A DNA stretch of 64,000 bases from an uncultured Bacteroides sp. (lineage in GTDB: Bacteria; Bacteroidota; Bacteroidia; Bacteroidales; Bacteroidaceae), in contig CASELH010000032.1 of the NCBI GenBank assembly GCA_949288715.1, positions 9,817 to 73,816 on the forward strand, given 5' to 3'. A program made the translations under genes and the position numbers. Below the pieces are notes generated by a model, which searched no databases, was not told where the DNA came from, and was given only the letters and a program-made list of their open reading frames with translations. Shown here in pieces: positions 1-64,000 of this stretch (positions within the stretch are counted from its first letter, which is position 1; the number at the start of each line of letters is the position of its first letter).

Positions 1-1080
1 GCTGCCGACCGGCAAGGCGTGACCGACCTTTATAAGAGCGAACGCGTAAAGAAAGCCATCCGCGACAACAACATACAGCTGGTTACCGTCAACGAGCTTG
101 TGACCGGACTGCCTCGCCAGCACGATGCCAAGGTGACGAAAGCCATTGACAATTACATGAAAGTAGCCCGTGAGAAGGGTCTTGATATTCATTCGATGAT
201 GGTGCTGCAAGGCGGCAAGGTCCTTGGAGAAAAATGGCAAAGCCGTGGCGACGCGGCAACTCCCCATATCATGAATTCTGCCAGTAAGACGTTGACCTCT
301 ACAGCCGCCGGGTTTGCCGTGGCAGAAGGGAAACTCAAGCTCGATGACAAAGTCATCAGTTTCTTCCCTGACAAATTACCTGCAAAAGTGAGCGACAACC
401 TGAAGGATATGACCGTACGCGACCTTCTCACCATGACTTCCGGACAGGCAAAGGCCAATACTACCGCCCAACGTCAGACGAAGCAGGACTGGGTAGAGGC
501 TTTCCTGGCCGAACCGGTACCCTATAAGCCAGGCACCTATTATGCCTACAACGGGTTGGGTACGTTCATGGTTTCTGCCATCGTACAGAAAGCGGTAGGA
601 GAGAATATCTTCGACTATCTTACTTCCCGCCTGTTCCGCCCATTGGGCATTACGGGCATCACTTGGGATGAAAGCCCGGATGGCATCAACTGCGGAGGTT
701 GGGGTGCCTACCTGAAGACAGAAGACATGGCAAAGATAGGCCAGTTCTACCTCCAGAAAGGGAAGTGGAACGGTAAGCAGCTTCTTCCAGAATGGTGGAT
801 TGAGGAAGCCACCAAGGCACAAGTGCCCTCACGGCCGGGTGGCATGACCGATGATGAATACAAGAAGAAAGACCCCGCCAACAACGACTGGATGCAAGGA
901 TACGGTTATCAGATTTGGCGTGGCCGCCACAACAGTTTCCGTGCCGATGGTGCCAATGGGCAATATATCTTAGTGCTTCCCGACCAGGATGCTGTAGTGG
1001 CCGTGACTGCCGACCTCAAAAACATGGCTGAAGAACTCAATCTGATTTGGGACATTATTCTTCCTGTTCTCAACAAATAA
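1..1080 (+). CDS. Serine hydrolase, beta-lactamase/class C fold; 5'-truncated by window edge, possibly with an upstream fused domain
   Basis: Frame is open from base 1. SxxK (SASK), YxN-like (YAYN) and HTG-equivalent (RADGANGQ) motifs. The first ~40 aa resemble the end of a separate domain (ChbG/YdjC-like, from recall). Confidence 0.8.
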   Translation, partial: AADRQGVTDLYKSERVKKAIRDNNIQLVTVNELVTGLPRQHDAKVTKAIDNYMKVAREKGLDIHSMMVLQGGKVLGEKWQSRGDAATPHIMNSASKTLTSTAAGFAVAEGKLKLDDKVISFFPDKLPAKVSDNLKDMTVRDLLTMTSGQAKANTTAQRQTKQDWVEAFLAEPVPYKPGTYYAYNGLGTFMVSAIVQKAVGENIFDYLTSRLFRPLGITGITWDESPDGINCGGWGAYLKTEDMAKIGQFYLQKGKWNGKQLLPEWWIEEATKAQVPSRPGGMTDDEYKKKDPANNDWMQGYGYQIWRGRHNSFRADGANGQYILVLPDQDAVVAVTADLKNMAEELNLIWDIILPVLNK

Positions 1081-1110
1081 TCAGTATTCACCCTAAAACA
1101 ACACAGCATC

Positions 1111-2478
1111 ATGAAAAAAGTCGTTTTATCTGCTATTGCGCTGATTGTATCAGCCTTTGCATTTGCACAGACGCGGACCGCTCCCGTCAAGGTAGAGGGC
1201 GGAATGATTGAAGGTGTAGTCATCGATGGTGTCAACACCTACCTCGGAATTCCCTTTGCCGCTCCACCTGTGGGCGAACTGCGTTGGAAAAAGCCCCAGC
1301 CTGTACAACCTTGGCAAGGCATCCGCCTTTGCGACCGTTTTGCACCGGCACCGATGCAGAATATGAATGCCCGTCGGCCCAAGGCGTGGAAGAATGTGGC
1401 CGAAATGAATCCTACAACAAGCGAGGACTGCTTGTATCTCAATGTCTTTGCTCCGGCAAAGAAATCCGATAAGCCCTATCCGGTGATGGTATGGATATAT
1501 GGCGGCGGTTTCCACCAAGGTGGAACGGACGGCCCGGTATACCGGGGCAACAAATACGTCAAAGAAGGTGTCATTATGGTTTCCATAGCCTATCGGTTGG
1601 GTGTGTTTGGCTTTCTTGCCCATCCGGAACTCAGCAAAGAGAGCGGTCACGGTTCGGGCAACTATGCGTTGTATGACCAGATTGCCGGGTTGAAATGGGT
1701 TAAGGAAAATATTGCAGCCTTCGGAGGCGACCCCAATAACGTCACGGTATTCGGCCAAAGTGCGGGCTCGCGCAGCATCCAAGGGTTGCTGTGCGGCAAA
1801 GGCACCGAGGGCCTCTTCCAGCGTGCCGTTCCCCAAAGCGGCTGTGCCATCCGTGATGATGCCAAATGCTTGCCTCTTAATGAAAATGAGGCACTCGGAA
1901 AAGCTTTCTTCGAAAGCATAGGAATCACCAGCCTCGAAGCTATGCGGGCCATTGATGCGGTGACTCTTCAGCAACTCTATCAGAATTCTACCTTCACTCC
2001 TAAGTTCCGTCCCGCCATTGACGGTTCGCTTATCGTAGAAGACTTTAATGACGCTACACTTGGCGGGCGTTATCTTGACATTGACTATATGATAGGCTAC
2101 ACCAAGGACGATGTGCCTAAAGCCAATTTTCCTAAGAGTGTAGGTGCCTGGGCCGATAACCAGGTCATCAATCTCAACCGCCGTCCTATCTATGTCTACA
2201 GTTTCGACCATCCGCAGCCGGAAGACCCCAATAATCCTACCAAAGACCAGTTCGGGGCAAAAGGAGCCATCCATTCTGCCGAACTTCCCTACATGTTTGG
2301 GCAAGTAGAGCTGAGTAAAAAGCCTATGAAAAAAGAAGATTACGAACTGGCCGAACGCATGGTGAAGTATTGGACCAATTTTGCCAAATATGGCAATCCC
2401 AACGGATTGACCGCCGGCGACTGGAAGCCTTACACCAAGGCAGACCAATATGTACACCATCTTGACGTGAAAAAGTAA
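1111..2478 (+). CDS. Type B carboxylesterase, secreted
   Basis: Signal peptide; GIPFAAPPVGELRW, SEDCLYLNV, WIYGGGF, GQSAG nucleophile elbow, HSAELPYMFG. Confidence 0.9.
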   Translation: MKKVVLSAIALIVSAFAFAQTRTAPVKVEGGMIEGVVIDGVNTYLGIPFAAPPVGELRWKKPQPVQPWQGIRLCDRFAPAPMQNMNARRPKAWKNVAEMNPTTSEDCLYLNVFAPAKKSDKPYPVMVWIYGGGFHQGGTDGPVYRGNKYVKEGVIMVSIAYRLGVFGFLAHPELSKESGHGSGNYALYDQIAGLKWVKENIAAFGGDPNNVTVFGQSAGSRSIQGLLCGKGTEGLFQRAVPQSGCAIRDDAKCLPLNENEALGKAFFESIGITSLEAMRAIDAVTLQQLYQNSTFTPKFRPAIDGSLIVEDFNDATLGGRYLDIDYMIGYTKDDVPKANFPKSVGAWADNQVINLNRRPIYVYSFDHPQPEDPNNPTKDQFGAKGAIHSAELPYMFGQVELSKKPMKKEDYELAERMVKYWTNFAKYGNPNGLTAGDWKPYTKADQYVHHLDVKK

Positions 2479-2509
2479 TTATAAACCCATCAAACAGACC
2501 TGATCAAAA

Positions 2510-4726
2510 ATGAAAAACCTTTCGAAATCAATTCTTGCCATTGCTTTGGTATTCCCATTGCAGGGCTTTGCCCAGACAAATGTTGCCCCTAAAGACACTA
2601 CTGTAGTCAAGGAAAATACAGAGGAAATAAAAGACGCCATCGCCTTGCTCAATGCCTCAAGTGCCAGCGAGCCTCGCGCCGTACCTATCGGACTGCCTGC
2701 TGCCTACACAGTTGTACGCCAGGATGGTCTGCCGGTTACTTATTTCTGGGACCCCAATGCCACCAACCTACACTGGCGTCAGGACGGCTCGCTGCAGAGC
2801 ACCAAGACGTTGCCTATGTCCATGACGGGCATTTACGAGGGTGAAATTGGCGTAGGTGTTGATTCATACACCAAGTTAGGCTCCCGGCAATTCAAGGGCA
2901 ACGCCAAATATGCCACCAACACCTTGGGCAAACATTCTTTCAATGTCGGCCTTTCCGGGGGCCTGGGCAAAAGGACGACTTTCTCGCTCAATGCCTACAA
3001 TAATATGGATCCCGGCAATGTGATGCTTCAGTTCACGCGTTTTGCCGACCGCGTTCAGTTTTACACCGGTACGCTTACCCATCAGTATGATGACAAGGGC
3101 TCTGCTTTCTCCGTGTTCTACAAGTACACCGACATGCACGACCTGTCCAGTACGGTAAAGCAGGCGCCATTCTATTGGGTGGGCGATGGTTCCATTGAGG
3201 AGTTCGATGACTTCGTCATTGGTAAGGATAATTATGGTAACAACGACGGTGTCATTACTTACCAGGACATCCGCACCGGTGAAATGAAGACAGCCAACTA
3301 CAACGACTTGGCTCACAGCCATTCTCATGAAGTCAAATTCATGCTCGACCATAAGTTTGACCCGAAGACTACATTGTTTCTGCGTGCCAAAGCATCGTTC
3401 ACCGATCGTAATGCACTGGAAGATAATACCCAGAACGTCCTTGCCGAGCAAACTCGTGACTATTACGACGGCAGCGGCACTTATACCGGTCGCATACAAC
3501 GCCGTTTGGCTCAAGTCGGTGCCGGCAACATCGAAGATTACATGTTAGTGGCCCGCCTCAACAAGAAGACAGACCGGCACGATTGGAATGTTGCTGTTTT
3601 CGACTACCTGGAACATGTGGACTACGGGACCTCTTCGGTTCAATACGACCACGAGGTGAAAGCCAATCCGATGCGTTTGCGTTTCAACGGTAACCAGTTC
3701 TTCAACTTCAATGCCAGCGGACAGTTTGCCAAAGGTTGGGAAAACAAGGCCGGTGCGTTCCTGTTCGACACTTGGAAGGTACATCCTTTCGTGAAGCTCT
3801 CTTATGGAGCCCGTCTGGAATACTTCAATCTGAACGTCGACTACTCGCAGGATGCCCGCTTTGCCGGCTTCTACCTCGGTGGTCCCACGAAGGATGGCAA
3901 CGGCACCGTTGGCCTCACCAGCGACAGGCTTCATGGTTTCAACTATTCGGTATCGTTCATTCCGACCATCAATTTCACCAAGGATTTCGGATTCGACGGA
4001 GAAATCAACTACATCACCATGTATCGCCATATTCAAGGCTTCTACGGTGCCAATGCTCCTTTGTCGAAGACTCGTCCACACACCTTGGCTCGTGCCGGAT
4101 TCTTTTACAACCATAAACTCTTCAACGTGGTGACGTCTTTCACGTATTCTTATCGTAAAGGCGACTCGGGTCGTATCACCGTGCCGAGCGAAAATCCCAA
4201 TGAAAGCTCTGTCATGGTGCCCTATCATCAGGCCATACGCACCATGGGCTGGAAGACCGACCTTATGCTCACCCCTTTCAAAGGATTCTCGCTCAATGTA
4301 ATCTTTACCCTTCAAAACCCCAAACTGGCCATGTACAAGTTCTCGGCCTTCGGTAAAGACTACGATTTCGCCGGCATGCAGATGCCCAATCTTTCGAAAA
4401 TCTTGCTGGACATCAATCCCCGCTACTCTTACAAAGGATTCAATATCTGGATGAGTGCCCGCTATTCCAGTAAGCGGTATGCTAACGTAGGCAATTCCAT
4501 TGTCTTTGACGGTCGTTGGGAAACCTTTGCAGGGGCCAGTTACAAAATCAACAAACATGCCACCTTCACCGCCAATGTCGTGAACTTCCTGAACACTACC
4601 GGCCCCGCCGGAAACGTTCCGGGGTCGGCTCTCATTACCGACGGTTCACAGTTTGCAGGTTCGCTGATTGCCGGTTCCTACATCCGTCCTTTCCAAATGG
4701 AGTTTGGGCTTAACATTAATTTCTAA
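2510..4726 (+). CDS. TonB-dependent-receptor-like outer membrane beta-barrel (no SusD partner)
   Basis: Signal peptide, 738 aa, amphipathic aromatic-rich strands, C-terminal FGLNINF. Confidence 0.75.
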   Translation: MKNLSKSILAIALVFPLQGFAQTNVAPKDTTVVKENTEEIKDAIALLNASSASEPRAVPIGLPAAYTVVRQDGLPVTYFWDPNATNLHWRQDGSLQSTKTLPMSMTGIYEGEIGVGVDSYTKLGSRQFKGNAKYATNTLGKHSFNVGLSGGLGKRTTFSLNAYNNMDPGNVMLQFTRFADRVQFYTGTLTHQYDDKGSAFSVFYKYTDMHDLSSTVKQAPFYWVGDGSIEEFDDFVIGKDNYGNNDGVITYQDIRTGEMKTANYNDLAHSHSHEVKFMLDHKFDPKTTLFLRAKASFTDRNALEDNTQNVLAEQTRDYYDGSGTYTGRIQRRLAQVGAGNIEDYMLVARLNKKTDRHDWNVAVFDYLEHVDYGTSSVQYDHEVKANPMRLRFNGNQFFNFNASGQFAKGWENKAGAFLFDTWKVHPFVKLSYGARLEYFNLNVDYSQDARFAGFYLGGPTKDGNGTVGLTSDRLHGFNYSVSFIPTINFTKDFGFDGEINYITMYRHIQGFYGANAPLSKTRPHTLARAGFFYNHKLFNVVTSFTYSYRKGDSGRITVPSENPNESSVMVPYHQAIRTMGWKTDLMLTPFKGFSLNVIFTLQNPKLAMYKFSAFGKDYDFAGMQMPNLSKILLDINPRYSYKGFNIWMSARYSSKRYANVGNSIVFDGRWETFAGASYKINKHATFTANVVNFLNTTGPAGNVPGSALITDGSQFAGSLIAGSYIRPFQMEFGLNINF

Positions 4727-4745
4727 GTATTGCATTTCTGCTCAT

Positions 4746-4778
4746 AGGGGTGCGCTGGAGAATGGCGCCCCCTTTTTT
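4746..4778 (+). terminator. Intrinsic terminator
   Basis: aggggtgc...gcgccccc stem followed by T6, between convergent genes. Confidence 0.6.
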
Positions 4779-4803
4779 ATCCGTCAGCCACCGTCTCCTT
4801 GCT

Positions 4804-6246
4804 TTAGAGTCTGGTGATGACTTCGTAACACACAGCATCCTGCATCCTGCGCGCTTTTCTTCCCGACAGCGTATTTTGGTTCATGATGGCGAAGGCCACC
4901 CAATGCCCATTCTTGGCTTGCAGGTAGCCGGCTAGGCAGCTCACGCCGGTATAGGTACCTGTCTTGGCATGCACGCGGCGGAAACCGGGGGTGCGGTAGC
5001 CCATGCGGTGCTCCAGGGTGCCGTCGATGCCGCTGACGGGCAGGGCTTTGTAGAGGGCTTGGAAGATGTCGGTGCGCCCGTAGGCGTAGCGCAGCAGGGC
5101 TACCAGCAGCTCGGGGGTCACGTAGTCGTAGTGCGACAGCCCGCAGCCGTCGGCCAGGTTGTAGTCATCGGGGTCGAGGCCCAGCTGTTCTATCAGGTCG
5201 TTCACGGCATCCAGGCCGTCATCGGCTGTGATATAGTTTCGGTTAGTAGTCTGTTTGCCCAGGCGGTGCAGCAGGGCTTCGGCGTTGAGGTTGTCGCTCT
5301 CCTTGAGGCACTGGTCGAGCACGGCCTGCATGGGCGTTTCGTGCACAGCCACGCGCACCGCGAGGCTGTCCGGATGGAATTCGCGGAAGCCGTAGAGTGG
5401 GTCGGCCGCTACGCCGCGTTGTTGCAGGCGTTCCACGAAGGTGTGCATGAAGAAGTCTTGCGAAGAGTAGATGTTGATGACGCGCGCCGTGCGCCCGCTC
5501 ACGTTGCCCGTGGCCACGAGCGTGTTGCTGTTGTGCATCCAGTCGCGCGTCACGCGGAAGCCTCCTGCCCGTGGCGTGCGGCTGGCGGTGTGGTTCTCCA
5601 GGCGGTAGTAGGTGGAGGCGGGGGTGCACTTCAGCAGGGCGGGCATGCCGCGCTCGGCGGGCCGGGCGGCGATGGTGACCACGCCTTTCTCCAGCATCAG
5701 GGGCGACAGGTAGGGCTGGAAGGCCGAAGGATTGTCGTCCCACAGCCAGCCGCTGCCCCAGTGCAGGGAGTCTTTCATCGACACGTCGCCATACACCTTG
5801 CCCTTGATGGCGGAGAAGGGCAGTCGGGCCACGGCCTCTACCAGCGAGTCGAGCGCCTCGTCGTCAAACTCGGGGTCGAATCCGCCCACCACGTAGAGGT
5901 CGCCCCGCAGCGTGTCGGCCTGCACCGTGCCCTGGTACCACACCTCCGTGCGGAAGGGCTCGCGCGCCTGGGGGTGCGACAGGGCAGTGATGGCGGTGAG
6001 CAACTTCATGGTGCTGGCCGGGCGCGACAGGCGGTCGGCCTGGTAGCTGTAGACAGGTCGGCCTGCCGTAAGGTCGTAGATGGCGATGCCCACGTTGGAG
6101 CCTTGTGGCAGCTGCTTGGCCACCAGTGAGTCGAGCCGGTGGGCCAGGGTGAGGGTGTCGGCAGTAAGGGAATCCGTTGCCGCCTCCTGTGCGGCGAGGG
6201 TAAGGGTGCAGACTGCAAGCAGCAGGCTGAGTATTGCTTTCTTCAT
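4804..6246 (-). CDS. dacB: D-alanyl-D-alanine carboxypeptidase/endopeptidase PBP4 (peptidase S13)
   Basis: PASTMK (SxxK), ESDNLNAE (SxN), HAKTG (KTG). Start placed at MKKAILS signal peptide. Confidence 0.92.
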   Translation of the reverse strand: MKKAILSLLLAVCTLTLAAQEAATDSLTADTLTLAHRLDSLVAKQLPQGSNVGIAIYDLTAGRPVYSYQADRLSRPASTMKLLTAITALSHPQAREPFRTEVWYQGTVQADTLRGDLYVVGGFDPEFDDEALDSLVEAVARLPFSAIKGKVYGDVSMKDSLHWGSGWLWDDNPSAFQPYLSPLMLEKGVVTIAARPAERGMPALLKCTPASTYYRLENHTASRTPRAGGFRVTRDWMHNSNTLVATGNVSGRTARVINIYSSQDFFMHTFVERLQQRGVAADPLYGFREFHPDSLAVRVAVHETPMQAVLDQCLKESDNLNAEALLHRLGKQTTNRNYITADDGLDAVNDLIEQLGLDPDDYNLADGCGLSHYDYVTPELLVALLRYAYGRTDIFQALYKALPVSGIDGTLEHRMGYRTPGFRRVHAKTGTYTGVSCLAGYLQAKNGHWVAFAIMNQNTLSGRKARRMQDAVCYEVITRL

Positions 6247-6453
6247 TGTCTTTCTTATTTTGCGGGACAAAGGTACAAACATTTCCCTCATGCCGTTTGC
6301 GTCGGGGAGAAAAAGAAGGGTTTCGCAGTTGGAAATCAAACCCCAAGGAAAGGTATGTACTGCCGATAATTGGGAATCGGATTGGCAAAGCGGTGGAAAA
6401 GCCTTATTTTTGTCTTATGATAATGAAGTTAATTTGAAAGAATCAGTAGACCT

Positions 6454-7506
6454 ATGATGAAACGTTTGTTCCTTTGCAAAGTTTTGCTTAGCTTTCTGTT
6501 GTGTTGTGCAGGAGGCTTGATGACGCAGGCATTTGCTGCAGACGGCAGCCTTGTCCGCTTGCAGGTGTTGCAGCTCAATGTGTGGCAGGATGCCACGCTG
6601 GTTCCCGGGGGCTTTGGCGGCTTGGTGGATGAGATTGCCGCCCATCGCCCGGATGTGGTTACCTTGTGTGAGGTGTGTGATTTTCAGGGCGTGAACTTTA
6701 CCGACAGCCTTTGTCGCAGCCTGCGTGCCCACGGGTTGCATTACTACACCTGTCCCAGTCAGGATGGAGGCATTCTGAGCCAGTATCCCATTGTGGAGAG
6801 CCGTGCGTTGGACTCGTTGAGCATCAACCGTGCCGTCATCGACGTGCAAGGCCGTCGGCTGGCTGTTTATGCTGTGCATTTGGACTACACTCACTATGCC
6901 TGCTATCTGCCCCGTGGATATGACGGCGTGACGTGGAAAGAATGCCCTTTGCCGCAATCGGTGGCCGAGGTGCTGGCACAGAATGATGCTTCGCGGCGTC
7001 CGGCAGAAATAAGACAACTGATAGCTCATGCCGGAAAAGACTTGGAAGCAGGCATGGGGGTAATCATTGGGGGAGATTTCAACGAACCGTCCTGGATGGA
7101 CTGGCAAGCCGATACTAAGGACCTGTATGACCACCGTGGATTCATTGTGCCCTGGACCACTACACGCCTGCTGCACGAGGCGGGGTATCGTGACGCCTAC
7201 CGCGAACTCTATCCCAGTGCCGTAACCCATCCCGGGTTTACCTGGGTGGCCGGAAACAAAGATGTACCCATTGATAAACTGACGTGGGCACCCAAGTCGG
7301 ATGAGCGCGATCGCATTGACTTTGTTTTTTACAAGGGTGGGGGGATGAAGCCTCTACGGGCTGCTTTGTTGGGTCCTCGCGTCTCCATTGTCTGCGGCGT
7401 GCGGGTGGAGGAGTCCTCACAAGACCCCCTCATCGAGCCGCAGGGTATATGGCCCAGCGACCACCGGGGAGTCTTGGTGATCCTTTTGCTGGAGGAGGAA
7501 GAATAG
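6454..7506 (+). CDS. Endonuclease/exonuclease/phosphatase family protein, secreted
   Basis: LQLNVW, TLCEV, GGDFNEPS, RIDFVF, PSDH motifs; signal peptide. Confidence 0.88.
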   Translation: MMKRLFLCKVLLSFLLCCAGGLMTQAFAADGSLVRLQVLQLNVWQDATLVPGGFGGLVDEIAAHRPDVVTLCEVCDFQGVNFTDSLCRSLRAHGLHYYTCPSQDGGILSQYPIVESRALDSLSINRAVIDVQGRRLAVYAVHLDYTHYACYLPRGYDGVTWKECPLPQSVAEVLAQNDASRRPAEIRQLIAHAGKDLEAGMGVIIGGDFNEPSWMDWQADTKDLYDHRGFIVPWTTTRLLHEAGYRDAYRELYPSAVTHPGFTWVAGNKDVPIDKLTWAPKSDERDRIDFVFYKGGGMKPLRAALLGPRVSIVCGVRVEESSQDPLIEPQGIWPSDHRGVLVILLLEEEE

Positions 7507-7507
7507 C

Positions 7508-8644
7508 CTACTTCCTCCGTGCCAACCAGCGGCGCACAGGCTCGTCGTACACCTTCAGGATAAGATAGGTCAGGGCGATGCTGCCAAAGAACACCAGCAG
7601 GGCATAGGGCCATGCCTCTGAGAAGGGTATCTTTTCCTCACCGCCCCACAGCCAGGCATAGAACAGGTACATGAAGGGATAGTGCACCACGTACACCGGA
7701 TAGGAGATGTCCCCGCAGAACTTGCACACGCGCTGGGTGCCTCTGTCCGTCGCCTTGCCCGACGCACCCAGCCACACCAGCAGGGGGAAGATAAGGATGA
7801 CGCACACCGAGTCGTACAGCCCGTTGAGCCAAAGCCTCTCCGCCCCGCCCACATGGGGCATGCAGAGCAGCACGACCACGGCCAGGCTGCACAGCCAGAA
7901 CGCCCCGCGGATGTGCACCGGCTTGAACACGCGCGACATCAGCAGCCCTGCCGAGAAGGCAAAGAGCAGCCGCAGCATGCCCCCGGGAAAGTTCAGTCCC
8001 GCCAGCGTCCAGCCCACACCCAGGTGCCCGTAGCCCGACCCGTTGCCTATGGCATACGTAGCCAGTCCGATGCCTGCCGCACCGACCAGTACCGCCAGCC
8101 ACCGGGTAGAAAGCTTCCGGATGAACAGGGCATACAGAATGTTGCCTATGTACTCGAAAAACAGCGACCAGTTTGGCCCGTTCAGCGGATACATCTCGCC
8201 GTTGCCACGCACGTCGGCCCCTGCCCCCGGCGCCACGGGGATGAGGAAGAGGTTGAGCAGCATGGCCAGCATCAGCATCGAGGTGGCTACGTGCGTGCCG
8301 TCCCACCGCTCGCAGCCCTGCACCCAGTAGGTGATGGCGCCCAGCACCACGCCCATGATGACCATGGGGTGCAGTCGTATGAGCCGACGCTTGAAAAACT
8401 TGCGGGTGGTGAGCGAGCGTTTCCAGCGGTCGTCGTAAGCATAGCCAATGACAAAGCCGGAGAGGATGAAGAAGAAGTCCACAGCCAGGTAGCCGTGGTT
8501 GAAGCCCTGGTCGATGGGGCTGGTGGCAAAGCCTTCGAACACGTGGTACCACATGACGACCAGCGCCGCCACGCCACGCAGTCCGTCCAGCAGTTCATAG
8601 TGGGGTTTGGAGTCCGCAAAGGCTGCGGAAGTCATTTTTTTCAT
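7508..8644 (-). CDS. Acyltransferase family 3 (OafA-like) membrane protein
   Basis: LDGLRGVAA, AVDFFFILSGFVI, RRLIRLHP, WSLFFE, GDISYPVYVVH. Confidence 0.9.
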   Translation of the reverse strand: MKKMTSAAFADSKPHYELLDGLRGVAALVVMWYHVFEGFATSPIDQGFNHGYLAVDFFFILSGFVIGYAYDDRWKRSLTTRKFFKRRLIRLHPMVIMGVVLGAITYWVQGCERWDGTHVATSMLMLAMLLNLFLIPVAPGAGADVRGNGEMYPLNGPNWSLFFEYIGNILYALFIRKLSTRWLAVLVGAAGIGLATYAIGNGSGYGHLGVGWTLAGLNFPGGMLRLLFAFSAGLLMSRVFKPVHIRGAFWLCSLAVVVLLCMPHVGGAERLWLNGLYDSVCVILIFPLLVWLGASGKATDRGTQRVCKFCGDISYPVYVVHYPFMYLFYAWLWGGEEKIPFSEAWPYALLVFFGSIALTYLILKVYDEPVRRWLARRK

Positions 8645-8668
8645 GGGGGTAAGAGAGGGGGAGGTGTT

Positions 8669-8778
8669 AAGTGATAAGTGGTTAGTGTTTAGTGATTAGC
8701 GGTTAGTGATGAGTGGTTAGTGGCAAAAGGCGTAAACAACACCTGCCACTAACCGCTCATCGCTCAACACTAATCACT
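8669..8778. repeat. Heptamer tandem-repeat palindrome (TAGTGAT-type arms)
   Basis: 8 heptamers (aagtgat aagtggt tagtgtt tagtgat tagcggt tagtgat gagtggt tagtggc), spacer, then 5 inverted heptamers abutting a stop codon. Confidence 0.8.
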
Positions 8779-8781
8779 GCC

Positions 8782-10278
8782 TTACGCATACTGTGCCCAG
8801 TCGGTGTTGCGCATGTCGCCGCTCTTGGCCAGCTCGGCGTGCATGCCCAGGGCAGCGCGGATGGCGTGCGGTGTCTGAGCCTTGCCGTCGGTCAGCTTCA
8901 GGTAGTCCCACAGGATGTTCTTGTAGTCGGGGTGCACGCAGTTCTCTATGATGGTCTGTGCGCGCTCCTTGGGGCTCTTGCCACGCAGGTCGGCCACGCC
9001 CTGCTCGGTGACGATGATGTTCACGTCGTGCTCCGAGTGGTCGTGGTGCGACACCATGGGCACGATAGCGCTGATGCGGCCTTCCTTGGTGACCGACGGG
9101 CAGGTGAAGATGGAGATGTAGGCGTTGCGGGTGAAGTCGCCGCTGCCGCCGATGCCGTTCATCATCTTCGTGCCGCCTATGTGGGTGGAGTTCACGTTGC
9201 CGTAGATGTCGGCCTCGATGGCGGTGTTGATGGAGATGATGCCCAAGCGGCGCACAATCTCGGGACTGTTGGATATTTCCGACGGGCGGAGCACCAGTTT
9301 GTCGCCAAAGAACTGCATGTCGCTGTACACCTCGTTGAGGCAGTCGTTGGTCACGGTGAGCGAGCAGCCGGAAGCAAACTTCACGCGGCCGTCGCGTATC
9401 AAGCCGATGACGGCGTTCTGTATCACCTCGGTGTAGATGTTGAAGGCGGGTATGGCGGTGCTGTGTCCCAGGGCGCCCAGCACGGCATTGGCAATGTTGC
9501 CCACGCCCGACTGCAGGGGCAGGAAGGTGCTGGGGATAATGCCCCGCTTCATGTCGGCCACGAGGAAGTCTGCCACGTTGCGGCCTATCTGGTCGGTCAC
9601 GGGGTCGGCAGCCGAGAAGGCGCGTGCCTCGTCGGGCCAGTTGGTCTCCACGATGCCCACAATCTTCTTGGGGTCTACCTGTATGTAGGGCGTGCCGATG
9701 CGGTCGTTGGGCTTATAGATGGGTATCTCGCGGCGGTAGGGCGGGTCGAGGGGCTCGTACACGTCGTGCAGTCTCATGGCCGCCTTGCTGTGTGCAGCGT
9801 TCAGTTCCACGATGATTTGGTCGGCCAGGCGGCACACGGTGGGGGCGATTCCTCCGGCGGCGGTGAGGTAGATTTTGCCGTCATCGGTCACCTCGCAGGC
9901 CTCTATGATGGCCACGTTCACCTTGCCCATGAAGCCGTAGCGCAGCTCCTGCGCCATTTGCGAGAGGTGGATGTCGTTGTAGGCAATCTCGCCGTTGTTT
10001 ACCGCCGCGCGGAAATCCTTGTTGGTGGTGTAGGGTGCGCGGTAGCGGATGGCCTTGGCGCGCGTCAGCACGCCGTCGCACGATTCGCCCGTGGAGGCGC
10101 CGGTAAAGATGCCCACCTGGAAGGGGTTGCCCTTGGCGTGTTCTGCTTCTGCTATCTTGGCCAGTTCGGCTGTCACGGCTTTGGCCGTGCCGGCGGGTGT
10201 GAATCCGCTCAGGCCGATGTTGTAGCCGTGCTTGATGAGGCTGGCAGCTTCTGCTGCCGAAATGCGGTTGAATGACAT
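8782..10278 (-). CDS. Acetyl-CoA hydrolase/succinate CoA-transferase
   Basis: GLSGFTPAG, LPLQSGVGNIANA, EADIYGNVNSTH, MMNGIGGSGDF, VTEQGVADLRG. Confidence 0.92.
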   Translation of the reverse strand: MSFNRISAAEAASLIKHGYNIGLSGFTPAGTAKAVTAELAKIAEAEHAKGNPFQVGIFTGASTGESCDGVLTRAKAIRYRAPYTTNKDFRAAVNNGEIAYNDIHLSQMAQELRYGFMGKVNVAIIEACEVTDDGKIYLTAAGGIAPTVCRLADQIIVELNAAHSKAAMRLHDVYEPLDPPYRREIPIYKPNDRIGTPYIQVDPKKIVGIVETNWPDEARAFSAADPVTDQIGRNVADFLVADMKRGIIPSTFLPLQSGVGNIANAVLGALGHSTAIPAFNIYTEVIQNAVIGLIRDGRVKFASGCSLTVTNDCLNEVYSDMQFFGDKLVLRPSEISNSPEIVRRLGIISINTAIEADIYGNVNSTHIGGTKMMNGIGGSGDFTRNAYISIFTCPSVTKEGRISAIVPMVSHHDHSEHDVNIIVTEQGVADLRGKSPKERAQTIIENCVHPDYKNILWDYLKLTDGKAQTPHAIRAALGMHAELAKSGDMRNTDWAQYA

Positions 10279-10341
10279 AGTAGTGTTGTTTTTTATATTG
10301 TTGTTAATGATACAGTTCGCTGTGTCGGTGCCGGGCGGCGC

Positions 10342-10722
10342 TCATTCGTACTTCCGTTTCAGTATCTCGCCCCACACGATGGCCCTACGGGCGTCTTCGG
10401 CCGAGCGGATGGCATATTCCCCCTCGCCGGCTTCCGTGTCCGCAGGCCGGGGTGGCGGCGTTGCGGCGGCCGCAGGTTTGGCCTGCCGGCGGGGCTTGGG
10501 CGGCGCCGGCCTGGCGGGCTCGTAGCGGGGGATGAAAGGCTCACTATCCGCCGTAGTGCGGTGGGGCGGCAGGGGGCTGTCGGTGTCCGCATCTTCGGGC
10601 ACAGGCGGCATGCCGGCGGGGGCGGCGGTTGTGTTTTTCTTCCTGGCCTCCTTGTTGTATTGCTTCACGATGCCCACGGCAATGACGGCGATAATCACCA
10701 AAAATTTCAGTACATCTTCCAT
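10342..10722 (-). CDS. Hypothetical membrane-anchored Pro-rich protein
   Basis: N-terminal TM helix (MEDVLKFLVIIAVIAVGIV), Pro/Ala-rich linker, C-terminal ARRAIVWGEILKRKY motif. Confidence 0.7.
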   Translation of the reverse strand: MEDVLKFLVIIAVIAVGIVKQYNKEARKKNTTAAPAGMPPVPEDADTDSPLPPHRTTADSEPFIPRYEPARPAPPKPRRQAKPAAAATPPPRPADTEAGEGEYAIRSAEDARRAIVWGEILKRKYE

Positions 10723-10803
10723 AGTTCCGTTATTTCCGCCCAAAGTTACGGATAAAATCCGTGTCCGCCATGCTTTTCCGGAAAAAGACGCACGCAGGGG
10801 CAT

Positions 10804-10885
10804 AAAAAAAGGGCAGCTTCCCAGCTACCCTTCATTGTTTTTAACCTAAACCTTAACTATGAAAAAATCTAATGTTTCTTTCACC
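10804..10885 (-). ncRNA. Putative ~80-nt small RNA
   Basis: Minus strand: imperfect -7 element (gaattttgc), U-rich body (cattagattttttcatagttaaggtttaggtt), hairpin gggtagct/agctgccc and T7. Confidence 0.5.
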
Positions 10886-11097
10886 CGCAAAATTCCGAAA
10901 ATATTTCCGTACAGGCAATTAAGGATATAAAAAAAACATGGAAGTTAACCTTTTTTAAAGTTGCGGGCGCTGCCTCATTCTTGCTTTGTCCGTTCTTTTC
11001 CCCTATGGCTAATGCTGGTGTGAGGAAAATAGTTGACTGTTTTCCCTATCCTTCCCGCTGTTTTGCTCCTTTCCGCATCGCACCCTGTACGTATTTC

Positions 11098-11180
11098 CTA
11101 CTGTCCTTCTCCTTTCCATAGCGAGGGGCGAGAAAAGGAGGTAATAAGGAGATGGTAAGGACCGGGTAAGGAGAAGGTAG
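11098..11180 (+). repeat. Dispersed repeat with three 11-bp TAAGGAnnnGG units (copy 1)
   Basis: cctttccatagcga..aaaaggag..taaggagatgg taaggaccggg taaggagaagg; inverted homologue at 43943-44035. Confidence 0.7.
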
Positions 11181-11357
11181 GTTGTTGGAGTGAATTTGAT
11201 ATGTCAATGTATTGATTCAGAAACGGTTAGAATTGATTCTTGTGGTGATTTTTGTAAAGATAAGAGAAAAACGGAGTTTTGCGGTGTAAATATTTACGAT
11301 TGCTTTGAACTGTATAATGGAGGAAGGAAATAGTTTGACGTATTGGCAGCCTGTGGC

Positions 11358-11594
11358 TTAAAATTCCCCGATAAACTCGTCCCAGTCTTCCGGGCGGCCG
11401 GGCTTGCCGAATATCTTGGCGTAGAGGCGGCGGCGCACGGAGCTGACGGCTTGCTTGCTGCGGGCGGTGAAGTGGTCGCAAGTCTGGTCTACGGTGCGGG
11501 CCAGGGCTTGCCAGTCGGCTTGGGCGGGGTGCAGCTCTTTTCCGACTGCCATGTTGTGGAAGTCGCGGCTGGCGGGCGAGTGCTTCAGTTTCAA
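11358..11594 (-). pseudogene. 3' remnant of a TPR/HTH-type Bacteroidales regulator
   Basis: SKQAVSSVRRRLYAKIFGKPGRPEDWDEF resembles the C-terminus of Bacteroides TPR-HTH proteins (recall); no long upstream reading frame. Confidence 0.45.
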
Positions 11595-11782
11595 CAGGCT
11601 TCTTGTTGGGCTTCTATCTGTTTGTTTTCCCCAGTCAGGAAATTCTTTTTTCCTAACTGGGGAATTTCTATGGCCTAACTATGGGGAAATGGGTAGGGAT
11701 GCTTTGCAAAAACATTGTCATGTAGAGGGTAATCATGTTTTCTCCACTCTATCAGTCTATTAAATATTTCCTATTGAAGCAT

Positions 11783-11860
11783 TTGCAACTTTTTTCCAGT
11801 TTATCGGCTATAAAATTACAACTTTTTTCCACCAAACAGGCTCTCTGATTGCAACTTTTT
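11783..11860. repeat. Three 33-bp-spaced copies of TT(G/A)CAACTTTTT
   Basis: Copies start at 11783, 11816 and 11849. Confidence 0.65.
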
Positions 11861-11909
11861 GCTTGCAGACAGGAAGATTTGCACCAGCCTTAGCGGATTT
11901 TTATCAGTA

Positions 11910-12809
11910 TCATCTTTGCAGGCTTTTACAGTATTCCGATGGTGTCATTCCTGTTTGCTGCCTGAACATGCGTGTGAAGTGTTGCGGATAGTCAAAGCCC
12001 ATACCGTATGCTACTTGGGTGATGGGGGTGCCTGATGCCAGTTCGTTTTTAGCTAATTGTATCACATAGCGGTAGATGTAGTTCCGGGCGTTGTCGCCGG
12101 TCGTCTTTTTGATGAGGTCTCCGAAGTAGTTTGGCGACAGGCACAGGTGGTCTGCGCAATATTGCACGGACGGCAGTCCGTCAGACAGTTGCTGCTTCTT
12201 GTTGAAATAATCGTATAGAAAAGCGTTGAAGCGTTGCAGGATGTCAATATTATCCAACTTTCGGGTAACGAACTGGCGGTCGTAAAACCGCATGCAATAA
12301 TTCAGTAACAGGCTGATGTATTCCGTCAGGATGCGGTTCTGAAAGATGTCATGTTTGCCATTCAGCTCATGCTTTATCTGGCGCAGAAGTGAGACAAAAA
12401 TATCGTGTTCTTCGTCCATGAGGTGCAATGCTTCATTGATACGGTAATCGAAGAAGGTATATTCGTGAATGGATTTAGCCAAGGGCGTGCCGTGCAGCAA
12501 ATCCGGATGAAACAATAGTGACCATCCGTCAAGTTGTATCAGTTCTCCCTTGTCCTCCGTGCCGCCTATCTGCCCCGGAGCTACACAAATCAGGGTGCCG
12601 CTCCGGTAGTCATACCGCCCACAGCCATACGTCAGGTCTGCCGAAAGCCGGTTATGCAGGAACAGTCCGTAAACCTCATAGTTGTTCACACTGGGGCGGA
12701 TGGGAGAAATTTCAGCGTAGTTGATGACACTGACCAAAGGATGCCTGTTTTCCAATCCATAATATTGTTCGTAATCGCTCACATTCCTTACTTTCAATAT
12801 ATTGCTCAT
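11910..12809 (-). CDS. AraC family transcriptional regulator
   Basis: C-terminal HTH_18: LCLSPNYFGDLIKKTTG...VAYGMGFDYPQHFTRMFRQQTGMTPSEY. Confidence 0.93.
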   Translation of the reverse strand: MSNILKVRNVSDYEQYYGLENRHPLVSVINYAEISPIRPSVNNYEVYGLFLHNRLSADLTYGCGRYDYRSGTLICVAPGQIGGTEDKGELIQLDGWSLLFHPDLLHGTPLAKSIHEYTFFDYRINEALHLMDEEHDIFVSLLRQIKHELNGKHDIFQNRILTEYISLLLNYCMRFYDRQFVTRKLDNIDILQRFNAFLYDYFNKKQQLSDGLPSVQYCADHLCLSPNYFGDLIKKTTGDNARNYIYRYVIQLAKNELASGTPITQVAYGMGFDYPQHFTRMFRQQTGMTPSEYCKSLQR

Positions 12810-12980
12810 ATCCCATTATATCTTTGATAGACAAGTGCAAAGGTATGATTTTTCCACATTAAAGCACAAACTCATCTTCCATAAATCTGCAAAATCAGTA
12901 AAAGCGGTAAGTATGCCTTGCCTGCCGGTAAGTCGTTTACGAATGAACAGCTTACTTTTGCATCATCAAATAAAAGCATT

Positions 12981-13214
12981 ATGAACAAACAAGTGATTCT
13001 AGACAGGATTTATCAAGACGAGGTGGTTTGCCTCATAGCCGACCGTTATCATACTGACCCGATGAGCATAGTTCACTCTTTTTTAGCTCAGTCGGATTGT
13101 CAGATGGTAATTGCCGCCGGGATGCAGGAGATTCATCTGGAAGAAAATGAAATGGAACTTTTGAAAGATTTGCTGGAATATATCAATAAACAAATTGATA
13201 CGACAAAACAATAA
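12981..13214 (+). CDS. Small hypothetical protein
   Basis: 77 codons, AT-rich leader, divergent from AraC, first gene of the accessory operon. Confidence 0.5.
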   Translation: MNKQVILDRIYQDEVVCLIADRYHTDPMSIVHSFLAQSDCQMVIAAGMQEIHLEENEMELLKDLLEYINKQIDTTKQ

Positions 13215-13228
13215 AAACAGATAGCGAT

Positions 13229-14725
13229 ATGATTAAAAAGTATTTCTTACCATTGTTCCTGATTTTGGGAATGTCAATGACGACAAACGCCTGTTCTACC
13301 GACAACGAAACAGGCAGACCTGAAACTCCGACACCTACGCCGGAACCGACTCCCGACCCTGACGAGCCGCCTGTGCAGCCAAGCGGAAACGGGCGTTGCT
13401 TGGTGGTTTACTTCTCCTGCACGAACACCACCAAAGGCATTGCCGAGCGGATTGCCGCCATTATGGACGGCACGACATTCCGGATAGAACCGGAAGTGCC
13501 TTACACGTCCGCCGACTTGGACTACAACAATTCTTCCTCACGTGCCAACCGGGAGCAGAACGACCTTTCCGCACGTCCCGCTATTGCGAACACGTTGGAA
13601 GGACTGGAGAATTATGATGTCGTGTTCCTCGGCTATCCCATCTGGTGGGGAGATGCCCCGAAGATAATTTCAACATTCCTTGAAAGCTACGATTTGTCGG
13701 GAAAAACGGTTGTACCGTTCTGCACCTCCCATTCCAGCGGAATCGGGTCGAGCGACACGGATTTGCATCCGCTTGCGTCCGAGGCCGTGTGGAAAGACGG
13801 ACGGCGGTTCGGTGGAAGTGAATCGGAAGAAACCATCAAGGAATGGATAGACGGTTTGGGCTTGACTTTCAATATCGGGGACAGCGATGTAAGTTCGTTT
13901 AACCTCGATGCCGGAGTGAACGGCAACGCTCCGACCGTAAGGCTCAGCAGCGGATATGATATGCCGATACTCGGACTGGGTACGTACAGCCTGCACGGGG
14001 ATGTCTGCAAGAACAGCGTAAAGGCGGCGTTGGCAAGCGGCTTCCGCAAGTTCGACACGGCATCCATCTATGGTAATGAGGAAGAAATCGGGGAAGCCAT
14101 CCGTGAATCGGACGTGCCGCGCGAGGAACTCTTCGTGGCCACCAAACTCTATCCCAACCAGTATGCCAATCCCGAAGCTGCCATTGAGGAATGCCTGCGC
14201 AAACTGAATATCGGTTACATTGACTTGATGTTGCTTCACCATCCCGGTACAAATGATGTGAAAGCATACAAGGCGATGGAGAAATACGTGGCAGAGGGGA
14301 AGATTCGCTCCTTAGGCGTGTCGTGCTATTACGTGGAAGAAATCAATGAATTCCTGCCGCAAATAGACATCAAACCTGTATTGGTGCAGAATGAGGTGCA
14401 TCCTTATTATCAGGATACCGAAGTGGTGGAACACTTGCACAATCTCGGCATTGTCGTGGAAGCATGGTATCCGCTTGGCGGACGCGGACATTAGGGCGAA
14501 CTGCTGAGCGACCCGGTATTGTCGGCCATCGCGGCCAAGCACGGCAAGTCGGTGGTACAGGTCATCCTCCGCTGGCATTTGCAGCGCGGCGTGGTGGCTA
14601 TTCCCGGTTCGAGCAATCCCGACCACATCAAGGAAAACATCTCCGTCTTTGATTTCAGTCTGAGCGATGAGGAAATGGCACGGATTGCCGCCCTTAACCG
14701 GAATGAGAAACACGATTGGTACTGA
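13229..14725 (+). pseudogene. Lipoprotein flavodoxin / aldo-keto reductase fusion with in-frame TAG at 14492-14494
   Basis: Lipobox (TTNAC), TP/EP linker, flavodoxin (VVYFSCTNTT, LGYPIWWG, PFCTSHSSG), AKR (GLGTY, FDTASIYGNE, YIDLMLLHHP). AKR C-terminus (QVILRWHLQRGVVAIPGSSNPDHIKEN) continues in frame after the TAG. Confidence 0.85.
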
Positions 14726-14785
14726 TAGCATCAATCTATATGGAATGAAAAAGTTGCAATGAACAATAACCAAAATAGCAGAACA

Positions 14786-15864
14786 ATGAAACCAATTATC
14801 CGAAATTTATTTGCAGCCATGCTGGTACTTGCCGCCAATACCGGCAGCATAATGGCACAAGAAAACCCAACAAAAAACAATACAGTCATGAAAGAGAATT
14901 TGAACCTGACTCAGGAATGGGACAAGACCTTCCCGAAGAGCGACAAAGTGAACCACAGTAAAGTAACGTTTACCAACCGGTATGGCATCACGCTGGCTGC
15001 CGACCTCTACATTCCGAAGGATGCCACGGGCAAGTTGCCAGCCATAGCCGTGTGCGGCCCGTTCGGAGCCGTGAAGGAACAGGCCGGAGGGCTTTATGCC
15101 CAGACTATGGCCGAGCGGGGTTTCCTGACCTTGGCGTTCGACCCTTCTTACACGGGAGAAAGCGGCGGAATGCCCCGTTACACGGTATCGCCGGACATCA
15201 ACACGGAGGATTTTTCCGCAGCAGTGGATTTCCTTGCCACCGATGAACGGGTTGACCCTGAGCGAATAGGCATCATCGGTATCTGTGGATGGGGCGGACT
15301 GGCCATTACCGCCGCTGCCGCCGACCCCCGCATCAAAGCCACGGTCGCCTCTACGATGTACGATATGAGCCGTGTCAATGCCAACGGATACTTTGATGCT
15401 GCCGACAGTGCCGAGGCGCGCAACAAACTGCGCAAGACATTGGCCGCACAGCGCACGGAGGATTTCCGCAACGGAACGCCGAAACCTGCGGGCGGCGTGC
15501 CGGATGTGTTTTGCCAGCCGACGCCCCGCAGTTCCTCAAAGATTACTATGATTATTACAAGACGCCGCGCGGCTACCACAAACGCTCGCTCAATTCCAAC
15601 CAAGGACGGAATGCCACGGAAGCCATTCCTTTTATTAACTTCCCGTTGATGTATCGCGCGAATGAAATAGAAAACGCCGTGCTCATTATCCACGGAGAGA
15701 AAGCGCACTCCCGCTATTTCAGCGAGGATGCCTACAAGCTGTTGAAAGGCGACAACAAGGAACTGATGATTATCCCCGGTGCAAGCCATACCGACTTGTA
15801 CGACCAACTGGATGTTATCCCGTTCGACAAGATGGAGGCTTTCTTCAGAAAGAATCTGAACTAA
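14786..15864 (+). pseudogene. Alpha/beta hydrolase with frameshift near 15509
   Basis: GICGWGG nucleophile motif in the first frame; IIHGEKAHSRYFSE and IIPGASHTDLYD in the second frame; switch at gtgttttgcca. Confidence 0.85.
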
Positions 15865-15871
15865 CCTCCCT

Positions 15872-15914
15872 AAAGCACTTCTGTTTTTGAAATACAAAAT
15901 GGAAGTGCTTTTTC
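15872..15914 (+). terminator. Intrinsic terminator
   Basis: aaagcacttc...gaagtgcttttt. Confidence 0.7.
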
Positions 15915-16022
15915 ATCGAAAAACGCCAAAGTTTTCCCTATTCTCAGCAGGTCATACCCCATGGCAGACAGGTTTAGCACAATGGTCTTGGCATCCAGAT
16001 TCCCTCACTTGGCGTGCGCCTT

Positions 16023-17393
16023 TTATGAGTAGAGCTTTCCCTTCAGCGTAGCGGACGTGGCCTCGGTGATGCGCACCGTTACCAGGTCGCCCACGCGGTG
16101 GGTGCCTCGGTCGAACACCACCACGCGGTTTTGCTCCGTGCGGCCAAAGAGTTGGTCGCGGCTGCGCTTGCTGGTGCCTTCGGCCAGTACTTCGTACACG
16201 CGGCCCACGCAGCGGGCGTTGCTCTCGGCGGAGAGGCGGTTCTGCAGGGCGATGATTTCTTCCAGGCGGCGAACTTTTACCTCTTCGGGTACATCGTCGG
16301 GCAGGTGCTTGGAGGCGAAGGTGCCGGGGCGCTCGCTGTACTTGAACATGAAGGCCGAGTCGTAGGCACACTCCTCCATGAGGCTGAGGGATTGTTGGTG
16401 GTCTTCTTCTGTCTCGCTGTGGAAGCCGCTGAAGATGTCGGTGCTCAGGCCGCAGTCGGGGATGATGCGGCGGATGGCCGCCACGCGCTCCAGGTACCAC
16501 TCGCGGTCGTACTTGCGGTTCATCAACTTGAGGATGCGGCTGCTGCCGCTCTGCACGGGCAGGTGGATGTGGCGGCACACGTTGGGCTCCTCGGCTATGA
16601 CGTGCAGGGTGTCGTCGCTCATGTCTTTGGGGTGGGAGGTGGTGAAGCGTATGCGCATGTCGGGCGCGACCTGTGCCACGGTGCGCAGCAGTTGGGGGAA
16701 GGTGACCTCCGTGCCGTCCGGGCGGGTGAAGCGGTAGGAGTTGACGTTCTGCCCCAGCAGGGTGACTTCCTTGTAGCCCTTCTGGCGCAGGTCGGTCACT
16801 TCGCGGAGGATGCTTTCTACGTCGCGGCTGCGCTCGCGGCCCCGGGTGTAGGGCACGATGCAGTAGGTGCAGAAGTTGTTGCACCCGCGCATGATGGACA
16901 CGTAGCCCGAGATGTGGTTGCCGCAGATGCGGGCGGGCACTACGTCGCGGTAGGTCTCGGTGGTGGACAGCTCCACGTTGATGGCCTTTTGTCCTGCTTC
17001 TACCTGTGCGATGAGGTCGGGCAGGGAGAGGTAGGCGTCGGGTCCCGCCACGAGGTCCACGCCGTGGTGCTCTATGAGCTCTTCTTTCACCCTCTCGGCC
17101 ATGCAGCCCACCACGCCCACGATGAGGCCGGGGCGCTTGCGCTTCAGCGCGTGGAAGTAGTCCAGGCGGTTCCATATTTTCTGCTCGGCGTTGTCGCGTA
17201 TGGAGCAGGTGTTCATAAACACGGCATCGGCCTCGTCCAGCGTGCTGGCGGGGGTGTAGCCGGCCATCTGCATGACGGAGGCTATTACTTCACTGTCGGC
17301 CACGTTCATCTGGCAGCCGTAGGTTTCGATGAACAGCTTCTTGCTGTCATCTTCAGTTGCAGATTTAAAGTCTGCTTCTGTTTCTTTCTTCAT
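16023..17393 (-). CDS. miaB: tRNA-2-methylthio-N6-dimethylallyladenosine synthase
   Basis: IETYGCQMN, NTCSIR, radical SAM GCNNFCTYC, C-terminal TRAM domain. Confidence 0.96.
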   Translation of the reverse strand: MKKETEADFKSATEDDSKKLFIETYGCQMNVADSEVIASVMQMAGYTPASTLDEADAVFMNTCSIRDNAEQKIWNRLDYFHALKRKRPGLIVGVVGCMAERVKEELIEHHGVDLVAGPDAYLSLPDLIAQVEAGQKAINVELSTTETYRDVVPARICGNHISGYVSIMRGCNNFCTYCIVPYTRGRERSRDVESILREVTDLRQKGYKEVTLLGQNVNSYRFTRPDGTEVTFPQLLRTVAQVAPDMRIRFTTSHPKDMSDDTLHVIAEEPNVCRHIHLPVQSGSSRILKLMNRKYDREWYLERVAAIRRIIPDCGLSTDIFSGFHSETEEDHQQSLSLMEECAYDSAFMFKYSERPGTFASKHLPDDVPEEVKVRRLEEIIALQNRLSAESNARCVGRVYEVLAEGTSKRSRDQLFGRTEQNRVVVFDRGTHRVGDLVTVRITEATSATLKGKLYS

Positions 17394-17480
17394 AAATAGT
17401 TGATTTAATATGTCCGGCTGCAAAGATAGGCCTTCTGTTTCAATTACCGGTCATTTGCAGGGCAATAAAGGGGCGGAGGG

Positions 17481-17539
17481 AAAAGAAAAACGCCTCCCGC
17501 TGCCGTCGTTGCCTTGCGGCAGCGGGGTGGCGGGAGGCG
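17481..17539 (-). terminator. Terminator of the sugar-utilisation operon
   Basis: cgcctcccgc...gcgggaggcg stem with a T-rich tail on the minus strand. Confidence 0.65.
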
Positions 17540-17574
17540 GAAGAAGGGGTTGTGGGAATGCTGCGTCCGGGCGT

Positions 17575-18966
17575 TTACTTCACGCGGGGCATGTACATTT
17601 CCTCGGCGGTGATGCCGCAGGCCTGCTTCATCTGCAAGGCATACTCCAGCTTGCCCACCTCGGGGCTGACGTTGTTGGAGCCGAAGGTGAACTTCACGCC
17701 CGCTTCCTTGGCCTTCTGGATGATGCGCCGGCTGGGGATGCGGTACAGCTCGTTTATCTCGAGCGCCTTGCCGCTGGCCACCAGGGCGCGGATGACTTTG
17801 TCCACGCGGGCGTCGGTCCAGAACTGCTCGTAGCGGTCGTTCATGCACTCGGGCAGGAAGAAGGGGTTGACAAATATGTCGGCAGGCTCTTTCAGCACGT
17901 CGCACGTTTTTTCCACAATCAAGTCCATGTAGGCTTCCTGGTCGTTGTTGTCTATCACTACTTCGGGGGCAATCCACAGGCGTACGCGGCGTCCCTTGCG
18001 GTCGGTGAAGGTCAGTGCATCGGTAAACACGTAGTCAAATTGTTCCCTGGCTTCTTTTGAGAAGGTGGTGCTCCACTCCCTGCCTTCGCCTTGCATGGCG
18101 AGCACGAAGGGTTGCGTGCGCATGGAGTCGAGGAAATTGTACACCCCTTCATCGCTGGTGATGGGGAAACCGATGCCGCAGTTGGGTGCTATGGCATAGT
18201 TGATGCCCAGCCTGCGCGACTGGCGGGCGGCGGCTTCCTTGGTGAATCCGCCTTTCAGGTGCACATGGTAGTCGAGCACGGGGAAGTCTTGCTGGTGCAG
18301 CCGGATGATTTCATCAGCCTGTTCGTCCTGTGCATTGGCTTGCTGTCTGGCCAGTTCATCTTTACTGCAGTCCAGTTGATGCAGGTTGATGCTGCGGAAT
18401 TCCACGCAGCCTTCGTCAGCCGTCAGTGCGATGGTGCCTTGCGAAAGCAGTTCCTGCTCATGGGCAGGCAGGCGGAAGGGTGCAGCCGGCTCGATGTATT
18501 CCACCAAAGTGTCGTTGTTTACTTTTACCATGATGGATTTGCCAGCCACGCGGATGGTCATGTCAAACCATTCACCGTCTTTTGCCGGGCTTTTCACCAC
18601 ATTGCGCACGGCAAGCAGGCTGCCTGTTTTCCGCCACCATGCAGCCGACTGGCGGTTGTTGTCCAATGCCACGCTGTAGCCCTTGCCCGATGCGTCGGTA
18701 TGGAATGCCACGCTGCCTTGCCCGCCCTCTACGGTACGGGCTTCCAGTGTCAGCTCAAAGTCTGTATAGTCACCGTTTTTCAGCAGCAGGCGGGTGTCGG
18801 GGCCGTAAAGCTGCAGTATGTTGCCTGTCACTTGCGCCTTGCCCGTGACGTCCCAACCGGACAGGTCTTTACCGTTGAACAGCACTTCCGTCTGCGGCTG
18901 TCCGCACGAGGCCAGGCCGGCCAGTGAGAGGCTGGTAGCCAATGCTATGATGAGATGCTTGTTCAT
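17575..18966 (-). CDS. Lipoprotein: DUF1080 (3-keto-glycoside hydrolase-like) domain plus PHP-like domain
   Basis: Lipobox LASC, LFNGKDLSGW, DFELTLE, DGEWF; second domain with DYHVHLKGG and ALEIN. Confidence 0.8.
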   Translation of the reverse strand: MNKHLIIALATSLSLAGLASCGQPQTEVLFNGKDLSGWDVTGKAQVTGNILQLYGPDTRLLLKNGDYTDFELTLEARTVEGGQGSVAFHTDASGKGYSVALDNNRQSAAWWRKTGSLLAVRNVVKSPAKDGEWFDMTIRVAGKSIMVKVNNDTLVEYIEPAAPFRLPAHEQELLSQGTIALTADEGCVEFRSINLHQLDCSKDELARQQANAQDEQADEIIRLHQQDFPVLDYHVHLKGGFTKEAAARQSRRLGINYAIAPNCGIGFPITSDEGVYNFLDSMRTQPFVLAMQGEGREWSTTFSKEAREQFDYVFTDALTFTDRKGRRVRLWIAPEVVIDNNDQEAYMDLIVEKTCDVLKEPADIFVNPFFLPECMNDRYEQFWTDARVDKVIRALVASGKALEINELYRIPSRRIIQKAKEAGVKFTFGSNNVSPEVGKLEYALQMKQACGITAEEMYMPRVK

Positions 18967-18978
18967 ACTGTGTATGGC

Positions 18979-19896
18979 TTATTTCACGAAGTCGGCTTTT
19001 TTCAGGTATTCGGCGCTCTTGCGGGCAGCATCAAACATCATGTCCATGGCTGCGTCGCTGTTTGTCTTGGCCTTTTCGCGTACTTCGGGAATCATTTCTA
19101 TTTCAACAACATAGTCTTCCATGCCGTTCTTGTAGAACTGGTTGAAGATGGCCTTGAAGTCAATATCGCCGCTTTCGCCAATGACAAACTCGTCTTTGAT
19201 GTGCAGCATTTCAATGCGGTTGGGATATTTCTTCAGGTAAGCCACGGGGTCTTTGCCGCCTTTTGTACACCAGTACACGTCCAGTTCAAAGAATACGTAT
19301 TGCGGGTCGGTGTGCTCAACCAGATATTCCCACATCACGTCGTTGGTACCTTCCAGCGTCTTGTATTCGCCGGAGTGGTTGTGGTAGCCCAGTTTCAGGC
19401 CATATTCTGCAGCCACCTTGCCCACGCGGTTGAAGTAGTCGCACATGCGTTGTACGTCGGCCACCGTGTAGTCTACCTTGTAGCTGGGGATGACGAAGTA
19501 TTTGCCACCGCAAGCCTTCTGTATTTCAAACAGCTTGCGCCAGCGTTTCATGATTTCTTCCTCCTTGCCCGGTTCTTCCTGGATGCTGGAGTGTGTGGAG
19601 ATGATTTCTATTCCGTTCTTGTCGCACAGGGCTTTGAAGTCGGGTGCGGCCATGCCGAACACTTTCGGGTCTCCGCCCCACTGTACCAGTTCGCAAGCGC
19701 GGTAGCCCATGTCGGACAGCCGCTCTATGGAGGCCACGGGGTCTTTCTGCATGGCTCCCATCACGGAGTAGAGTTGTATACCGATTTTCTTGTCTGCTTG
19801 TGCCAGTGCATTTTGAGGCATCATAAAGGCAATGGCGATAACTGCGCACGCGCTGAGTGCCTTCAGGCTGCGGCGCAAATTCAATAAGTTTTTCAT
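18979..19896 (-). CDS. Sugar phosphate isomerase/epimerase (AP_endonuc_2 TIM barrel), BT2156-like
   Basis: GIQLYSV, LGYHNHSGE, FELDVYW, LHIKD, VVEIE; signal peptide. Confidence 0.88.
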   Translation of the reverse strand: MKNLLNLRRSLKALSACAVIAIAFMMPQNALAQADKKIGIQLYSVMGAMQKDPVASIERLSDMGYRACELVQWGGDPKVFGMAAPDFKALCDKNGIEIISTHSSIQEEPGKEEEIMKRWRKLFEIQKACGGKYFVIPSYKVDYTVADVQRMCDYFNRVGKVAAEYGLKLGYHNHSGEYKTLEGTNDVMWEYLVEHTDPQYVFFELDVYWCTKGGKDPVAYLKKYPNRIEMLHIKDEFVIGESGDIDFKAIFNQFYKNGMEDYVVEIEMIPEVREKAKTNSDAAMDMMFDAARKSAEYLKKADFVK

Positions 19897-19937
19897 AATG
19901 GTTGTGATTTTGATTGTTGATGGTAAATGTAAAGGCA

Positions 19938-19984
19938 GGTGTGCCGGAAGGAATTTATTCCTGCGTTCCGGCACACCCTTTTTT
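19938..19984. other. Intercistronic stem-loop
   Basis: 12-bp perfect stem ggtgtgccggaa/ttccggcacacc; T-tract only on the plus (antisense) strand. Confidence 0.6.
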
Positions 19985-19999
19985 AGAAGGGAGGAGTGA

Positions 20000-20878
20000 T
20001 TAGTCAAGCACTTTCACGCGGATGTTGCGGTACCATACATCGTCGCCGTGGTCTTGCAGGCCGATGTAGCCCTCGTGGTTGTCTCCGCCGCAGTTGTTCA
20101 GCAGTTCAAAGGCCAGGGGCCATGCTGTTTCGCTGAACTTGCTGGCCTGGAGCATGTCGGTCCATTGCTTGGTCCAGAGGTGGTATTCCACAACGTTCTG
20201 GTCGTTCTGTCCGTGTACCACGGTGCCTTTGTAGACCATGATTTTACCCTTGTTCCATTCGCCGAAGGGCTTAGAGTTCTGCGGCTTGGCGGGAATCATG
20301 TCGTACAGTGAGGCCGACTGGCGGTTGTTGTCCTTGCCCAACTTGGCATCGGGGTGGTTGGCATTGTCCAGCACTTGGTATTCGGGAGCGGAAATGTAGA
20401 TGGGCTCCAGCACTTCCTTGCCGTCCTTGTCCTTGGACATCACTTCCTGTGCCAGATACAGGATACCGGAGTTGCTGCCTTTGGCCACCTTCCACTCAAA
20501 CTCCAGCTCGAAGTTCTTGAACTTGTGGGAGAAGATAAGGTCGCCGCCGTCGGCTGCTTGGGCCTCGCCGCCGCCGCTGCCGTTGAACTTGATGCAGCCG
20601 TCCTCAACCACCCAGCGTGCGGGCACGTCTTCACGGCCATAGCCGCGCCAGCCTTTCATGGTCTTGCCGTCGAAGATGACGTAGTAGCCATCGGCATCCT
20701 TGGTCAGCTCGTCGAGGCTGATTTGCGGATTGTCCAGTACGCGGTATTCGGGCATTTTGTTCTCGGTCTTGGTCTGTGCCTCGTCCGTGGCTGCTTGTTG
20801 CTTTTTCTGGCCGCCACCGCAGGCCACCAGCGAGCCTGCAGCTACAATGCAGGCCAATGAGTAAAATACTTTTTTCAT
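20000..20878 (-). CDS. DUF1080 lipoprotein, 3-keto-disaccharide hydrolase (BT2157-like)
   Basis: Lipobox LVAC, IFDGKTMKGW, FKNFELEFEWK, GSNSGI, PEYQVLD, GLQDHGDDVWYRNI. Confidence 0.9.
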   Translation of the reverse strand: MKKVFYSLACIVAAGSLVACGGGQKKQQAATDEAQTKTENKMPEYRVLDNPQISLDELTKDADGYYVIFDGKTMKGWRGYGREDVPARWVVEDGCIKFNGSGGGEAQAADGGDLIFSHKFKNFELEFEWKVAKGSNSGILYLAQEVMSKDKDGKEVLEPIYISAPEYQVLDNANHPDAKLGKDNNRQSASLYDMIPAKPQNSKPFGEWNKGKIMVYKGTVVHGQNDQNVVEYHLWTKQWTDMLQASKFSETAWPLAFELLNNCGGDNHEGYIGLQDHGDDVWYRNIRVKVLD

Positions 20879-20922
20879 AAGACTTGTTTTGTGTTGTTAG
20901 TTGTTCTTTTATTAGGGAATGT

Positions 20923-22319
20923 TTATCTCGGCATGTCGGGCAGCTTCCAGCCTTCGCGGTAGTTGTGCTTGATGAGCTCGGCGGCAAACTGCTGTGCGTT
21001 GATGGGCTCCGTCCAAGTCTTGTCGAAGGTGGGGTGTCCGTTGTGAATCTTGAAGCCGTCCTTAATGACGGTGCGCAGCGTCTCGTCGGGTCCGATGTTG
21101 GTGAAGCGCATGTTGGGGCCGTCCCACTCCAGGGTCTTGTTGAGGCCTTGCAGGCGAATGGCGAGCACGCCCATCACTACCATTTCGTTCATGGGTCCTG
21201 CTTCCGAGAAGTCGGACTTGCACGGTACGCGGCTGTCCTTGCTCTCCTTGCAGGCACGCACCCAGTCCATTTCGTGACCGCCCTGCATGGCTTTGGGCAC
21301 ACGGCGGCATACCTTGGGCGCATTGGGCACACGGCCGGACAGCAGCCACGGATTCTCGCCATAGCAGCCGCAGATAAGGGTGTCCTTCGTGCCGTGGAAG
21401 ATGGTGAGACCACCGCCGCTCTGCATCAGTTCCTTGCCTTCGGGGAAGCCTTTCGGGCGGTCGGGCATCATGCCGCCGTCATACCAGTGCACTTCTACTT
21501 CGGGCATGGCCACCTTGGGCATGTTGTCGCGAGCTTCAGCGCGCGGAAAGGCTGGTGCAGGATGTGGCAGGCCATATCGCCCAGTGCTCCCGTTCCGAAG
21601 TCCCACCAGCCGCGCCAGTTCCAAGGATGATAAATGGAGTTGTAGGGACGCATCTTGGCCGGGCCAATGAACAAATCCCAGTCCAACGTGCGCGGCACGC
21701 GGTCTTCGCCTTCCGGCTCATTCAATCCTTGCGGCCAGATGGGGCGATTGGTGGCGCACTCCACTTTGTACACTTCGCCTATCTCGCCGTTCCATATCCA
21801 CTCGCACACCAGGTCGGTGCCTTCGGCCGACGAGCCTTGGTTGCCCATCTGCGTGGCTACGCCTGTAGAGGCAGCCATCTTGGTGAGCAGGCGCGACTCG
21901 TAAACGGAGTGCGTCAGCGGTTTTTCCACATACACGTGCTTGCCCATGGTCATGGCCTCGGCGGCAATGATGGCATGTGCGTGGTCGGGCGTGGCCACCA
22001 TGACGGCGTCGGCCGACTTGCCCAGTTCGTCAAACATCTTGCGGTAGTCCTTGTAGCGCTTGGCGCCGGGATACTCGTCAAACACGTGGCCGGCATACTT
22101 CCAGTCCACGTCGCACAGGCCGATGATGTTCTGCGACTTCAGGTTGCTCAATACCTGCGCACCCCGTCCGCCTATACCCACGGCCATGATGTTCAGTTTG
22201 TCACTAGGCGCTACGTGGCCAAATGAACTGCCCAGCACACTGCTCGGCACGATGGTCAGCCCGGCGAGGGCTGTAGCTCCTGTTTGCAGGAACTTTCTTC
22301 TTGACATTTTGTTGCTCAT
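20923..22319 (-). pseudogene. Tat-exported Gfo/Idh/MocA oxidoreductase (BT2158-like), frameshifted near 21532
   Basis: MSRRKFL Tat motif, [26 protein letters not shown]; C-terminal half ([20 protein letters not shown]...YREGWKL) is in another frame. Confidence 0.88.
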
Positions 22320-22335
22320 GATAGTAAATTAATTG

Positions 22336-23418
22336 TTAGATGATGTATTTTGAACGTAACAGTCCGTATCCGTTTTTCATGTTTCTTCTCCGCTCGCGGA
22401 TTTCCTCCAGCGTGGCCTGGTTGCCTATGGCGGGCAGGTCGTGCTGCCGTGCGTCGTCCAGGAACTTCCAGGCATACAGCGATGCCGTCATCGAGTCGCG
22501 CAAGGTGGGCAGTTGCGGGTTGCGCTTGCCCGTCAGCACCGTCTCGGCAAAGAGGCGGCATAGCGTGTCGATGTTCTTGCCGCCGTAGGGGCGTTCCTCG
22601 CGGATGGTCTGAGTCACCCCGCGCAGTTCCACCACGGCCGTCTTGAAGTCGTGCGTCATGCGTATGATGCCCTTGGTGCCTATGATGTCGGTGTACGAGT
22701 TGTGCGTCTGGTCTTTCGACAGCTGCCCGTACACGAAGCCCTGCGTGATGTCGAACACCACCCCGCTCTCAAACGTGCCGTGGCACTGCAGCCACCAGGG
22801 GTCTTTGTAGTCCCACATGCGCAGGCCCTGTGCGTGCCACGTCTTGAACTCGCTCTTGGCATACCAGCGCGCTATGTCCACGTAGTGCATGCCGCAGTCG
22901 TGGAAGGCAGGCCCCTCGTATTCGTGCCCTTCGCCCGGGGCAAGGCCCGGCGTCATGTGGCAGATTCGGATGATGGCCAGCTCGCCTATCTCCCCGCTGT
23001 CTATCCACTGCTTCATATAATTATGGTACCAGGAGTTGCGCAAGTACAGGTTGACGGTGGAGAAGATGGGGGCATGCTCGGCAGCCTTCACCGCCCTCCA
23101 CTCTTTTTCTATGCTTTCGGCTATGGGTTTCTCGCAGATGATGTGTTTTCCCCGTGCCACGGCTTTCTCAATCTGGTGTCCGCGCGAGTCGGCCAGGGTG
23201 AACAGTCCCACCACCTCGATGCTGTCGTCGGCAAACACCTCGTCTTCATCCTCCACCACCCGGCTTTGGGGCGATAGTGTGTGTGCAATCTCCCGGCATT
23301 TGGGGTCGGTGTCACATATATAAACTATGTCCCACTGCCCGCTTTTCTGCATTTCGGTAAAGTAAAATCGGCCCATCCGGCCAAAGCCTATCAAGGCCAC
23401 TTTTATCTGTCTATTCAT
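22336..23418 (-). CDS. Gfo/Idh/MocA oxidoreductase (BT2159-like)
   Basis: ALIGFGRMG, ICEKP, FHDCGMHYVD. Confidence 0.9.
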   Translation of the reverse strand: MNRQIKVALIGFGRMGRFYFTEMQKSGQWDIVYICDTDPKCREIAHTLSPQSRVVEDEDEVFADDSIEVVGLFTLADSRGHQIEKAVARGKHIICEKPIAESIEKEWRAVKAAEHAPIFSTVNLYLRNSWYHNYMKQWIDSGEIGELAIIRICHMTPGLAPGEGHEYEGPAFHDCGMHYVDIARWYAKSEFKTWHAQGLRMWDYKDPWWLQCHGTFESGVVFDITQGFVYGQLSKDQTHNSYTDIIGTKGIIRMTHDFKTAVVELRGVTQTIREERPYGGKNIDTLCRLFAETVLTGKRNPQLPTLRDSMTASLYAWKFLDDARQHDLPAIGNQATLEEIRERRRNMKNGYGLLRSKYII

Positions 23419-23571
23419 GGTTGTAGTGGTTTTTGAAGTTTGTCTGCTACAAATTTAAGGATAGAAACGTCGTCTGCTGCAGCTTGCAATGAATTGTGTA
23501 GTCTATTAAAACCTTTTACGCACTGTAATACTGCGTATTACGCATTTCATGGACGGAAATTATGTAGCTGC

Positions 23572-25242
23572 TCAGTGAGTTTTTCTTCCTATCTTCATCA
23601 CCATTTCCTCGAAGCAATCGCGCCGGCATACGGCTTTGTTCCTTATCTTGGTGCGGTAGTTATAGATGGTGCTCAGCGAGCAGCGCAGGAAGGCGGCTAT
23701 TTTCAGGCTGTCCGTAATGCCCAGCCGGAACAGGGCATAGATGCGCAGCTCCTTGTTGAGCAGTTCGCCCTTGCGGGGCACTATCTGCCCGTCTTCCTCC
23801 AGGAGGCTGTTGAAGTCTGTCACAAAGGTGGGGTAGAGGTTCAGGAAAATCTTGTCGAAGTGCGAGTACAGCTCCTCCACCTCGTTGTCGGCCACGGTGG
23901 TCGACTTCAGCTTACGCATCAGCGCGTCGTACTGCTTGTTGGCCCCCAGCTTGAACAACCCCTTGCGGTACTCTTCCATCTTGTCGATGTAGGCCGAGCA
24001 GAGGTCGAAAAACTGGGCGATGTACTGCTCCTTCACCGCGTTGGCCTCCGACAGCTTGGCGTTGCTGCCCTCCAGCAGGGTGTTTTTCTCGTTCAGCTCG
24101 GCGTTGAGGCTGGCCAGGCGGCTGTTGGTCACGGCCAGCTTCTCCTTGATGAGCGACACCTTGCGCATCTGCCGGTACACGTAGGCCACCAGCAGGATGA
24201 GGAACAACGTGAGCAGGCTGATGCAGATGAGGTAACTCTTCAGCTTGCTGCTGGTGCGGGCTTCCCGTTCCTGGTAAGAGGCATTGATGATGGAGTAGAA
24301 CGTGGACAGCTGCGCCGTGCGGAATTGCATGCCCGACAAGATGGCATCTTCCATGGCGAACTGCGAGTAGCGGAATGCCTCACCTATCTCCCCGTCGCGA
24401 TAGCAGATGATGGCCAGGTCGATGAACGACTGGTTCTCGCGTATGGCGTTCTTCACGTCGGCTATGACCGAGAGCATGTAGTACTTCTTTTGCTCGTCGC
24501 GCTCTCCCGTCCGTCCGTGCACCACGCCCAGGGCGTAGGCCACCCCGGCATATTCGGGCGTGTCGTGCCCCACCTGCCGCTCCAGGGTGTGCAGCAGGTT
24601 TTCGGCTTCTTGGATGCGGTGCGCGCCCAGCAGTTCGTATACCAGGTTTATCTTGTAGCTGAAGGTCGAGTCGGGTAGCACGGCCTGCAGCGAGTCGCGG
24701 TAAGCCACCGTCTGCTCCGAGTATCCGGGTTGGTTGGCTATCGTGGCGTAGTGGCTGTAGAAGTGCCCGCATGCCTCGTAGTAGGCGGGCAGCACCCGGG
24801 CGGGCAACGACTTGGCGTGGTAGCGGTGCAGCAGGTCTTCCGACTCGCGGAACTTTCCGCCGTAGGAGTACAGTTCGGCCAACTTGATTTCGGCCAGCGC
24901 CCTGAGGGCGGGGTCGGCCAATTGGCGGGCAGGCTCCACGGCCTTCTGCGCGTAGGCAATGGCCGAGTCCAGCTGGAACTTCCTGTAAGCGTCGGACAAG
25001 CGGGTGTTTATCTCATACTCGTACTCTGCCGAGGCAGTCTGCCTTCCGAAGAGTTCCTTCAGCCGCTCCAGTTCGCGCTCCTTGTGCTCTACATACAGCT
25101 TCTTGTCCGCCAGCACCAAGTCCAGCCGTTTGGCCACCTCCTTCAGCGTCTCTTCGGCATGTAGGGGCATGATGAAGGGCACGGCTGCCAGCAGGCAGGC
25201 CGTGGCGATGAGCCTCAGTTTGAAGAACGTGGTGCACGTCAT
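23572..25242 (-). CDS. Membrane-spanning one-component regulator, DUF6377 (BT2160-like)
   Basis: Signal peptide, TPR-like periplasmic region, single TM, coiled coil, C-terminal HTH (LRIYALFRLGITDS..IAAFLRCSLSTIYNYR). Confidence 0.85.
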   Translation of the reverse strand: MTCTTFFKLRLIATACLLAAVPFIMPLHAEETLKEVAKRLDLVLADKKLYVEHKERELERLKELFGRQTASAEYEYEINTRLSDAYRKFQLDSAIAYAQKAVEPARQLADPALRALAEIKLAELYSYGGKFRESEDLLHRYHAKSLPARVLPAYYEACGHFYSHYATIANQPGYSEQTVAYRDSLQAVLPDSTFSYKINLVYELLGAHRIQEAENLLHTLERQVGHDTPEYAGVAYALGVVHGRTGERDEQKKYYMLSVIADVKNAIRENQSFIDLAIICYRDGEIGEAFRYSQFAMEDAILSGMQFRTAQLSTFYSIINASYQEREARTSSKLKSYLICISLLTLFLILLVAYVYRQMRKVSLIKEKLAVTNSRLASLNAELNEKNTLLEGSNAKLSEANAVKEQYIAQFFDLCSAYIDKMEEYRKGLFKLGANKQYDALMRKLKSTTVADNEVEELYSHFDKIFLNLYPTFVTDFNSLLEEDGQIVPRKGELLNKELRIYALFRLGITDSLKIAAFLRCSLSTIYNYRTKIRNKAVCRRDCFEEMVMKIGRKTH

Positions 25243-25277
25243 GACAAAAAGGAGTTATGCGGTTGTGGCGGGCGGCG

Positions 25278-25730
25278 TCAGCGGCAGCATCCTCCGCGCC
25301 AATGCCTGCGCCCGTGACGGTGGTAGGGATAGGGGTGGTCGTGGCAGCAAGAGTCGCCCGCCACGTAGCACGAGTCGGCACAGTGGTGGCGGAAGCCCCG
25401 GCGGAAGTCACGTCGCGGATACCGGTCCGGCTGGCGGTCGGTAGCCTGCTCGCGGCACTTCATGCGCAGCACCTTGCCGTCGAGAAACCAGATGCGTATT
25501 TCCTCCACCGTGCCGTCGTTCTTTTCGGTGTTGCGGAAGGTCCACACCTCCTCCGGCCCGTCGATGTCGCGCAAGGCCGGGTCGCCAAGAATCTTCTTCA
25601 CCTGCTTCACGGTCATGCCCTGCTCTATGCTGCCCACCTGGGCGGGGGTGAATCCGTCTGCCAGCGTCATGCTGCAGGCCAGCGTGGCGATAGCCACGGC
25701 AAACAGGGCTGTAAGTAACTTGTGTTTCAT
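25278..25730 (-). CDS. Secreted SmpA/BamE-like domain protein with His/Cys/Arg-rich tail
   Basis: Signal-like N-terminus; IEQGMTVKQVKKILGDP...EEVWTF...IWFLDGKV. Confidence 0.6.
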   Translation of the reverse strand: MKHKLLTALFAVAIATLACSMTLADGFTPAQVGSIEQGMTVKQVKKILGDPALRDIDGPEEVWTFRNTEKNDGTVEEIRIWFLDGKVLRMKCREQATDRQPDRYPRRDFRRGFRHHCADSCYVAGDSCCHDHPYPYHRHGRRHWRGGCCR

Positions 25731-25847
25731 GTCTTGCTGTGTTTTAAGCGTAAAGTTTCTCCGCAAAGATAGGAAAGTGCCGTCAAACCGCCAAGCCCCG
25801 CGCCGGGTTTTCTATTGAATCATTATGCTGAGATTAAAAAGAAATCT

Positions 25848-25920
25848 TTCATCCGCAGATGACACGGATAACACGGATAAAAATATAAAATCTGCGTCAT
25901 CCGCGTCATCGGCGGATGAA
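25848..25920. repeat. 9-bp-unit palindromic element (GATGACACG-type)
   Basis: ttcatccgcagatgacacggataacacggat ... atctgcgtcatccgcgtcatcggcggatgaa. Confidence 0.75.
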
Positions 25921-26223
25921 AAATAATAGGCGAAGTTTTTTTACAATTCCCTCCTCGGGACGCGGCACGGGTCTCAGTCGTACCCCATTCGTACCTCATT
26001 CGGTACCGGCTCGCTCCCGCCGGGGCGCCATGGAGCGAAGCCGGAGCGTAGAAAAAATGAACAAGGTAGCGCGCATGTGCGGGAAATGTCTTACCTTTGC
26101 AGCCGGAAAAAAAGAAAACGGCATCGTGCAGTAATCGGCCTGCCCTTGCATTTACCCTTTGCAAAGAGATAAGACTGTGAAGTGAAACCTGCTTTAACTA
26201 TCAAAGAGACATTACTGTAACTT

Positions 26224-27192
26224 ATGGAGAGACAAATGCCAATGGTGAGCGTCATCGTGCCCAACTACAATCATGCCGCCTTCCTGAAGGAGCGCATCGA
26301 GAGCATACTGGCGCAGACTTATCAAGACTTTGAATTGATTCTGCTGGACGACTGTTCTACCGACTGCAGCCGCTCCGTGCTGCAGGCCTATGCCCGCCAC
26401 CCCCGCGTGTCGGCCCTGGTAATGAACGACACCAACACGGGCAATACCTTTGTGCAGTGGGACCGAGGCATACGCCTGGCCCGAGGGCGCTACATCTGGA
26501 TGGCGGAGAGCGACGATGTGGCCGACCCCCGCTTCCTGGAGGCCACCGTGCGCGCCCTGGAGGCCAACCGCGAGGCCGTGATGTGCCTCACCGGCTCCAT
26601 CCTGATAGACGAGCACAGCCGCCCGCTGGCACGCGCCAGCCGCGACCGCTGGGAGGAGACGGGCGAGGTGAAGTGCTTCGACGGCCGTGAATACGTGCAC
26701 CACAACCTGCTCTACCGCAACTACGTGTACAACGCCAGCATGGTGGTGTTCCGCCGCGACGTGTATGACGGGCTCGACAAGTCGTTCCAGCGCCTGCGTT
26801 GCGCGGGCGACTGGCAGTTCTGGGTCGAAATGGCGCTCACAGGCCCTGTACTCGAGGTGCGCAGCAAGCTCAACCGCTTCCGCCAGCACAGCAACAAGGT
26901 CACCGTGCGCGGGCGCATCACCGGCGAAGATGCGTCGGACACCATCAAGCTGCTCGGCTACCTCTTGCCCCGCGTGCACATCTCGGCCTACAAGCGCTGG
27001 CTGGTGCTGGGCATGTGCTACCGCCGCATCCGCAAGTCGCACGCTGCCCCCGTGTTGCGCAGCCGCATCTTTGCCGAGGCCGAGCAGACGCTGGGCGCCT
27101 CCGTGTTGTGCTACGGGCTGGCCAGAGCCAACCGCATGCTGGCCTATGCCATACCTTTCCTGCCGACGCATAAGAGGGAGAAGCTGAAGTAA
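26224..27192 (+). CDS. Glycosyltransferase family 2
   Basis: VSVIVPNYNH, LILLDDCSTD, MAESDD, AGDWQFW. Confidence 0.9.
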   Translation: MERQMPMVSVIVPNYNHAAFLKERIESILAQTYQDFELILLDDCSTDCSRSVLQAYARHPRVSALVMNDTNTGNTFVQWDRGIRLARGRYIWMAESDDVADPRFLEATVRALEANREAVMCLTGSILIDEHSRPLARASRDRWEETGEVKCFDGREYVHHNLLYRNYVYNASMVVFRRDVYDGLDKSFQRLRCAGDWQFWVEMALTGPVLEVRSKLNRFRQHSNKVTVRGRITGEDASDTIKLLGYLLPRVHISAYKRWLVLGMCYRRIRKSHAAPVLRSRIFAEAEQTLGASVLCYGLARANRMLAYAIPFLPTHKREKLK

Positions 27193-27194
27193 AC

Positions 27195-28121
27195 ATGGGG
27201 CACAAGATAGCCATCATAATACCGGCCTATAAAAGCCGCTTCCTGCGCCAGACGCTCGACTCGATGGCGGCACAGACGTGCCGGGACTTCGCCGTGTATG
27301 TGGGCGACGATGCCAGTCCCGAGCCGCTGGAACCCATTGTACGTGCTTACGAGGGCAAGCTGTCCGTCACCTACCACCGCTTTGCGGAAAACCTGGGCGG
27401 GCGCGACCTGGTGGCCCACTGGGAGCGTTGCATCGCCCTGTCGCGCGAGCCGCTGGTTTGGCTTTTCTCGGACGACGACCTGCTGCCGCCCGACGGCGTG
27501 GAGCGCGTGCTGGCAGCTGCCGGCCGTTATGGCACGGAGAAGGTATTCTTCCGCCTGCCGCTCATCGTGGTGGATGCCGAAGGGCAGCAGAAGTTGGCCA
27601 ACCCGCCCTTGTCCGAGGGCAAGACGTCCGACTACGCCTTCCTGCTCGACAAGCTGAACGGGCGCATCAGTTCGGCAGCCATAGAGTATGTGTTCAGTCG
27701 TGACGTGTGGCGGGTGTCGGGAGGCTTTGTCAAGTTCCCCTTGGCCTGGTGCTCCGACGATGCCACGTGGGCGCGTTTCGCCCACTATGCCGGGGGCATG
27801 ACAAGCGTGCCGGGGGCGCCCGTCTGCTGGCGGAATGCCGAGGGCGAGAACATCAGCAACTCTTCCCGCTTCGACCGCGAGAAGCTGTGTGCCACAACCC
27901 TTTTCATCCGGTGGATAGCCCGTACCTACAAGTGCCGCAAAGGGGACAGTGCGCTTGCGGGGGCTTTGGGGCGCTATGCCCACACCATTTTGCGCTGTTC
28001 GGTCAGGGGAAATTACGGCTTGTCAGACCTCTTGCGGCTATGCGCCGCCTTGGGTGGGATAAGCCTGTCGGCGGCAGGCTATGTGTGCTTGCGCCACTTG
28101 TTTCACATCAAAAGACTTTAG
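27195..28121 (+). CDS. Glycosyltransferase family 2
   Basis: AIIIPAYK, VGDDAS, LFSDDD, AWCSDD. Confidence 0.87.
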   Translation: MGHKIAIIIPAYKSRFLRQTLDSMAAQTCRDFAVYVGDDASPEPLEPIVRAYEGKLSVTYHRFAENLGGRDLVAHWERCIALSREPLVWLFSDDDLLPPDGVERVLAAAGRYGTEKVFFRLPLIVVDAEGQQKLANPPLSEGKTSDYAFLLDKLNGRISSAAIEYVFSRDVWRVSGGFVKFPLAWCSDDATWARFAHYAGGMTSVPGAPVCWRNAEGENISNSSRFDREKLCATTLFIRWIARTYKCRKGDSALAGALGRYAHTILRCSVRGNYGLSDLLRLCAALGGISLSAAGYVCLRHLFHIKRL

Positions 28122-28123
28122 CT

Positions 28124-29449
28124 ATGAAACCTAAGATTCTTTTCATCACCCCTTATATCCCTTATCCCTTGGATTCGGGTGGAAACCAAGCCTTCTTCAA
28201 CATGGTCGATTACCTTCGCCGCAGCATGTCGGTGTCCATATTGCTGTACCCCCGCACCGTCGGGCAGAAAGCGGATGTGGAGCAGCTGAAGGCTTTGTGG
28301 CCTGATGTGGGCTTCTTTCTTTATGAGCCGAAGAAAGAGGAGGAGCCCATACCTTTTGTGAGGCATCCCCTCTACTACAAGTGGCTGCTGAAGGCGCAGG
28401 CATCCATCAAGCGCAAGCTGAGAAGGCAGCTTAGGAAGATACCCCGGCTGGCGGGAAGGGATGCGGGAATAGACGTGATGCGGCAAAAGACTGTCATTCC
28501 GACTTCCATATTTGAAAGGTTGGATAGCGGCTACTTGAATTTTGTGACCCGCACGGCACGGCTGGGGTTTGACATCGTACAGGTGGAGTTTTACGACCTT
28601 ATCTCGCTGGGGTATGTCTTGCCGGACGATGTGGAGACCATCTTTGTGCACCACGAGTTGAGGTATGTGCGCAATGAAAACGAGATGGCGCTCTTCCACG
28701 AGGTGACGGCAGAAGACCGCATGCTTTTCCGCATTGCGAAAGACTATGAGCGCGGCGCCTTGAACAGCTACAAGCACGTGATAGCCTTGACGGACATAGA
28801 CCGGAAGCTGCTTGAGGAGTTCCTGGGGCGCAAGGAGCGCATTTATGCGTCGCCGGCGGTGGTGAATATGTCGCAAGATGGCAAGGGAGACTTTGTGCCT
28901 TGCACAGCCGGCAGGCTGACTTTTGTGGGAAGCGAAAGCCATACGCCCAACCTGGACGCCGTGGTGTGGATGTGCCAGGAGGTGATTCCCCGCCTGCGCT
29001 TGCGGGGAGAGAAGTTTACCTTCCAGGTCATAGGGAAGTGGCGGTCGCCCTATGTGAAAGAGTTGTGTCGCCTTTGCCCGGAGATGGAGCTGATGGGCTA
29101 TGTGGATGACTTAAGGGCTTTCTTAGAAGGCAGTATAGCTGTGGTGCCCATCCGCATAGGCAGCGGCATGCGGATGAAGATTCTGGATGCCGTCACCGCA
29201 CGCTGCCCCTTTGTCACCACTGCCAAGGGGGTGGAGGGCATCGACCTGGAGAATGGCCGCGAGTGCCTCATGGCTGATGACCCCGATGCCTTTGCCGATG
29301 CCATTATCCGTCTGGCTGGCGATGCAGAGTTGCAGGAGCAGCTGGCCCTGCGTGCGGAGGCGAAGTTGCAGGCTTTGTACAGCCCGGGGCAGATGCAGCA
29401 GCGCCGGCTGGACATCTATAAGGGCATCTTGCAGCACGGCGACATGTAA
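28124..29449 (+). CDS. Glycosyltransferase family 4
   Basis: ILFITPYIPYPLDSGG, FVGSESHTPNLDA, VVPIRIGSGMRMKILDA. Confidence 0.88.
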   Translation: MKPKILFITPYIPYPLDSGGNQAFFNMVDYLRRSMSVSILLYPRTVGQKADVEQLKALWPDVGFFLYEPKKEEEPIPFVRHPLYYKWLLKAQASIKRKLRRQLRKIPRLAGRDAGIDVMRQKTVIPTSIFERLDSGYLNFVTRTARLGFDIVQVEFYDLISLGYVLPDDVETIFVHHELRYVRNENEMALFHEVTAEDRMLFRIAKDYERGALNSYKHVIALTDIDRKLLEEFLGRKERIYASPAVVNMSQDGKGDFVPCTAGRLTFVGSESHTPNLDAVVWMCQEVIPRLRLRGEKFTFQVIGKWRSPYVKELCRLCPEMELMGYVDDLRAFLEGSIAVVPIRIGSGMRMKILDAVTARCPFVTTAKGVEGIDLENGRECLMADDPDAFADAIIRLAGDAELQEQLALRAEAKLQALYSPGQMQQRRLDIYKGILQHGDM

Positions 29450-29451
29450 AC

Positions 29452-29497
29452 AAGACCATTTCTCCTCCCCACCGGGACACTGCCCCTTCCCGCCCTT
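29452..29497 (+). repeat. 46-bp direct repeat, left copy
   Basis: aagaccatttctcctccccaccgggacactgccccttcccgccctt; 44/46 identical to 30447-30492. Confidence 0.9.
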
Positions 29498-29536
29498 TTC
29501 AATGCGGGCCTTGTTGATATTCTGAACGGAAAGTGC

Positions 29537-29544
29537 TATCTTTG
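29537..29544 (+). promoter_or_regulatory. Bacteroidetes -7 promoter element for the Rpn gene
   Basis: TATCTTTG 27 bp upstream of the ATG. Confidence 0.6.
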
Positions 29545-29570
29545 CGCGTAGAACGAAAATATGCTCTCTT

Positions 29571-30419
29571 ATGGCACGATTCATCAACCCCTTCACCGAT
29601 GTGGGCTTCAAGCGCATCTTCGGGCAGGAAATCAACAAAGACCTGCTGATAGACTTTCTCAACAGCCTGCTGGCAGGGGAAAAGCACATTACGGATATCC
29701 GCTTCTTGGACAAAGAACTCTTGGGCAATACGGTAGAAGACCGCTCTTGCATCTACGACGTTTACTGCACAAACCAAGACGGGGAGCAGTTCATCGTGGA
29801 AATGCAAAACCGGAGCCAGCAGAACTTCCGGGAACGGGCTCTGTTTTACCTTTCGCAAGCCATTGCGAGGCAAGGGGAACGGGGAGCAGCTTGGCGCTTC
29901 GAGCTGAAAGCTGTCTATGGCATCTTCTTCATGAACTTCCGTTTGGACAGCATGGCGGACAAGCTGCGCACAGATGTTGTGCTCGCCGATCGCGACACGC
30001 ACGAACAGTTTACTGACAAAATACGTTATGTATTCCTACAACTCCCTTCTTTTCACAAAGAAGAAGCAGAATGCGAGACTGATTTTGAGCGTTGGATTTA
30101 TGTACTGAAAAATATGGAAACACTGAATAGATTACCTTTCAAAGCCCGGAAATCCGTATTCAAGCGTTTGGAAGACATTGTGGACATTGCATCGCTCTCC
30201 AAGGAAGATCGGATTAAATATGATGAAAGCATAAAAGTGTATCGGGACAATCTCGTCACCGAAGCCTATGCCATCGAAAAAGGTCTTGCCCAAGGACGAG
30301 CACAAGGTCTTGCCCAAGGGCGTGCCGAGACAGCACGCAATCTGAAAAGAATGGGCATGGACACACCTTTTATAGCTCAGGCTACTGGTCTTACTGCCGA
30401 AGAAATAGAAACTCTGTGA
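29571..30419 (+). CDS. Rpn family recombination-promoting nuclease / putative transposase (PD-(D/E)XK)
   Basis: FINPFTDVGFKRIFG, IYDVYC, FIVEMQN, FRERALFY; C-terminal GLAQGRAQGLAQGRAE...IAQATGLTAEEI. Confidence 0.92.
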   Translation: MARFINPFTDVGFKRIFGQEINKDLLIDFLNSLLAGEKHITDIRFLDKELLGNTVEDRSCIYDVYCTNQDGEQFIVEMQNRSQQNFRERALFYLSQAIARQGERGAAWRFELKAVYGIFFMNFRLDSMADKLRTDVVLADRDTHEQFTDKIRYVFLQLPSFHKEEAECETDFERWIYVLKNMETLNRLPFKARKSVFKRLEDIVDIASLSKEDRIKYDESIKVYRDNLVTEAYAIEKGLAQGRAQGLAQGRAETARNLKRMGMDTPFIAQATGLTAEEIETL

Positions 30420-30446
30420 CACGGATTTCTCAAAAATCGGCGGGAT

Positions 30447-30492
30447 AAGACCATTTCTCCTCCCCAGCGGGACACTGCGCCTTCCCGCCCTT
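30447..30492 (+). repeat. 46-bp direct repeat, right copy
   Basis: aagaccatttctcctccccagcgggacactgcgccttcccgccctt, followed 5 bp later by TATCTTTG. Confidence 0.9.
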
Positions 30493-30543
30493 GCCTTATC
30501 TTTGTCCGTTACATAGCGCAATGATAAAAAACAGGTAAGGATT

Positions 30544-31227
30544 ATGGGAAAAGAAACTTCTGAACGGATACAGACTTCGCTGCTGAACAGCGCGGAAAAG
30601 AAAGCCTTGGTGTGGCTGGCTGCACGCCAGCCCCGGTGGATGACGTCGGACATGCTGACGTGGTTCGGCGTGCTGGGCACGGTGGTTTATATGGTGGGCG
30701 GCATCCTCTCCAACGGCAATGTGCTGTGGTTGTGGCTGGCTTCCTTTGGGCTGGTGATGCACTGGTATGGCGACAGCCTCGACGGCACGCTGGCACGGGT
30801 GAGGAACACGCAGCGCCCTGTGTACGGCTTCTTCATCGACCACTCGCTGGACGCGGTGACTACGTGCATGATATTCTTCGGCGCGGGCTTCTCGCCGCTG
30901 CTGCGCATGGACGTGGCGCTGGCGGCACTGGCGGGCTACCTCTGCCTGTCCATCTACACCTACGTGTGCACCATTGTGAAGGGCGAGTTCCGCCTCACCT
31001 ACGGCAAGCTGGGGCCTACGGAGTTCCGCCTGCTGCTCATCTTGCTGAACGTGCTCTACATGTACACACCGTGGGGCGAATGGCATTGCGAAGTATTGGG
31101 CGGCTTGTGGAGCGCGTTCGACCTGGTGGGCGCAGTGGTGGCCGTGGTGTTGTTCGTCATCTTCTTCGCACAGTTTGCTGCCGACCGGCGCGCCCTTTCC
31201 AAGCAAGACCCGCTGAAGCGTTCCTGA
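30544..31227 (+). CDS. CDP-alcohol phosphatidyltransferase family protein
   Basis: DSLDGTLAR..R..YGFFIDHSLD matches the CDP-alcohol phosphotransferase motif. Confidence 0.9.
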   Translation: MGKETSERIQTSLLNSAEKKALVWLAARQPRWMTSDMLTWFGVLGTVVYMVGGILSNGNVLWLWLASFGLVMHWYGDSLDGTLARVRNTQRPVYGFFIDHSLDAVTTCMIFFGAGFSPLLRMDVALAALAGYLCLSIYTYVCTIVKGEFRLTYGKLGPTEFRLLLILLNVLYMYTPWGEWHCEVLGGLWSAFDLVGAVVAVVLFVIFFAQFAADRRALSKQDPLKRS

Positions 31228-31250
31228 CGACGGAAAGGCTGCTCTTGAGT

Positions 31251-31323
31251 GATTAGCGTTTAGTGTTTAGTGATTAATGCCATGCGGACAGGCATATTAA
31301 TCACTAAACACTAAACGCTAATC
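31251..31323. repeat. Heptamer palindrome, perfect 28-bp arms
   Basis: gattagcgtttagtgtttagtgattaat / attaatcactaaacactaaacgctaatc with spacer gccatgcggacaggcat; between convergent genes. Confidence 0.85.
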
Positions 31324-31327
31324 TTTT

Positions 31328-33886
31328 TTAGAACGACATGCGGAAGGTGAGGCGCACGCCCCGCGTCTGTATGTTAGGGTGGTGGCGGTAGTTCAGCCGC
31401 CACACGTAGTCTATGCGCATCACCTTGAAGATGTTCTCAATGCCTACGCCCGCCTCCATGTAGGGGGTGCGGCGCATGGTGTACGTCCCTTCGGGGAAGG
31501 CAAAGAGCCCCTCGCCCTGCTTCATGGGGTTGTTCTTGTCCGTGAGGTGGCCCCACAGGCCGCGGAAGGTGAACACTTCGCGCCATTGCAGCTTCTTGAT
31601 GAGGGGGATGCGGTTCAGCAGCTGGCCGTTCATGTAGTAGGTCACGTCCCACGAAGCATACTCGTCGTTGATGAACTCCATGGCGTTCATGTTGGTGTAC
31701 GACTCGGGCTGTATGGTGTACGTCAGGTTGGCGTTGGGGATGATGAGCAGCGGGTAGGGCACCTTGTTCCACACCTTGCCTGCTTTGAGGATGACGTCCA
31801 GGTAGCCGAAGGCCGAGAACCAGAAGCGCTTCTGCATGCCCACGTCCGTGTGGTGGTAGTTGTAGTCCGAGCCCAGCAGCCCCTTCTTGGCCATGACGTG
31901 GCTTAGGTTGAAGATGAAGGCGTCGAAGGTGATGGGGATGCGCTGCGTGTGCGTCTGGTAGAACTTCTCGTTCCGGGCGTAGCGGAAGCGCAGTTCCAGC
32001 TCCGTCATGTCGTAGCGGCCCACAGGGGTGGTGGTGCCGTCGGCGTTGAGGCGGTCGAAACGGGCGTAGGGCGTGGCATATTCGCGCAGGTTGCGCACGA
32101 TGACGTTGTACGAGATGCCGTTGTAGTGCTCGCGCGTGTACGTCAGCTCGGCCTTGCGCAGGTAGGTGGCGCGGGTGTCCTTCTTGCGACGGATGGCGAG
32201 CATGATGTTGTCCTTGCTGGTGTACATGTAGTCTTGTCCCAGCTTATTGATGTCGTACATGTACTCCAGGCTGAGCGAGTGGCGGGGGAACTCGCGCAGA
32301 AAGTCCTTACGGTCGTTGAAGGAGTACTCCACAAGGGCGTCGTACTTCATCTTCTTATCCTTGGTGCCGTAGGCGGCATATCCCTCGATAAACAAGTTCT
32401 TATGGAAGACGGGCGTAGTGGCTCCGCCCAGGCGGAAGCGTGCGCCCTCGATGGCGTTGCCGTTGATGACGGAGTTCACCGGCCCGAAGTCAAACTTGTT
32501 GCGCTTGGGGTCTTTGCAGGTGGCCACGTAGCCGGAGAGGATGGCGGTGAACACCTTCTCGGTGATGGCGAACGCGGGCACGGAGCGCAGGCGCGTCATC
32601 AGCGTGCTGACGGAGTTGGGGTTCTTCTTCACGGCTTCGGGCGGACGGATGGCGGCCCAGTATTCCTCGGGGCGGTCGTAGGCGTTCTGCTCGGCAATGA
32701 CGGGTGCGCTCTCGTCGAAGATGCGGGCTTGCGAGGGCTCGGGCTTCTCGAACGAATGGTTGCTGTACACCACCAGCCGCCGGGCGTACATGCCTTTCGA
32801 CTTTTCGGTGAGCTTGAAGTTGAGGCTCATGTCGTCCTTGGTGATGAGGCGGGTGCCGTCGGGCAGGCGCTCGTAGGTCTGGTCGATGGCCATGCGCGAC
32901 ACGAAGTTCAGGTTGATGTCCTGCGGCACGTTCATCCGGGCGCGCTGCACGAAGTAGGTGGAGTCCAGTCGCACGAACAGGTGCCCGGTGAAGCCGAACG
33001 ACTCCGAACTGAAGGGCACGAAGCCCAGGTCCACACACCGGTGCCCGTCTACCTGGAGCGTGTCCATCAGGTAGTACTTGTAGAAGGTGGGTCCCAGCGT
33101 GGAGAGGGGGCTGACGAAGCGTTGCAGAAACAGGGGGATGTTGTTCTGGAAGATGTCCACCTCCTGCAGCGTCTCGTCGAGGAATTGCTGCACGCCGTCG
33201 CGCGAAGCCAGCACCTCGTCCAGCCCGGCGGAGTGGCTGCCCTCCAGCAGGCTGCGCTCGGCGTGCGGGTCGCGGCGGTAGAAGACGCGTTCTTTCCGCT
33301 CCTTCTCGGACAGGGGCAGGATGGTGGTGCCCGCGTCGAGCGTGTCGACAAACTCGGTGAGGAAGTCGAACTTGCCCGTCTTGCCGTCGGTGCGCGGCTT
33401 GGGCTGGTAGTCGTTTCGGGCGATGGTTATCTTCTCGTAGTGGTCGTAACTGTAGTAGTCGTGCTGGCGGGGGTCGTTGGCGTCGCGCATCTCAATGACG
33501 CGGCGTACGAAGGCCACGGCGGGATTGTCGCGCCGGCGGTAGCGTTCGCGCTTGGGCTCGATGACCACCTCCTGCAGCGTCAGTCCGTCTTGCACCAGGC
33601 GTATGTCGAGGGTGGTGGTGCGTCCGGCGCGGATGGGGATGCGCTTTGTGGCGTAGCCCAGGTAAGACACCTCCAGCACCTTGCCCGGCGTGGAGGTGGT
33701 GAGGGTGAAGCTGCCGTCGTCCGCCGTGCTGGTGCCTATGGTGGTGCCGGGGAAGGCGAGGGCCACGTAGGGCAGCCGTTCGCCCGTCAGCGAGTCGGTC
33801 ACCACGCCGCGCAGGGTGGTCTGCTGCGCCATGGCTGCTGCCGCAAGGAGGAGCAGGGTGAGAAACATGAGTATCTTTTTCGTCAT
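31328..33886 (-). CDS. Outer membrane protein, carboxypeptidase-regulatory-like N-terminus plus DUF5686 barrel
   Basis: LRGVVTDSLTGERLPY..GTSTADDGSF..VSYLGY; C-terminal EAGVGIENIFKVMRIDYVWR...RMSF. Confidence 0.85.
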   Translation of the reverse strand: MTKKILMFLTLLLLAAAAMAQQTTLRGVVTDSLTGERLPYVALAFPGTTIGTSTADDGSFTLTTSTPGKVLEVSYLGYATKRIPIRAGRTTTLDIRLVQDGLTLQEVVIEPKRERYRRRDNPAVAFVRRVIEMRDANDPRQHDYYSYDHYEKITIARNDYQPKPRTDGKTGKFDFLTEFVDTLDAGTTILPLSEKERKERVFYRRDPHAERSLLEGSHSAGLDEVLASRDGVQQFLDETLQEVDIFQNNIPLFLQRFVSPLSTLGPTFYKYYLMDTLQVDGHRCVDLGFVPFSSESFGFTGHLFVRLDSTYFVQRARMNVPQDINLNFVSRMAIDQTYERLPDGTRLITKDDMSLNFKLTEKSKGMYARRLVVYSNHSFEKPEPSQARIFDESAPVIAEQNAYDRPEEYWAAIRPPEAVKKNPNSVSTLMTRLRSVPAFAITEKVFTAILSGYVATCKDPKRNKFDFGPVNSVINGNAIEGARFRLGGATTPVFHKNLFIEGYAAYGTKDKKMKYDALVEYSFNDRKDFLREFPRHSLSLEYMYDINKLGQDYMYTSKDNIMLAIRRKKDTRATYLRKAELTYTREHYNGISYNVIVRNLREYATPYARFDRLNADGTTTPVGRYDMTELELRFRYARNEKFYQTHTQRIPITFDAFIFNLSHVMAKKGLLGSDYNYHHTDVGMQKRFWFSAFGYLDVILKAGKVWNKVPYPLLIIPNANLTYTIQPESYTNMNAMEFINDEYASWDVTYYMNGQLLNRIPLIKKLQWREVFTFRGLWGHLTDKNNPMKQGEGLFAFPEGTYTMRRTPYMEAGVGIENIFKVMRIDYVWRLNYRHHPNIQTRGVRLTFRMSF

Positions 33887-33945
33887 AGTCCTTGGTCTTT
33901 TTAGTATTCGGTTATCCCCCGCGTAAGGGGCTTATAATGAGCGGT

Positions 33946-34010
33946 TGGTGGCGTTCCAACGCCAGCGCGGTAGTGTTCCAACGCCCGCTCGGTGGTGTTC
34001 CAACGCCAGC
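33946..34010. repeat. 22-bp tandem palindromic repeat family, copy A (3 units)
   Basis: gttccaacgcc at 33953, 33975, 33997. Confidence 0.8.
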
Positions 34011-34019
34011 ATGGCGGGC

Positions 34020-34442
34020 TTAGAGGCCCAGCCAGCGCGCCTTCCAGCGGCGGAAGTAGTCGGGCTCGTCCACCATCAGCTGGCCCTGCGGGTCGATGAA
34101 CAGCTGCACGGTGTGGGCCTCGGCGCACAGGGTGTGGTCGGCAGCGCGGTAGATGTGGTACTCGTAGTCCAGCCTGGCGCCGGGCCGGGGCACGTAGCGC
34201 GTATGCACCTCGGCCACGTCGTTCAGCCGCAAGGGGGCGCGGTACGTCAGGTGCAGGTCGTACAGTGGCGCGTAGATGCCCGCCTGCTGCATGTCGGCGT
34301 AGCCTATGCCCGGGTAGCGCCGGCCGAACGACTCGCGCCCGTCTTCCAGGTAGCGGATGTACGAGCCGTGCCAGGCGCACCGCATGGAGTCTATTTCGCT
34401 GAAGCGCACGGGGGTGTGGCAGATGTCTTCCAGTGTGTTCAT
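34020..34442 (-). CDS. Acyl-CoA/ACP thioesterase (4HBT/YbgC-like)
   Basis: VRFSEIDSMRCAWHGSYIRYLEDGRE; start overlaps the fabG stop. Confidence 0.85.
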   Translation of the reverse strand: MNTLEDICHTPVRFSEIDSMRCAWHGSYIRYLEDGRESFGRRYPGIGYADMQQAGIYAPLYDLHLTYRAPLRLNDVAEVHTRYVPRPGARLDYEYHIYRAADHTLCAEAHTVQLFIDPQGQLMVDEPDYFRRWKARWLGL

Positions 34443-35170
34443 GTGTACAGCCCCCCGTCTATGGCAACGACGTTGCCGGTGATGTAGCCCGCGTCGGGCG
34501 AAGCCAGGAAGCCCACGAGGCGGGCCACCTCCTCCGGCCGGCCGAAGCGCTGGGCGGGGATGGTGCGGCGCAGAGCCTCCTGGTCCAGCCCCTCCACCAT
34601 GTCGGTCTGGATGAAGCCGGGCGCCACGGCGTTCACGGTGACGTTCTTGCGGGCCACCTCCTGCGCCAGGGCCTTGGTGGCGGCTATGATGCCCCCCTTG
34701 GCTGCAGAGTAGTTGGCCTGCCCGGGCATGCCCTTCAGCCCGCTCACGCTGGCCAGGCTGACGATGCGTCCGTACTTGTGGCGCAACATGGGCTGCAGCA
34801 GCGGCTGGGTGACGTTGTAGAAGCCGCCCAGCGAGGTGTCGAGCACGCTGTCCCAATCCTCGTCGGGCATAAAGACCATGAGGTTGTCGCGGCGGATGCC
34901 TGCGTTGTTCACCAGCACTTCTATGTATTCCTCGGGGTGGGCTTCCATCCAGGCGTCGAGCACCTTGCGCGTCTGCGCGCGGTTGCTTACGTCGAATTGC
35001 AGCACCTCGCCGTCCTGTCCGGCTTGGCGCACTTGGTCGAGGGTTTTCTCCGCCTCGGCGGTGTTGCTCACGCAGTTCACGAGCACGTGGTAGTCCATCT
35101 CCGCCAGCCTGACGCAGATGGCGCGGCCTATTCCCCGGCTGCCTCCGGTTACTAATGCGTACTTTGTCAT
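34439..35170 (-). CDS. fabG: 3-oxoacyl-ACP reductase
   Basis: VTGGSRGIG, NNAGI, YSAAK, VNAVAPGFIQTDM. Confidence 0.9.
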   Translation of the reverse strand: MTKYALVTGGSRGIGRAICVRLAEMDYHVLVNCVSNTAEAEKTLDQVRQAGQDGEVLQFDVSNRAQTRKVLDAWMEAHPEEYIEVLVNNAGIRRDNLMVFMPDEDWDSVLDTSLGGFYNVTQPLLQPMLRHKYGRIVSLASVSGLKGMPGQANYSAAKGGIIAATKALAQEVARKNVTVNAVAPGFIQTDMVEGLDQEALRRTIPAQRFGRPEEVARLVGFLASPDAGYITGNVVAIDGGLYT

Positions 35171-35227
35171 GTTGTCTTGTCTTTTATATGTAAAGTGATA
35201 ATTTATCTCACTGAGTTATGCAGCCTG

Positions 35228-35350
35228 ATTCTTCGTCCGCAGATGACGCGGGTGACGCAGATTTTATATCTTTTTCTGCTTATGATAAGCACGTAGTGGG
35301 CGAAGCCCCTTGAGAATCCGTGTTATCCGTGCCATCTGCGGATGAAGAAT
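35228..35350. repeat. 9-bp-unit palindromic element
   Basis: attcttcgtccgcagatgacgcgggtgacgcagatt ... aatccgtgttatccgtgccatctgcggatgaagaat. Confidence 0.75.
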
Positions 35351-35368
35351 AAACGCGCGCATAACTTC

Positions 35369-36859
35369 CTATTTTTCCTCCTTTATTATCTTCCAAATCC
35401 GTTCCCGTCCCAGCAGCGCGGCGCAAGTAAAGAGCGCCGTCATCGTCATCCCGTGCACGCCGTGTAGCATCAGGCTCTGCCCGGTAAGGAGCAGGTTGTC
35501 GATGGGCGTGCGCACGGAGAGCAGGGTGCCCAGCGCATTGCCGCAATCCTTGCGCACGCCGTAGGCCGAGCCTTGGGGCGTGCCCGTGTAGTCGCGGTAG
35601 GTCAGTGGGCTGCTGGTGTAGATGTGCTCCACGGCGTCGCGCAGTCCCGGCACCACCTGTCCGGCCAAGGCGATGCACTCGTCGGCCAGCCGTGCCTTCA
35701 GGGCCTGGTAGTCTTCGCCCCGGTGACTCACGCGGGTGTCTTGCCACGGGCGGCACTGTTGCCACGGCAGGGGGGTGAGCAGGTCTATCTGTCGGGCATA
35801 GGGGCCGCCGTCTTCGGGCGCCCGGCAACTTACCAGTACGCCGCCCACGGGGCCTTCCGTCCGGCCGCATGTCCATACGCCGGGCCGCGCGTAGACGTAA
35901 TGGTTGTGGTTGAAGTACTCCACCGCCTGCGGCTTCAGCACGAGCGACGTGGTGAACATGCCGCAAGTGTTCTGTAGCGCAGCCATGCGTCGGCGGTAGG
36001 CGGGCCGCAACAGCTGGCCGGGCTCCACCAGGGCGCAGGTCGTGGCAGGGTGCAGGCTGCTTATGAAGTGGCTTGCCTCGTACTCCTCACCGTTGGCGCA
36101 GCGGGCTGAGGCCAGCCTTCCGCCGTGTCCGGCCAGCGCGGTGACCTGTGCGTTGCACAGCACCTCGCCGCCTTGTGCCCGGATGCCGCGCACCAGCGTG
36201 TCCGCCAGTTGCGAAGCACCGCCCTTCAGCCGCCAGCTGCTCTCGAGGTAGCTGCTGTGCCCGTGGGCGAAGGTGAACAGCGGCAGCGTCTCTTGGCGCA
36301 GCTCCATCTTCAGCGCGGCGCCGCTCAGCACGTCGATGAGCAGCGGGTCGCGGAAGGTGGCGTGCAGGTACTGCCAGGCGTTGGTCTCCATCAGGTACTC
36401 GGTGAACGAGGCATCGGCCTCCCTGTTGTTGGCCAGGAGGTCCAGTTCGTGGGCCGAGGCTTGCTGCAGCAGGCGGGCGTATTGCCCGAGGGCGGCGCGC
36501 TCGGCAGGGAAGTCATCGGCCAGCGTTTGCACGAAGCGGTCGTAGCCTTGCGCGAAAGCAAAGGTGCGCCCGCCGATGGTCACCCGGTCGAACAGCTCGT
36601 CCATCCGCACCCAAGGCAATGCCGTCAGCCCCAGGTGGCGGAACACGGCGTGCATGGGCGTGCCCTCGTTTAGCCCCCCAATGTAGTGGAAGCCGGTGTC
36701 GAAGTCCAGCCCGTGCCTGCGGTACGTCTGCAGGCAGCCGCCCGGCTGCGCGCCTTGCTCCAGCACCAGCACGTCCAGCCCGGCGCGGGACAGAATGCCG
36801 GCGCAGAGCAGTCCGCCCAGTCCGCTGCCTACGATGATGACGTCATGCCTGCCGCTCAT
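35369..36859 (-). CDS. FAD-dependent oxidoreductase, phytoene-dehydrogenase-like
   Basis: IIVGSGLGG, LEQGAQPGG, FDTGFHY, SSPLTYRDY..GSAYG, LLLTGQ. Confidence 0.87.
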   Translation of the reverse strand: MSGRHDVIIVGSGLGGLLCAGILSRAGLDVLVLEQGAQPGGCLQTYRRHGLDFDTGFHYIGGLNEGTPMHAVFRHLGLTALPWVRMDELFDRVTIGGRTFAFAQGYDRFVQTLADDFPAERAALGQYARLLQQASAHELDLLANNREADASFTEYLMETNAWQYLHATFRDPLLIDVLSGAALKMELRQETLPLFTFAHGHSSYLESSWRLKGGASQLADTLVRGIRAQGGEVLCNAQVTALAGHGGRLASARCANGEEYEASHFISSLHPATTCALVEPGQLLRPAYRRRMAALQNTCGMFTTSLVLKPQAVEYFNHNHYVYARPGVWTCGRTEGPVGGVLVSCRAPEDGGPYARQIDLLTPLPWQQCRPWQDTRVSHRGEDYQALKARLADECIALAGQVVPGLRDAVEHIYTSSPLTYRDYTGTPQGSAYGVRKDCGNALGTLLSVRTPIDNLLLTGQSLMLHGVHGMTMTALFTCAALLGRERIWKIIKEEK

Positions 36860-37217
36860 GCATCTCCCCCTTGAAGTCCAGGTAAGTGGTGCTGCCTGCG
36901 GCAATGCGGGCGGTGACGGCGTACCCCTCCGCCAGAGGCTCGGCGCGCAGGCTGATGTCCACCCACGGGCAGCGCCCGGGCGAGGCCACGGCGGTGAAGC
37001 GGCATTGCCTGATGGCGGTGATGGTGAGCCTCCGGCCCGTCAGTACCTCGGCACACTCTTTCAGCATCTGCACGTTGCACACGCCGGGGCACACGGGTTT
37101 GCCCGGGAAGTGCCCCCGATACACGTCGCAGTCCGGCAGGAGGTCCACGCGGAAGGTGGTCTCTCCCTCTTCCGTGCTCCAACCGTCTATCTTGTAGTAA
37201 TGTCCTCTCAGTAGCAT
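36843..37217 (-). CDS. 3-hydroxyacyl-ACP dehydratase (FabZ/ApeI-like)
   Basis: VYRGHFPGKPVCPGVC hotdog motif. Confidence 0.82.
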   Translation of the reverse strand: MLLRGHYYKIDGWSTEEGETTFRVDLLPDCDVYRGHFPGKPVCPGVCNVQMLKECAEVLTGRRLTITAIRQCRFTAVASPGRCPWVDISLRAEPLAEGYAVTARIAAGSTTYLDFKGEMHERQA

Positions 37218-37240
37218 GGCTGTGTAGTGTTGTGTGTGGG

Positions 37241-37669
37241 TTATGCGATGAATATCTTCATTTGCGTCGTGGCCACCGTCTGGTCTGCGGCTTGTGTCTC
37301 GCCGGTGAGCAGGCTGACGCCGCCCGTCTCCGCGCCGAGGGTGACGGTGGTGACGAGCGTTTCGCCCGTCTGCGGACGGCGCACGAGGCGGAACCGCTTC
37401 ACCTCGCCGATGTAGCCCACGGGCGGACGGGGGGCTTCTTGCGCCAGTGCCTTGTAGCCGGCCAAGGCGGAGGCCGACTGGGCGATGTGCTCTATCAGCC
37501 CCACTTCGTCCAGGCAGCCGTCTTCGTCGATGAAGAAGTTGTCCGGGCGGACGGTGAGGCAGGTGCGTGCCGTGTCGTCCTGCGCCTCCAGCAGGCGGTC
37601 CACCATGAGGATGGGGGCGCGCTGCGGGATGAGGCGGTCGATGGGGGGATACTGTGTGCCGTCCGTCAT
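37241..37669 (-). CDS. Hotdog-fold dehydratase (ApeP-like)
   Basis: LIPQRAPILMVDRL, GLIEHIAQSA, GYIGEVK. Confidence 0.8.
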   Translation of the reverse strand: MTDGTQYPPIDRLIPQRAPILMVDRLLEAQDDTARTCLTVRPDNFFIDEDGCLDEVGLIEHIAQSASALAGYKALAQEAPRPPVGYIGEVKRFRLVRRPQTGETLVTTVTLGAETGGVSLLTGETQAADQTVATTQMKIFIA

Positions 37670-37914
37670 GCCTGTGCCGCGTGGGATAGGATGTAGTCGT
37701 ACAGGTTGTCGAACGTCTGGATGGTCTTCAGCTCGCTGACGGGTATCTTAATCTTGTACGTCTGCTGGATGACGGCCACTAGGTCCACCAGGCTCAGGCT
37801 GTCCAGCGAGAGGGTTTCCTTGATGTTGGCGTCGGGGGCGAAGTTGGCTTCGTCCACTTCAAATTCTTCTGCCAGAAGGGCATTTACTTTCTCTACGATT
37901 TCTTCGCGTGTCAT
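37666..37914 (-). CDS. Acyl carrier protein
   Basis: Acidic 82 aa; LSLDSLSLVDL phosphopantetheine site. Confidence 0.9.
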   Translation of the reverse strand: MTREEIVEKVNALLAEEFEVDEANFAPDANIKETLSLDSLSLVDLVAVIQQTYKIKIPVSELKTIQTFDNLYDYILSHAAQA

Positions 37915-38009
37915 GATGGTTTATGTTTTTAGTAGGGCCCGCCGTCTCGCTCCCTTCCGGGGAGAGGGGGATGCCCCGTAGTTAATATTCGGTTTATTAT
38001 CAGCGCGTT

Positions 38010-38100
38010 GCCAGCGTAGGAACGCCCGCTTCCTGGCGTAGGAACGCTACCGACCTGGCGTAGGAAGGCTACCGCGCTGGGGTAGGAAGGCTGGCTTCCG
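38010..38100. repeat. 22-bp tandem repeat family, copy B (4 units)
   Basis: gtagga at 38016, 38038, 38060, 38082. Confidence 0.8.
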
Positions 38101-38115
38101 GCTTCTGCTTCCTCC

Positions 38116-39336
38116 TTACAGGTTTCTTACTACCAGTGTGGAGTTCGTGCCCCCGAACCCGAAGGAGTTGGAGAGGAACGTGTCGAAGCGGGCTTCCCTC
38201 GTCTCGGGCACGATGTTGAGGCAGGCGGTGTCGTCGTCGGGGTGCTCGAAGTTGAGGTTTCCGGCAATGAATCCGCCCTTCATCATCAGCATGGAGTAGA
38301 TTATCTCGCTGGCGCCGGCCATCCACATTTCGTGCCCCGTCTGTCCTTTGGTGGAAGTGACGGGCACGCGGTAGTCGCCAAACACCTGCGCGATGGCCTG
38401 CGCCTCGCGGGCATCGCCGATGCGGGTGGAGGTGGCATGCGCGTTGACGTAGCCTATCTCGCGGGGCAGGATGCCGCTCTGCTGCAGGCAAAGCTCCAGC
38501 GAGCGGGCTGGGCCTGCCACGTTGGGCGTGGAGATGTGGTCGCCGTTGCCCGAGAAGCCCCAGCCTACTATCTCGGCCAGGATGGGCGCGCCGCGCCGCA
38601 CGGCGTGTTCGTAGCTCTCCACCACGACGGTTGCCGCTCCGCCGCCGGGCACCAGGCCGTCGCGGTCGCGGTCGAAGGGTCGGCTGGCGCGTGCGGGCTC
38701 GTCCTCGCGGACGGAGAACGACTGTATGCCGTCGAACGCCGCCACGCCATACATGTTGGCCTCCTGCGCGCCGCCGCACACCACGCAATCCTGCAGTCCG
38801 CTGCGTATGAGCAGCCAGGCCAGGCCTATGGCGTGCGAGCCCGAGGCGCAGGCGCCCGAGGCGGTGAGGTTGATGCCCTTCAGGTGGAACAGGCAGGCCA
38901 GGTTCATGGTGACTGTGGAGTTCATGGACTGGAAGATGGCGCCGCTGCCGCAGGCCGATGTGTCGTGAAATTCGCGGAACTTGTCCAGCGCGTGCATCGT
39001 GGCCTCGGCCACCGAGTCGTTGCCGTAGATGATGCCCACCTCGTGTGCGTCGATGTAGTCTTGGTCGAGCCGCGCGTGTTCAAGGGCGGCGCGTGTGGCC
39101 ATGTAGGCGTATTGTGCCTCTTCGGGCATGAACTGGCGCAGGTTGCGCGAGATGTAAGGCTTCAGGTCGGGCCGGGGCACATCGGCACACAGGGCTGAGC
39201 GGAAGCCCGCCTCCTTGCGTTCGGGACTGAACACGATGCCGCTCTTGCCCTGGCGGAGCGACTGGGCCACCTCGTCGAGCGTGGTGCCCAGGCACGACCA
39301 GATGCCCATGCCGGTAATTACTACTTTTCTTTCCAT
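38116..39336 (-). CDS. Beta-ketoacyl-ACP synthase (FabB/FabF-like)
   Basis: GACASGSHAIG, NAHATST, KGQTGH, SNSFGFGGTN. Confidence 0.92.
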   Translation of the reverse strand: MERKVVITGMGIWSCLGTTLDEVAQSLRQGKSGIVFSPERKEAGFRSALCADVPRPDLKPYISRNLRQFMPEEAQYAYMATRAALEHARLDQDYIDAHEVGIIYGNDSVAEATMHALDKFREFHDTSACGSGAIFQSMNSTVTMNLACLFHLKGINLTASGACASGSHAIGLAWLLIRSGLQDCVVCGGAQEANMYGVAAFDGIQSFSVREDEPARASRPFDRDRDGLVPGGGAATVVVESYEHAVRRGAPILAEIVGWGFSGNGDHISTPNVAGPARSLELCLQQSGILPREIGYVNAHATSTRIGDAREAQAIAQVFGDYRVPVTSTKGQTGHEMWMAGASEIIYSMLMMKGGFIAGNLNFEHPDDDTACLNIVPETREARFDTFLSNSFGFGGTNSTLVVRNL

Positions 39337-39403
39337 AAGCTATTATTTAGCTACGGGCTGCAGAAGGGCGCGTCATCATGAATTTCAACTTCCGTTTTGC
39401 TCA

Positions 39404-39486
39404 GTCATCCTGAACGAAGTGAAGGATCTCTCGCTTACTTGCGCTTTTACGCTTTCAGGAGATTCTTCGCTTGCGCTCAGAATGAC
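39404..39486. repeat. REP-like palindrome
   Basis: gtcatcctgaacgaagtgaaggatctc ... gagattcttcgcttgcgctcagaatgac. Confidence 0.75.
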
Positions 39487-39617
39487 AGACTATACTTTAA
39501 TGGAATACTCAAAAAGGTTTTGAGCGAAACCAATGATAGTCATCTTGCATTTTGGCGCACTCTTAGGCAACCGGGCAGCCTGTTTTTATTGTTATTGTCT
39601 TCTTGTTCTTTCTTATT

Positions 39618-39652
39618 TGTCACTTGTAACTCGTAGCTTGTGGCTCGTCACT
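39618..39652. repeat. Single heptamer arm (TyGTnAC-type) at a stop codon
   Basis: ttgtcac ttgtaac tcgtagc ttgtggc tcgtcac. Confidence 0.5.
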
Positions 39653-40784
39653 ACAGCGCTTTGCCATAGCACCGCCTCCGCTTGCCCAGCGTGGGGTTGA
39701 GGGGCTTCCACTGCGACAGCTCCTTTACGTTGCTCTCCAGCTGGGGACCCGTCTCGGCACGGGTGAAGCCCAGGCGGTTGTACACAGGGATAAGGTCGGC
39801 AAAGAACAGCGCGTTGACGCCCAGCCCCTGGTAGTCGGGGCGCACGGCTATGAGGAACAGCTCGGCCTTGTCCTCGCGCTTCCACTTCAGCGCGCGGATG
39901 AGGTGCAGCCAGCCCAGGGGCAGCATCCGTCCGCCGGCCTTGCGCAGGGCGTGCGACAGGCTGGGCATGGTGATGGCCACACCCACCAGTTCGCCCTGCT
40001 CGTTCTCCACCACGGGCAGCATCCGCCAGTCCAGCAAGGGGACGTAGCGCTTCAGGTAATCGTCAATCTGCCGGTCGGAGAGCTCGGTGTAGCCAAACAG
40101 CGGGGCATAGGCCTCGTTGAGCAGATGGAACACCCGGCGCCCGTAGCCCAGCTCCACCTCGCGGGTGGTGAGCTTGCGCACACTTAGGCCGAACATTTCC
40201 TTGGACAAGCGGGCCACTCGTTCATACTTTTCCGGCACCTCGCGGGGCACCTCTATGCTGACCTGCACCCAGTCCACCTCCTTCGTGTAGCCCAAAGCCT
40301 CGAGGTGGCGGGGGTAGTAGGGCGGGTTGTAGATGGTGACCATGGAGCCCATCTGGTCGAAGTCTTCCATCAGCATGCCCTCCTTGTCGAAGTCGAAGAT
40401 GCCCATCGGCCCCTCTATCTTGTCCATGCCGTGCTCGCGCCCCCATTGCTCCACGGCCCGGAGCAGGGCGGCGGACACACGGGGGTCGTCCACAAACTCT
40501 ATGAAGCCGAAGCGCACGTTGCGCGTGCCCCACTTCTCGTTGGCCCGGTGGTTGATGATGCCTGCAATGCGCCCCACAGCCCGTCCTCCCTCGTCGTAGG
40601 CCACGAAGGGCTGGATGTCCGTGAAGTCGAGCCCGGCGTTCTTCCGCGGGTCGAACGTGTCGCGGATGTCTGTCTCCAGGTCGGGCACGTAGCAGGAGTT
40701 GCCTGCATAGATGAGGCGGGGCAGGCGGACGAAATCGCGCATCTGGCGCCGGGTGGAAACTCGTTCTACTGTTACAGTTTTCAT
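39651..40784 (-). CDS. GNAT-fold protein (YghO-like)
   Basis: GRIAGIIN, FGFIEFVDD, EGPMG, YNPPYY, IAVRPDYQGLG. Confidence 0.8.
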   Translation of the reverse strand: MKTVTVERVSTRRQMRDFVRLPRLIYAGNSCYVPDLETDIRDTFDPRKNAGLDFTDIQPFVAYDEGGRAVGRIAGIINHRANEKWGTRNVRFGFIEFVDDPRVSAALLRAVEQWGREHGMDKIEGPMGIFDFDKEGMLMEDFDQMGSMVTIYNPPYYPRHLEALGYTKEVDWVQVSIEVPREVPEKYERVARLSKEMFGLSVRKLTTREVELGYGRRVFHLLNEAYAPLFGYTELSDRQIDDYLKRYVPLLDWRMLPVVENEQGELVGVAITMPSLSHALRKAGGRMLPLGWLHLIRALKWKREDKAELFLIAVRPDYQGLGVNALFFADLIPVYNRLGFTRAETGPQLESNVKELSQWKPLNPTLGKRRRCYGKAL

Positions 40785-40969
40785 ACAGGGCGCGAAGTTA
40801 CAGGGTTTTTTCTTCCCTGCAACAGCCTCGCCGCCCTGCAAGGGCTCCTGGGACAGGTTTCCCGAAATAAGGGACAGCGTTGCCCCCTGTTCTTACACCC
40901 CGTTTTACGCCTTTTATGCCCTTGCATACAGCGTGTTTTGCAAATTATGCTTATCTTTGCGCCCGGTTT

Positions 40970-41055
40970 GGTAGCGTTGAAACGCTACCGTGCTGGCGAT
41001 ACTACGCCACCGCGCTGGCGTTGAAAGGCCAGGAAACCGGTGATACTACGCTACC
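40970..41055. repeat. 22-bp tandem palindromic repeat family, copy C (4 units) in a predicted 5' UTR
   Basis: Units at 40970, 40992, 41014, 41036; between TATCTTTG (40952-40959) and ATG 41065. Confidence 0.8.
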
Positions 41056-41064
41056 TTTATAGAT

Positions 41065-42903
41065 ATGCTGAAACAATTTTTCTCACTTCTGGGGCGCTAC
41101 ATCAAGCCCTACCGCAAGTATGTGACGTGGGCCGTTATCCTCAACTTCCTGTCGCAGTGGCTCAACGTGTTCTCGTTTGCCGCCATTATCCCCATCCTCA
41201 ACATCCTGTTCAAGATAGACAGCAAGGTCTATGAGTACCAGCCCATGGACTGGGGCCACCTGGACAAGGACGTGCTGGTGAACAATGCTTACTGGTGGAT
41301 TGGCAACTTCATCTCCGACCACGGCCCCTTCCTCACCCTGGTGCTGATGGGTGCCATACTGATAGGCATGACGTTGCTCAAGACGGCGGGCTACTTTGCC
41401 TCGTCGGCCGTGATGGTGCCCCTGCGCACGGGCATCGTGCGCGACATCCGCATCGAGGTATATAATAAGGTATTGCGCTTGCCGCTCAGCTTCTTCTCGG
41501 AAGAGCGCAAGGGCGACATCATCGCCCGTATGAGTGCCGACGTCACGGCCGTGGAGAACTCCCTCACCAGCTCCATAGACATGCTGCTGCGCAACCCCAT
41601 CGCGCTGGTCATCTACTTCTCCACGCTGTTCATGATAAGTTGGGAAATGACGCTCTTCGTCATCGTCGTCCTGCCCCTGGCAGGCTGGGTGATGGGGGTG
41701 GTGAGCCGCAAGCTGAAGCGCCAGTCGTCCACCGCCCAGGCACAGTGGGGCGACATCATGTCTCAGCTCGATGAAACGCTGGGCGGCCTGCGCATCATCA
41801 AGGCCTTCATTGCCGAGAGCAAGATGGCGGCACGCTTTGCCAAGACCAACAACGACTACCGCGACGCCATGAACGCCATGGTCATCCGCCAAAGCTCGGC
41901 CCACCCCATGAGCGAGTTTCTGGGCACGTGCGTCATCGTCATCGTGCTGTGGTTTGGCGGCTCCCTCATTCTGGGCACCGACTATGCGCCCATGGATGCC
42001 GCCACGTTCATCTTCTACATGGTCATTCTCTACAGCATAATCAATCCGCTCAAGGAGTTTGCCAAAGCCTTCTACAACGTGCCCCTCGGCCTGGCCAGCA
42101 TGGACCGCATCGACATGATTCTCAAAGCCGAGAACCCCATCAAGGAGCCCGCCAATCCCCAGCCCCTCACAGCCTTCGAGCACCAGCTGGAGTTCCGCGA
42201 CGTCAGCTTTAGCTACGTGGAAGGGCGCCCTGTGCTGAAGCACATCAACCTCGTCGTGCCCAAGGGCAAGACCATCGCCCTGGTAGGGCAGTCCGGCTCG
42301 GGCAAGTCCACTCTGGTCGACCTCGTGCCCCGCTACCACGACGTACAGGAGGGCGCCGTGCTCATCGACGGCAAGAACATCAAGGACGTATCCATCCGCA
42401 GCCTGCGCTCCCTCATAGGCAACGTCAACCAGGAAGCCATCCTCTTCAACGATACCTTCTACAACAACATCACCTTCGGGGTGGAAAACGCCACCATGGA
42501 GCAAGTCATCGAGGCCGCCAAGATAGCCAACGCCCACGACTTCATCATGGAGTCCGAGAAAGGCTACGACACCATGATAGGCGACCGCGGCGGACGCCTA
42601 TCCGGCGGGCAGCGCCAGCGCGTCAGCATAGCCCGCGCCATCCTGAAGAACCCGCCCATCCTCATCCTCGACGAAGCCACCTCAGCCCTCGACACCGAGA
42701 GCGAGCGCCTGGTGCAGGAAGCCCTGGAGCGCCTCATGAAGTCGCGCACCACCATCGCCATTGCCCACCGCCTGAGCACCATCAAGAACGCCGACGAAAT
42801 CTGCGTGCTCTACGAAGGCGAAATTGTGGAGCGCGGCACCCACGAGCAGCTCATCGCCCTCAACGGCTACTACAAGAAGCTGAACGACATGCAGAGCCTT
42901 TGA
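41065..42903 (+). CDS. ABC transporter ATP-binding/permease (MsbA-like)
   Basis: Six-TM domain, GQSGSGKST, LSGGQRQR, ILDEATSALD, AHRLST. Confidence 0.93.
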   Translation: MLKQFFSLLGRYIKPYRKYVTWAVILNFLSQWLNVFSFAAIIPILNILFKIDSKVYEYQPMDWGHLDKDVLVNNAYWWIGNFISDHGPFLTLVLMGAILIGMTLLKTAGYFASSAVMVPLRTGIVRDIRIEVYNKVLRLPLSFFSEERKGDIIARMSADVTAVENSLTSSIDMLLRNPIALVIYFSTLFMISWEMTLFVIVVLPLAGWVMGVVSRKLKRQSSTAQAQWGDIMSQLDETLGGLRIIKAFIAESKMAARFAKTNNDYRDAMNAMVIRQSSAHPMSEFLGTCVIVIVLWFGGSLILGTDYAPMDAATFIFYMVILYSIINPLKEFAKAFYNVPLGLASMDRIDMILKAENPIKEPANPQPLTAFEHQLEFRDVSFSYVEGRPVLKHINLVVPKGKTIALVGQSGSGKSTLVDLVPRYHDVQEGAVLIDGKNIKDVSIRSLRSLIGNVNQEAILFNDTFYNNITFGVENATMEQVIEAAKIANAHDFIMESEKGYDTMIGDRGGRLSGGQRQRVSIARAILKNPPILILDEATSALDTESERLVQEALERLMKSRTTIAIAHRLSTIKNADEICVLYEGEIVERGTHEQLIALNGYYKKLNDMQSL

Positions 42904-42904
42904 G

Positions 42905-42989
42905 AATGAAGAACTAAAAATGAAGAATGAAGAATTGCCATGCGGGACATCCCTGAGAATTCTTCATTCTTCATTTTTAGTTCTTCATT
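42905..42989. repeat. Heptamer palindrome (AATGAAG-type), perfect 32-bp arms, 21-bp spacer
   Basis: aatgaagaactaaaaatgaagaatgaagaatt / aattcttcattcttcatttttagttcttcatt; spacer gccatgcgggacatccctgag. Confidence 0.9.
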
Positions 42990-42993
42990 TACC

Positions 42994-43635
42994 TCACTTT
43001 TTCCTTCCGAAATCCGCCGGAATCTCTCCCCACTGCTCCGTCTCCCACTTCAGGGGCAGGGTGTAGGTGTGCTCGCGCAGCCACTTTTCGGCGCGCTCTA
43101 TCAGCCGGAACAGCGGCTCGCTCTTGGCGTTGCGGGGCAGCTTGGTCTTGCACTGCTTCTGCCTCACCCACGCTATGGCGTTGCGGCTGTCGCTGTACAC
43201 GGGCATGTCCAGCCCCTTCTGCTGCAGCAAGGCCAGGGCGTGCACAATGGCCAGAAACTCGCCAATGTTGTTCGTGCCATACATGGGTCCCAGGTGAAAC
43301 ACCTGCTGCCCGGCGGGCAGATACATGCCCCGGTATTCCATCCGCCCCGGGTTGCCGCTGCACGCCGCGTCCACCACCAGGCAACCCGTGCGCACGGCCT
43401 CGGGCAGGGGGATTTCGGCTGCCTGTCGTGCCTCCGGATTCGCGGGGCGGGCAGGGCGGCGGCCTATGTACTCGTGCGGCGGCGCGGCAAAGGCACGCTC
43501 CGCCTCCGCCCGCGTGTCGAACGACTTGAACTGCGCCCCCTCGTAGCCCTTTGTCTGCAGCTGGCAGTCCGTCCACGAGTCATAGATGCCCGGGTTGACG
43601 CCTGCCCAGACTACGTAGTATTTCTGTTTCTTCAT
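42994..43635 (-). CDS. Ribonuclease H with N-terminal viroplasmin/hybrid-binding domain
   Basis: YYVVWAGVNPGIYDSW; VDAACSGNPG, TNNIGEFLAI, YSDS, WGEIPADFGRK. Confidence 0.93.
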   Translation of the reverse strand: MKKQKYYVVWAGVNPGIYDSWTDCQLQTKGYEGAQFKSFDTRAEAERAFAAPPHEYIGRRPARPANPEARQAAEIPLPEAVRTGCLVVDAACSGNPGRMEYRGMYLPAGQQVFHLGPMYGTNNIGEFLAIVHALALLQQKGLDMPVYSDSRNAIAWVRQKQCKTKLPRNAKSEPLFRLIERAEKWLREHTYTLPLKWETEQWGEIPADFGRKK

Positions 43636-43772
43636 ATTCTGCTGGAAGGTCTTGCCATAAATCCTCCTTTTCATTTTTTGATTCCTTATTGCAAAGGTAG
43701 CGATTTATTTTTAACCTATCTACATTAGGTAGCTAATCATATTCAGCTTATACGTCAAATGGGAATTTATAT

Positions 43773-43870
43773 GGCACACAGATGACACAGATTCTACGTG
43801 ATGACCACAGATACATAGCGAAAAAATAAAAACTGTGTAAATCTGTCCCATCTGTTGTCATCTGTGTGCC
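43773..43870. repeat. 9-bp-unit palindromic element
   Basis: Perfect 15-bp ends ggcacacagatgaca / tgtcatctgtgtgcc. Confidence 0.75.
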
Positions 43871-43942
43871 GCCCCGCTAAATTATCATTTTCCCTTTCGG
43901 TCGGCCAAAACCTTATTTAAGAAAATATTCTTACACCCCTGC

Positions 43943-44035
43943 GCCATACCCGCTCCTTACCATCTCCTTACCCGGTCCTTACCTGCTCCTTTTGCGGGCT
44001 TTCGCTATGGAAAGGAAAAAGAGCGGACAAAGTAG
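43943..44035 (-). repeat. Dispersed 11-bp-unit repeat (copy 2, inverted)
   Basis: Reverse complement reads cctttccatagcga..aaaaggag..taaggaccggg taaggagatgg taaggagcggg. Confidence 0.7.
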
Positions 44036-44394
44036 GGCGGGGGTGAGATGGATTGGAGGAGGAAGGTAGCAGCGGATATTGACAAAATGCCTCCCCGCAG
44101 CGGCGGAATCCGGACAAATGTCGTGTCAAAAAGGCAATCATTGAAAATATGTTATTGGGAACGGATGTGTGGATGTTTTGTAATAAATGCGGTTTTTTAT
44201 GGCGTTTCTGCTGCGAATTTCGTATTTTTATGGCTGGTAAATGGAAGGAAGTGATAGTTTCAGGCCTTCTGTAAAACTATGTTATACGGCATGTTTTCTG
44301 GTTTTATAGGCTCAAAGTGACACCGAAGTGTTAAAAATGAAGGCAAAGTGATATTTTTCTTTCGAAAGTGTTGCGAAATCTTATAAAACTTAAA

Positions 44395-44402
44395 TATATT
44401 TG
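44395..44402 (+). promoter_or_regulatory. -7 promoter element for the susC operon
   Basis: TATATTTG in an AT-rich tract ~55 bp upstream of the ATG. Confidence 0.6.
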
Positions 44403-44457
44403 CCGCATCGTAATGTCTTAGACAAAAGATGTAGTTAATTTAATTAAGAGAGATTTT

Positions 44458-47400
44458 ATGAAAAAAAGATTAATGCTGTGGCTGGTTTGCCTCTTCGCAG
44501 GGGTAAACCTCATGATGGCTCAGACGTCCACCGTGACGGGAGTGGTGACTTCCCACGAGGACGGCGAGCCGGTGGTAGGCGCCTCGGTGCTGGTAGTGGG
44601 TACCAACGTGGGTATCATGACCGACATCGACGGCAAGTTCGCAATCGCCAATGTCCCGGCCGATGCCAAGACGCTGCGCGTGTCCTTCGTGGGCATGCAG
44701 CCGCAAGAGGTGTCCATCACGCGGGGCAAGGTGATGAACATTGTGCTGCGCACCGATGCCGAGTTGCTGGACGAGGTGGTGGTGACGGCAATGGGCGTGA
44801 AGCGTTCGGAGAAGGCTTTGGGTTATTCGGCTACCTCAGTCAATTCGGAGGAACTGACCAAGGCGCGCACTACGGACATCATGTCCGGCTTGGCAGGCCA
44901 GGTGGCCGGTGTGCAGATTTCCACCACGTCCAGCGACCCGGGTGCTTCCAACTCGGTTATCATCCGTGGTATCAGCTCGCTGAGCGGCAACAACCAGCCG
45001 CTTTACGTCATCGACGGCGTGCCCATGGACAACACCAGCATGGGCTCGAGCGACGAGTTGAACTCGGGCTACGACTTTGGTAACGGTGCCAATGCCGTCA
45101 ACCCCGACGACGTGGAGAACATGACCATTTTGAAAGGTGCCGCCGCAACCGCCCTCTACGGTAGCCGCGCCGCCGGTGGCGTGGTGATGATTACCACCAA
45201 GAGCGGAAAGCGAGGCCAAGGCGTAGGCGTGGAGTACAACGGCGGTGTGCAGTGGGGCAGCGTGTTGCGCTTGCCGCAGATGCAGAACGAGTTCGGTATG
45301 GGCTGGTATGGCGACAAGACCGAGTTGGAGAACGGTTCCTGGGGACCCCGCTTCGACGGCAGTATAACCACTTGGGGTAACATCTACAACAACTCGCAGA
45401 AGATTAAGCCTTACCTGCCGTATGAGGACAACGTAAAGGACTTCTTCGATACCAGTCTGCGTTACAGCAACAGCGTGTCGTTCAACGGGGCTACAGACCG
45501 CAGCGACTACTATGTCAGCTTTTCGCAGACCAGCGACGACGGTATTGTGCCGACTGACGCGGACAGCTACGACAAGTACACCTTCTCGGCACGCGGCAGC
45601 CATAAGATAAAGAACCTGACTTTCTCCAGCACGCTGAACTATGCGTACCAGAAGAACAGTTTTGCCACAACGGGACAGGGCCTCTCCATGTACAACAGTG
45701 TGATGCAGACGCCGCGCGACATCAGCCTTATCAGCATGGAAGACCAAAGCGACCCCTTCAACACGCCGGGCTATTACTATACACCTTACGGTGTGATGAA
45801 TCCTTACTACATTTTGGAGAACTACCAGAATGAGTATGAGTCCGAGCGCTTTTACGGCAAGTTCCAGATGGATTATGACTTCCTGAAGTACTTCAAGTTC
45901 ACTTACCGCTTTGGCTTCGACACCAGCACGGGGCAACGTAACTTTGGCGAGCCCAACCTGTATGCCATGTATTACGAAGGTACCCCGAACGGCGAGGGAC
46001 AAGGCTCGGCCAGTCCTTTCGTGGGTGAAACCGGTAGCGTGAGCGAGCAGATTATCCGCCGCCGCGAAATCAACCAAGACATCATGGTGAACTTCTCCAT
46101 GCCCATCAGCGACTTCCACGTTAATGCCTTGGTAGGTTTCAACGGCAATGAGCGCAAGGCTACTTCCCTGTTCTCGTCCATTACCGACCTTACCATCCCT
46201 ACGTGGTTCAACCTCTCCAACTCGGCTGCCGCTCCCAGCACGTCTACCGACGAGTCGCTGCGCCGCCTGATGGGCGTCTACGGCCAGGCTGAAGTGTCTT
46301 GGCGCGATATGGCTTACGTGACGGTGAGCATGCGCAACGACTGGTCGTCCACCTTGCCCAAGGAAAACCGTTCGTTCTTCTATCCGGGCGTCACGGGCAG
46401 CTTCCTGTTCTCTGAACTGTTGCCCGAGAGTGCACGCAATGCCATCACCTTTGGTAAGGTGCGCCTGGCTTGGGGTAAGACCGGTAACGACGCTTCCCCC
46501 TACATGGTGAACCCCGTTTATGCGCAGGCAGGCGCCACGGGCTATTGGGGCGACTTCAACTTCCCCTTCCTGTCCAAGGGATACAATGCCTACACGTTGA
46601 GCAACATTTTGGGTAGCAACACGCTGAGCCCCGAGATGACCACTGAGTATGAGTTCGGTTTGAACATGGCCTTCCTGCACAACCGCATTTCGTTTGACGT
46701 GGCCTACTATAACCGTTCTACCGACAAGCAAATTTACTCCTTGAACATGGACCCCGCCTCCGGCTATACGTACCAGAACGCTAACCTCGGCGAGGTAGAG
46801 AACAAGGGTGTGGAATTGTTGGTGAACTTGACCCCCGTGCAATACAAGGACTTTCGTTGGGACATCAGCTGGAACTTCACCAAGAACTGGAGCAAGGTAG
46901 TCAGCTTGCCCGATGAAATGGGCGGCGAAGCTCTTATCTATGGTTTGAGCGGCGGTATCGGCTTGTATGCCGTAGAGGGCGAGCCGGTCGGCGTGTTCAA
47001 GGCCGAAGTGCCGCAATACTCTCCCGACGGCAAGCTTGTGGTCAATTCCTCTACCGGTCTGCCGGTGGCTGCTGCCGGCCAGCAGATTGTGGGCGACATG
47101 AACTATGACTACACCATGGGTCTTTCGACCACGTTGAGTTGGAAAGGCCTCTCGCTGGGCGTGGACTTCGACATCCGCCACGGTGGCTTGATGTATTCGC
47201 GCACCAAGAACATTGCCTACTTCACCGGTAATGCCATACAGACGGCCTACAACGACCGCAACCCGTTCATTATCCCGAACTCTGTAAACGCAGTGACGGG
47301 CAGCGACGGCACGGTGACCTATGTGGAGAACACCACTCCGCTGGACGCTACCAACATTTACAGCTATTGGGAAGCCGGTGGCAGCGACATGGGTAGCAGC

Positions 47401-47664
47401 GACCTGATTACCAAGTCGTATGTAAAGCTGCGTTCACTGTCGCTGAGTTGGGACTTGCCCAAGAAGTGGCTCAGCAAGACTTTCCTGCAGGGTGTGCGCG
47501 TGTCGGTCTACGGCAACAACCTCTTCTTGTGGACGCCCTCGGGCAACACGTTTGTTGACCCTGAGCTGACCAGCTTCGGTAACGACTTGGCAGGTAACTA
47601 CGGCGAATGGTCGGCCAACCCGAGTTCGCGCCGCTATGGTTTCAATGTTTCTGTTAAATTCTAA
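44458..47664 (+). CDS. SusC/RagA TonB-dependent transporter (BT2264-like)
   Basis: LDEVVVTAMG, PLYVIDGVP, ILKGAAATALYGSRAAGGVVMITTK, C-terminal YGFNVSVKF. Confidence 0.96.
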   Translation: MKKRLMLWLVCLFAGVNLMMAQTSTVTGVVTSHEDGEPVVGASVLVVGTNVGIMTDIDGKFAIANVPADAKTLRVSFVGMQPQEVSITRGKVMNIVLRTDAELLDEVVVTAMGVKRSEKALGYSATSVNSEELTKARTTDIMSGLAGQVAGVQISTTSSDPGASNSVIIRGISSLSGNNQPLYVIDGVPMDNTSMGSSDELNSGYDFGNGANAVNPDDVENMTILKGAAATALYGSRAAGGVVMITTKSGKRGQGVGVEYNGGVQWGSVLRLPQMQNEFGMGWYGDKTELENGSWGPRFDGSITTWGNIYNNSQKIKPYLPYEDNVKDFFDTSLRYSNSVSFNGATDRSDYYVSFSQTSDDGIVPTDADSYDKYTFSARGSHKIKNLTFSSTLNYAYQKNSFATTGQGLSMYNSVMQTPRDISLISMEDQSDPFNTPGYYYTPYGVMNPYYILENYQNEYESERFYGKFQMDYDFLKYFKFTYRFGFDTSTGQRNFGEPNLYAMYYEGTPNGEGQGSASPFVGETGSVSEQIIRRREINQDIMVNFSMPISDFHVNALVGFNGNERKATSLFSSITDLTIPTWFNLSNSAAAPSTSTDESLRRLMGVYGQAEVSWRDMAYVTVSMRNDWSSTLPKENRSFFYPGVTGSFLFSELLPESARNAITFGKVRLAWGKTGNDASPYMVNPVYAQAGATGYWGDFNFPFLSKGYNAYTLSNILGSNTLSPEMTTEYEFGLNMAFLHNRISFDVAYYNRSTDKQIYSLNMDPASGYTYQNANLGEVENKGVELLVNLTPVQYKDFRWDISWNFTKNWSKVVSLPDEMGGEALIYGLSGGIGLYAVEGEPVGVFKAEVPQYSPDGKLVVNSSTGLPVAAAGQQIVGDMNYDYTMGLSTTLSWKGLSLGVDFDIRHGGLMYSRTKNIAYFTGNAIQTAYNDRNPFIIPNSVNAVTGSDGTVTYVENTTPLDATNIYSYWEAGGSDMGSSDLITKSYVKLRSLSLSWDLPKKWLSKTFLQGVRVSVYGNNLFLWTPSGNTFVDPELTSFGNDLAGNYGEWSANPSSRRYGFNVSVKF

Positions 47665-47678
47665 ATCAACCGACTTAT

Positions 47679-49184
47679 ATGAAAAAGAATCTATTATATC
47701 TCTTTGCCGCTTCGTTGCTGACGGTCACTGCTTGCGACCTGGACATCAATGATGACCCCAGTTATCCGGAGAGCGGCACCATCACGGCAGACTTGATGTT
47801 CCCCTCCGTGCAGAACTACATCGCTACCGTTTCGTGCGACAACATGTTCAACTACGCCGGGTTCTTCTGCCAGTATTTCGAGCAAATGCCTGAGACAAAC
47901 CAGTTCAATGATTATTGCGAGCAGACCATCACTGAATCCTCTCAGGTAATAGACCGTGCTTACAGTGCCTTGTATGCCGGCGCGCTGACCGACATTGAGG
48001 ACCTCCGCACCAAGACGGACAACACGGCAGACCTGTTGGCGCTGGCCGCCATGCGCACCTTTGCCTTCCAGCTGCTGGTGGACAACATGAGCGAGTGCCC
48101 CTATACCGAGGCCTTACAGGGAAGCGCTAACGCCCAGCCTGCCTGGGACGACGGGCAGACGGTGTACAACGGCGTGCTGGCCGAAGTGGAAGCCGCATTG
48201 GCAGCCTACGAGGCCAACCCGGAACTGATGACGGTGACCGACATGATGTTTGACGGCGATATGGACCAATGGGTGGGCTATGTCAATGCCCTGCGCCTGC
48301 GTATGTACATGCGCATGTATGATGCTGACAACAGCGTGCGCGACAAGATTGTGGCTTTGGTGAACGAAAACAACTTCTTCACGGGCGATGCCATGCTGGA
48401 CATCTACAGCGATGCTACCGATAATCGTAGTCCCTTCTACGGCAGTTACTATGCCTTGGGTACGGGTAACCACGTAGCCGCTTACCCCATCATCTCCTAC
48501 ATGCAGTTCACCAACGACCCCCGCATTGCTTATGCTTTCAATGTGACTGTCAATTCGGGCGAATACATGGGACAATTCCCCGGTGCTAAGGCCGACATGA
48601 AAACTTGGGGTTTGGGTGCCAACGATGATTGGAAGAACAATGACGTAAGTGCCGTGAATTATTCGTTGTACAATGGCACGGGTGCCAGCCGTCCGGCTTA
48701 CCTTTACACACAGGCTGCGTTGCAGTTCCTTATTGCTGAGGCGAAGATGCGCTTCATGAACGATGAGGCCGGTGCCAAGGCGGCTTACGAGGCTGCCATT
48801 ACAGCCGACTTCGAGGCTCGCGGCATGGCGGGGCAGGAGGTAGACTTCCTGAGCGGTGCCAACGTAAACTGGGACAATGCTGCGGACAAGTTGCACCTTA
48901 TCTACATGCAACGTTGGGCCACGTTGTTCTACATGGACAACATGGAGGCATGGTCGGAAATGCGCCGTACAGATGTGCCCGAACTCTCTGCTGCCAATGG
49001 TTATGACATCAGTCAAAATACCAGCATTTACACGCCGGGCGACTTGATAGAGCCTTACCGCAACGGTCTGGAGGCAGGCGGCTTGCTGAAGCGCATGTTC
49101 TACCCGCAGTCGGCACGCAACCTGAACCCCAACACACCGCCTATGAAGACGGGCAGCGAACCGGTATGGTGGGATGTGAACTAA
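47679..49184 (+). CDS. SusD/RagB lipoprotein (BT2263-like)
   Basis: Lipobox VTAC; IYMQRW..EAWSEMRR, LKRMFYP, VWWD. Confidence 0.93.
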   Translation: MKKNLLYLFAASLLTVTACDLDINDDPSYPESGTITADLMFPSVQNYIATVSCDNMFNYAGFFCQYFEQMPETNQFNDYCEQTITESSQVIDRAYSALYAGALTDIEDLRTKTDNTADLLALAAMRTFAFQLLVDNMSECPYTEALQGSANAQPAWDDGQTVYNGVLAEVEAALAAYEANPELMTVTDMMFDGDMDQWVGYVNALRLRMYMRMYDADNSVRDKIVALVNENNFFTGDAMLDIYSDATDNRSPFYGSYYALGTGNHVAAYPIISYMQFTNDPRIAYAFNVTVNSGEYMGQFPGAKADMKTWGLGANDDWKNNDVSAVNYSLYNGTGASRPAYLYTQAALQFLIAEAKMRFMNDEAGAKAAYEAAITADFEARGMAGQEVDFLSGANVNWDNAADKLHLIYMQRWATLFYMDNMEAWSEMRRTDVPELSAANGYDISQNTSIYTPGDLIEPYRNGLEAGGLLKRMFYPQSARNLNPNTPPMKTGSEPVWWDVN

Positions 49185-49221
49185 GAAAACAGGTTTAATA
49201 ACTGAAAAATAATTTCGCATT

Positions 49222-49938
49222 ATGAAGAAAGCAATATACAAATTGATGGGGTGTTTCATCGCCCTGCTGGCTGTGACGCTGACGGCTTGCGAGGACGAGA
49301 CATCGCAGGACATTTCGACCATCACCTACTACATTAATTTTGAGTTGGAGGGCGATGAAACGATGTACCTCCCGGTAGGTACGGCTTATGTGGAACCCGG
49401 CTTCACGGCCATGGAGGGCGACCAGGACGTTACGTCCAGTGTCGTGACGAGCGGCTCGGTGGACGGCAACACGGTAGGGCTTTACACCATTACCTATTCT
49501 GCTGTCAACCAAGACGGATTCAGTAGTTCTACTTCGCGCACGGTCATTGTGTACGACCCTACTGTAACGACGGATATCTCCGGCACGTATAGAGCTGCCG
49601 ATGGGTGCTATCGCTATTGGATTGAAGATGCATCGGTTTCCGCATTCAGCGGCTTTACGGTAACTTTGACGCAATTGGCACCGGGATTTTATACTATCTC
49701 CGATTACATGGGTGGATATTATGACCAAGGAGTAGGCTATGGCGCTGCTTATGCCATGACAGGCTACTTGAAGCAGAATGCGGACAATACGCTTGAGGCA
49801 GTGAGCGGAACTGTAGCAGGTTGGGGCGATTCCTATGATTCATTCGATAATGGCGTGTACGACCCTGCCACAGGCACCATTTCTTACGAATTGGCTTATG
49901 CTCAATCTATGATATTCTATATTACATTAACGAAATAA
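49222..49938 (+). CDS. Surface lipoprotein with Ig-like (DUF5011-type) domain, BT2262-like
   Basis: Lipobox LTAC; YVEPGFTA..GLYTITYSAVNQDG...RTVIV. Confidence 0.8.
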   Translation: MKKAIYKLMGCFIALLAVTLTACEDETSQDISTITYYINFELEGDETMYLPVGTAYVEPGFTAMEGDQDVTSSVVTSGSVDGNTVGLYTITYSAVNQDGFSSSTSRTVIVYDPTVTTDISGTYRAADGCYRYWIEDASVSAFSGFTVTLTQLAPGFYTISDYMGGYYDQGVGYGAAYAMTGYLKQNADNTLEAVSGTVAGWGDSYDSFDNGVYDPATGTISYELAYAQSMIFYITLTK

Positions 49939-49950
49939 GAGTAGCACACT

Positions 49951-50529
49951 ATGAAGAAATATTTTTTACTGATAGCAATAGCCATTGCCACCGGCTTTAC
50001 TTCCTGCGATGTCTATACGGACGAAGAAGCGGGCGGCACGTCGGTGGAGAAAATGGCAGGTACGTGGACCGTGACTTTTGAACAGAGCTACGCCGAATAC
50101 CAATATCTGATAGAAGGTACGGGTGCTGACCCTCAACTTACCTCCATGACCCCCGAACAGCTTGACCAGCAGGAATGGGTGGATGCTTACGGAGTAGGCA
50201 AGGTTACGGTGATGACCTCGAACACGGCAGCCAATGTAGACACGGAAATGTGGTTTGTGGACAACAGCTTCTGGGGTACACAGGTAAGATGTTCGGTAGA
50301 TTACCCTAACCGTACATTTGAGTGCACAGACCAAACGCCGTTGAATTATGATGGCGACTGCATCGTAAATATTATTGGCGGTAAAGTGTTGGAAGGCGCG
50401 GCTACTACGCCGCGCGGCATGGCTGCCGACAGTATTGTGGCCTACATCAGCTACACCGATGACCAGTATGGCTTCACTTACATGAAAATGTCCGGTTACC
50501 GGTATACCGGTTTCCCCGAAGACCGTTGA
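49951..50529 (+). CDS. Surface lipoprotein, BT2261-like lipid-binding beta-barrel
   Basis: Lipobox FTSC; MAGTW, GGKVLEGAATTPRGMAADSI, GYRYTGF. Confidence 0.8.
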   Translation: MKKYFLLIAIAIATGFTSCDVYTDEEAGGTSVEKMAGTWTVTFEQSYAEYQYLIEGTGADPQLTSMTPEQLDQQEWVDAYGVGKVTVMTSNTAANVDTEMWFVDNSFWGTQVRCSVDYPNRTFECTDQTPLNYDGDCIVNIIGGKVLEGAATTPRGMAADSIVAYISYTDDQYGFTYMKMSGYRYTGFPEDR

Positions 50530-50540
50530 CAGGCAAAAAA

Positions 50541-50572
50541 CTTCCCCGCAGAAGCGTCTGCGGGGAGGCTTA
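50541..50572. terminator. Stem-loop after the sus operon
   Basis: tccccgcaga-agcg-tctgcgggga, perfect 10-bp stem. Confidence 0.65.
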
Positions 50573-50718
50573 TCTCTCTTGCCGGATACACAGCCCGGCA
50601 GGTTTGACTTTACTTTAATTGTTTCTTTGCTTTGCTGAAGAAACACAGTGTGCGGCATCCTCGTGAGAAGGTGCCGCACACTTGCTTCTTGTCGCCATAA
50701 GGGGGATTGGCTGAGTGC

Positions 50719-50829
50719 TTAAATCATGTGGTTGGCTTTAAGCCATTGCTTGCCTCTCGGGGTGAGGCACCATAATAGAAAGATTACGCAAGGTAATCCG
50801 ATTGCGGACATTACAAAAATAGCATCCAT
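50719..50829 (-). CDS. 36-aa small membrane protein (not in ORF track)
   Basis: MDAIFVMSAIGLPCVIFLLWCLTPRGKQWLKANHMI; ATG overlaps the upstream TAA (TAATG). Confidence 0.65.
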   Translation of the reverse strand: MDAIFVMSAIGLPCVIFLLWCLTPRGKQWLKANHMI

Positions 50830-51020
50830 TATTTCCTTTCCTCCTTTTTGTTGCTTAACACTAAACCGCTCAATAATGTGGCACAGGCTACCAAAAGGCC
50901 AAGTGCATAGATTAGAAACCGGTTCTCATTTAAATCTTTAAATAAAGAGGCGATAACTACACCTGTTAATACATACTTGGATACATCAATGAGGTATCCA
51001 CCTAATTTCTCTTTCCACAT
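50829..51020 (-). CDS. DUF6722-like two-helix small membrane protein
   Basis: MWKEKLGGYLIDVSKYVLTGVVIASLF; TATCTTTG ends 4 nt before the ATG. Confidence 0.7.
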   Translation of the reverse strand: MWKEKLGGYLIDVSKYVLTGVVIASLFKDLNENRFLIYALGLLVACATLLSGLVLSNKKEERK

Positions 51021-51088
51021 GCTGCAAAGATAAGGTTTTATATTAAGTATGCGTACAGGATGAATGATATTTTTGGGAAGCTTTGGCT

Positions 51089-51403
51089 TTACTCTACGCT
51101 GACAGCAGTGCCGCTGGCGGTCACCATCAGCATGGAGCCGTTCACTGTCTCATAGTCCAGGTCGACGCCCACCACGGCATTGGCGCCCAGGGCGGCGGCT
51201 TGTTCCTGCATTTCGCGCAGGGCAGTTTCCTTGCCTTTGCGCAGCACTTCTTCGTAGGCGCCGCTGCGCCCGCCCACAATGTCGCGGATGCTGGCAAAAA
51301 GGTCGCGGAACACATTGGCGCCGATAATGGTTTCGCCCGACACGATGCCGTAGTAGCGGGTGATGCGTGCGCCTTCAATAATAGGGGTTGTAGTTACTAA
51401 CAT
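51089..51403 (-). CDS. YbjQ/UPF0145 family protein
   Basis: [43 protein letters not shown]. Confidence 0.9.
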
Positions 51404-51550
51404 GGTTTTTCTTGTTTTTTTAGAGTTATTACATGCTATTAGTCGCACGGCAAGGGCGAAAAGTTGCACGCATGTCGTTTTTCTTTCCTTAACCGCACCG
51501 GCGAAAGCAATAATTTGCTTACTTTGCACTAACTAACGTGACATTGACTT

Positions 51551-53707
51551 ATGGCTAAGAAGAAAGAAAAACGGGAGAAGAAAGCAGGCAAGCGCATGAA
51601 GAAGAAAGAACTTGTGAAGGCGTTGCTCGACTTTTTCCACGTAAACCAAAACGAAACGTTGCCGCTGAAGTACATCTTCGAGCGGCTGAAGCTCACTACC
51701 CACCCGCAGAAGATGCTGTGCATGGACGTGCTGGACGAGCTGAAGGTGGACGACTACATCTGCGAGACCGATAAGCATAAATACCGCCTCAACAACCACG
51801 GCGTGGAGATGACGGGCACTTTCCAGCGCAAAAGTAACGGCAAGAACTCGTTTATCCCCGACGGGGGAGGAGACCCCATCTTCATTGCCGAACGCAACTC
51901 GGCACACGCCATGGCGGGCGACCGGGTGAAGATAGCCTTCTACGCCAAGCGGCACGGGCGCACCGCCGAGGGCGAGGTGATAGAAATACTGAAGCGTGCC
52001 AACGACACCTTTGTGGGCACGCTGGAGGTGACCAAAGGCTATGCCTTCCTGGTGACGGAGAACCGCACCCTGGCCAACGACATCTTTATCCCCAAAGACA
52101 AGCTGAAAGGCGGCAAGACGGGCGACAAGGCCGTGGTGAAGGTAGTGGAGTGGCCGGACAAGGCAAAGAACCCCATAGGGCAGGTGATAGACATACTGGG
52201 CCGCGCGGGCGAGAACAACACCGAGATGCACGCCATACTGGCAGAATTCGGGCTGCCCTACACCTATCCGAAGAACGTGGAGGATGCTGCCGACCGCATT
52301 CCCGCCGAAATACCTGCCGAAGAGATAGCCCGCCGGGAGGACTTTCGCCCCGTCACTACCTTTACCATCGACCCCAAGGATGCCAAGGACTTTGACGACG
52401 CCATTTCCATCCGCCGCCTGCCCGACGGGCTGTGGGAGGTAGGCGTGCACATTGCCGACGTGACCTACTACGTAAAGGAGGGCACCGTCATCGACAAGGA
52501 GGCCGAGAAGCGCGCCACCTCTGTCTACCTGGTAGACCGCACCATCCCCATGCTGCCCGAACGCCTGTGCAACTTTCTCTGCTCCCTGCGTCCCAATGAG
52601 GAGAAGCTGGCCTATAGCGTCATCTTCCGCATGGACGACCAGGCTGTGGTGAAAGACTCGCGCGTGGTGCACACCATCATTGAGAGCGACCGCCGCTTTA
52701 CCTACGAGGAGGCGCAACAAGTGATAGAGACGGGGCAGGGCGACTTCAAGGACGAATTGCTGCAGCTGGACAAGCTGGCCAAGGTGCTGCGCGAACGGCG
52801 CTTCCAGGCGGGGGCCATCAACTTTGACCGCTATGAGGTGAAGTTCGAGCTGGACGACAAGGGAAAGCCCGTCAGCGTGTACTTCAAGGTGGCCAAGGAC
52901 GCCAACAAGCTGGTGGAGGAGTTCATGCTGCTGGCCAACCGCACCGTGGCCGAAAAGATAGGCCGCGTGCCCGAAGGCAAAAAGGCCAAGGTGTTCCCTT
53001 ACCGCATACACGACTTGCCCGACCCCGAGAAACTGGACAACCTGGCCCAATTCATCGCCCGCTTTGGCTACAAGCTGCGCACGTCGGGCACGAAGGCCGA
53101 TGTTTCCAAGTCCATCAACCACCTGCTGGACGACATCCAGGGCAAGAAGGAGGAGAACCTCATAGAGACCGTATCCATCCGCGCCATGCAGAAGGCACGC
53201 TACTCCACGCACAACATCGGGCACTACGGCCTGGCCTTCGACTACTACACGCACTTCACTTCACCCATCCGCCGCTATCCCGACATGATGGTGCACCGCC
53301 TGCTCACCCGCTATCTGGACGAGCACAAGCGCACCGTAAGCGAAAACAAGTATGAAGCCCTGTGCGAGCACAGCAGCGCCATGGAGCAGTTGGCTGCCAA
53401 CGCCGAGCGGGCATCGGTGAAGTACAAGCAGGTGGAGTTCATGCAGGAACACGTGGGGCAGACGTACGACGGCGTCATCTCGGGCGTCACGGAGTGGGGC
53501 CTGTATGTGGAGCTGAACGAGAACAAGTGCGAAGGCATGATTCCCATCCGCGACCTGGACGACGACTACTACGAGTTCGACGAAAAGAACTACTGCCTGC
53601 GCGGCCGTCGCAAGAAGCGTGTGTACAGCCTGGGCGATGCCATCGCCATCCGCGTGGCACGCGCCAACCTGGAGAAGAAGCAGCTGGACTTTGCGTTGGC
53701 GGAATAA
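51551..53707 (+). CDS. rnr: Ribonuclease R
   Basis: Cold-shock domains, FTIDPKDAKDFDDAIS, YTHFTSPIRRYPD, C-terminal S1. Confidence 0.96.
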   Translation: MAKKKEKREKKAGKRMKKKELVKALLDFFHVNQNETLPLKYIFERLKLTTHPQKMLCMDVLDELKVDDYICETDKHKYRLNNHGVEMTGTFQRKSNGKNSFIPDGGGDPIFIAERNSAHAMAGDRVKIAFYAKRHGRTAEGEVIEILKRANDTFVGTLEVTKGYAFLVTENRTLANDIFIPKDKLKGGKTGDKAVVKVVEWPDKAKNPIGQVIDILGRAGENNTEMHAILAEFGLPYTYPKNVEDAADRIPAEIPAEEIARREDFRPVTTFTIDPKDAKDFDDAISIRRLPDGLWEVGVHIADVTYYVKEGTVIDKEAEKRATSVYLVDRTIPMLPERLCNFLCSLRPNEEKLAYSVIFRMDDQAVVKDSRVVHTIIESDRRFTYEEAQQVIETGQGDFKDELLQLDKLAKVLRERRFQAGAINFDRYEVKFELDDKGKPVSVYFKVAKDANKLVEEFMLLANRTVAEKIGRVPEGKKAKVFPYRIHDLPDPEKLDNLAQFIARFGYKLRTSGTKADVSKSINHLLDDIQGKKEENLIETVSIRAMQKARYSTHNIGHYGLAFDYYTHFTSPIRRYPDMMVHRLLTRYLDEHKRTVSENKYEALCEHSSAMEQLAANAERASVKYKQVEFMQEHVGQTYDGVISGVTEWGLYVELNENKCEGMIPIRDLDDDYYEFDEKNYCLRGRRKKRVYSLGDAIAIRVARANLEKKQLDFALAE

Positions 53708-53750
53708 CCTTTTACAGCAGAAAGAAGGCCGTGGCAAGCGCTCCGGCAAG

Positions 53751-53804
53751 CGTAGTATCGCCAGCATGGTAGTGTAGTATCGCTACCGTGCTGGCGATAC
53801 TACG
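53751..53804. repeat. 22-bp repeat family, copy D, long hairpin
   Basis: Perfect 16-bp stem cgtagtatcgccagca / tgctggcgatactacg enclosing a second unit. Confidence 0.8.
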
Positions 53805-53950
53805 TTACCGGGCCGGTGCTTTAATGCTGCCGCGCGGGGGGCGGATGGCGCGGAAAAAACGCCTCAAAGGTTTCACTATTCGTGCGCAAGTCGTAGGTTT
53901 TCTGCCAAATACTTGCTAACTTTGCAAACTGTAACACAAGGATATCGCGA

Positions 53951-54859
53951 ATGAGTCCCTCCAACTTTACCCACATCTTGATACAGGCAGTCGACGAGCT
54001 CTCGGAAAGCGAGTCTTACAAAGGGCTGTTCCACCAGCACACGGACGGCAACCCGCTGCCTTCGGCCAAGGCGCTGCGCGACATTGTAGAACTGGCGCGC
54101 GCCATTATCTTTCCCGGTTACTTCGGAAACTCTACGGTAAACAGCCACACGGTGAAGTACCACACGGGCGTCAACGTGGAGCGGCTGTACGACCTGCTGA
54201 CGCAGCAGGTGCTGGCCGGGCTGTGCTTTGGCGACGATTGCGGGTGCGACGGCACTCTACGCGAAGAAGCCGCCTTGCTTGCCGCCCGCTTCGTGGGCAG
54301 TCTGCCCGACATGCGGCGCGTGCTTGCCACCGACGTGGAGGCTGCCTACAACGGCGACCCGGCCGCCCACTCCTTCGGCGAGGTCATCTGCTGCTACCCG
54401 GCCATACGGGCCATCAGCAACTACCGCATTGCCCACGAACTGTTGCGGCTGGGTGTGCCCCTCATTCCGCGCATCATCACCGAGATGGCCCACAGCGAGA
54501 CGGGCATCGACATCCACCCGGGCGCCAAGATAGGCAGCTACTTCACCATAGATCACGGCACGGGTGTAGTCATCGGCGAGACGTGCATCATAGGCAACAA
54601 CGTGAAGCTGTATCAGGGCGTCACCCTGGGAGCCAAGAGCTTTCCGCTCGACGCCGAGGGCAAGCCCATCAAGGGCATACCTCGCCACCCCATTCTGGAG
54701 GACGACGTGATAGTCTACAGCAACGCCACCATCCTGGGGCGCATCACCGTGGGGCGCGGCGCCGTGGTGGGCGGCAACATCTGGGTGACGAAGGACGTGC
54801 CCCCCGGTGCCAAGATAGTGCAGGGCGGGCGCAGGGAAGTGCCCGGGCAGCAACCATAG
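53951..54859 (+). CDS. cysE: Serine O-acetyltransferase
   Basis: AAYNGDPAA, GIDIHPGAKIG, IDHGTGVVIGET, KLYQGVTLG, RHP. Confidence 0.93.
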   Translation: MSPSNFTHILIQAVDELSESESYKGLFHQHTDGNPLPSAKALRDIVELARAIIFPGYFGNSTVNSHTVKYHTGVNVERLYDLLTQQVLAGLCFGDDCGCDGTLREEAALLAARFVGSLPDMRRVLATDVEAAYNGDPAAHSFGEVICCYPAIRAISNYRIAHELLRLGVPLIPRIITEMAHSETGIDIHPGAKIGSYFTIDHGTGVVIGETCIIGNNVKLYQGVTLGAKSFPLDAEGKPIKGIPRHPILEDDVIVYSNATILGRITVGRGAVVGGNIWVTKDVPPGAKIVQGGRREVPGQQP

Positions 54860-54914
54860 AGAGATATATCGAAGTAACACTATTATTTAATACAGTCAGC
54901 TATTACACATATAC

Positions 54915-56360
54915 ATGAGCGAACAATCCTCTTTTGAAATGATTGCCAAGACCTTCCAGGGGCTGGAAGAAGTATTGGCGCAAGAGCTTACCGCACTGGG
55001 AGCCGACGACATCCAGATAGGACGCCGCATGGTGTCATTCACCGGCGATAAGGAGATGCTGTATCGCGCCAACTTCAGCCTGCGCACGGCCATCCGCGTG
55101 TTGAAACCCATCAAGCACTTCACGGCACAGGATGCCGACGAGGTGTACGAAGCCGTCAAGGCCATACGGTGGGAGGACTACCTGGACTGCTCCCGGTCGT
55201 TTGCCGTAGATGCCGTGGTGTTCAGCGAAGAATTCCGCCACAGCAAGTTCGTGTCTTACCGGGTGAAAGATGCCATTGCCGACTACTTCCGCGAAAAGAC
55301 GGGTAAGCGGCCCAGCGTGCGCCTCAACAATCCCGACGTGCTGCTTAACATCCACATTGCGCAGACCGACTGCACCTTGTCGCTCGATAGCAGCGGCGAG
55401 TCGCTGCACCGCCGGGGCTACCGCCAGGAAGCCGTGGAAGCGCCGCTCAACGAGGTGCTGGCCGCCGGCATGATTCTGCTGACGGGCTGGCACGGCGAGT
55501 GCGACCTGATAGACCCCATGTGCGGCTCGGGCACCATCCCCATCGAGGCGGCGCTCATTGCTCGGAACATTGCCCCGGGCGTATTCCGCCAGGGCTATGC
55601 CTTCGAGAAGTGGAACGACTTCGACGCTGACCTCTTCGAGACCGTCTACAACGACGACAGCCAGGAGCGGGAGTTCACCCACAAGATATACGGCTACGAC
55701 AACAGTCCGCGTGCCAACGCCATAGCCACGCGCAACGTCAAGGCGGCAGGTGTCACCAAGGACGTGGTGCTGAAGCTGCAGCCTTTCCAGCAGTTCGAGC
55801 AACCCCGGGAGCAGTCCGTCATCATCACCAACCCGCCCTACGGCGAGCGCATCTCTACCGACGACCTGCTGGGGCTGTATGCCATGATAGGCGAGCGGCT
55901 GAAGCATGCCTTCGTGGGCAACACGGCCTGGATATTGTCTTACCGCGACGAGTGCTTCGACCAGATAGGCCTCAAGGCCAGTCGGCGGATACCTTTGTAC
56001 AACGGCGCGCTGGAGTGCGAGTTCCGCGAGTATGAGATGTTCAAGGGGAAATACAAAGAGTTCCGCGAGGACGGTGAAACGCTCGACAAGCCGGAGTGGA
56101 AACCCACCCGCCGGGACGACCGCCGCCCCCGTAGGGATGATGATAATCGTGGCCGCCGGGACGATGACCGCCGCCCGCGCCGGGAATTCCGCGAAGACTC
56201 CAAGCCCTTCCGCGGCCGCCGCTTCGACTCCGACGAGCGTCGCCCGCGCTACAAAGACGAGCGTCCGGGGCGTGGCAACGAGCGCCGCCGCGAGGAGTCT
56301 TATCCCGAACGCAAACGGCGCGAGGCACGCGAGCGGGAAGAACAACGGAAGGGAGAATAA
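54915..56360 (+). CDS. THUMP-domain SAM-dependent RNA methyltransferase (RlmL-like) with R/D/E-rich tail
   Basis: SLHRRGYR, APLNEVLAAG, DPMCGSGT, NPPYGER. Confidence 0.9.
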   Translation: MSEQSSFEMIAKTFQGLEEVLAQELTALGADDIQIGRRMVSFTGDKEMLYRANFSLRTAIRVLKPIKHFTAQDADEVYEAVKAIRWEDYLDCSRSFAVDAVVFSEEFRHSKFVSYRVKDAIADYFREKTGKRPSVRLNNPDVLLNIHIAQTDCTLSLDSSGESLHRRGYRQEAVEAPLNEVLAAGMILLTGWHGECDLIDPMCGSGTIPIEAALIARNIAPGVFRQGYAFEKWNDFDADLFETVYNDDSQEREFTHKIYGYDNSPRANAIATRNVKAAGVTKDVVLKLQPFQQFEQPREQSVIITNPPYGERISTDDLLGLYAMIGERLKHAFVGNTAWILSYRDECFDQIGLKASRRIPLYNGALECEFREYEMFKGKYKEFREDGETLDKPEWKPTRRDDRRPRRDDDNRGRRDDDRRPRREFREDSKPFRGRRFDSDERRPRYKDERPGRGNERRREESYPERKRREAREREEQRKGE

Positions 56361-56372
56361 ACAGCCGGTGTG

Positions 56373-56957
56373 ATGGACGAACTGACCATAATAGAGAACA
56401 AGATATATGAAATCAGAGGCCAGCGCGTGATGCTGGACTTTGACTTGGCGGAGATGTATGGGATAGAGACTAAAAATCTCAATAAAGCAGTAAAAAGAAA
56501 CATTGAGCGTTTTCCTTCCGACTTCATGTTTCAGTTAACAAATACTGAAGCTAAAGTGCTGATAAACAATTTGAGGTTCCAAAATGGAACCTCAAATATG
56601 GGTGGTACGCGTTACGCCCCATACGCCTTCACCGAGCAAGGAGTAGCCATGCTCTCCGGCGTGCTGAGGAGCCCGCAAGCCATTGAGGTGAACATCAACA
56701 TCATGCGGGCTTTCGTCCGTATGCGGCAATATCTGCTGACACATGCGCCGAAGCAGGAATTGGACGAACTGAGGCAGCGCATCGAGTATCTGGAAGAAGA
56801 CATCTCGTCGGACAGAGACAGCTATGAGAAGCAATTCGATGAACTGTTTTCTGCCTTCGCCAAGCTGAGCGCAGCCATACAAGTGCGCCAGACGCCGCTG
56901 AACCGCACAGTGGTGGAAGGCTTCAAGATAAAAGACAATAACGACAAGAACGTGTAA
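56373..56957 (+). CDS. ORF6N (KilA-N-like) domain protein
   Basis: IYEIRGQRVMLDFDLAEMYG, VKRNIERFPSDFMFQL, PYAFTEQGVAMLS. Confidence 0.9.
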   Translation: MDELTIIENKIYEIRGQRVMLDFDLAEMYGIETKNLNKAVKRNIERFPSDFMFQLTNTEAKVLINNLRFQNGTSNMGGTRYAPYAFTEQGVAMLSGVLRSPQAIEVNINIMRAFVRMRQYLLTHAPKQELDELRQRIEYLEEDISSDRDSYEKQFDELFSAFAKLSAAIQVRQTPLNRTVVEGFKIKDNNDKNV

Positions 56958-56961
56958 AGAT

Positions 56962-59154
56962 ATGATAAAGAAACTGACCCGCGGCCTGCTCGCCACCATC
57001 GTGGCCACCGCCGCCCTATACCCGACAAACGTCATGGCACAAGACCAGCAAACCCTGCAAATGCCTACCCTGGAAGACCTTATCCCCGGAGGCGAAACCT
57101 ACCGCTTCACCGAGAGCCTCTACGGCCTGCAGTGGTGGGGCGACCGGTGCATCAAGCCGGAGATAGACTCCCTCTTTGCCGTCAACCCCAAGAACGGGCG
57201 GGAGACGCTGCTCACCACCCGCGCCAAGGTGAACGAAGTGCTGCGTTCGCTCATCACCCCTACCGACAGCCAGGCGCAGGGCAGGGACGAAGTGATGCAC
57301 TTCTACAACACCGAATTCCCTTGGCCGGACAAACCCTACATGCTCATCAAAGGCGCAAAGCGGTACATCGTCTACGACTTCGAGAAGAACGAGTTTGTGA
57401 TTGCCTATCCGCAGGCCGCAAAGGCCGGAGGCACCAACGTAGACTTCACGCCGGAGGGCGGCCACATAGCCTACACCGTGGGCAACAACCTCTACGTGGA
57501 CAACCGCCAAGTGACGGACGAGCCCGAAGGCATCGTCTGCGGACAATCGGTGCACCGCAACGAGTTTGGCATCACCAAGGGTACGTTCTGGAGTCCACGG
57601 GGCACGCTGCTGGCCTTCTACCGCATGGATGAGAGCATGGTGACGGAGTATCCGCTGGTGGACATCACCCAGCGCATCGGCACGGTGGAGAACATCCGCT
57701 ACCCCATGGCGGGCATGACGAGCCACAAGGTGCAGGTGGGCATCTACAACCCCACGACGGGCAATACGCTTTACCTGGAGACCGGCGACCCCACCGACCG
57801 CTACTTCACCAACATCGCCTGGGCGCCGGACGAGCGGAGCCTCTACCTCATCGAGCTGAACCGCGACCAGAACCACTCCAAGCTCTGCCAATACGACGCC
57901 ACGTCGGGCAAGCTGATGGGCGTGCTCTACGAGGAGACGCACCCCAAGTACGTGGAGCCGCAACAGCCCATCGTGTTCCTGCCGTGGGACGACACGCAGT
58001 TCATCTACCAGAGCCAACGCGACGGCTACAACCACCTTTACCTGATGTCGGTAGACAACCCATCGCCCCGCCAACTCACCCAAGGCTCCTGGCTGGTGCA
58101 AAGCATCCTGGGCTTCAACGCCAAGAAGAAGGAAGTCATCATCGCCGCCACCAAGGAGTCGTCCCTGCAGAGCAATATATATAAGGTAAGGATAAAGGAC
58201 GGCCGCCTGACGCCGCTGGACAACGGCCAGGGCGTGCACTCTGCCCAGCTCTCCGCCTCGGGCACGTATGTGATAGACAACTGGTCGAGCCCCCAAGTGC
58301 CGCGCAACATCGGCATCGTCTCCACGGCCAACGGCAAGGAGACGGCCCGCCTGCTCACCGCCGCCGACCCCTTCCGCGGCCTGGTGATGCCCACCGTGGA
58401 GACCGGCACGCTGAAGGCCGCCGACGGCAAGACCGACCTGTACTGGCGCATGCTGAAGCCCGCGGACTTCGACCCGGCGAAGAAATACCCCGTCATCGTC
58501 TACGTCTACGGCGGGCCGCACGCGCAAATGATTAATGCCAACTGGATGTACGCCGCCCGCGGCTGGGACCTCTACATGGCCAACCGGGGCTACATCCTCT
58601 TCACCCTCGACAACCGGGGCAGCGCCAACCGCGGCCTGGAGTTTGAGAACTGCACCTTCCGCCACCTGGGCATCGAGGAGGGCAAAGACCAGGTGAAGGG
58701 CATCGAATACCTCAAGAGCCTGCCCTACGTGGACGCCTCGCGCATCGGCGTGCACGGCTGGAGCTTTGGCGGGCACATGACCACGGCACTGATGCTGCGC
58801 TACCCCGACGTGTTTAAGGTGGGCGTGGCCGGAGGGCCCGTCATCGACTGGCAGTTCTACGAAGTGATGTACGGCGAGCGCTACATGGACACGCCGCAGC
58901 AGAACCCCGAGGGCTACCGGGAGTGCAACCTGCGCAACCTGGCCCCGAGGCTGAAGGGACACCTGCTCCTCATCCACGACGACCACGACCGCACCTGCGT
59001 GCCGCAGCACACGCTGTCCTTCCTCAAAGCCTGCGTGGACGCCCGCACCTATCCCGACCTCTTCATCTACCCCACGCACGACCACAACGTGCTGGGCCGC
59101 GACCGCGTGCATCTGCACGAGAAGATTACGCGCTACTTCGAGGACTACTTGTAG
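56962..59154 (+). CDS. Dipeptidyl peptidase IV (S9B)
   Basis: HRNEFGI..GTFWSP, YPMAG, GVHGWSFGG, DDHDRTCV, HDH. Confidence 0.93.
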   Translation: MIKKLTRGLLATIVATAALYPTNVMAQDQQTLQMPTLEDLIPGGETYRFTESLYGLQWWGDRCIKPEIDSLFAVNPKNGRETLLTTRAKVNEVLRSLITPTDSQAQGRDEVMHFYNTEFPWPDKPYMLIKGAKRYIVYDFEKNEFVIAYPQAAKAGGTNVDFTPEGGHIAYTVGNNLYVDNRQVTDEPEGIVCGQSVHRNEFGITKGTFWSPRGTLLAFYRMDESMVTEYPLVDITQRIGTVENIRYPMAGMTSHKVQVGIYNPTTGNTLYLETGDPTDRYFTNIAWAPDERSLYLIELNRDQNHSKLCQYDATSGKLMGVLYEETHPKYVEPQQPIVFLPWDDTQFIYQSQRDGYNHLYLMSVDNPSPRQLTQGSWLVQSILGFNAKKKEVIIAATKESSLQSNIYKVRIKDGRLTPLDNGQGVHSAQLSASGTYVIDNWSSPQVPRNIGIVSTANGKETARLLTAADPFRGLVMPTVETGTLKAADGKTDLYWRMLKPADFDPAKKYPVIVYVYGGPHAQMINANWMYAARGWDLYMANRGYILFTLDNRGSANRGLEFENCTFRHLGIEEGKDQVKGIEYLKSLPYVDASRIGVHGWSFGGHMTTALMLRYPDVFKVGVAGGPVIDWQFYEVMYGERYMDTPQQNPEGYRECNLRNLAPRLKGHLLLIHDDHDRTCVPQHTLSFLKACVDARTYPDLFIYPTHDHNVLGRDRVHLHEKITRYFEDYL

Positions 59155-59189
59155 GAATGAAGAATGAAGAACGAAGAATGAAGAATTAA

Positions 59190-59240
59190 AAAAGAAGCCG
59201 CCTGCCTCGTGTGCATCGCAAGCACGCAGGGCAGGCGGAA
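59190..59240 (-). terminator. Terminator for the DUF4160-DUF2442 operon
   Basis: ccgcctgcc...ggcaggcgg stem, T-rich tail on the minus strand. Confidence 0.65.
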
Positions 59241-59264
59241 TCATATATGCCGGGATGCGGAAGC

Positions 59265-59498
59265 TTAGGCCGGCACCCCGTTTTCGTAAAGGTATTCCGG
59301 AGCAATATCCGCACCGTTGGCCCAAAAGATAGTGTCTTGCAGGCCGAATTGGACGAACTGGCGCTTGTCCCGCAACTCCTCGAAAGCCGGGTATTGCAAC
59401 AGGGACGACAAGTCTACTTTCTTCCTCACTCCGTCGCTGAAGGTGCAAAGCAGGGTATAGTCGCCCAAATATTCCACATCGGTAATAGTCAGTAACAT
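59265..59498 (-). CDS. DUF2442 protein (putative antitoxin)
   Basis: ITDVEYLGDYTLLCTFSDG...TIFWANGADIAPEYLY. Confidence 0.85.
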   Translation of the reverse strand: MLLTITDVEYLGDYTLLCTFSDGVRKKVDLSSLLQYPAFEELRDKRQFVQFGLQDTIFWANGADIAPEYLYENGVPA

Positions 59499-59516
59499 AA
59501 GTGCTTCTCCTCTTTT

Positions 59517-59768
59517 TTATCGTTTTACTTTCTCTATCTTTTCTCCGCGCTGTGCCTTGCCCCAGATTTCCATCAGTTCGGCCTCATGCTCGTCTATGAA
59601 CTGATTGATGATTTGAATGACTTTCGACTTGGCCCGGCCCTCTACGATGCGGTCTTTCAGCGTGATGGTGAAGTCGCCGCTTCCGCTGCGCACATGAATG
59701 TGCGGCGGGTTGTGGTCGAAAGCATAGATATATATCAGCAGGCCTTGGATGACAAATATTGATCCCAT
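59517..59768 (-). CDS. DUF4160 protein (putative toxin)
   Basis: IYIYAFDHNPPHIHV...LMEIW. Confidence 0.85.
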   Translation of the reverse strand: MGSIFVIQGLLIYIYAFDHNPPHIHVRSGSGDFTITLKDRIVEGRAKSKVIQIINQFIDEHEAELMEIWGKAQRGEKIEKVKR

Positions 59769-59929
59769 GTTCTGTTTCTAAAGTTCTTGTACCGTGTGCA
59801 AAGTTAGCACTTTTCCCCGGAAACGGGCGGGGAAGGGTGCTTTTTTATACAACGAAGGGGTGAAGCCCCTGTCCGGTCGCTTCACCCCCCATTCTTCATT
59901 CTTCGTTCTTCATTCTTCATTAAGAAGCT

Positions 59930-60445
59930 TTACCCCAGCTGGTGGTCCCCGTCGTCCTCGCCGGTGCCGGTGCCGGGCGTAGTGGGCGTGCCGCCCTGGC
60001 CGGTGGCCTGGTAGAAGTCGGCGCGGGTGGCGTAGCTGATGCCGTCCTTGCTGACGCCGCCGTCTTCAAACTCGATGTTCTGGCGGATGCGGTCGCGCAG
60101 CTCCTTGGAGGGCATGAACACGGGGCGGATGTCGTAAATCATCTCTTTCGCGTTGAAGTCCTGCACCGTGTCGGCCCCCTTGCTCTTGAAGGTGATGCGG
60201 AAGTAGCCCAGCCCGGGCAGTGTGACGGTGTGGCCCTGCAGCAGCTGCTGGGGGATGAAGTCGGCCAGCAGGTCGAGCGCGGCCTCCAGCTCGATGGGTG
60301 CCAGCGTGGTGTTCTTGGTGGCGGCCCGGGTCATGGCCTTGCCGCTGAGCGGGGTCTCGCTCTGCGTGGTGCCATACCATTTCTTGGGGGCCGACTTGTC
60401 CCTCGGGTCAGTGCTTTTCTCTACCATTTTACATTTAAATCCCAT
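59930..60445 (-). CDS. HU-family (Bacteroidetes histone-like) DNA-binding protein
   Basis: LLQGHTVTLPGLGYFRITFKSKG..IRPVFMPSKEL; Gly/Thr/acidic tail ending DHQLG. Confidence 0.85.
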   Translation of the reverse strand: MGFKCKMVEKSTDPRDKSAPKKWYGTTQSETPLSGKAMTRAATKNTTLAPIELEAALDLLADFIPQQLLQGHTVTLPGLGYFRITFKSKGADTVQDFNAKEMIYDIRPVFMPSKELRDRIRQNIEFEDGGVSKDGISYATRADFYQATGQGGTPTTPGTGTGEDDGDHQLG

Positions 60446-60540
60446 AATGTACCTCCTTTTTTAAATTGTGAATAAAAAGATGTTGTTCTCATTGTTGTGT
60501 TATATTTCTGTATTTCAGATGATTATCTTTCTGCTTGGCT

Positions 60541-60668
60541 GAGGCCGGAACTCGACCTTGGCGGAGGGCTTTCCTCGACCATGGTGGAGACGGCATCGCG
60601 ACCATGGTGGAGACGGCGTCACGACCATGGTCGAGGAGAGGTTGCGACCATGGTCGAGTTTTTGCCTC
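60541..60668. repeat. Five-unit 23-bp array with palindromic CGACCATGGTCG core and imperfect terminal inverted repeats
   Basis: cgacc at 60553, 60576, 60599, 60622, 60645; ends gaggccggaactcgacc / ggtcgagtttttgcctc. Confidence 0.85.
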
Positions 60669-60670
60669 CC

Positions 60671-62805
60671 TTAGGGGCGAGGTCGTTCCGTGCCTTCGCC
60701 CTGGTCGTTGTAGTCCACAATGCCGTCCTTGGTGCTGGTCCCTGTGTCCCAGTCGTAGGTGTACTTGTAGACGGTGCTGCTCTTGATGTCGCCCTGGATG
60801 AGGCTGCTTCCTTGATTCAACTGCCCCGTTACTCCCAGGCCGATGTAGTCGGGATTACGCGGTGATGTACAATATCCCCGATAGGCATGGATTTCTGAGT
60901 TGTGGATGACAATCTCAGGCAGCGTGCTGAATGAGCCGATGGCAGGAGCGGCAGAAGATGGCAATCCATAACCACGGGCGCGCACGACGGCATCGGTGAT
61001 GGTGATGGTGCCGCAACTGCCCTCCTCCATGCTACCGATGCCCGGCGCGCTGGAGTAGAGATAACCGCCAGTGGCTTCTACGGTGATGCCTGTGATGGTG
61101 ATGTCGCCGCAAGGGGTCGAGGCAAAACTGCCGATGCCGGCGCCGTTCTGGGCCGTTATGTTCAGCACATTGTCCGGACCATCGCCTGTGAGGGTAATGC
61201 TGCTGCCGGATGCCACATAAATGCCAGCAAATTCACTTGCAGCGTCCTTCCTATTAGCAGATACAGAGTTCTCGCCTACTATTCGAAGGGTAGGAGTGGC
61301 CCCGTCGGTGATGCTGATGGCATTGGCATCGGTCATCGTGATGTTGGCTTCCTCCAGCACCACGGTGATGTCTTCTTTGCCGCTGATGGTGATGCCTTGG
61401 GTGTAGGTGCCCTGCATGATGTATGTGCCTGCCTCGGTGAGGGTCTGCCCGCCTTTTACTACGGGGATTTCCAGCACCCGCGATGCCGTCTGCTTGCTGC
61501 CGTCGGTGCGGATGAGGGACACGTCGAGCAGGGCTTTGCCCGCCGTGGCGGGGGCGGTGACGGTGATGGTGATGCCGTCGTCGTCCGTCCGCTGCAGGGC
61601 TGCGCTCCACTCGTCGGGGGTGGTGCGGGTCAGCACGGCGTCATTGCCCAGGGGGGTGACGGTGGCCGTGATGTTGGCATAGTCTGCATCGGCACTCAGC
61701 TGGAGGTAGAGGGTGGTCTGGCCGCCCGGGGTGACGGGCACCATTTCGTTGCCGGAGGGGGTGCCGGCCGTGTGTTCCGCTTCGGTCAGTATCCGGAGGG
61801 GTTGGTAGGCGGGGACTTTTATAGTGGGGTTGTTGGTGTCGTCTTCGTCCTTGTCGGCCAGGGTGAAGATGTAGTGCGTGCCGTCGGCGGACAGCTCGGG
61901 GGCGGAGGCGAAGAATGAGTCGCCGGGCTGGCCGTCAGCCCCTGCAGGTCCTGTCGGTCCTGTTGGTCCTGTCGGTCCTTGGGGACCTGTCGGCCCACGG
62001 TCGCCATCCTCGCCATCTTCGCCGCTGATGCGGTACCACGTCTCGCCGCTGTCCACGCTGAGGTACCAGGCATCGGGCTGCTTTGTGCCGTTATCGGTGA
62101 TGATGGTGCCCTCCGTAATGCTGCTGCCCAGGCTGATTTGGGGGGTGGGGGCGTCTTGCCCATCTACGCCGTCCTGCCCGTCTTCGCCATCGGCTCCGGG
62201 CTGTCCGTCCTGTCCGTCTTGGCCGGGCTTGCCATCGGTGCCGTCTTGCCCGTCGAGGCCGTTGGCACGGACGGGGTTGCCTTGCGGGTCGAGCAGCAGC
62301 TGGCCGTCCAGCGTCCAGTACCAGTTGCCGTCGGCCTCTTGGGTCAGGCCTATCTGCGGGGTGTAGCCGTCGGCGCCGGCATCGCCCTTCTCGCCTTGTT
62401 CTCCTTTGTCGCCCTGTTCTCCCTTGTCGCCTTGTTCACCTTTGTCCCCCTTGTCGCCTTTCTCTCCGTGGTAGATGGTGATGGGGTCGCTGTGCAGGAA
62501 GCTGATGGTGTAGCCCACCTCTCGGCCACCCTCCATGAGCGGGGTGATGGCGGTGATGCAGTCGGTGGTGTTGAGCAGTTGCTGTATGGCGGCGATGTTG
62601 TGGTTGGTTTCCTCCTGCCACTGTTCGAGGGCGGCGAGGCGCTCCTCATGGTTGTTCACCGCGTCCCACAGGGCGGTGTCGTCGTAGTCGTCCTGGCAAG
62701 AGGTGAGTGCCGTGCCTGCCAAGAGGAAGCAGGTTGCCAGGAGTGAATAGTTAAACTTGGTTAAACGGGGGGGGTAAATCGGTATACCCCTGTTGGTAGT
62801 TTCAT
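60671..62805 (-). CDS. Collagen-like surface lipoprotein (DUF4988/PL29-N-terminal type); ATG at 62805 currently out of frame
   Basis: LTSC lipobox, DDTALWDAVNNHEERLAALE, three Gly-X-Y blocks, GNWYWTLDG, Gly/Thr-rich C-terminal domain. Confidence 0.8.
62767..62774 (-). repeat. C8 homopolymer in the signal-peptide coding region (putative phase-variation tract)
   Basis: G8 on the plus strand; C9 or C6 would put the ATG in frame. Confidence 0.7.
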
Positions 62806-62837
62806 GTGGGTTGATGTTTTTGGGGTTAGTAATATAG

Positions 62838-63143
62838 TTATATCTTCTTTATCAAGGAATCGGGATCTTGCCGACAGTCCCATACGGCATGTACAACGAT
62901 ATCTTTTCCTTCTATCGTGTAGACTAATTTATAACGTTTGTTCGCTACCAGCGAGCGGTAGGCTTCGGGACGATGTGCCAACCGTTGTTCCTGTGCACCG
63001 GCTTTGGGAAAAGTGAGCAGCACTTCCGCCTCGTCAATAAGCTGGTTGTAAAGCCTTACGGCATACCCTGCATTTACTGGCAGCCAATATCGGTACAGGG
63101 CTTCCAGGTCATCTTGCGCTTGAATGGTCCAGACTATTCGCAT
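62838..63143 (-). CDS. RelE/ParE family toxin
   Basis: MRIVWTIQAQDDLEALY...YKLVYTI...IVVHAVWDCRQDP. Confidence 0.88.
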   Translation of the reverse strand: MRIVWTIQAQDDLEALYRYWLPVNAGYAVRLYNQLIDEAEVLLTFPKAGAQEQRLAHRPEAYRSLVANKRYKLVYTIEGKDIVVHAVWDCRQDPDSLIKKI

Positions 63144-63373
63144 ACGGTATGGCGTTTGCGGAGTTCATCGCTGGTGCAATAATGTCCCTGGCGGTAGCTC
63201 TGCATGGATTGTGACAGGCGCCGCTCCAGTTGTTCCACGGTGTACTGGCAGGGTGCTTTCCGGCTTTCTTCGTTTTCATATACGTTCAGTCTGTCTTGTA
63301 GCCATCGGCGGTCACTTGCGGGGAGCGCAAGTATCTGGCTCCACAGGTCTTGTACGGATAGGGTTGCGTTCAT
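63134..63373 (-). CDS. Putative antitoxin (addiction-module component)
   Basis: 79 aa, directly upstream of and overlapping the toxin by 10 bp. Confidence 0.7.
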   Translation of the reverse strand: MNATLSVQDLWSQILALPASDRRWLQDRLNVYENEESRKAPCQYTVEQLERRLSQSMQSYRQGHYCTSDELRKRHTVCE

Positions 63374-63522
63374 TATCGGTTCCTCCTATAGGTTATTCTG
63401 CTGCAAATATAGAGGTTTACGCATGAAAGTCAAAGGGAGGCAGCGGATTATTAGGCAAAAGAGCGTATCTTTGTGCGCGAGAATAAGGAACACTATAGGA
63501 AACAAATCCATAACGAGATAGA

Positions 63523-64000
63523 ATGATGCAACCCAACGAATCCGATAAGACTAAAGATAAGAACGTAGCCGACAACGAGCTGGTGCGCCGCCTGACGGAG
63601 GAGAAGTACAAGTATGGCTTCACCACCGACGTGCACACCGACATCATAGACCGCGGCCTCACCGAGGACACCGTGCGCCTCATCTCCCGCAAGAAGGGCG
63701 AGCCGGAGTGGCTCCTGGAATTCCGCCTCAAGGCCTACCGCCACTGGCTGACCATGGAGATGCCCACGTGGGCCCACCTCCGCATCCCCGAGATAGACTA
63801 CCAGGCCATCTCCTACTACGCCGACCCCACGGCGCAGAAGAAGGACGCGCCCAAGTCGATGGACGACGTAGACCCCGAACTCATCAAGACCTTCAACAAG
63901 CTGGGCATCCCCCTGGAAGAGCAGATGGCACTGAGCGGCATGGCCGTGGACGCCGTGATGGACTCCGTGTCCGTGAAGACCACCTTCAAGGAGACGCTCA
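63523..64000 (+). CDS. sufB: Fe-S cluster assembly protein SufB (5' part, truncated by window)
   Basis: KYKYGFTTD, GLTEDTVRLIS, EPEWLLEFRLKAYRHW, VDAVMDSVSV; TATCTTTG at ~63466. Confidence 0.95.
   Translation, partial: MMQPNESDKTKDKNVADNELVRRLTEEKYKYGFTTDVHTDIIDRGLTEDTVRLISRKKGEPEWLLEFRLKAYRHWLTMEMPTWAHLRIPEIDYQAISYYADPTAQKKDAPKSMDDVDPELIKTFNKLGIPLEEQMALSGMAVDAVMDSVSVKTTFKETL

Follow-up and report, generated by a model that had tools for sequence, protein, structure and literature searches.

Genes of the Rpn family are among the most abundant of those annotated as 'putative transposase'. The DNA analysed here, a stretch of 64,000 nt from an uncultured Bacteroides sp. that we call the window, contains a lone Rpn gene between two long direct repeats. 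How did this gene enter the locus? Was it carried there by its own protein, by recombination at an attachment site, or by neither?

Organisation of the Rpn locus

A 46 nt direct repeat brackets the Rpn gene. All features of the window described below are on the forward (+) strand. The left copy of the repeat occupies positions 29452..29497 and the right copy occupies positions 30447..30492. The two are identical at 44 of 46 positions and spaced by 995 nt. This arrangement had been proposed in an earlier note on the sequence, and direct measurement of the repeats and the insert bears it out. Searches of the window, allowing up to 3 mismatches, recovered exactly 2 matches to the 46-mer, compared with 0 in 100 shuffles. 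In the whole 3.28 Mb genome there are also 2 copies, both at the Rpn locus. Thus, the 46-mer is not a generic genome-wide repeat, which the earlier note had counted as a reason to give up its reading.

The DNA between the repeats (29498..30446) is a unique sequence of 949 bp. The GC content is 0.48 for the insert and 0.58 for both flanks. No inverted repeats were found at the ends of the insert. Promoters in Bacteroides have the −7 consensus TAnnTTTG. A putative −7 box of this type, TATCTTTG, can be read from the sequence of the insert at positions 29537..29544, 26 nt upstream of the Rpn ATG. As the earlier note predicted, the cassette would therefore appear to carry a promoter of its own.

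Upstream of the left repeat is a GT4 glycosyltransferase gene (28136..29449; PF13692, E value 5e-20), the start of which is uncertain. The stop codon of this gene is 2 nt ahead of the repeat. Downstream of the right repeat is a CDP-alcohol phosphatidyltransferase gene (30544..31227), which matched PF01066 with 24 bits against a cut-off of 22. A second putative −7 box, again TATCTTTG, is predicted for this gene at 30497..30504 and starts 5 nt past the right copy. Within ~10 kb of the insert we found no integrase or transposase gene; all of the neighbours are metabolic or glycosyltransferase genes.

The open reading frame at 29571..30419 encodes a protein of 282 amino acids. It matched PF12784 (PDDEXK_2) with an E value of 1e-66 and 225 bits (cut-off 27.4). 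The same ORF scored 113.6 bits, against a cut-off of 52.1, with TIGR01784, named 'Rpn family recombination-promoting nuclease/putative transposase' by NCBI. Hence, the match to the Rpn family is full-length and above the curated cut-offs. In the literature, Rpn proteins are PD-(D/E)XK nucleases, and toxins with an intragenic antitoxin, that have an anti-phage function. The catalytic core of RpnA consists of D63, E82 and Q84 (PMC5350276). Set beside this core by motif only, the protein encoded in the window reads IYD63VYC ... FIVE77MQ79. The likeness to the Rpn proteins of PMC5350276 and PMC10400941 extends to the family models, a candidate acidic/Q core motif and strain-variable repeats of 4 amino acids at the C-terminus. 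Other traits of the family are also present: the gene is a single-gene unit with variable ends, and tandem arrays occur in relatives. The difference lies in the branch; E. coli RpnA-E belong to PF04754 whereas the gene described here belongs to PF12784.

An empty site in a sister species

The earlier note held that excision of the cassette, together with one repeat copy, would restore a junction of GT4 stop codon, repeat, promoter and transferase gene, and that relatives with a one-copy site should exist. We found precisely this junction in a sister species within the genus, G023 (contig C72, CALUJC010000072.1). Both copies of the repeat in the window align with the single copy in G023, the insert is absent and the two flanks overlap by exactly one 46-mer. 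Flank identity between the window and G023 is 89% on the left and 96% on the right. The order in G023 is GT4 stop codon, AC, 46-mer, GCCTTATCTTTG and transferase gene, and the predicted −7 box of the transferase gene has the same position relative to the 46-mer as in the window. The GT4 orthologue is 89% identical and the CDP-alcohol phosphatidyltransferase is 98.7% identical at the protein level. Retention of both copies in relatives without Rpn would have spoken against the note; G023 has one.

Beyond the window's species, the 46-mer was found as a single copy in G023 only, among 185,579 species genomes. Metagenome and viral contigs yielded no match to the 46-mer. We also considered phage carriage and rejected it, the viral contigs being without a match. 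The filled site, with its insert, recurs in six metagenome contigs from other samples, in which the Rpn protein is 98-100% identical. Since these contigs are independent, the filled site is not an assembly artefact. In 4 more distant species, a homologue of the transferase gene is present with no Rpn gene upstream. These outgroups, and the foreign GC content of the insert, make insertion the parsimonious polarity, rather than ancestral presence of the gene.

The two repeat copies also bear on the age of the event. Both could be read in 6 strains, and in 5 of these position 21 of the repeat is C in the left copy and G in the right copy. This shared difference indicates a single old event. In one strain, L042, the right copy carries left-type variants, which hints that the left and right copies of this strain may have exchanged sequence. 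No circle junction or tandem form of the cassette was found in seven assemblies.

Flanking repeats at other Rpn, YhcG and Fic genes

We surveyed other Rpn loci by scoring the best ungapped direct repeat between the 400-450 nt upstream and the 400-450 nt downstream of the ORF; the samples were modest and partly redundant. The first survey covered 72 Rpn loci of Bacteroidales; most of the long repeats there were due to tandem Rpn arrays or generic repeats, and one further clean case, L060, came out of it. A second survey, of ~70 valid Rpn loci in the genus, gave two further locus-unique cases. These are an exact 31 nt repeat at locus L329 (G134:C10) and a 135 nt repeat, with 96-97% identity, at locus L313 (G141:C1). 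Overall, the scar was found at ~3% of ~140 Rpn genome loci, with lengths of 31-135 bp. Flanking repeats were found at none of the ~65 scorable metagenome Rpn loci, a highly redundant set for which 80 loci were fetched. Hence, most Rpn genes may move by other means or may have lost the scar. Two candidates were set aside: the 103-mer of L090, present 40 times or more in that genome, and the repeat of L331, which is of the heptamer type. The expectation that other Rpn genes have long flanking repeats thus held for L060 (described below), L329 and L313 but failed for the other 9 PF12784 loci of the window's genome, which have neither the 46-mer nor flanking repeats.

Locus L060 ('uncultured Phocaeicola', CALUJS010000017.1) has a 44 nt repeat, 100% identical between copies and unique in its genome. 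The repeat consists of the last codons of an upstream S24/CI-like gene and the cysS promoter. The Rpn ORF has a leader of only 29 nt and ends within the right copy. It probably uses the duplicated promoter; in this case, the duplication itself appears to have supplied a promoter to the incoming gene. The heptamer GCTGTGA is common to the native Rpn 3′ end and to the target, so that microhomology is visible at one joint. In other strains the right copy at this site has diverged; in one of them, L274, a second Rpn copy comes after it, a tandem amplification via the flanking repeat. No exact empty site for L060 was found among species representatives; G071 has a different spacer and G067 has other small genes. 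We also considered whether tandem arrays in general derive from the repeat-cassette-repeat arrangement. Those of B. acidifaciens, B. caecimuris and T. forsythia do not: they are simple tandem duplications in which no common copy of the target brackets the units, and L274 alone ties an array to the repeat.

The same flanking-repeat scoring was applied to 2,122 ORFs of at least 150 amino acids in the window's genome. Scores of at least 20 were obtained for 15 of these. Generic repeat families were removed before locus-unique repeats were counted; those removed included a 76-mer on contig C97 (at least 20 copies) and an 88-mer on contig C51 (6 copies). Locus-unique flanking repeats of at least 30 nt remained at four genes only. 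These are the Rpn gene described here, with its 46 nt duplication, two genes for YhcG/DUF1016 PD-(D/E)XK nucleases, each with a 49 nt duplication, and a Fic gene with a 30 nt duplication. Among ~2,100 ordinary genes there were none. The 15 Rpn, YhcG and Fic ORFs of the genome therefore take 4 of 4 hits among 2,122 (hypergeometric probability ~2e-9, for a category defined post hoc). Among the PADLOC candidates, PDC-S02 is the match for YhcG and PDC-S04/SoFic the match for Fic.

For the YhcG gene on contig C42, which inserted directly upstream of a resident YhcG paralogue, G023 has an empty site with exactly one 49-mer. Thus, two events (Rpn and the YhcG of C42) are verified by filled and empty pairs between the window's genome and G023. 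An empty site for Fic was not found in G023, where there is a substitution instead. At YhcG loci elsewhere, flanking repeats of 31, 66 and 139 nt were found, counted without the uniqueness filter.

We looked for features that the inserts or their targets might share. In blastn searches, DNA homology of the cassette to ~120 other Rpn loci runs from the ATG to a point short of the stop codon. Across these loci and 40 YhcG loci, homology to the inserts was found only inside ORFs, so there are no conserved element termini. We also rejected the idea that the targets share a hairpin or terminator: strong folding (z −7.3) was confined to the YhcG 49-mer. A fixed ruler of ~46 bp, suggested by lengths of 44, 46, 49 and 49 bp here and of 46, 46 and 47 bp in Table 2 of Furuta and co-workers, was rejected because of the cases with 31, 66, 135 and 139 bp.

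Mode of insertion and strain variation

A discrete insertion with a direct target duplication is also the mark of IS elements and DDE transposons. At the Rpn locus, terminal inverted repeats, a transposase and conserved ends are all lacking. Furthermore, the duplication is 46 bp, and ranges from 31 to 135 bp between Rpn events (46, 44, 31 and 135 bp), compared with a fixed 2-14 bp for DDE elements. Similarly, Campbell-type integration, with its attL and attR sites, and integron cassettes share with this locus the bracketing of a small, gene-sized cassette by direct repeats. They differ in that there is no recombinase gene here, and in that the repeat duplicates local target sequence and is not common to other copies of the element. 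In addition, there is no imperfect palindrome common to cassettes, as attC would be. With neither a recombinase nor a common att core, the locus is not a site-specific element or an integron. The earlier note called the 46-mer att-like. It is instead copied local target; the repeats of other Rpn genes are unrelated to it (31-135 bp) and no recombinase is nearby.

A closer precedent comes from restriction-modification (R-M) systems. The mode of insertion known as 'insertion with long target duplication' (ILTD) was reportedly described for such systems by Nobusato and co-workers in Gene in 2000. In Furuta, Abe and Kobayashi (2010), ILTD of R-M systems is documented by filled and empty pairs with no other mobile element (PMC2853133). 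The duplications described there are longer than 30 bp and variable in length. Cases of 46-47 bp are unique in the genome and extend 2-15 bp into the 3′ end of the upstream gene; two, in H. influenzae, are of 46 bp with copies identical at 44 of 46 positions. The authors suggest a part for double-strand breakage and point out that the repeats allow amplification (PMC2853133).

The Rpn locus compares well with this description. The insertion shows up as an indel when the window is compared with contig C72 of G023, a related genome that aligns on both flanks. Both copies of the repeat align to a sequence, longer than 30 bp (46 bp), that is single-copy in the empty genome. The insert is below 20 kb (949 bp, one ORF), no mobility gene lies in it or next to it, and the repeat does not belong to a multi-copy family. 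The likeness also includes the deviant GC content of the insert, a duplication whose start lies at or inside the 3′ end of the gene upstream, repeats that permit amplification and a nuclease cargo of the selfish or defence type. There are also three differences. The cargo described there is a pair of R and M genes, whereas here it is one Rpn gene, so this locus shares the ILTD insertion mode but falls outside the R-M set. The host is a Bacteroides, and its phylum is not among the taxa given for ILTD in the parts of PMC2853133 consulted. Finally, the YhcG and Fic scars in the window's genome widen the range of cargo.

Thus, the insertion is a clear example of ILTD, and a new one for Rpn genes. 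Our main reading, to which we give a probability of roughly 0.6, is that a foreign Rpn fragment of ~950 bp inserted once, in an ancestor, in the ILTD mode and with duplication of 46 bp of target. The target would have been the 95 nt spacer between the GT4 gene and the CDP-alcohol transferase gene. An offset between the two joints, of arbitrary length, would leave 46 bp of target on both sides of the insert.

For the mechanism, we tentatively favour recombinase-independent, illegitimate break repair with two joints over circle integration or self-transposition, and put its chances at a little short of even. The offset could arise in two ways. A staggered break might be filled in on both sides and the fragment joined between. 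Alternatively, a polymerase might switch template to the donor and return to a point upstream. Selection would then retain duplicating events over deleting ones, because duplication spares both the upstream gene's end and the downstream promoter. The toxicity and defence value of the cargo could subsequently hold the insert in place, and the repeats would later permit tandem amplification and, possibly, precise loss. A staggered cut, template switching and circle integration all leave an identical scar, so sequence cannot separate them.

The strongest competitor is integration of a circle, as the earlier note suggested. Here, a circle of ~995 bp, made up of the cassette and one 46-mer, would undergo one crossover with the 46-mer of the chromosome, through homologous or site-specific recombination. 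Such a crossover yields exactly the repeat-cassette-repeat order. All of the locus-unique repeats are at least 30 bp (31-135 bp), as if a minimum length of homology were needed, and repeats of this kind are recombinogenic, as in the tandem amplification of L274 and the variants common to both copies in L042. Excision from a filled site would release such a circle, which could re-enter empty sites in the same species. However, the 46-mer is absent elsewhere in the genome and from metagenome and viral contigs, and occurs in G023 only among species genomes. The first arrival is left unexplained, as a circle would have had to carry 46 bp of this very spacer beforehand. The repeats at different loci are unrelated, so there is no common att core; no recombinase is nearby, and the seven assemblies contained no circle junction or tandem form. 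We therefore regard circle integration as unlikely to be the origin of the locus. What it might account for, with a similarly low likelihood, is spread among strains that already had the site, and not the first arrival.

Less probable again is that the Rpn gene is an autonomous one-gene element. A PD-(D/E)XK 'transposase' of this sort would cut the target with a long stagger and place its own gene in the gap. In keeping with this, the Rpn gene and both YhcG genes, three of the four flanked by locus-unique repeats, encode PD-(D/E)XK nucleases, and R-M systems, the known cargo of ILTD, likewise encode nucleases. Moreover, RpnA promotes RecA-independent recombination (PMC5350276). Against this, the inserts lack conserved ends that a protein could recognise, few Rpn loci bear the scar, and it is also present at Fic, which is not a nuclease. 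Duplication lengths of 31-135 bp argue against a molecular ruler, and comparative work found no evidence for autonomous transposition (PMC10400941). It is similarly improbable that solitary PD-(D/E)XK nuclease genes as a class (Rpn, YhcG and, by extension, restriction enzymes) are one-gene mobile elements that move through offset nicks of their own making. If true, this would be self-mobility free of a transposase and of end sequences, with a long and variable target duplication as the only scar.

Last, the notion that no insertion mechanism operated, with the flanks being chance dispersed repeats (these do occur, as the generic families of L090, C97 and C51 attest) or G023 being a secondary deletion between direct repeats from an ancestral two-copy state (which would recreate a one-copy site), is barely credible given that the 46-mer is limited to two copies, the outgroups lack Rpn at the transferase gene, the insert is compositionally foreign and a deletion in G023 would still need the repeat-cassette-repeat arrangement to have been made first.

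To return to break repair in the ILTD mode, previous work on Rpn genes is relevant in two respects. Kingston et al. (2017) reported that Rpn genes seldom move in the laboratory, making their sites of action hard to identify, and that RpnA makes 3′-OH ends; they favoured primer-template switching for recombination (PMC5350276). Zhong et al. (2023) stated that no target duplications accompany rpn genes (PMC10400941). Conversely, the Rpn gene of the window has a target duplication and an empty site, and there are three more candidates. Our findings agree with PMC10400941 on variable ends and arrays, and add that long target duplications do occur at a minority of Rpn genes.

The earlier note took the locus as a footprint of Rpn mobility. 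It is concrete evidence that an Rpn gene moved. Since YhcG and Fic bear the same scar, it does not show the gene to be moved by its own product. Accordingly, the locus supports neither a role of Rpn as a transposase nor one of the 46-mer as an attachment site. It does provide a clean filled and empty pair with exact joints. Through it, Rpn and the candidate defence genes YhcG and Fic are tied to ILTD, a poorly understood route known from R-M systems. This suggests one general, recombinase-free way for a lone defence or toxin gene to enter a gene-dense chromosome and leave the neighbours undamaged. ILTD itself is known; what is new is the Rpn cargo family and the host group. Because the phenomenon is not new, the value of the locus lies in extension and testability, and it offers concrete substrates for testing the ILTD route in genetically tractable Bacteroides.

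Two further observations concern variation between strains. In L041 and L042, a non-homologous glycosyltransferase fusion of 722 amino acids takes the place of the GT4 gene and of the GT2 gene ahead of it. The replacement stops at base 1 of the left 46-mer. Hence, Rpn and its two repeats together act as part of the conserved right side of a variable polysaccharide locus.

The second concerns the C-terminus of the Rpn protein. A direct repeat at 30280..30327, also evident in the strain alignment, encodes GLAQ/GRAQ tetrapeptides. There are 4 units in the window and 5 in other strains; the proteins have 282 and 286 amino acids, a difference of one 12 nt unit. The C-terminal domain of RpnS/RpnL contains strain-variable repeats of 4 amino acids (PMC10400941), and the variation in unit number seen here matches that description. 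A GTG codon at 30237, 15 codons ahead of the repeats, is a possible internal start.

Internal start and stand-alone C-terminal fragments of Rpn

The antitoxin RpnS is an internal product of the Rpn gene, and the published gap between its start and the tetrapeptide repeats is 8–20 residues (PMC10400941). In the window's Rpn gene, a GTG codon at position 30237 lies 15 codons ahead of GLAQ/GRAQ repeats (window 30237–30327). Judged by sequence, this gap fits the published spacing, and the GTG is a candidate RpnS start. The window allele is one repeat unit short compared with all six of the other strains (6/6).

At many Rpn loci, the full-length gene is followed immediately by a separate fragment, resembling only the C-terminal third of another Rpn. 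Such fragments, covering residues 175–282 or thereabouts, occur in loci L044–L047, L063, L068, L080, L085 and L107 (at about 3340–3830 in each). They could be RpnS-like antitoxin genes in their own right, or leftovers of an older Rpn ousted by a newer one.

Rpn arrays and the flank of the cassette

In relatives, Rpn cassettes are often repeated head to tail, with between 2 and at least 9 units per array. Each unit comprises a promoter and ORF, with a period of about 0.97–1.2 kb. Arrays are found at L066/L339 (B. acidifaciens-like), L049, L052, L340 and L067/L074 (Parabacteroides sp. Marseille-P3160), and look like plain tandem duplications. L274 is a strain variant of the Phocaeicola Rpn locus with a 44-nt flanking repeat (L060). 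Here, the right 44-nt copy of the target duplication leads into the beginning of another Rpn leader and ORF, identical to the first (3818–3947); the array runs past the contig end. This second copy is a tandem amplification via the flanking repeat.

Upstream of the cassette, two strains with a filled site have a different gene content. A single non-homologous gene, encoding a 722-aa GT2-GT4 fusion, replaces the separate GT2 and GT4 genes (L041 213–2381 and L042 48–1631 versus window 27195–29449). In both, the fusion gene stop codon overlaps base 1–2 of the left 46-mer. The polysaccharide locus has undergone allelic substitution here, and the breakpoint lies at the repeat edge.

YhcG and Fic genes elsewhere in the genome

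Outside the window, contig C42 of the same genome carries an inserted gene for a 387-aa YhcG/DUF1016 PD-(D/E)XK nuclease (34628–36028, equivalent to L138 1229–2629; PADLOC PDC-S02), bracketed by a 49-bp target duplication. The empty counterpart, with one 49-mer copy, is present on contig C39 of the sister species G023. The target forms a strong hairpin resembling a terminator (z −7.3), and a resident YhcG paralogue lies directly downstream of the insertion.

Two further genes outside the window have locus-unique flanking repeats. The 49-nt repeat at a second YhcG gene (C10:36610–38038) is a copy of the neighbouring gene's 3′ end, and this site is filled in G023 too. A Fic/HTH gene (C8:37370–38641; PDC-S04/SoFic) has a 30-nt repeat; the G023 position holds a different 1.5-kb segment, which is a substitution.

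Generic repeats that mimic target duplications

The CDP-OH transferase and DUF5686 genes converge on a perfect 28-nt inverted repeat with a 17-nt loop (window 31251–31323). The repeat has TTAGTG(A/T)-type heptamer units and is a member of a heptamer-palindrome family. Related heptamer arrays caused false flanking-repeat hits at L090 and L331, which were rejected. Gene-flanking direct repeats derived from two families dispersed through this genome were likewise discarded as chance products. The first family, 73–76 nt with two hairpins, occurs at C97:3144–3219 and at least 20 other places. The second, an 86–88-nt promoter-plus-terminator unit at C51:48988–49075 and 5 other places, possibly represents a family of small RNA genes.

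Follow-up and report, generated by a model that had tools for sequence, protein, structure and literature searches.

Inverted heptamer arms around a putative toxin-antitoxin operon in an uncultured Bacteroides genome are most likely a juxtaposition of gene-end repeats

In the genome of an uncultured Bacteroides sp., two inverted 31-bp arms built of heptamer repeats enclose a putative toxin-antitoxin (TA) operon, which lies between a DPP IV gene and a gene encoding an HU-HIG family DNA-binding protein. Based on the comparison with related genomes and strains, we consider it probable that three components have come to lie side by side at this locus: the DPP IV 3' arm, a TA operon that has long resided there, and the HU 3' arm. 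The structure, which a first-pass annotation had described as a cargo-loaded palindrome, is most likely a chance juxtaposition rather than a novel mobile element that carries genes. As first proposed, the finding would have amounted to a gene-delivery element of a new kind, which the evidence at the DPP IV-HU locus does not support. The locus matches a member of the heptameric intergenic repeat class known from Xanthomonas and cyanobacteria.

The window, i.e. the whole 64,000-nt stretch of DNA that was analysed, belongs to a 94%-complete Bacteroidaceae MAG of 3.28 Mb with 103 contigs and 54% GC (hereafter G000), which occurs in chicken and bird gut metagenomes. The parts of the locus are listed in Table 1. 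In agreement with the first-pass annotation, the arms are exact reverse complements of each other (59156-59186 versus 59891-59921), including the variant unit, and the 704 bp between them (59187-59890) hold a promoter, a DUF4160 and a DUF2442 gene and a terminator, for which Pfam matches, a -7 box and a hairpin followed by a U-run were obtained. The stop codon of the DPP IV gene occupies positions 59152-59154 and the left arm begins 1 nt further on; on the other side, the HU-HIG stop codon (59930-59932) lies 8 nt outside the right arm. A pattern scan for the heptamer resulted in nine matches in the window versus none in 100 shuffles. Rfam searches revealed no family at gathering threshold in the whole window, with chance-level matches alone at 59050-60000.

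Table 1 Features of the DPP IV-HU locus and of the comparison hairpin within the window.
Feature	Position	Strand	Evidence or remark
DPP IV / prolyl oligopeptidase S9 gene	56962..59154	+	Pfam DPPIV_N 4.7e-83, Peptidase_S9 1.3e-44
Left arm, 4.4 units of (AATGAAG)n, canonical 31-mer AATGAAGAATGAAGAACGAAGAATGAAGAAT	59156..59186	+	sense-strand 3' tag of DPP IV
GC-rich hairpin	59194..59242	.	fold -36.8 kcal/mol, z = -3.8
DUF2442 gene, 77 aa, second of putative TA pair	59265..59498	-	Pfam PF10387, E = 1e-14
DUF4160 gene, 83 aa, first of putative TA pair	59517..59768	-	Pfam PF13711, E = 6.9e-16
Bacteroides-type -7 box TAACTTTG of TA operon	59799..59806	-	read from sequence
GC hairpin (GGGGUGAAGC...GCUUCACCCC), then UUCGUUGUAU on HU sense strand	59857..59888	-	fold prediction
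Right arm, canonical 31-mer	59891..59921	-	sense-strand 3' tag of HU-HIG gene
HU-HIG family DNA-binding protein gene, 171 aa	59930..60445	-	Pfam PF18291, E = 1.8e-16; multi-copy paralog family
Heptamer-arm hairpin between two convergent genes	42904..42989	.	33-bp perfect stem, -50 kcal/mol, z = -12.5

The two genes between the arms are co-oriented and adjacent, are separated by a gap of 18 nt and have their own promoter, whose -7 box can be compared with the Bacteroides consensus TAnnTTTG; by gene layout and families they represent a putative type II TA pair. Behind the hairpin at 59194-59242, the minus strand continues with the U-run UUCUUUUUU, a match of the minus-strand terminator scan; this arrangement fits a putative intrinsic terminator of the TA operon, and the hairpin would also close the 3'UTR of DPP IV. 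On the opposite side, the predicted hairpin at 59857-59888 together with UUCGUUGUAU is likely the HU terminator. In the folds, the left and the right arm are each predicted to be unpaired and each is followed by its own terminator hairpin.

Analysis of the complete genome revealed that both arms belong to a large repeat family. The genome (3.28 Mb) contains 26 copies of the exact 31-mer. Its AATGAAG-type arms number about 133, are mostly 28 nt in length and form 84 clusters, of which 27 are simple hairpins, 11 consist of three arms and 46 are solo arms. All period-7 arrays add up to 283 and include the dialects AATGAAG (95), TTAGTGA (43) and AATTGAG (41) as well as others. Convergent pairs were found 40 times, 28 of them with loops of 26-74 bp and ten with loops of 145-231 bp; these ten are part of a ~330-bp MITE-like repeat, which has at least ten copies and its own 15-bp terminal repeats, the heptamer arms being internal to it. 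More than 300 bp between convergent arms were found in two pairs only, namely at the DPP IV-HU locus and at C40. The variant unit AACGAAG is part of the family master sequence, and the 31-mer recurs without any mismatch in no fewer than four further species of the genus, with DPP IV DNA that is 82-90% identical to the one studied here. A 16-mer of the arm yielded 77-221 matches per genome in five relatives compared to 0-1 for the reversed control. Because both arms correspond to the family master sequence, their identity is uninformative on a recent formation of the pair. As the exact 31-mer is kept across species with housekeeping genes that are 10-25% apart at the DNA level, constraint or concerted evolution of the family is suggested.

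The arrays are closely associated with gene boundaries. A stop codon was found within 40 nt of 136 of the 283 arrays, with a median distance of 2.5 nt, and a start codon within 40 nt of 96 arrays (median 11 nt). The orientation follows a strand rule, with arrays lying on the sense strand after stop codons and on the antisense strand before start codons: counting ORFs of at least 100 codons, the stop was located at the outer end of AATGAAG arms (sense, AAUGAAG in the mRNA) in 47 cases versus five at the inner end, and the stop codon often resides inside the first unit of the arm. The start of an arm 1 nt behind a stop codon is typical of the array family as such and is no mark of a delivery mechanism. 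With this rule, two convergent genes with 3' arms automatically produce an inverted arm pair. Every dialect seen has a stop triplet and accordingly provides stops in all three frames within three units. As to the function of the arms, we speculate on a role in 3'UTRs or at gene boundaries, where they would supply three-frame stops and, when paired, a stable hairpin.

The closest other species, an uncultured Bacteroides sp. with 88% amino acid identity in DPP IV (L001, contig CALUJC010000009.1, corresponding to G023:C9; hereafter sister species or G023), allowed the left half of the locus to be traced back in time. Its DPP IV stop codon is followed by a 24-nt arm (AATGAAGAATGAAGAACGAAGAAT), the same, conserved terminator hairpin at the position corresponding to 59194-59242, DUF2442, a frameshifted DUF4160, the promoter region with a -7 box decayed to TAACTTCG, and finally purD. 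The sister locus has neither an HU gene nor an intact right arm. An uninterrupted alignment of 2,442 bp at 91.9% identity comprises the 3' part of DPP IV, the arm and the TA operon and stops at window position ~59860, beyond which the sister sequence is unrelated and leads to purD; the DUF2442 proteins of the two species share 95% amino acid identity. With a divergence like that of the neighbouring housekeeping gene, the left arm and the TA operon had already occupied this site when the two species diverged. The first-pass annotation had taken the perfect identity of the arms as a sign of recent formation; this is ruled out by the age of the left arm and the TA operon, and the arm sequence has 26 exact occurrences in the genome and is known from other species as well.

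Across Bacteroidaceae, the ancestral order places purD directly after DPP IV, and the spacer between both genes is variable. It contains a different small two-gene module on the minus strand without arms in L003, an HU gene without arms in L048 and a two-unit arm only in L002. In L006 (79% DPP IV identity), the DPP IV stop is adjoined by a full heptamer hairpin, with another gene behind it. In the genome of the window, purD is found on another contig, behind a cvpA-like gene. About 70 bp past the homology break, the sister species carries an arm-like fragment, CCTTCATTTTTAAG, in right-arm orientation, and the 11-mer CTTCATTTTTA has only three occurrences outside arms in G000. Because of this fragment and the rarity of the 11-mer outside arms, a decayed right arm in the common ancestor of G000 and G023 is possible.

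The right half of the locus has a different background. BLAST searches with the right arm and the 3' end of the HU gene returned matches of 80-86 bp with 91-96% identity that start exactly at the arm for C24, C19, C51 and C42, and a weaker match for C25. Six HU paralogs end with ...CAGCTGGGGTAA (GGGTAA), followed by an 8-nt spacer of the form A(T/G)CTTCTN, which is missing at the C25 paralog, and then by the AATGAAG arm. The canonical 31-mer is present in four of the six paralogs, and each of the arms is followed by its own, differing GC hairpin. The homology break with the sister species coincides with the inner foot of the hairpin at 59857-59888 (~59860), i.e. of the HU terminator, and the arriving unit would therefore consist of the HU gene, the arm and the terminator. 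HU genes and the adjoining collagen-repeat lipoprotein genes are multi-copy in both species.

Strain variation in metagenomes provides a further view on the two arms. The same DUF4160 protein was recovered on 10-11 metagenome contigs (ten of them from one study), and wherever the neighbours are visible, the arrangement, in order as well as orientation, is HU, arm, TA, arm, DPP IV. Strain L126 has 98.6% identity in the TA region; its arm on the HU side consists of four AATGAAG units, AACGAAG and AAT, with the variant unit thus in another position, and its DPP-side arm is canonical. In strain L123, the HU terminator hairpin has been swapped for the core of a MITE-like repeat. Judging from these sequences, the left and the right arm vary independently and show no co-variation. 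The arms essentially behave as independent 3' elements of DPP IV and HU, which the first-pass annotation had itself named as an observation that would speak against its proposal. Apparent joints in Logan contigs that skip about 700 bp were considered as excision products and rejected; they carry other loop sequences, which are those of other family members.

If arm pairs were units of gene capture, loaded elements should exceed chance, and this was not borne out: convergent arms at cargo distance are no commoner in this genome than arms in other orientations. Among AATGAAG neighbours 300-1500 bp apart, three are -+, two -- and two +-, and among all dialects at distances of 250 bp to 6 kb, 22 inverted pairs stand against 24 direct pairs, own-genome spacing statistics that are based on small numbers and crude gene calls. 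Among genes encoding 160 aa or more, about 10% carry an array no further than 60 bp from one of their ends, and the 17 genes with arrays at both ends are mostly housekeeping genes (purE-like, argC, LysR-type regulator, SusD-like). Arrays within 200 bp on both sides were observed for two of eight TA-like loci, which are the DPP IV-HU locus and a RelE-type pair at C40. A recurrence of the same TA pair with arms at other sites, which the first reading had proposed as a check, was not observed, with period-7 inverted arms at none of 11 other DUF4160/DUF2442 loci (two in this genome and nine more in the genus).

A comparison hairpin elsewhere in the window, which had been described as an empty element at 42905, proved to be real, with a perfect stem that begins 1 nt after the stop of a 612-aa ORF (41065-42903). 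At the orthologous site in the sister species, the same arms are about 960 bp apart and enclose a DUF3791-DUF3990-DUF3791 module on the minus strand; the module is equipped with a separate -7 box, TATTTTTG, located at the right arm's inner foot. G023 lacks the 26-nt loop seen in the G000 hairpin, and a third species is devoid of any element. The 42905 site, empty in G000 and loaded in G023, is one matched pair of this kind; at DPP IV, the sister locus holds the TA operon without the HU gene and without a full right arm.

To compare orthologous arm sites of G000 and G023, concatenated-flank queries were used, by which 21-22 hairpin sites and 14 solo-arm sites were mapped. At almost all of them the element has been kept in place; units were gained or lost and loops or inner modules were often swapped for unrelated ones, and the arms persisted. 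A gene-sized insert was found in one of the ~22 compared hairpin sites. In addition, G023 carries a ParE-type TA pair directly beside a solo arm, which is absent in G000, and a 183-bp MITE with 21-bp terminal repeats inside a hairpin loop. At C10 of G000, a gene for a 23S-IVS protein (PF05635, 817-1182) is located between AATTGAG arms (787-1219), and the corresponding site in G023 has a different 217-aa ORF and the right arm only. The RelE-type pair at C40 is common to both species, and its left arm is present in G000 only. Among ten PF05635 loci from relatives, seven lie between inverted arrays of period 7 or 8 with a spacing of 370-480 nt; a comparison of PF05635 genes with arm abundance across 40 relatives resulted in no clean pattern.

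These observations demonstrate that small self-contained genes settle inside or beside heptamer-arm elements, which for the IVS-type gene is the rule, and that arms and cargo come and go independently, with no sign of joint movement as a unit. The proposal that the palindromes are gene-capture units consequently holds in part: the interiors of hairpins do host small selfish genes (42905, C10, C40 and seven of ten IVS-type loci), but the DPP IV-HU locus gives no support for it, and there is no sign that arms and cargo move together.

From the family size, the strand rule, the structure of the sister locus, the HU-arm unit, the independent variation of the arms and the lack of other copies, we infer the following order of events. 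The two arms would be separate members of a lineage-wide, high-copy family of period-7 arrays, made up of (AATGAAG)n and sister dialects, with the left arm being a long-standing 3' tag of DPP IV. The right arm would travel with HU-HIG paralogs, the travelling unit comprising the stop codon, the 8-nt spacer, the arm itself and the terminator hairpin. DUF4160/DUF2442 would be an independent module with its own promoter and terminator, which entered the variable spacer between DPP IV and purD at a time when the two species had not yet separated. A later rearrangement would then have set an HU-containing island, with its 3' arm facing inward, beside the TA promoter. The inverted orientation of the arms would follow from the strand rule and their identity from the shared master sequence. 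Pairing of the arms across 704 bp, either as RNA or as DNA, is not expected, so that a functional palindrome would not exist.

An alternative course of events would start from a single heptamer-arm hairpin that filled the spacer behind DPP IV, with the TA operon inserted into its loop or replacing it and the right side remodelled later; the loops of such long AT-rich hairpins would be particularly prone to insertion or to breakage and repair. We regard this split hairpin as unlikely. The 42905 site, with a short loop in one species and 960 bp of DUF3791-DUF3990-DUF3791 between the same arms in the other, illustrates that precisely the loop can be replaced by cargo, and an exchange of loops or inner modules between persisting arms was seen at many orthologous sites, with the 183-bp MITE located in one loop; yet a gene-sized insert is found at only one of the 22 compared hairpin sites. 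The full hairpin at the DPP IV stop in L006 and the arm-like remnant to the right of the TA operon in G023 are likewise in line with an ancestral hairpin. However, the right arm is contiguous with a 3' unit of HU paralogs that is common to five other loci, the alignment with G023 breaks off at the HU terminator, 30 bp inward of the right arm and not within the arm itself, and the arms vary independently in strains. In a broader form, heptamer-arm hairpins could constitute a dispersed cassette platform in Bacteroidaceae, with loops as preferred sites for the insertion or exchange of modules such as IVS-type genes, TA pairs and MITE cores, through breakage of long AT-rich palindromes or through recombination anchored in near-identical arms; the DPP IV locus would then be an old loaded element with its right half overwritten by the HU-arm unit. 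We consider this broader reading unlikely.

A non-autonomous mobile cassette (MIC-, MITE- or REPIN-like), whose arms would serve as TIRs and whose arms and cargo would be moved to gene ends by a transposase or recombinase acting in trans, is very improbable. Small selfish modules are indeed located between or beside arms at several loci, and heptamer arms form internal parts of the true MITE-like repeat of ~330 bp with its 15-bp terminal repeats and at least ten copies. Against this, the cassette interior (59187-59890) matches itself alone in the genome, and no second copy exists in 120 genomes of the genus, in which the nearest other DUF4160, the orthologous pseudogene aside, is at most 51% identical. 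Target-site duplications were not found at the arm ends, with the outer flanks TTGTAGG before the left arm and AAGAAGC after the right arm showing no direct repeat. Of the trans-acting enzyme postulated in the first-pass annotation there was no sign: the 94%-complete genome gave no match to Y1/RAYT (PF01797) in a search whose control was positive in six of 14 reference genomes, and arm pairs 1-3 kb apart enclose housekeeping genes and no transposase. A RAYT/Y1 transposase was rejected as the enzyme in question, as the gene is absent from the genome. Moreover, arm-bearing sites are overwhelmingly conserved in place between species, and presence or absence of arms is independent of cargo in the sister species. 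Inversion of the 704-bp segment by its flanking repeats, by which the direction of the TA operon or the read-through from its neighbours would be switched, is likewise very improbable: perfect inverted repeats of 31 bp are long enough for occasional homologous inversion, but only one orientation, with DUF2442 beside DPP IV, occurs in seven independent metagenome contigs spanning both arms and in the sister species, and no invertase gene adjoins the locus. Logan contigs break exactly at the 31-bp arms, and a rare inversion would be invisible in them.

Viewed as the juxtaposition of two gene-end arms around a resident TA operon, the locus can be compared to heptamer arrays of other bacteria. In Xanthomonas, about 186 GGGAATC arrays per genome, mostly of four units and with 70-75 convergent pairs, occupy either the sense strand within 50 bp of a stop codon or the antisense strand ahead of an ORF, and Nostoc harbours heptamer arrays of GGGGA(C/T)T (Rehm et al. 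2015, PMC4692102). The arrays described here resemble them in the 7-nt unit, in having mostly about four units, in their number of more than 100 per genome and in their many convergent pairs, and the gene-boundary and strand rules of the Xanthomonas arrays hold here as well (47 sense versus five antisense at stop codons). In contrast, AATGAAG is A/T-rich and purine-rich and cannot form G-quadruplexes, every dialect here has a stop triplet, the loops contain recurrent GC mini-hairpin modules, and the host belongs to the gut Bacteroidaceae. The STRR heptanucleotides of cyanobacteria are comparable repeats. A gut Bacteroidaceae lineage with hundreds of heptamer arrays widens the unexplained problem of the Xanthomonas and cyanobacterial repeats to a major gut clade. 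Full-text literature searches yielded no description of heptamer arrays or of an ORF-in-hairpin layout in Bacteroidaceae, with Rehm et al. (2015) as the only relevant study.

Similarities also exist with the REP/BIME and REPIN-RAYT elements of Proteobacteria, which are likewise abundant extragenic palindromes between genes with a mosaic of modules, conservation across species and possible roles in 3'UTRs. Unlike REPIN-RAYT, in which the repeats usually flank the transposase gene, the elements studied here come without a Y1 (RAYT) transposase and without a GTAG-type tag, and their arms are tandem 7-mers instead of a unique imperfect palindrome. Mobile insertion cassettes and MITE-flanked passenger genes, such as MIC231 of Bacillus cereus and integron mobilisation units, share with the locus the layout of passenger genes without a transposase between inverted repeats, but target duplication, multiple copies and a cognate transposase are all missing from the locus, and its arms have separate histories. 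In contrast to integron cassettes, which form arrays beside an IntI integrase and have one attC site for each promoterless cassette, the elements here are dispersed, do not form a cassette array and carry cargo with its own promoter.

The ORF-in-hairpin layout itself is known from 23S rRNA IVS, in which an S23p or four-helix-bundle ORF is placed inside a hairpin, as in the 428-nt IVS of Coxiella burnetii (PMC4990558). Common to both is a small gene within inverted arms that are able to form a long stem, and PF05635 genes are found between arrays in this genome and in its relatives. The cargo at 59156-59921 differs from an IVS in comprising PF13711 and PF10387 and not PF05635, and its site is intergenic and not within rRNA; its arms belong to the two flanking genes, and no RNase III-type excision is implied. 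The interiors of the hairpins are sites of small selfish gene turnover and provide a concrete starting point for studying the way in which TA modules and IVS-type genes become established between genes.

Comparison of orthologous sites revealed that the short-loop heptamer hairpin of the window has a loaded counterpart in the sister species (G023), where the same arms enclose a module of ~960 bp with its own promoter, DUF3791-DUF3990-DUF3791. In a third species (G016), the orthologous site comprises 38 bp only, without the element.

The unit sequence of the arms was likewise found to differ between species. At the 3' ends of HU genes in G023, orthologs and paralogs alike, the arrays are built of GTATTAA and TTAGGTA, whereas the G000 counterpart consists of AATGAAG. 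At a further site, a MITE core common to both species is flanked by AATGAAG arms in G000 and by TTAGTGA arms in G023. The heptamer dialect of arms can change while the site stays fixed.

Heptamer arms also form part of a MITE-like repeat of ~330 bp present in at least ten copies in G000, several of them at contig ends. Its termini are 15-bp inverted repeats (AAATGGGAATTTAGC / GCTAAATTATCATTT), followed inwards on each side by a GC mini-hairpin and a heptamer arm, with a palindromic GGAGG-rich core at the centre. In a strain contig of the TA locus (L123), this core occupies the place of the HU terminator hairpin. Separately, an insert of 183 bp was observed in a heptamer-hairpin loop in G023. 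The terminal inverted repeats of this insert are 21 bp long and perfect (GAGCCTGTTTAAATTTTGCTC), TAA is present at each of its flanks, and the hosting hairpin is otherwise identical to that of G000.

Among Bacteroidales relatives (L134–L143), seven of ten genes for the 23S-rRNA-IVS protein (PF05635, a four-helix bundle) have inverted arrays at both sides; the arrays around these genes have 7- or 8-nt units, lie 370–480 nt apart and differ in unit sequence locus by locus. A ParE/RelE-like pair (91 and 108 aa) with a TATATTTG box sits immediately after a solo heptamer arm in G023 and is absent from G000 at the site compared.

The DPP IV–purD spacer is a variable spot among Bacteroidaceae, with different contents in three relatives; the promoter of the two-gene module in one of them (L003) is TGCAAAGATACGAAAA, and a homologous relic in G023 reads TGCAAAGGTACGAAAA. 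The G023 copy of the TA operon is undergoing decay: DUF4160 is broken across three frames and the promoter has TAACTTCG as its -7 box, whereas DUF2442 remains intact. A DUF4160/DUF2442 locus of the same genus (L082) was observed between non-heptamer inverted repeats of 26–27 nt, 81–85% complementary and 607–682 bp apart.

Coordinates of arrays, repeats and gene modules in the window genome (G000), its sister species (G023) and relatives
Feature	Source	Position
Short-loop hairpin	G000, window	42904-42989
DUF3791-DUF3990-DUF3791 module	G023, L093	about 2113-3155 (C72:35372-36349)
HU 3' arrays	G023	L090 2035-2085; L089 1455-1500
HU 3' array	G000	C24:22164-22191
Shared MITE core		C6:114741
~330-bp MITE-like repeat	G000	C6:105106-105433; C17:15019-15373; C21:55295-55655; C42:5590-5949; at least 6 more
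Hairpin with 183-bp insert	G023, L110	C1:50915-51285
Hairpin compared	G000	C19:9868-9962
PF05635 locus with arms	G000	C10:787-1219
ParE/RelE-like pair	G023, L131	C1:106680-107420
Site compared	G000	C54:16676-16703
Spacer, different two-gene module, minus strand	L003	6250-6930
Spacer, HU gene	L048	5634-6563
Spacer, heptamer hairpin and another gene	L006	6163-8057
TA copy, broken DUF4160	G023, L001	6513-6820
DUF4160/DUF2442 locus	L082 (G133:C5)	1135-1868
Solo arms near CAAAG(A/G)TA	G000	C6:94100; C30:28617; C33:28080; C34:9315; C58:11608; C60:2896; C60:15055; C60:25238; C82:6450
HU-HIG/lipoprotein module	G000, window	59930-62722

Many solo arms of G000 were observed 8–12 nt away from a CAAAG(A/G)TA motif, which on the opposite strand reads as a Bacteroides -7 box (consensus TAnnTTTG); at this distance, the arm would lie over positions -15 to -45 of a predicted outward-facing promoter. 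The HU-HIG genes and adjoining collagen-repeat lipoprotein genes constitute a multi-copy module family, with at least eight partial matches in G023 (contigs C23, C24, C1, C18 and C43), and about 16 HU-like genes were counted in G000.
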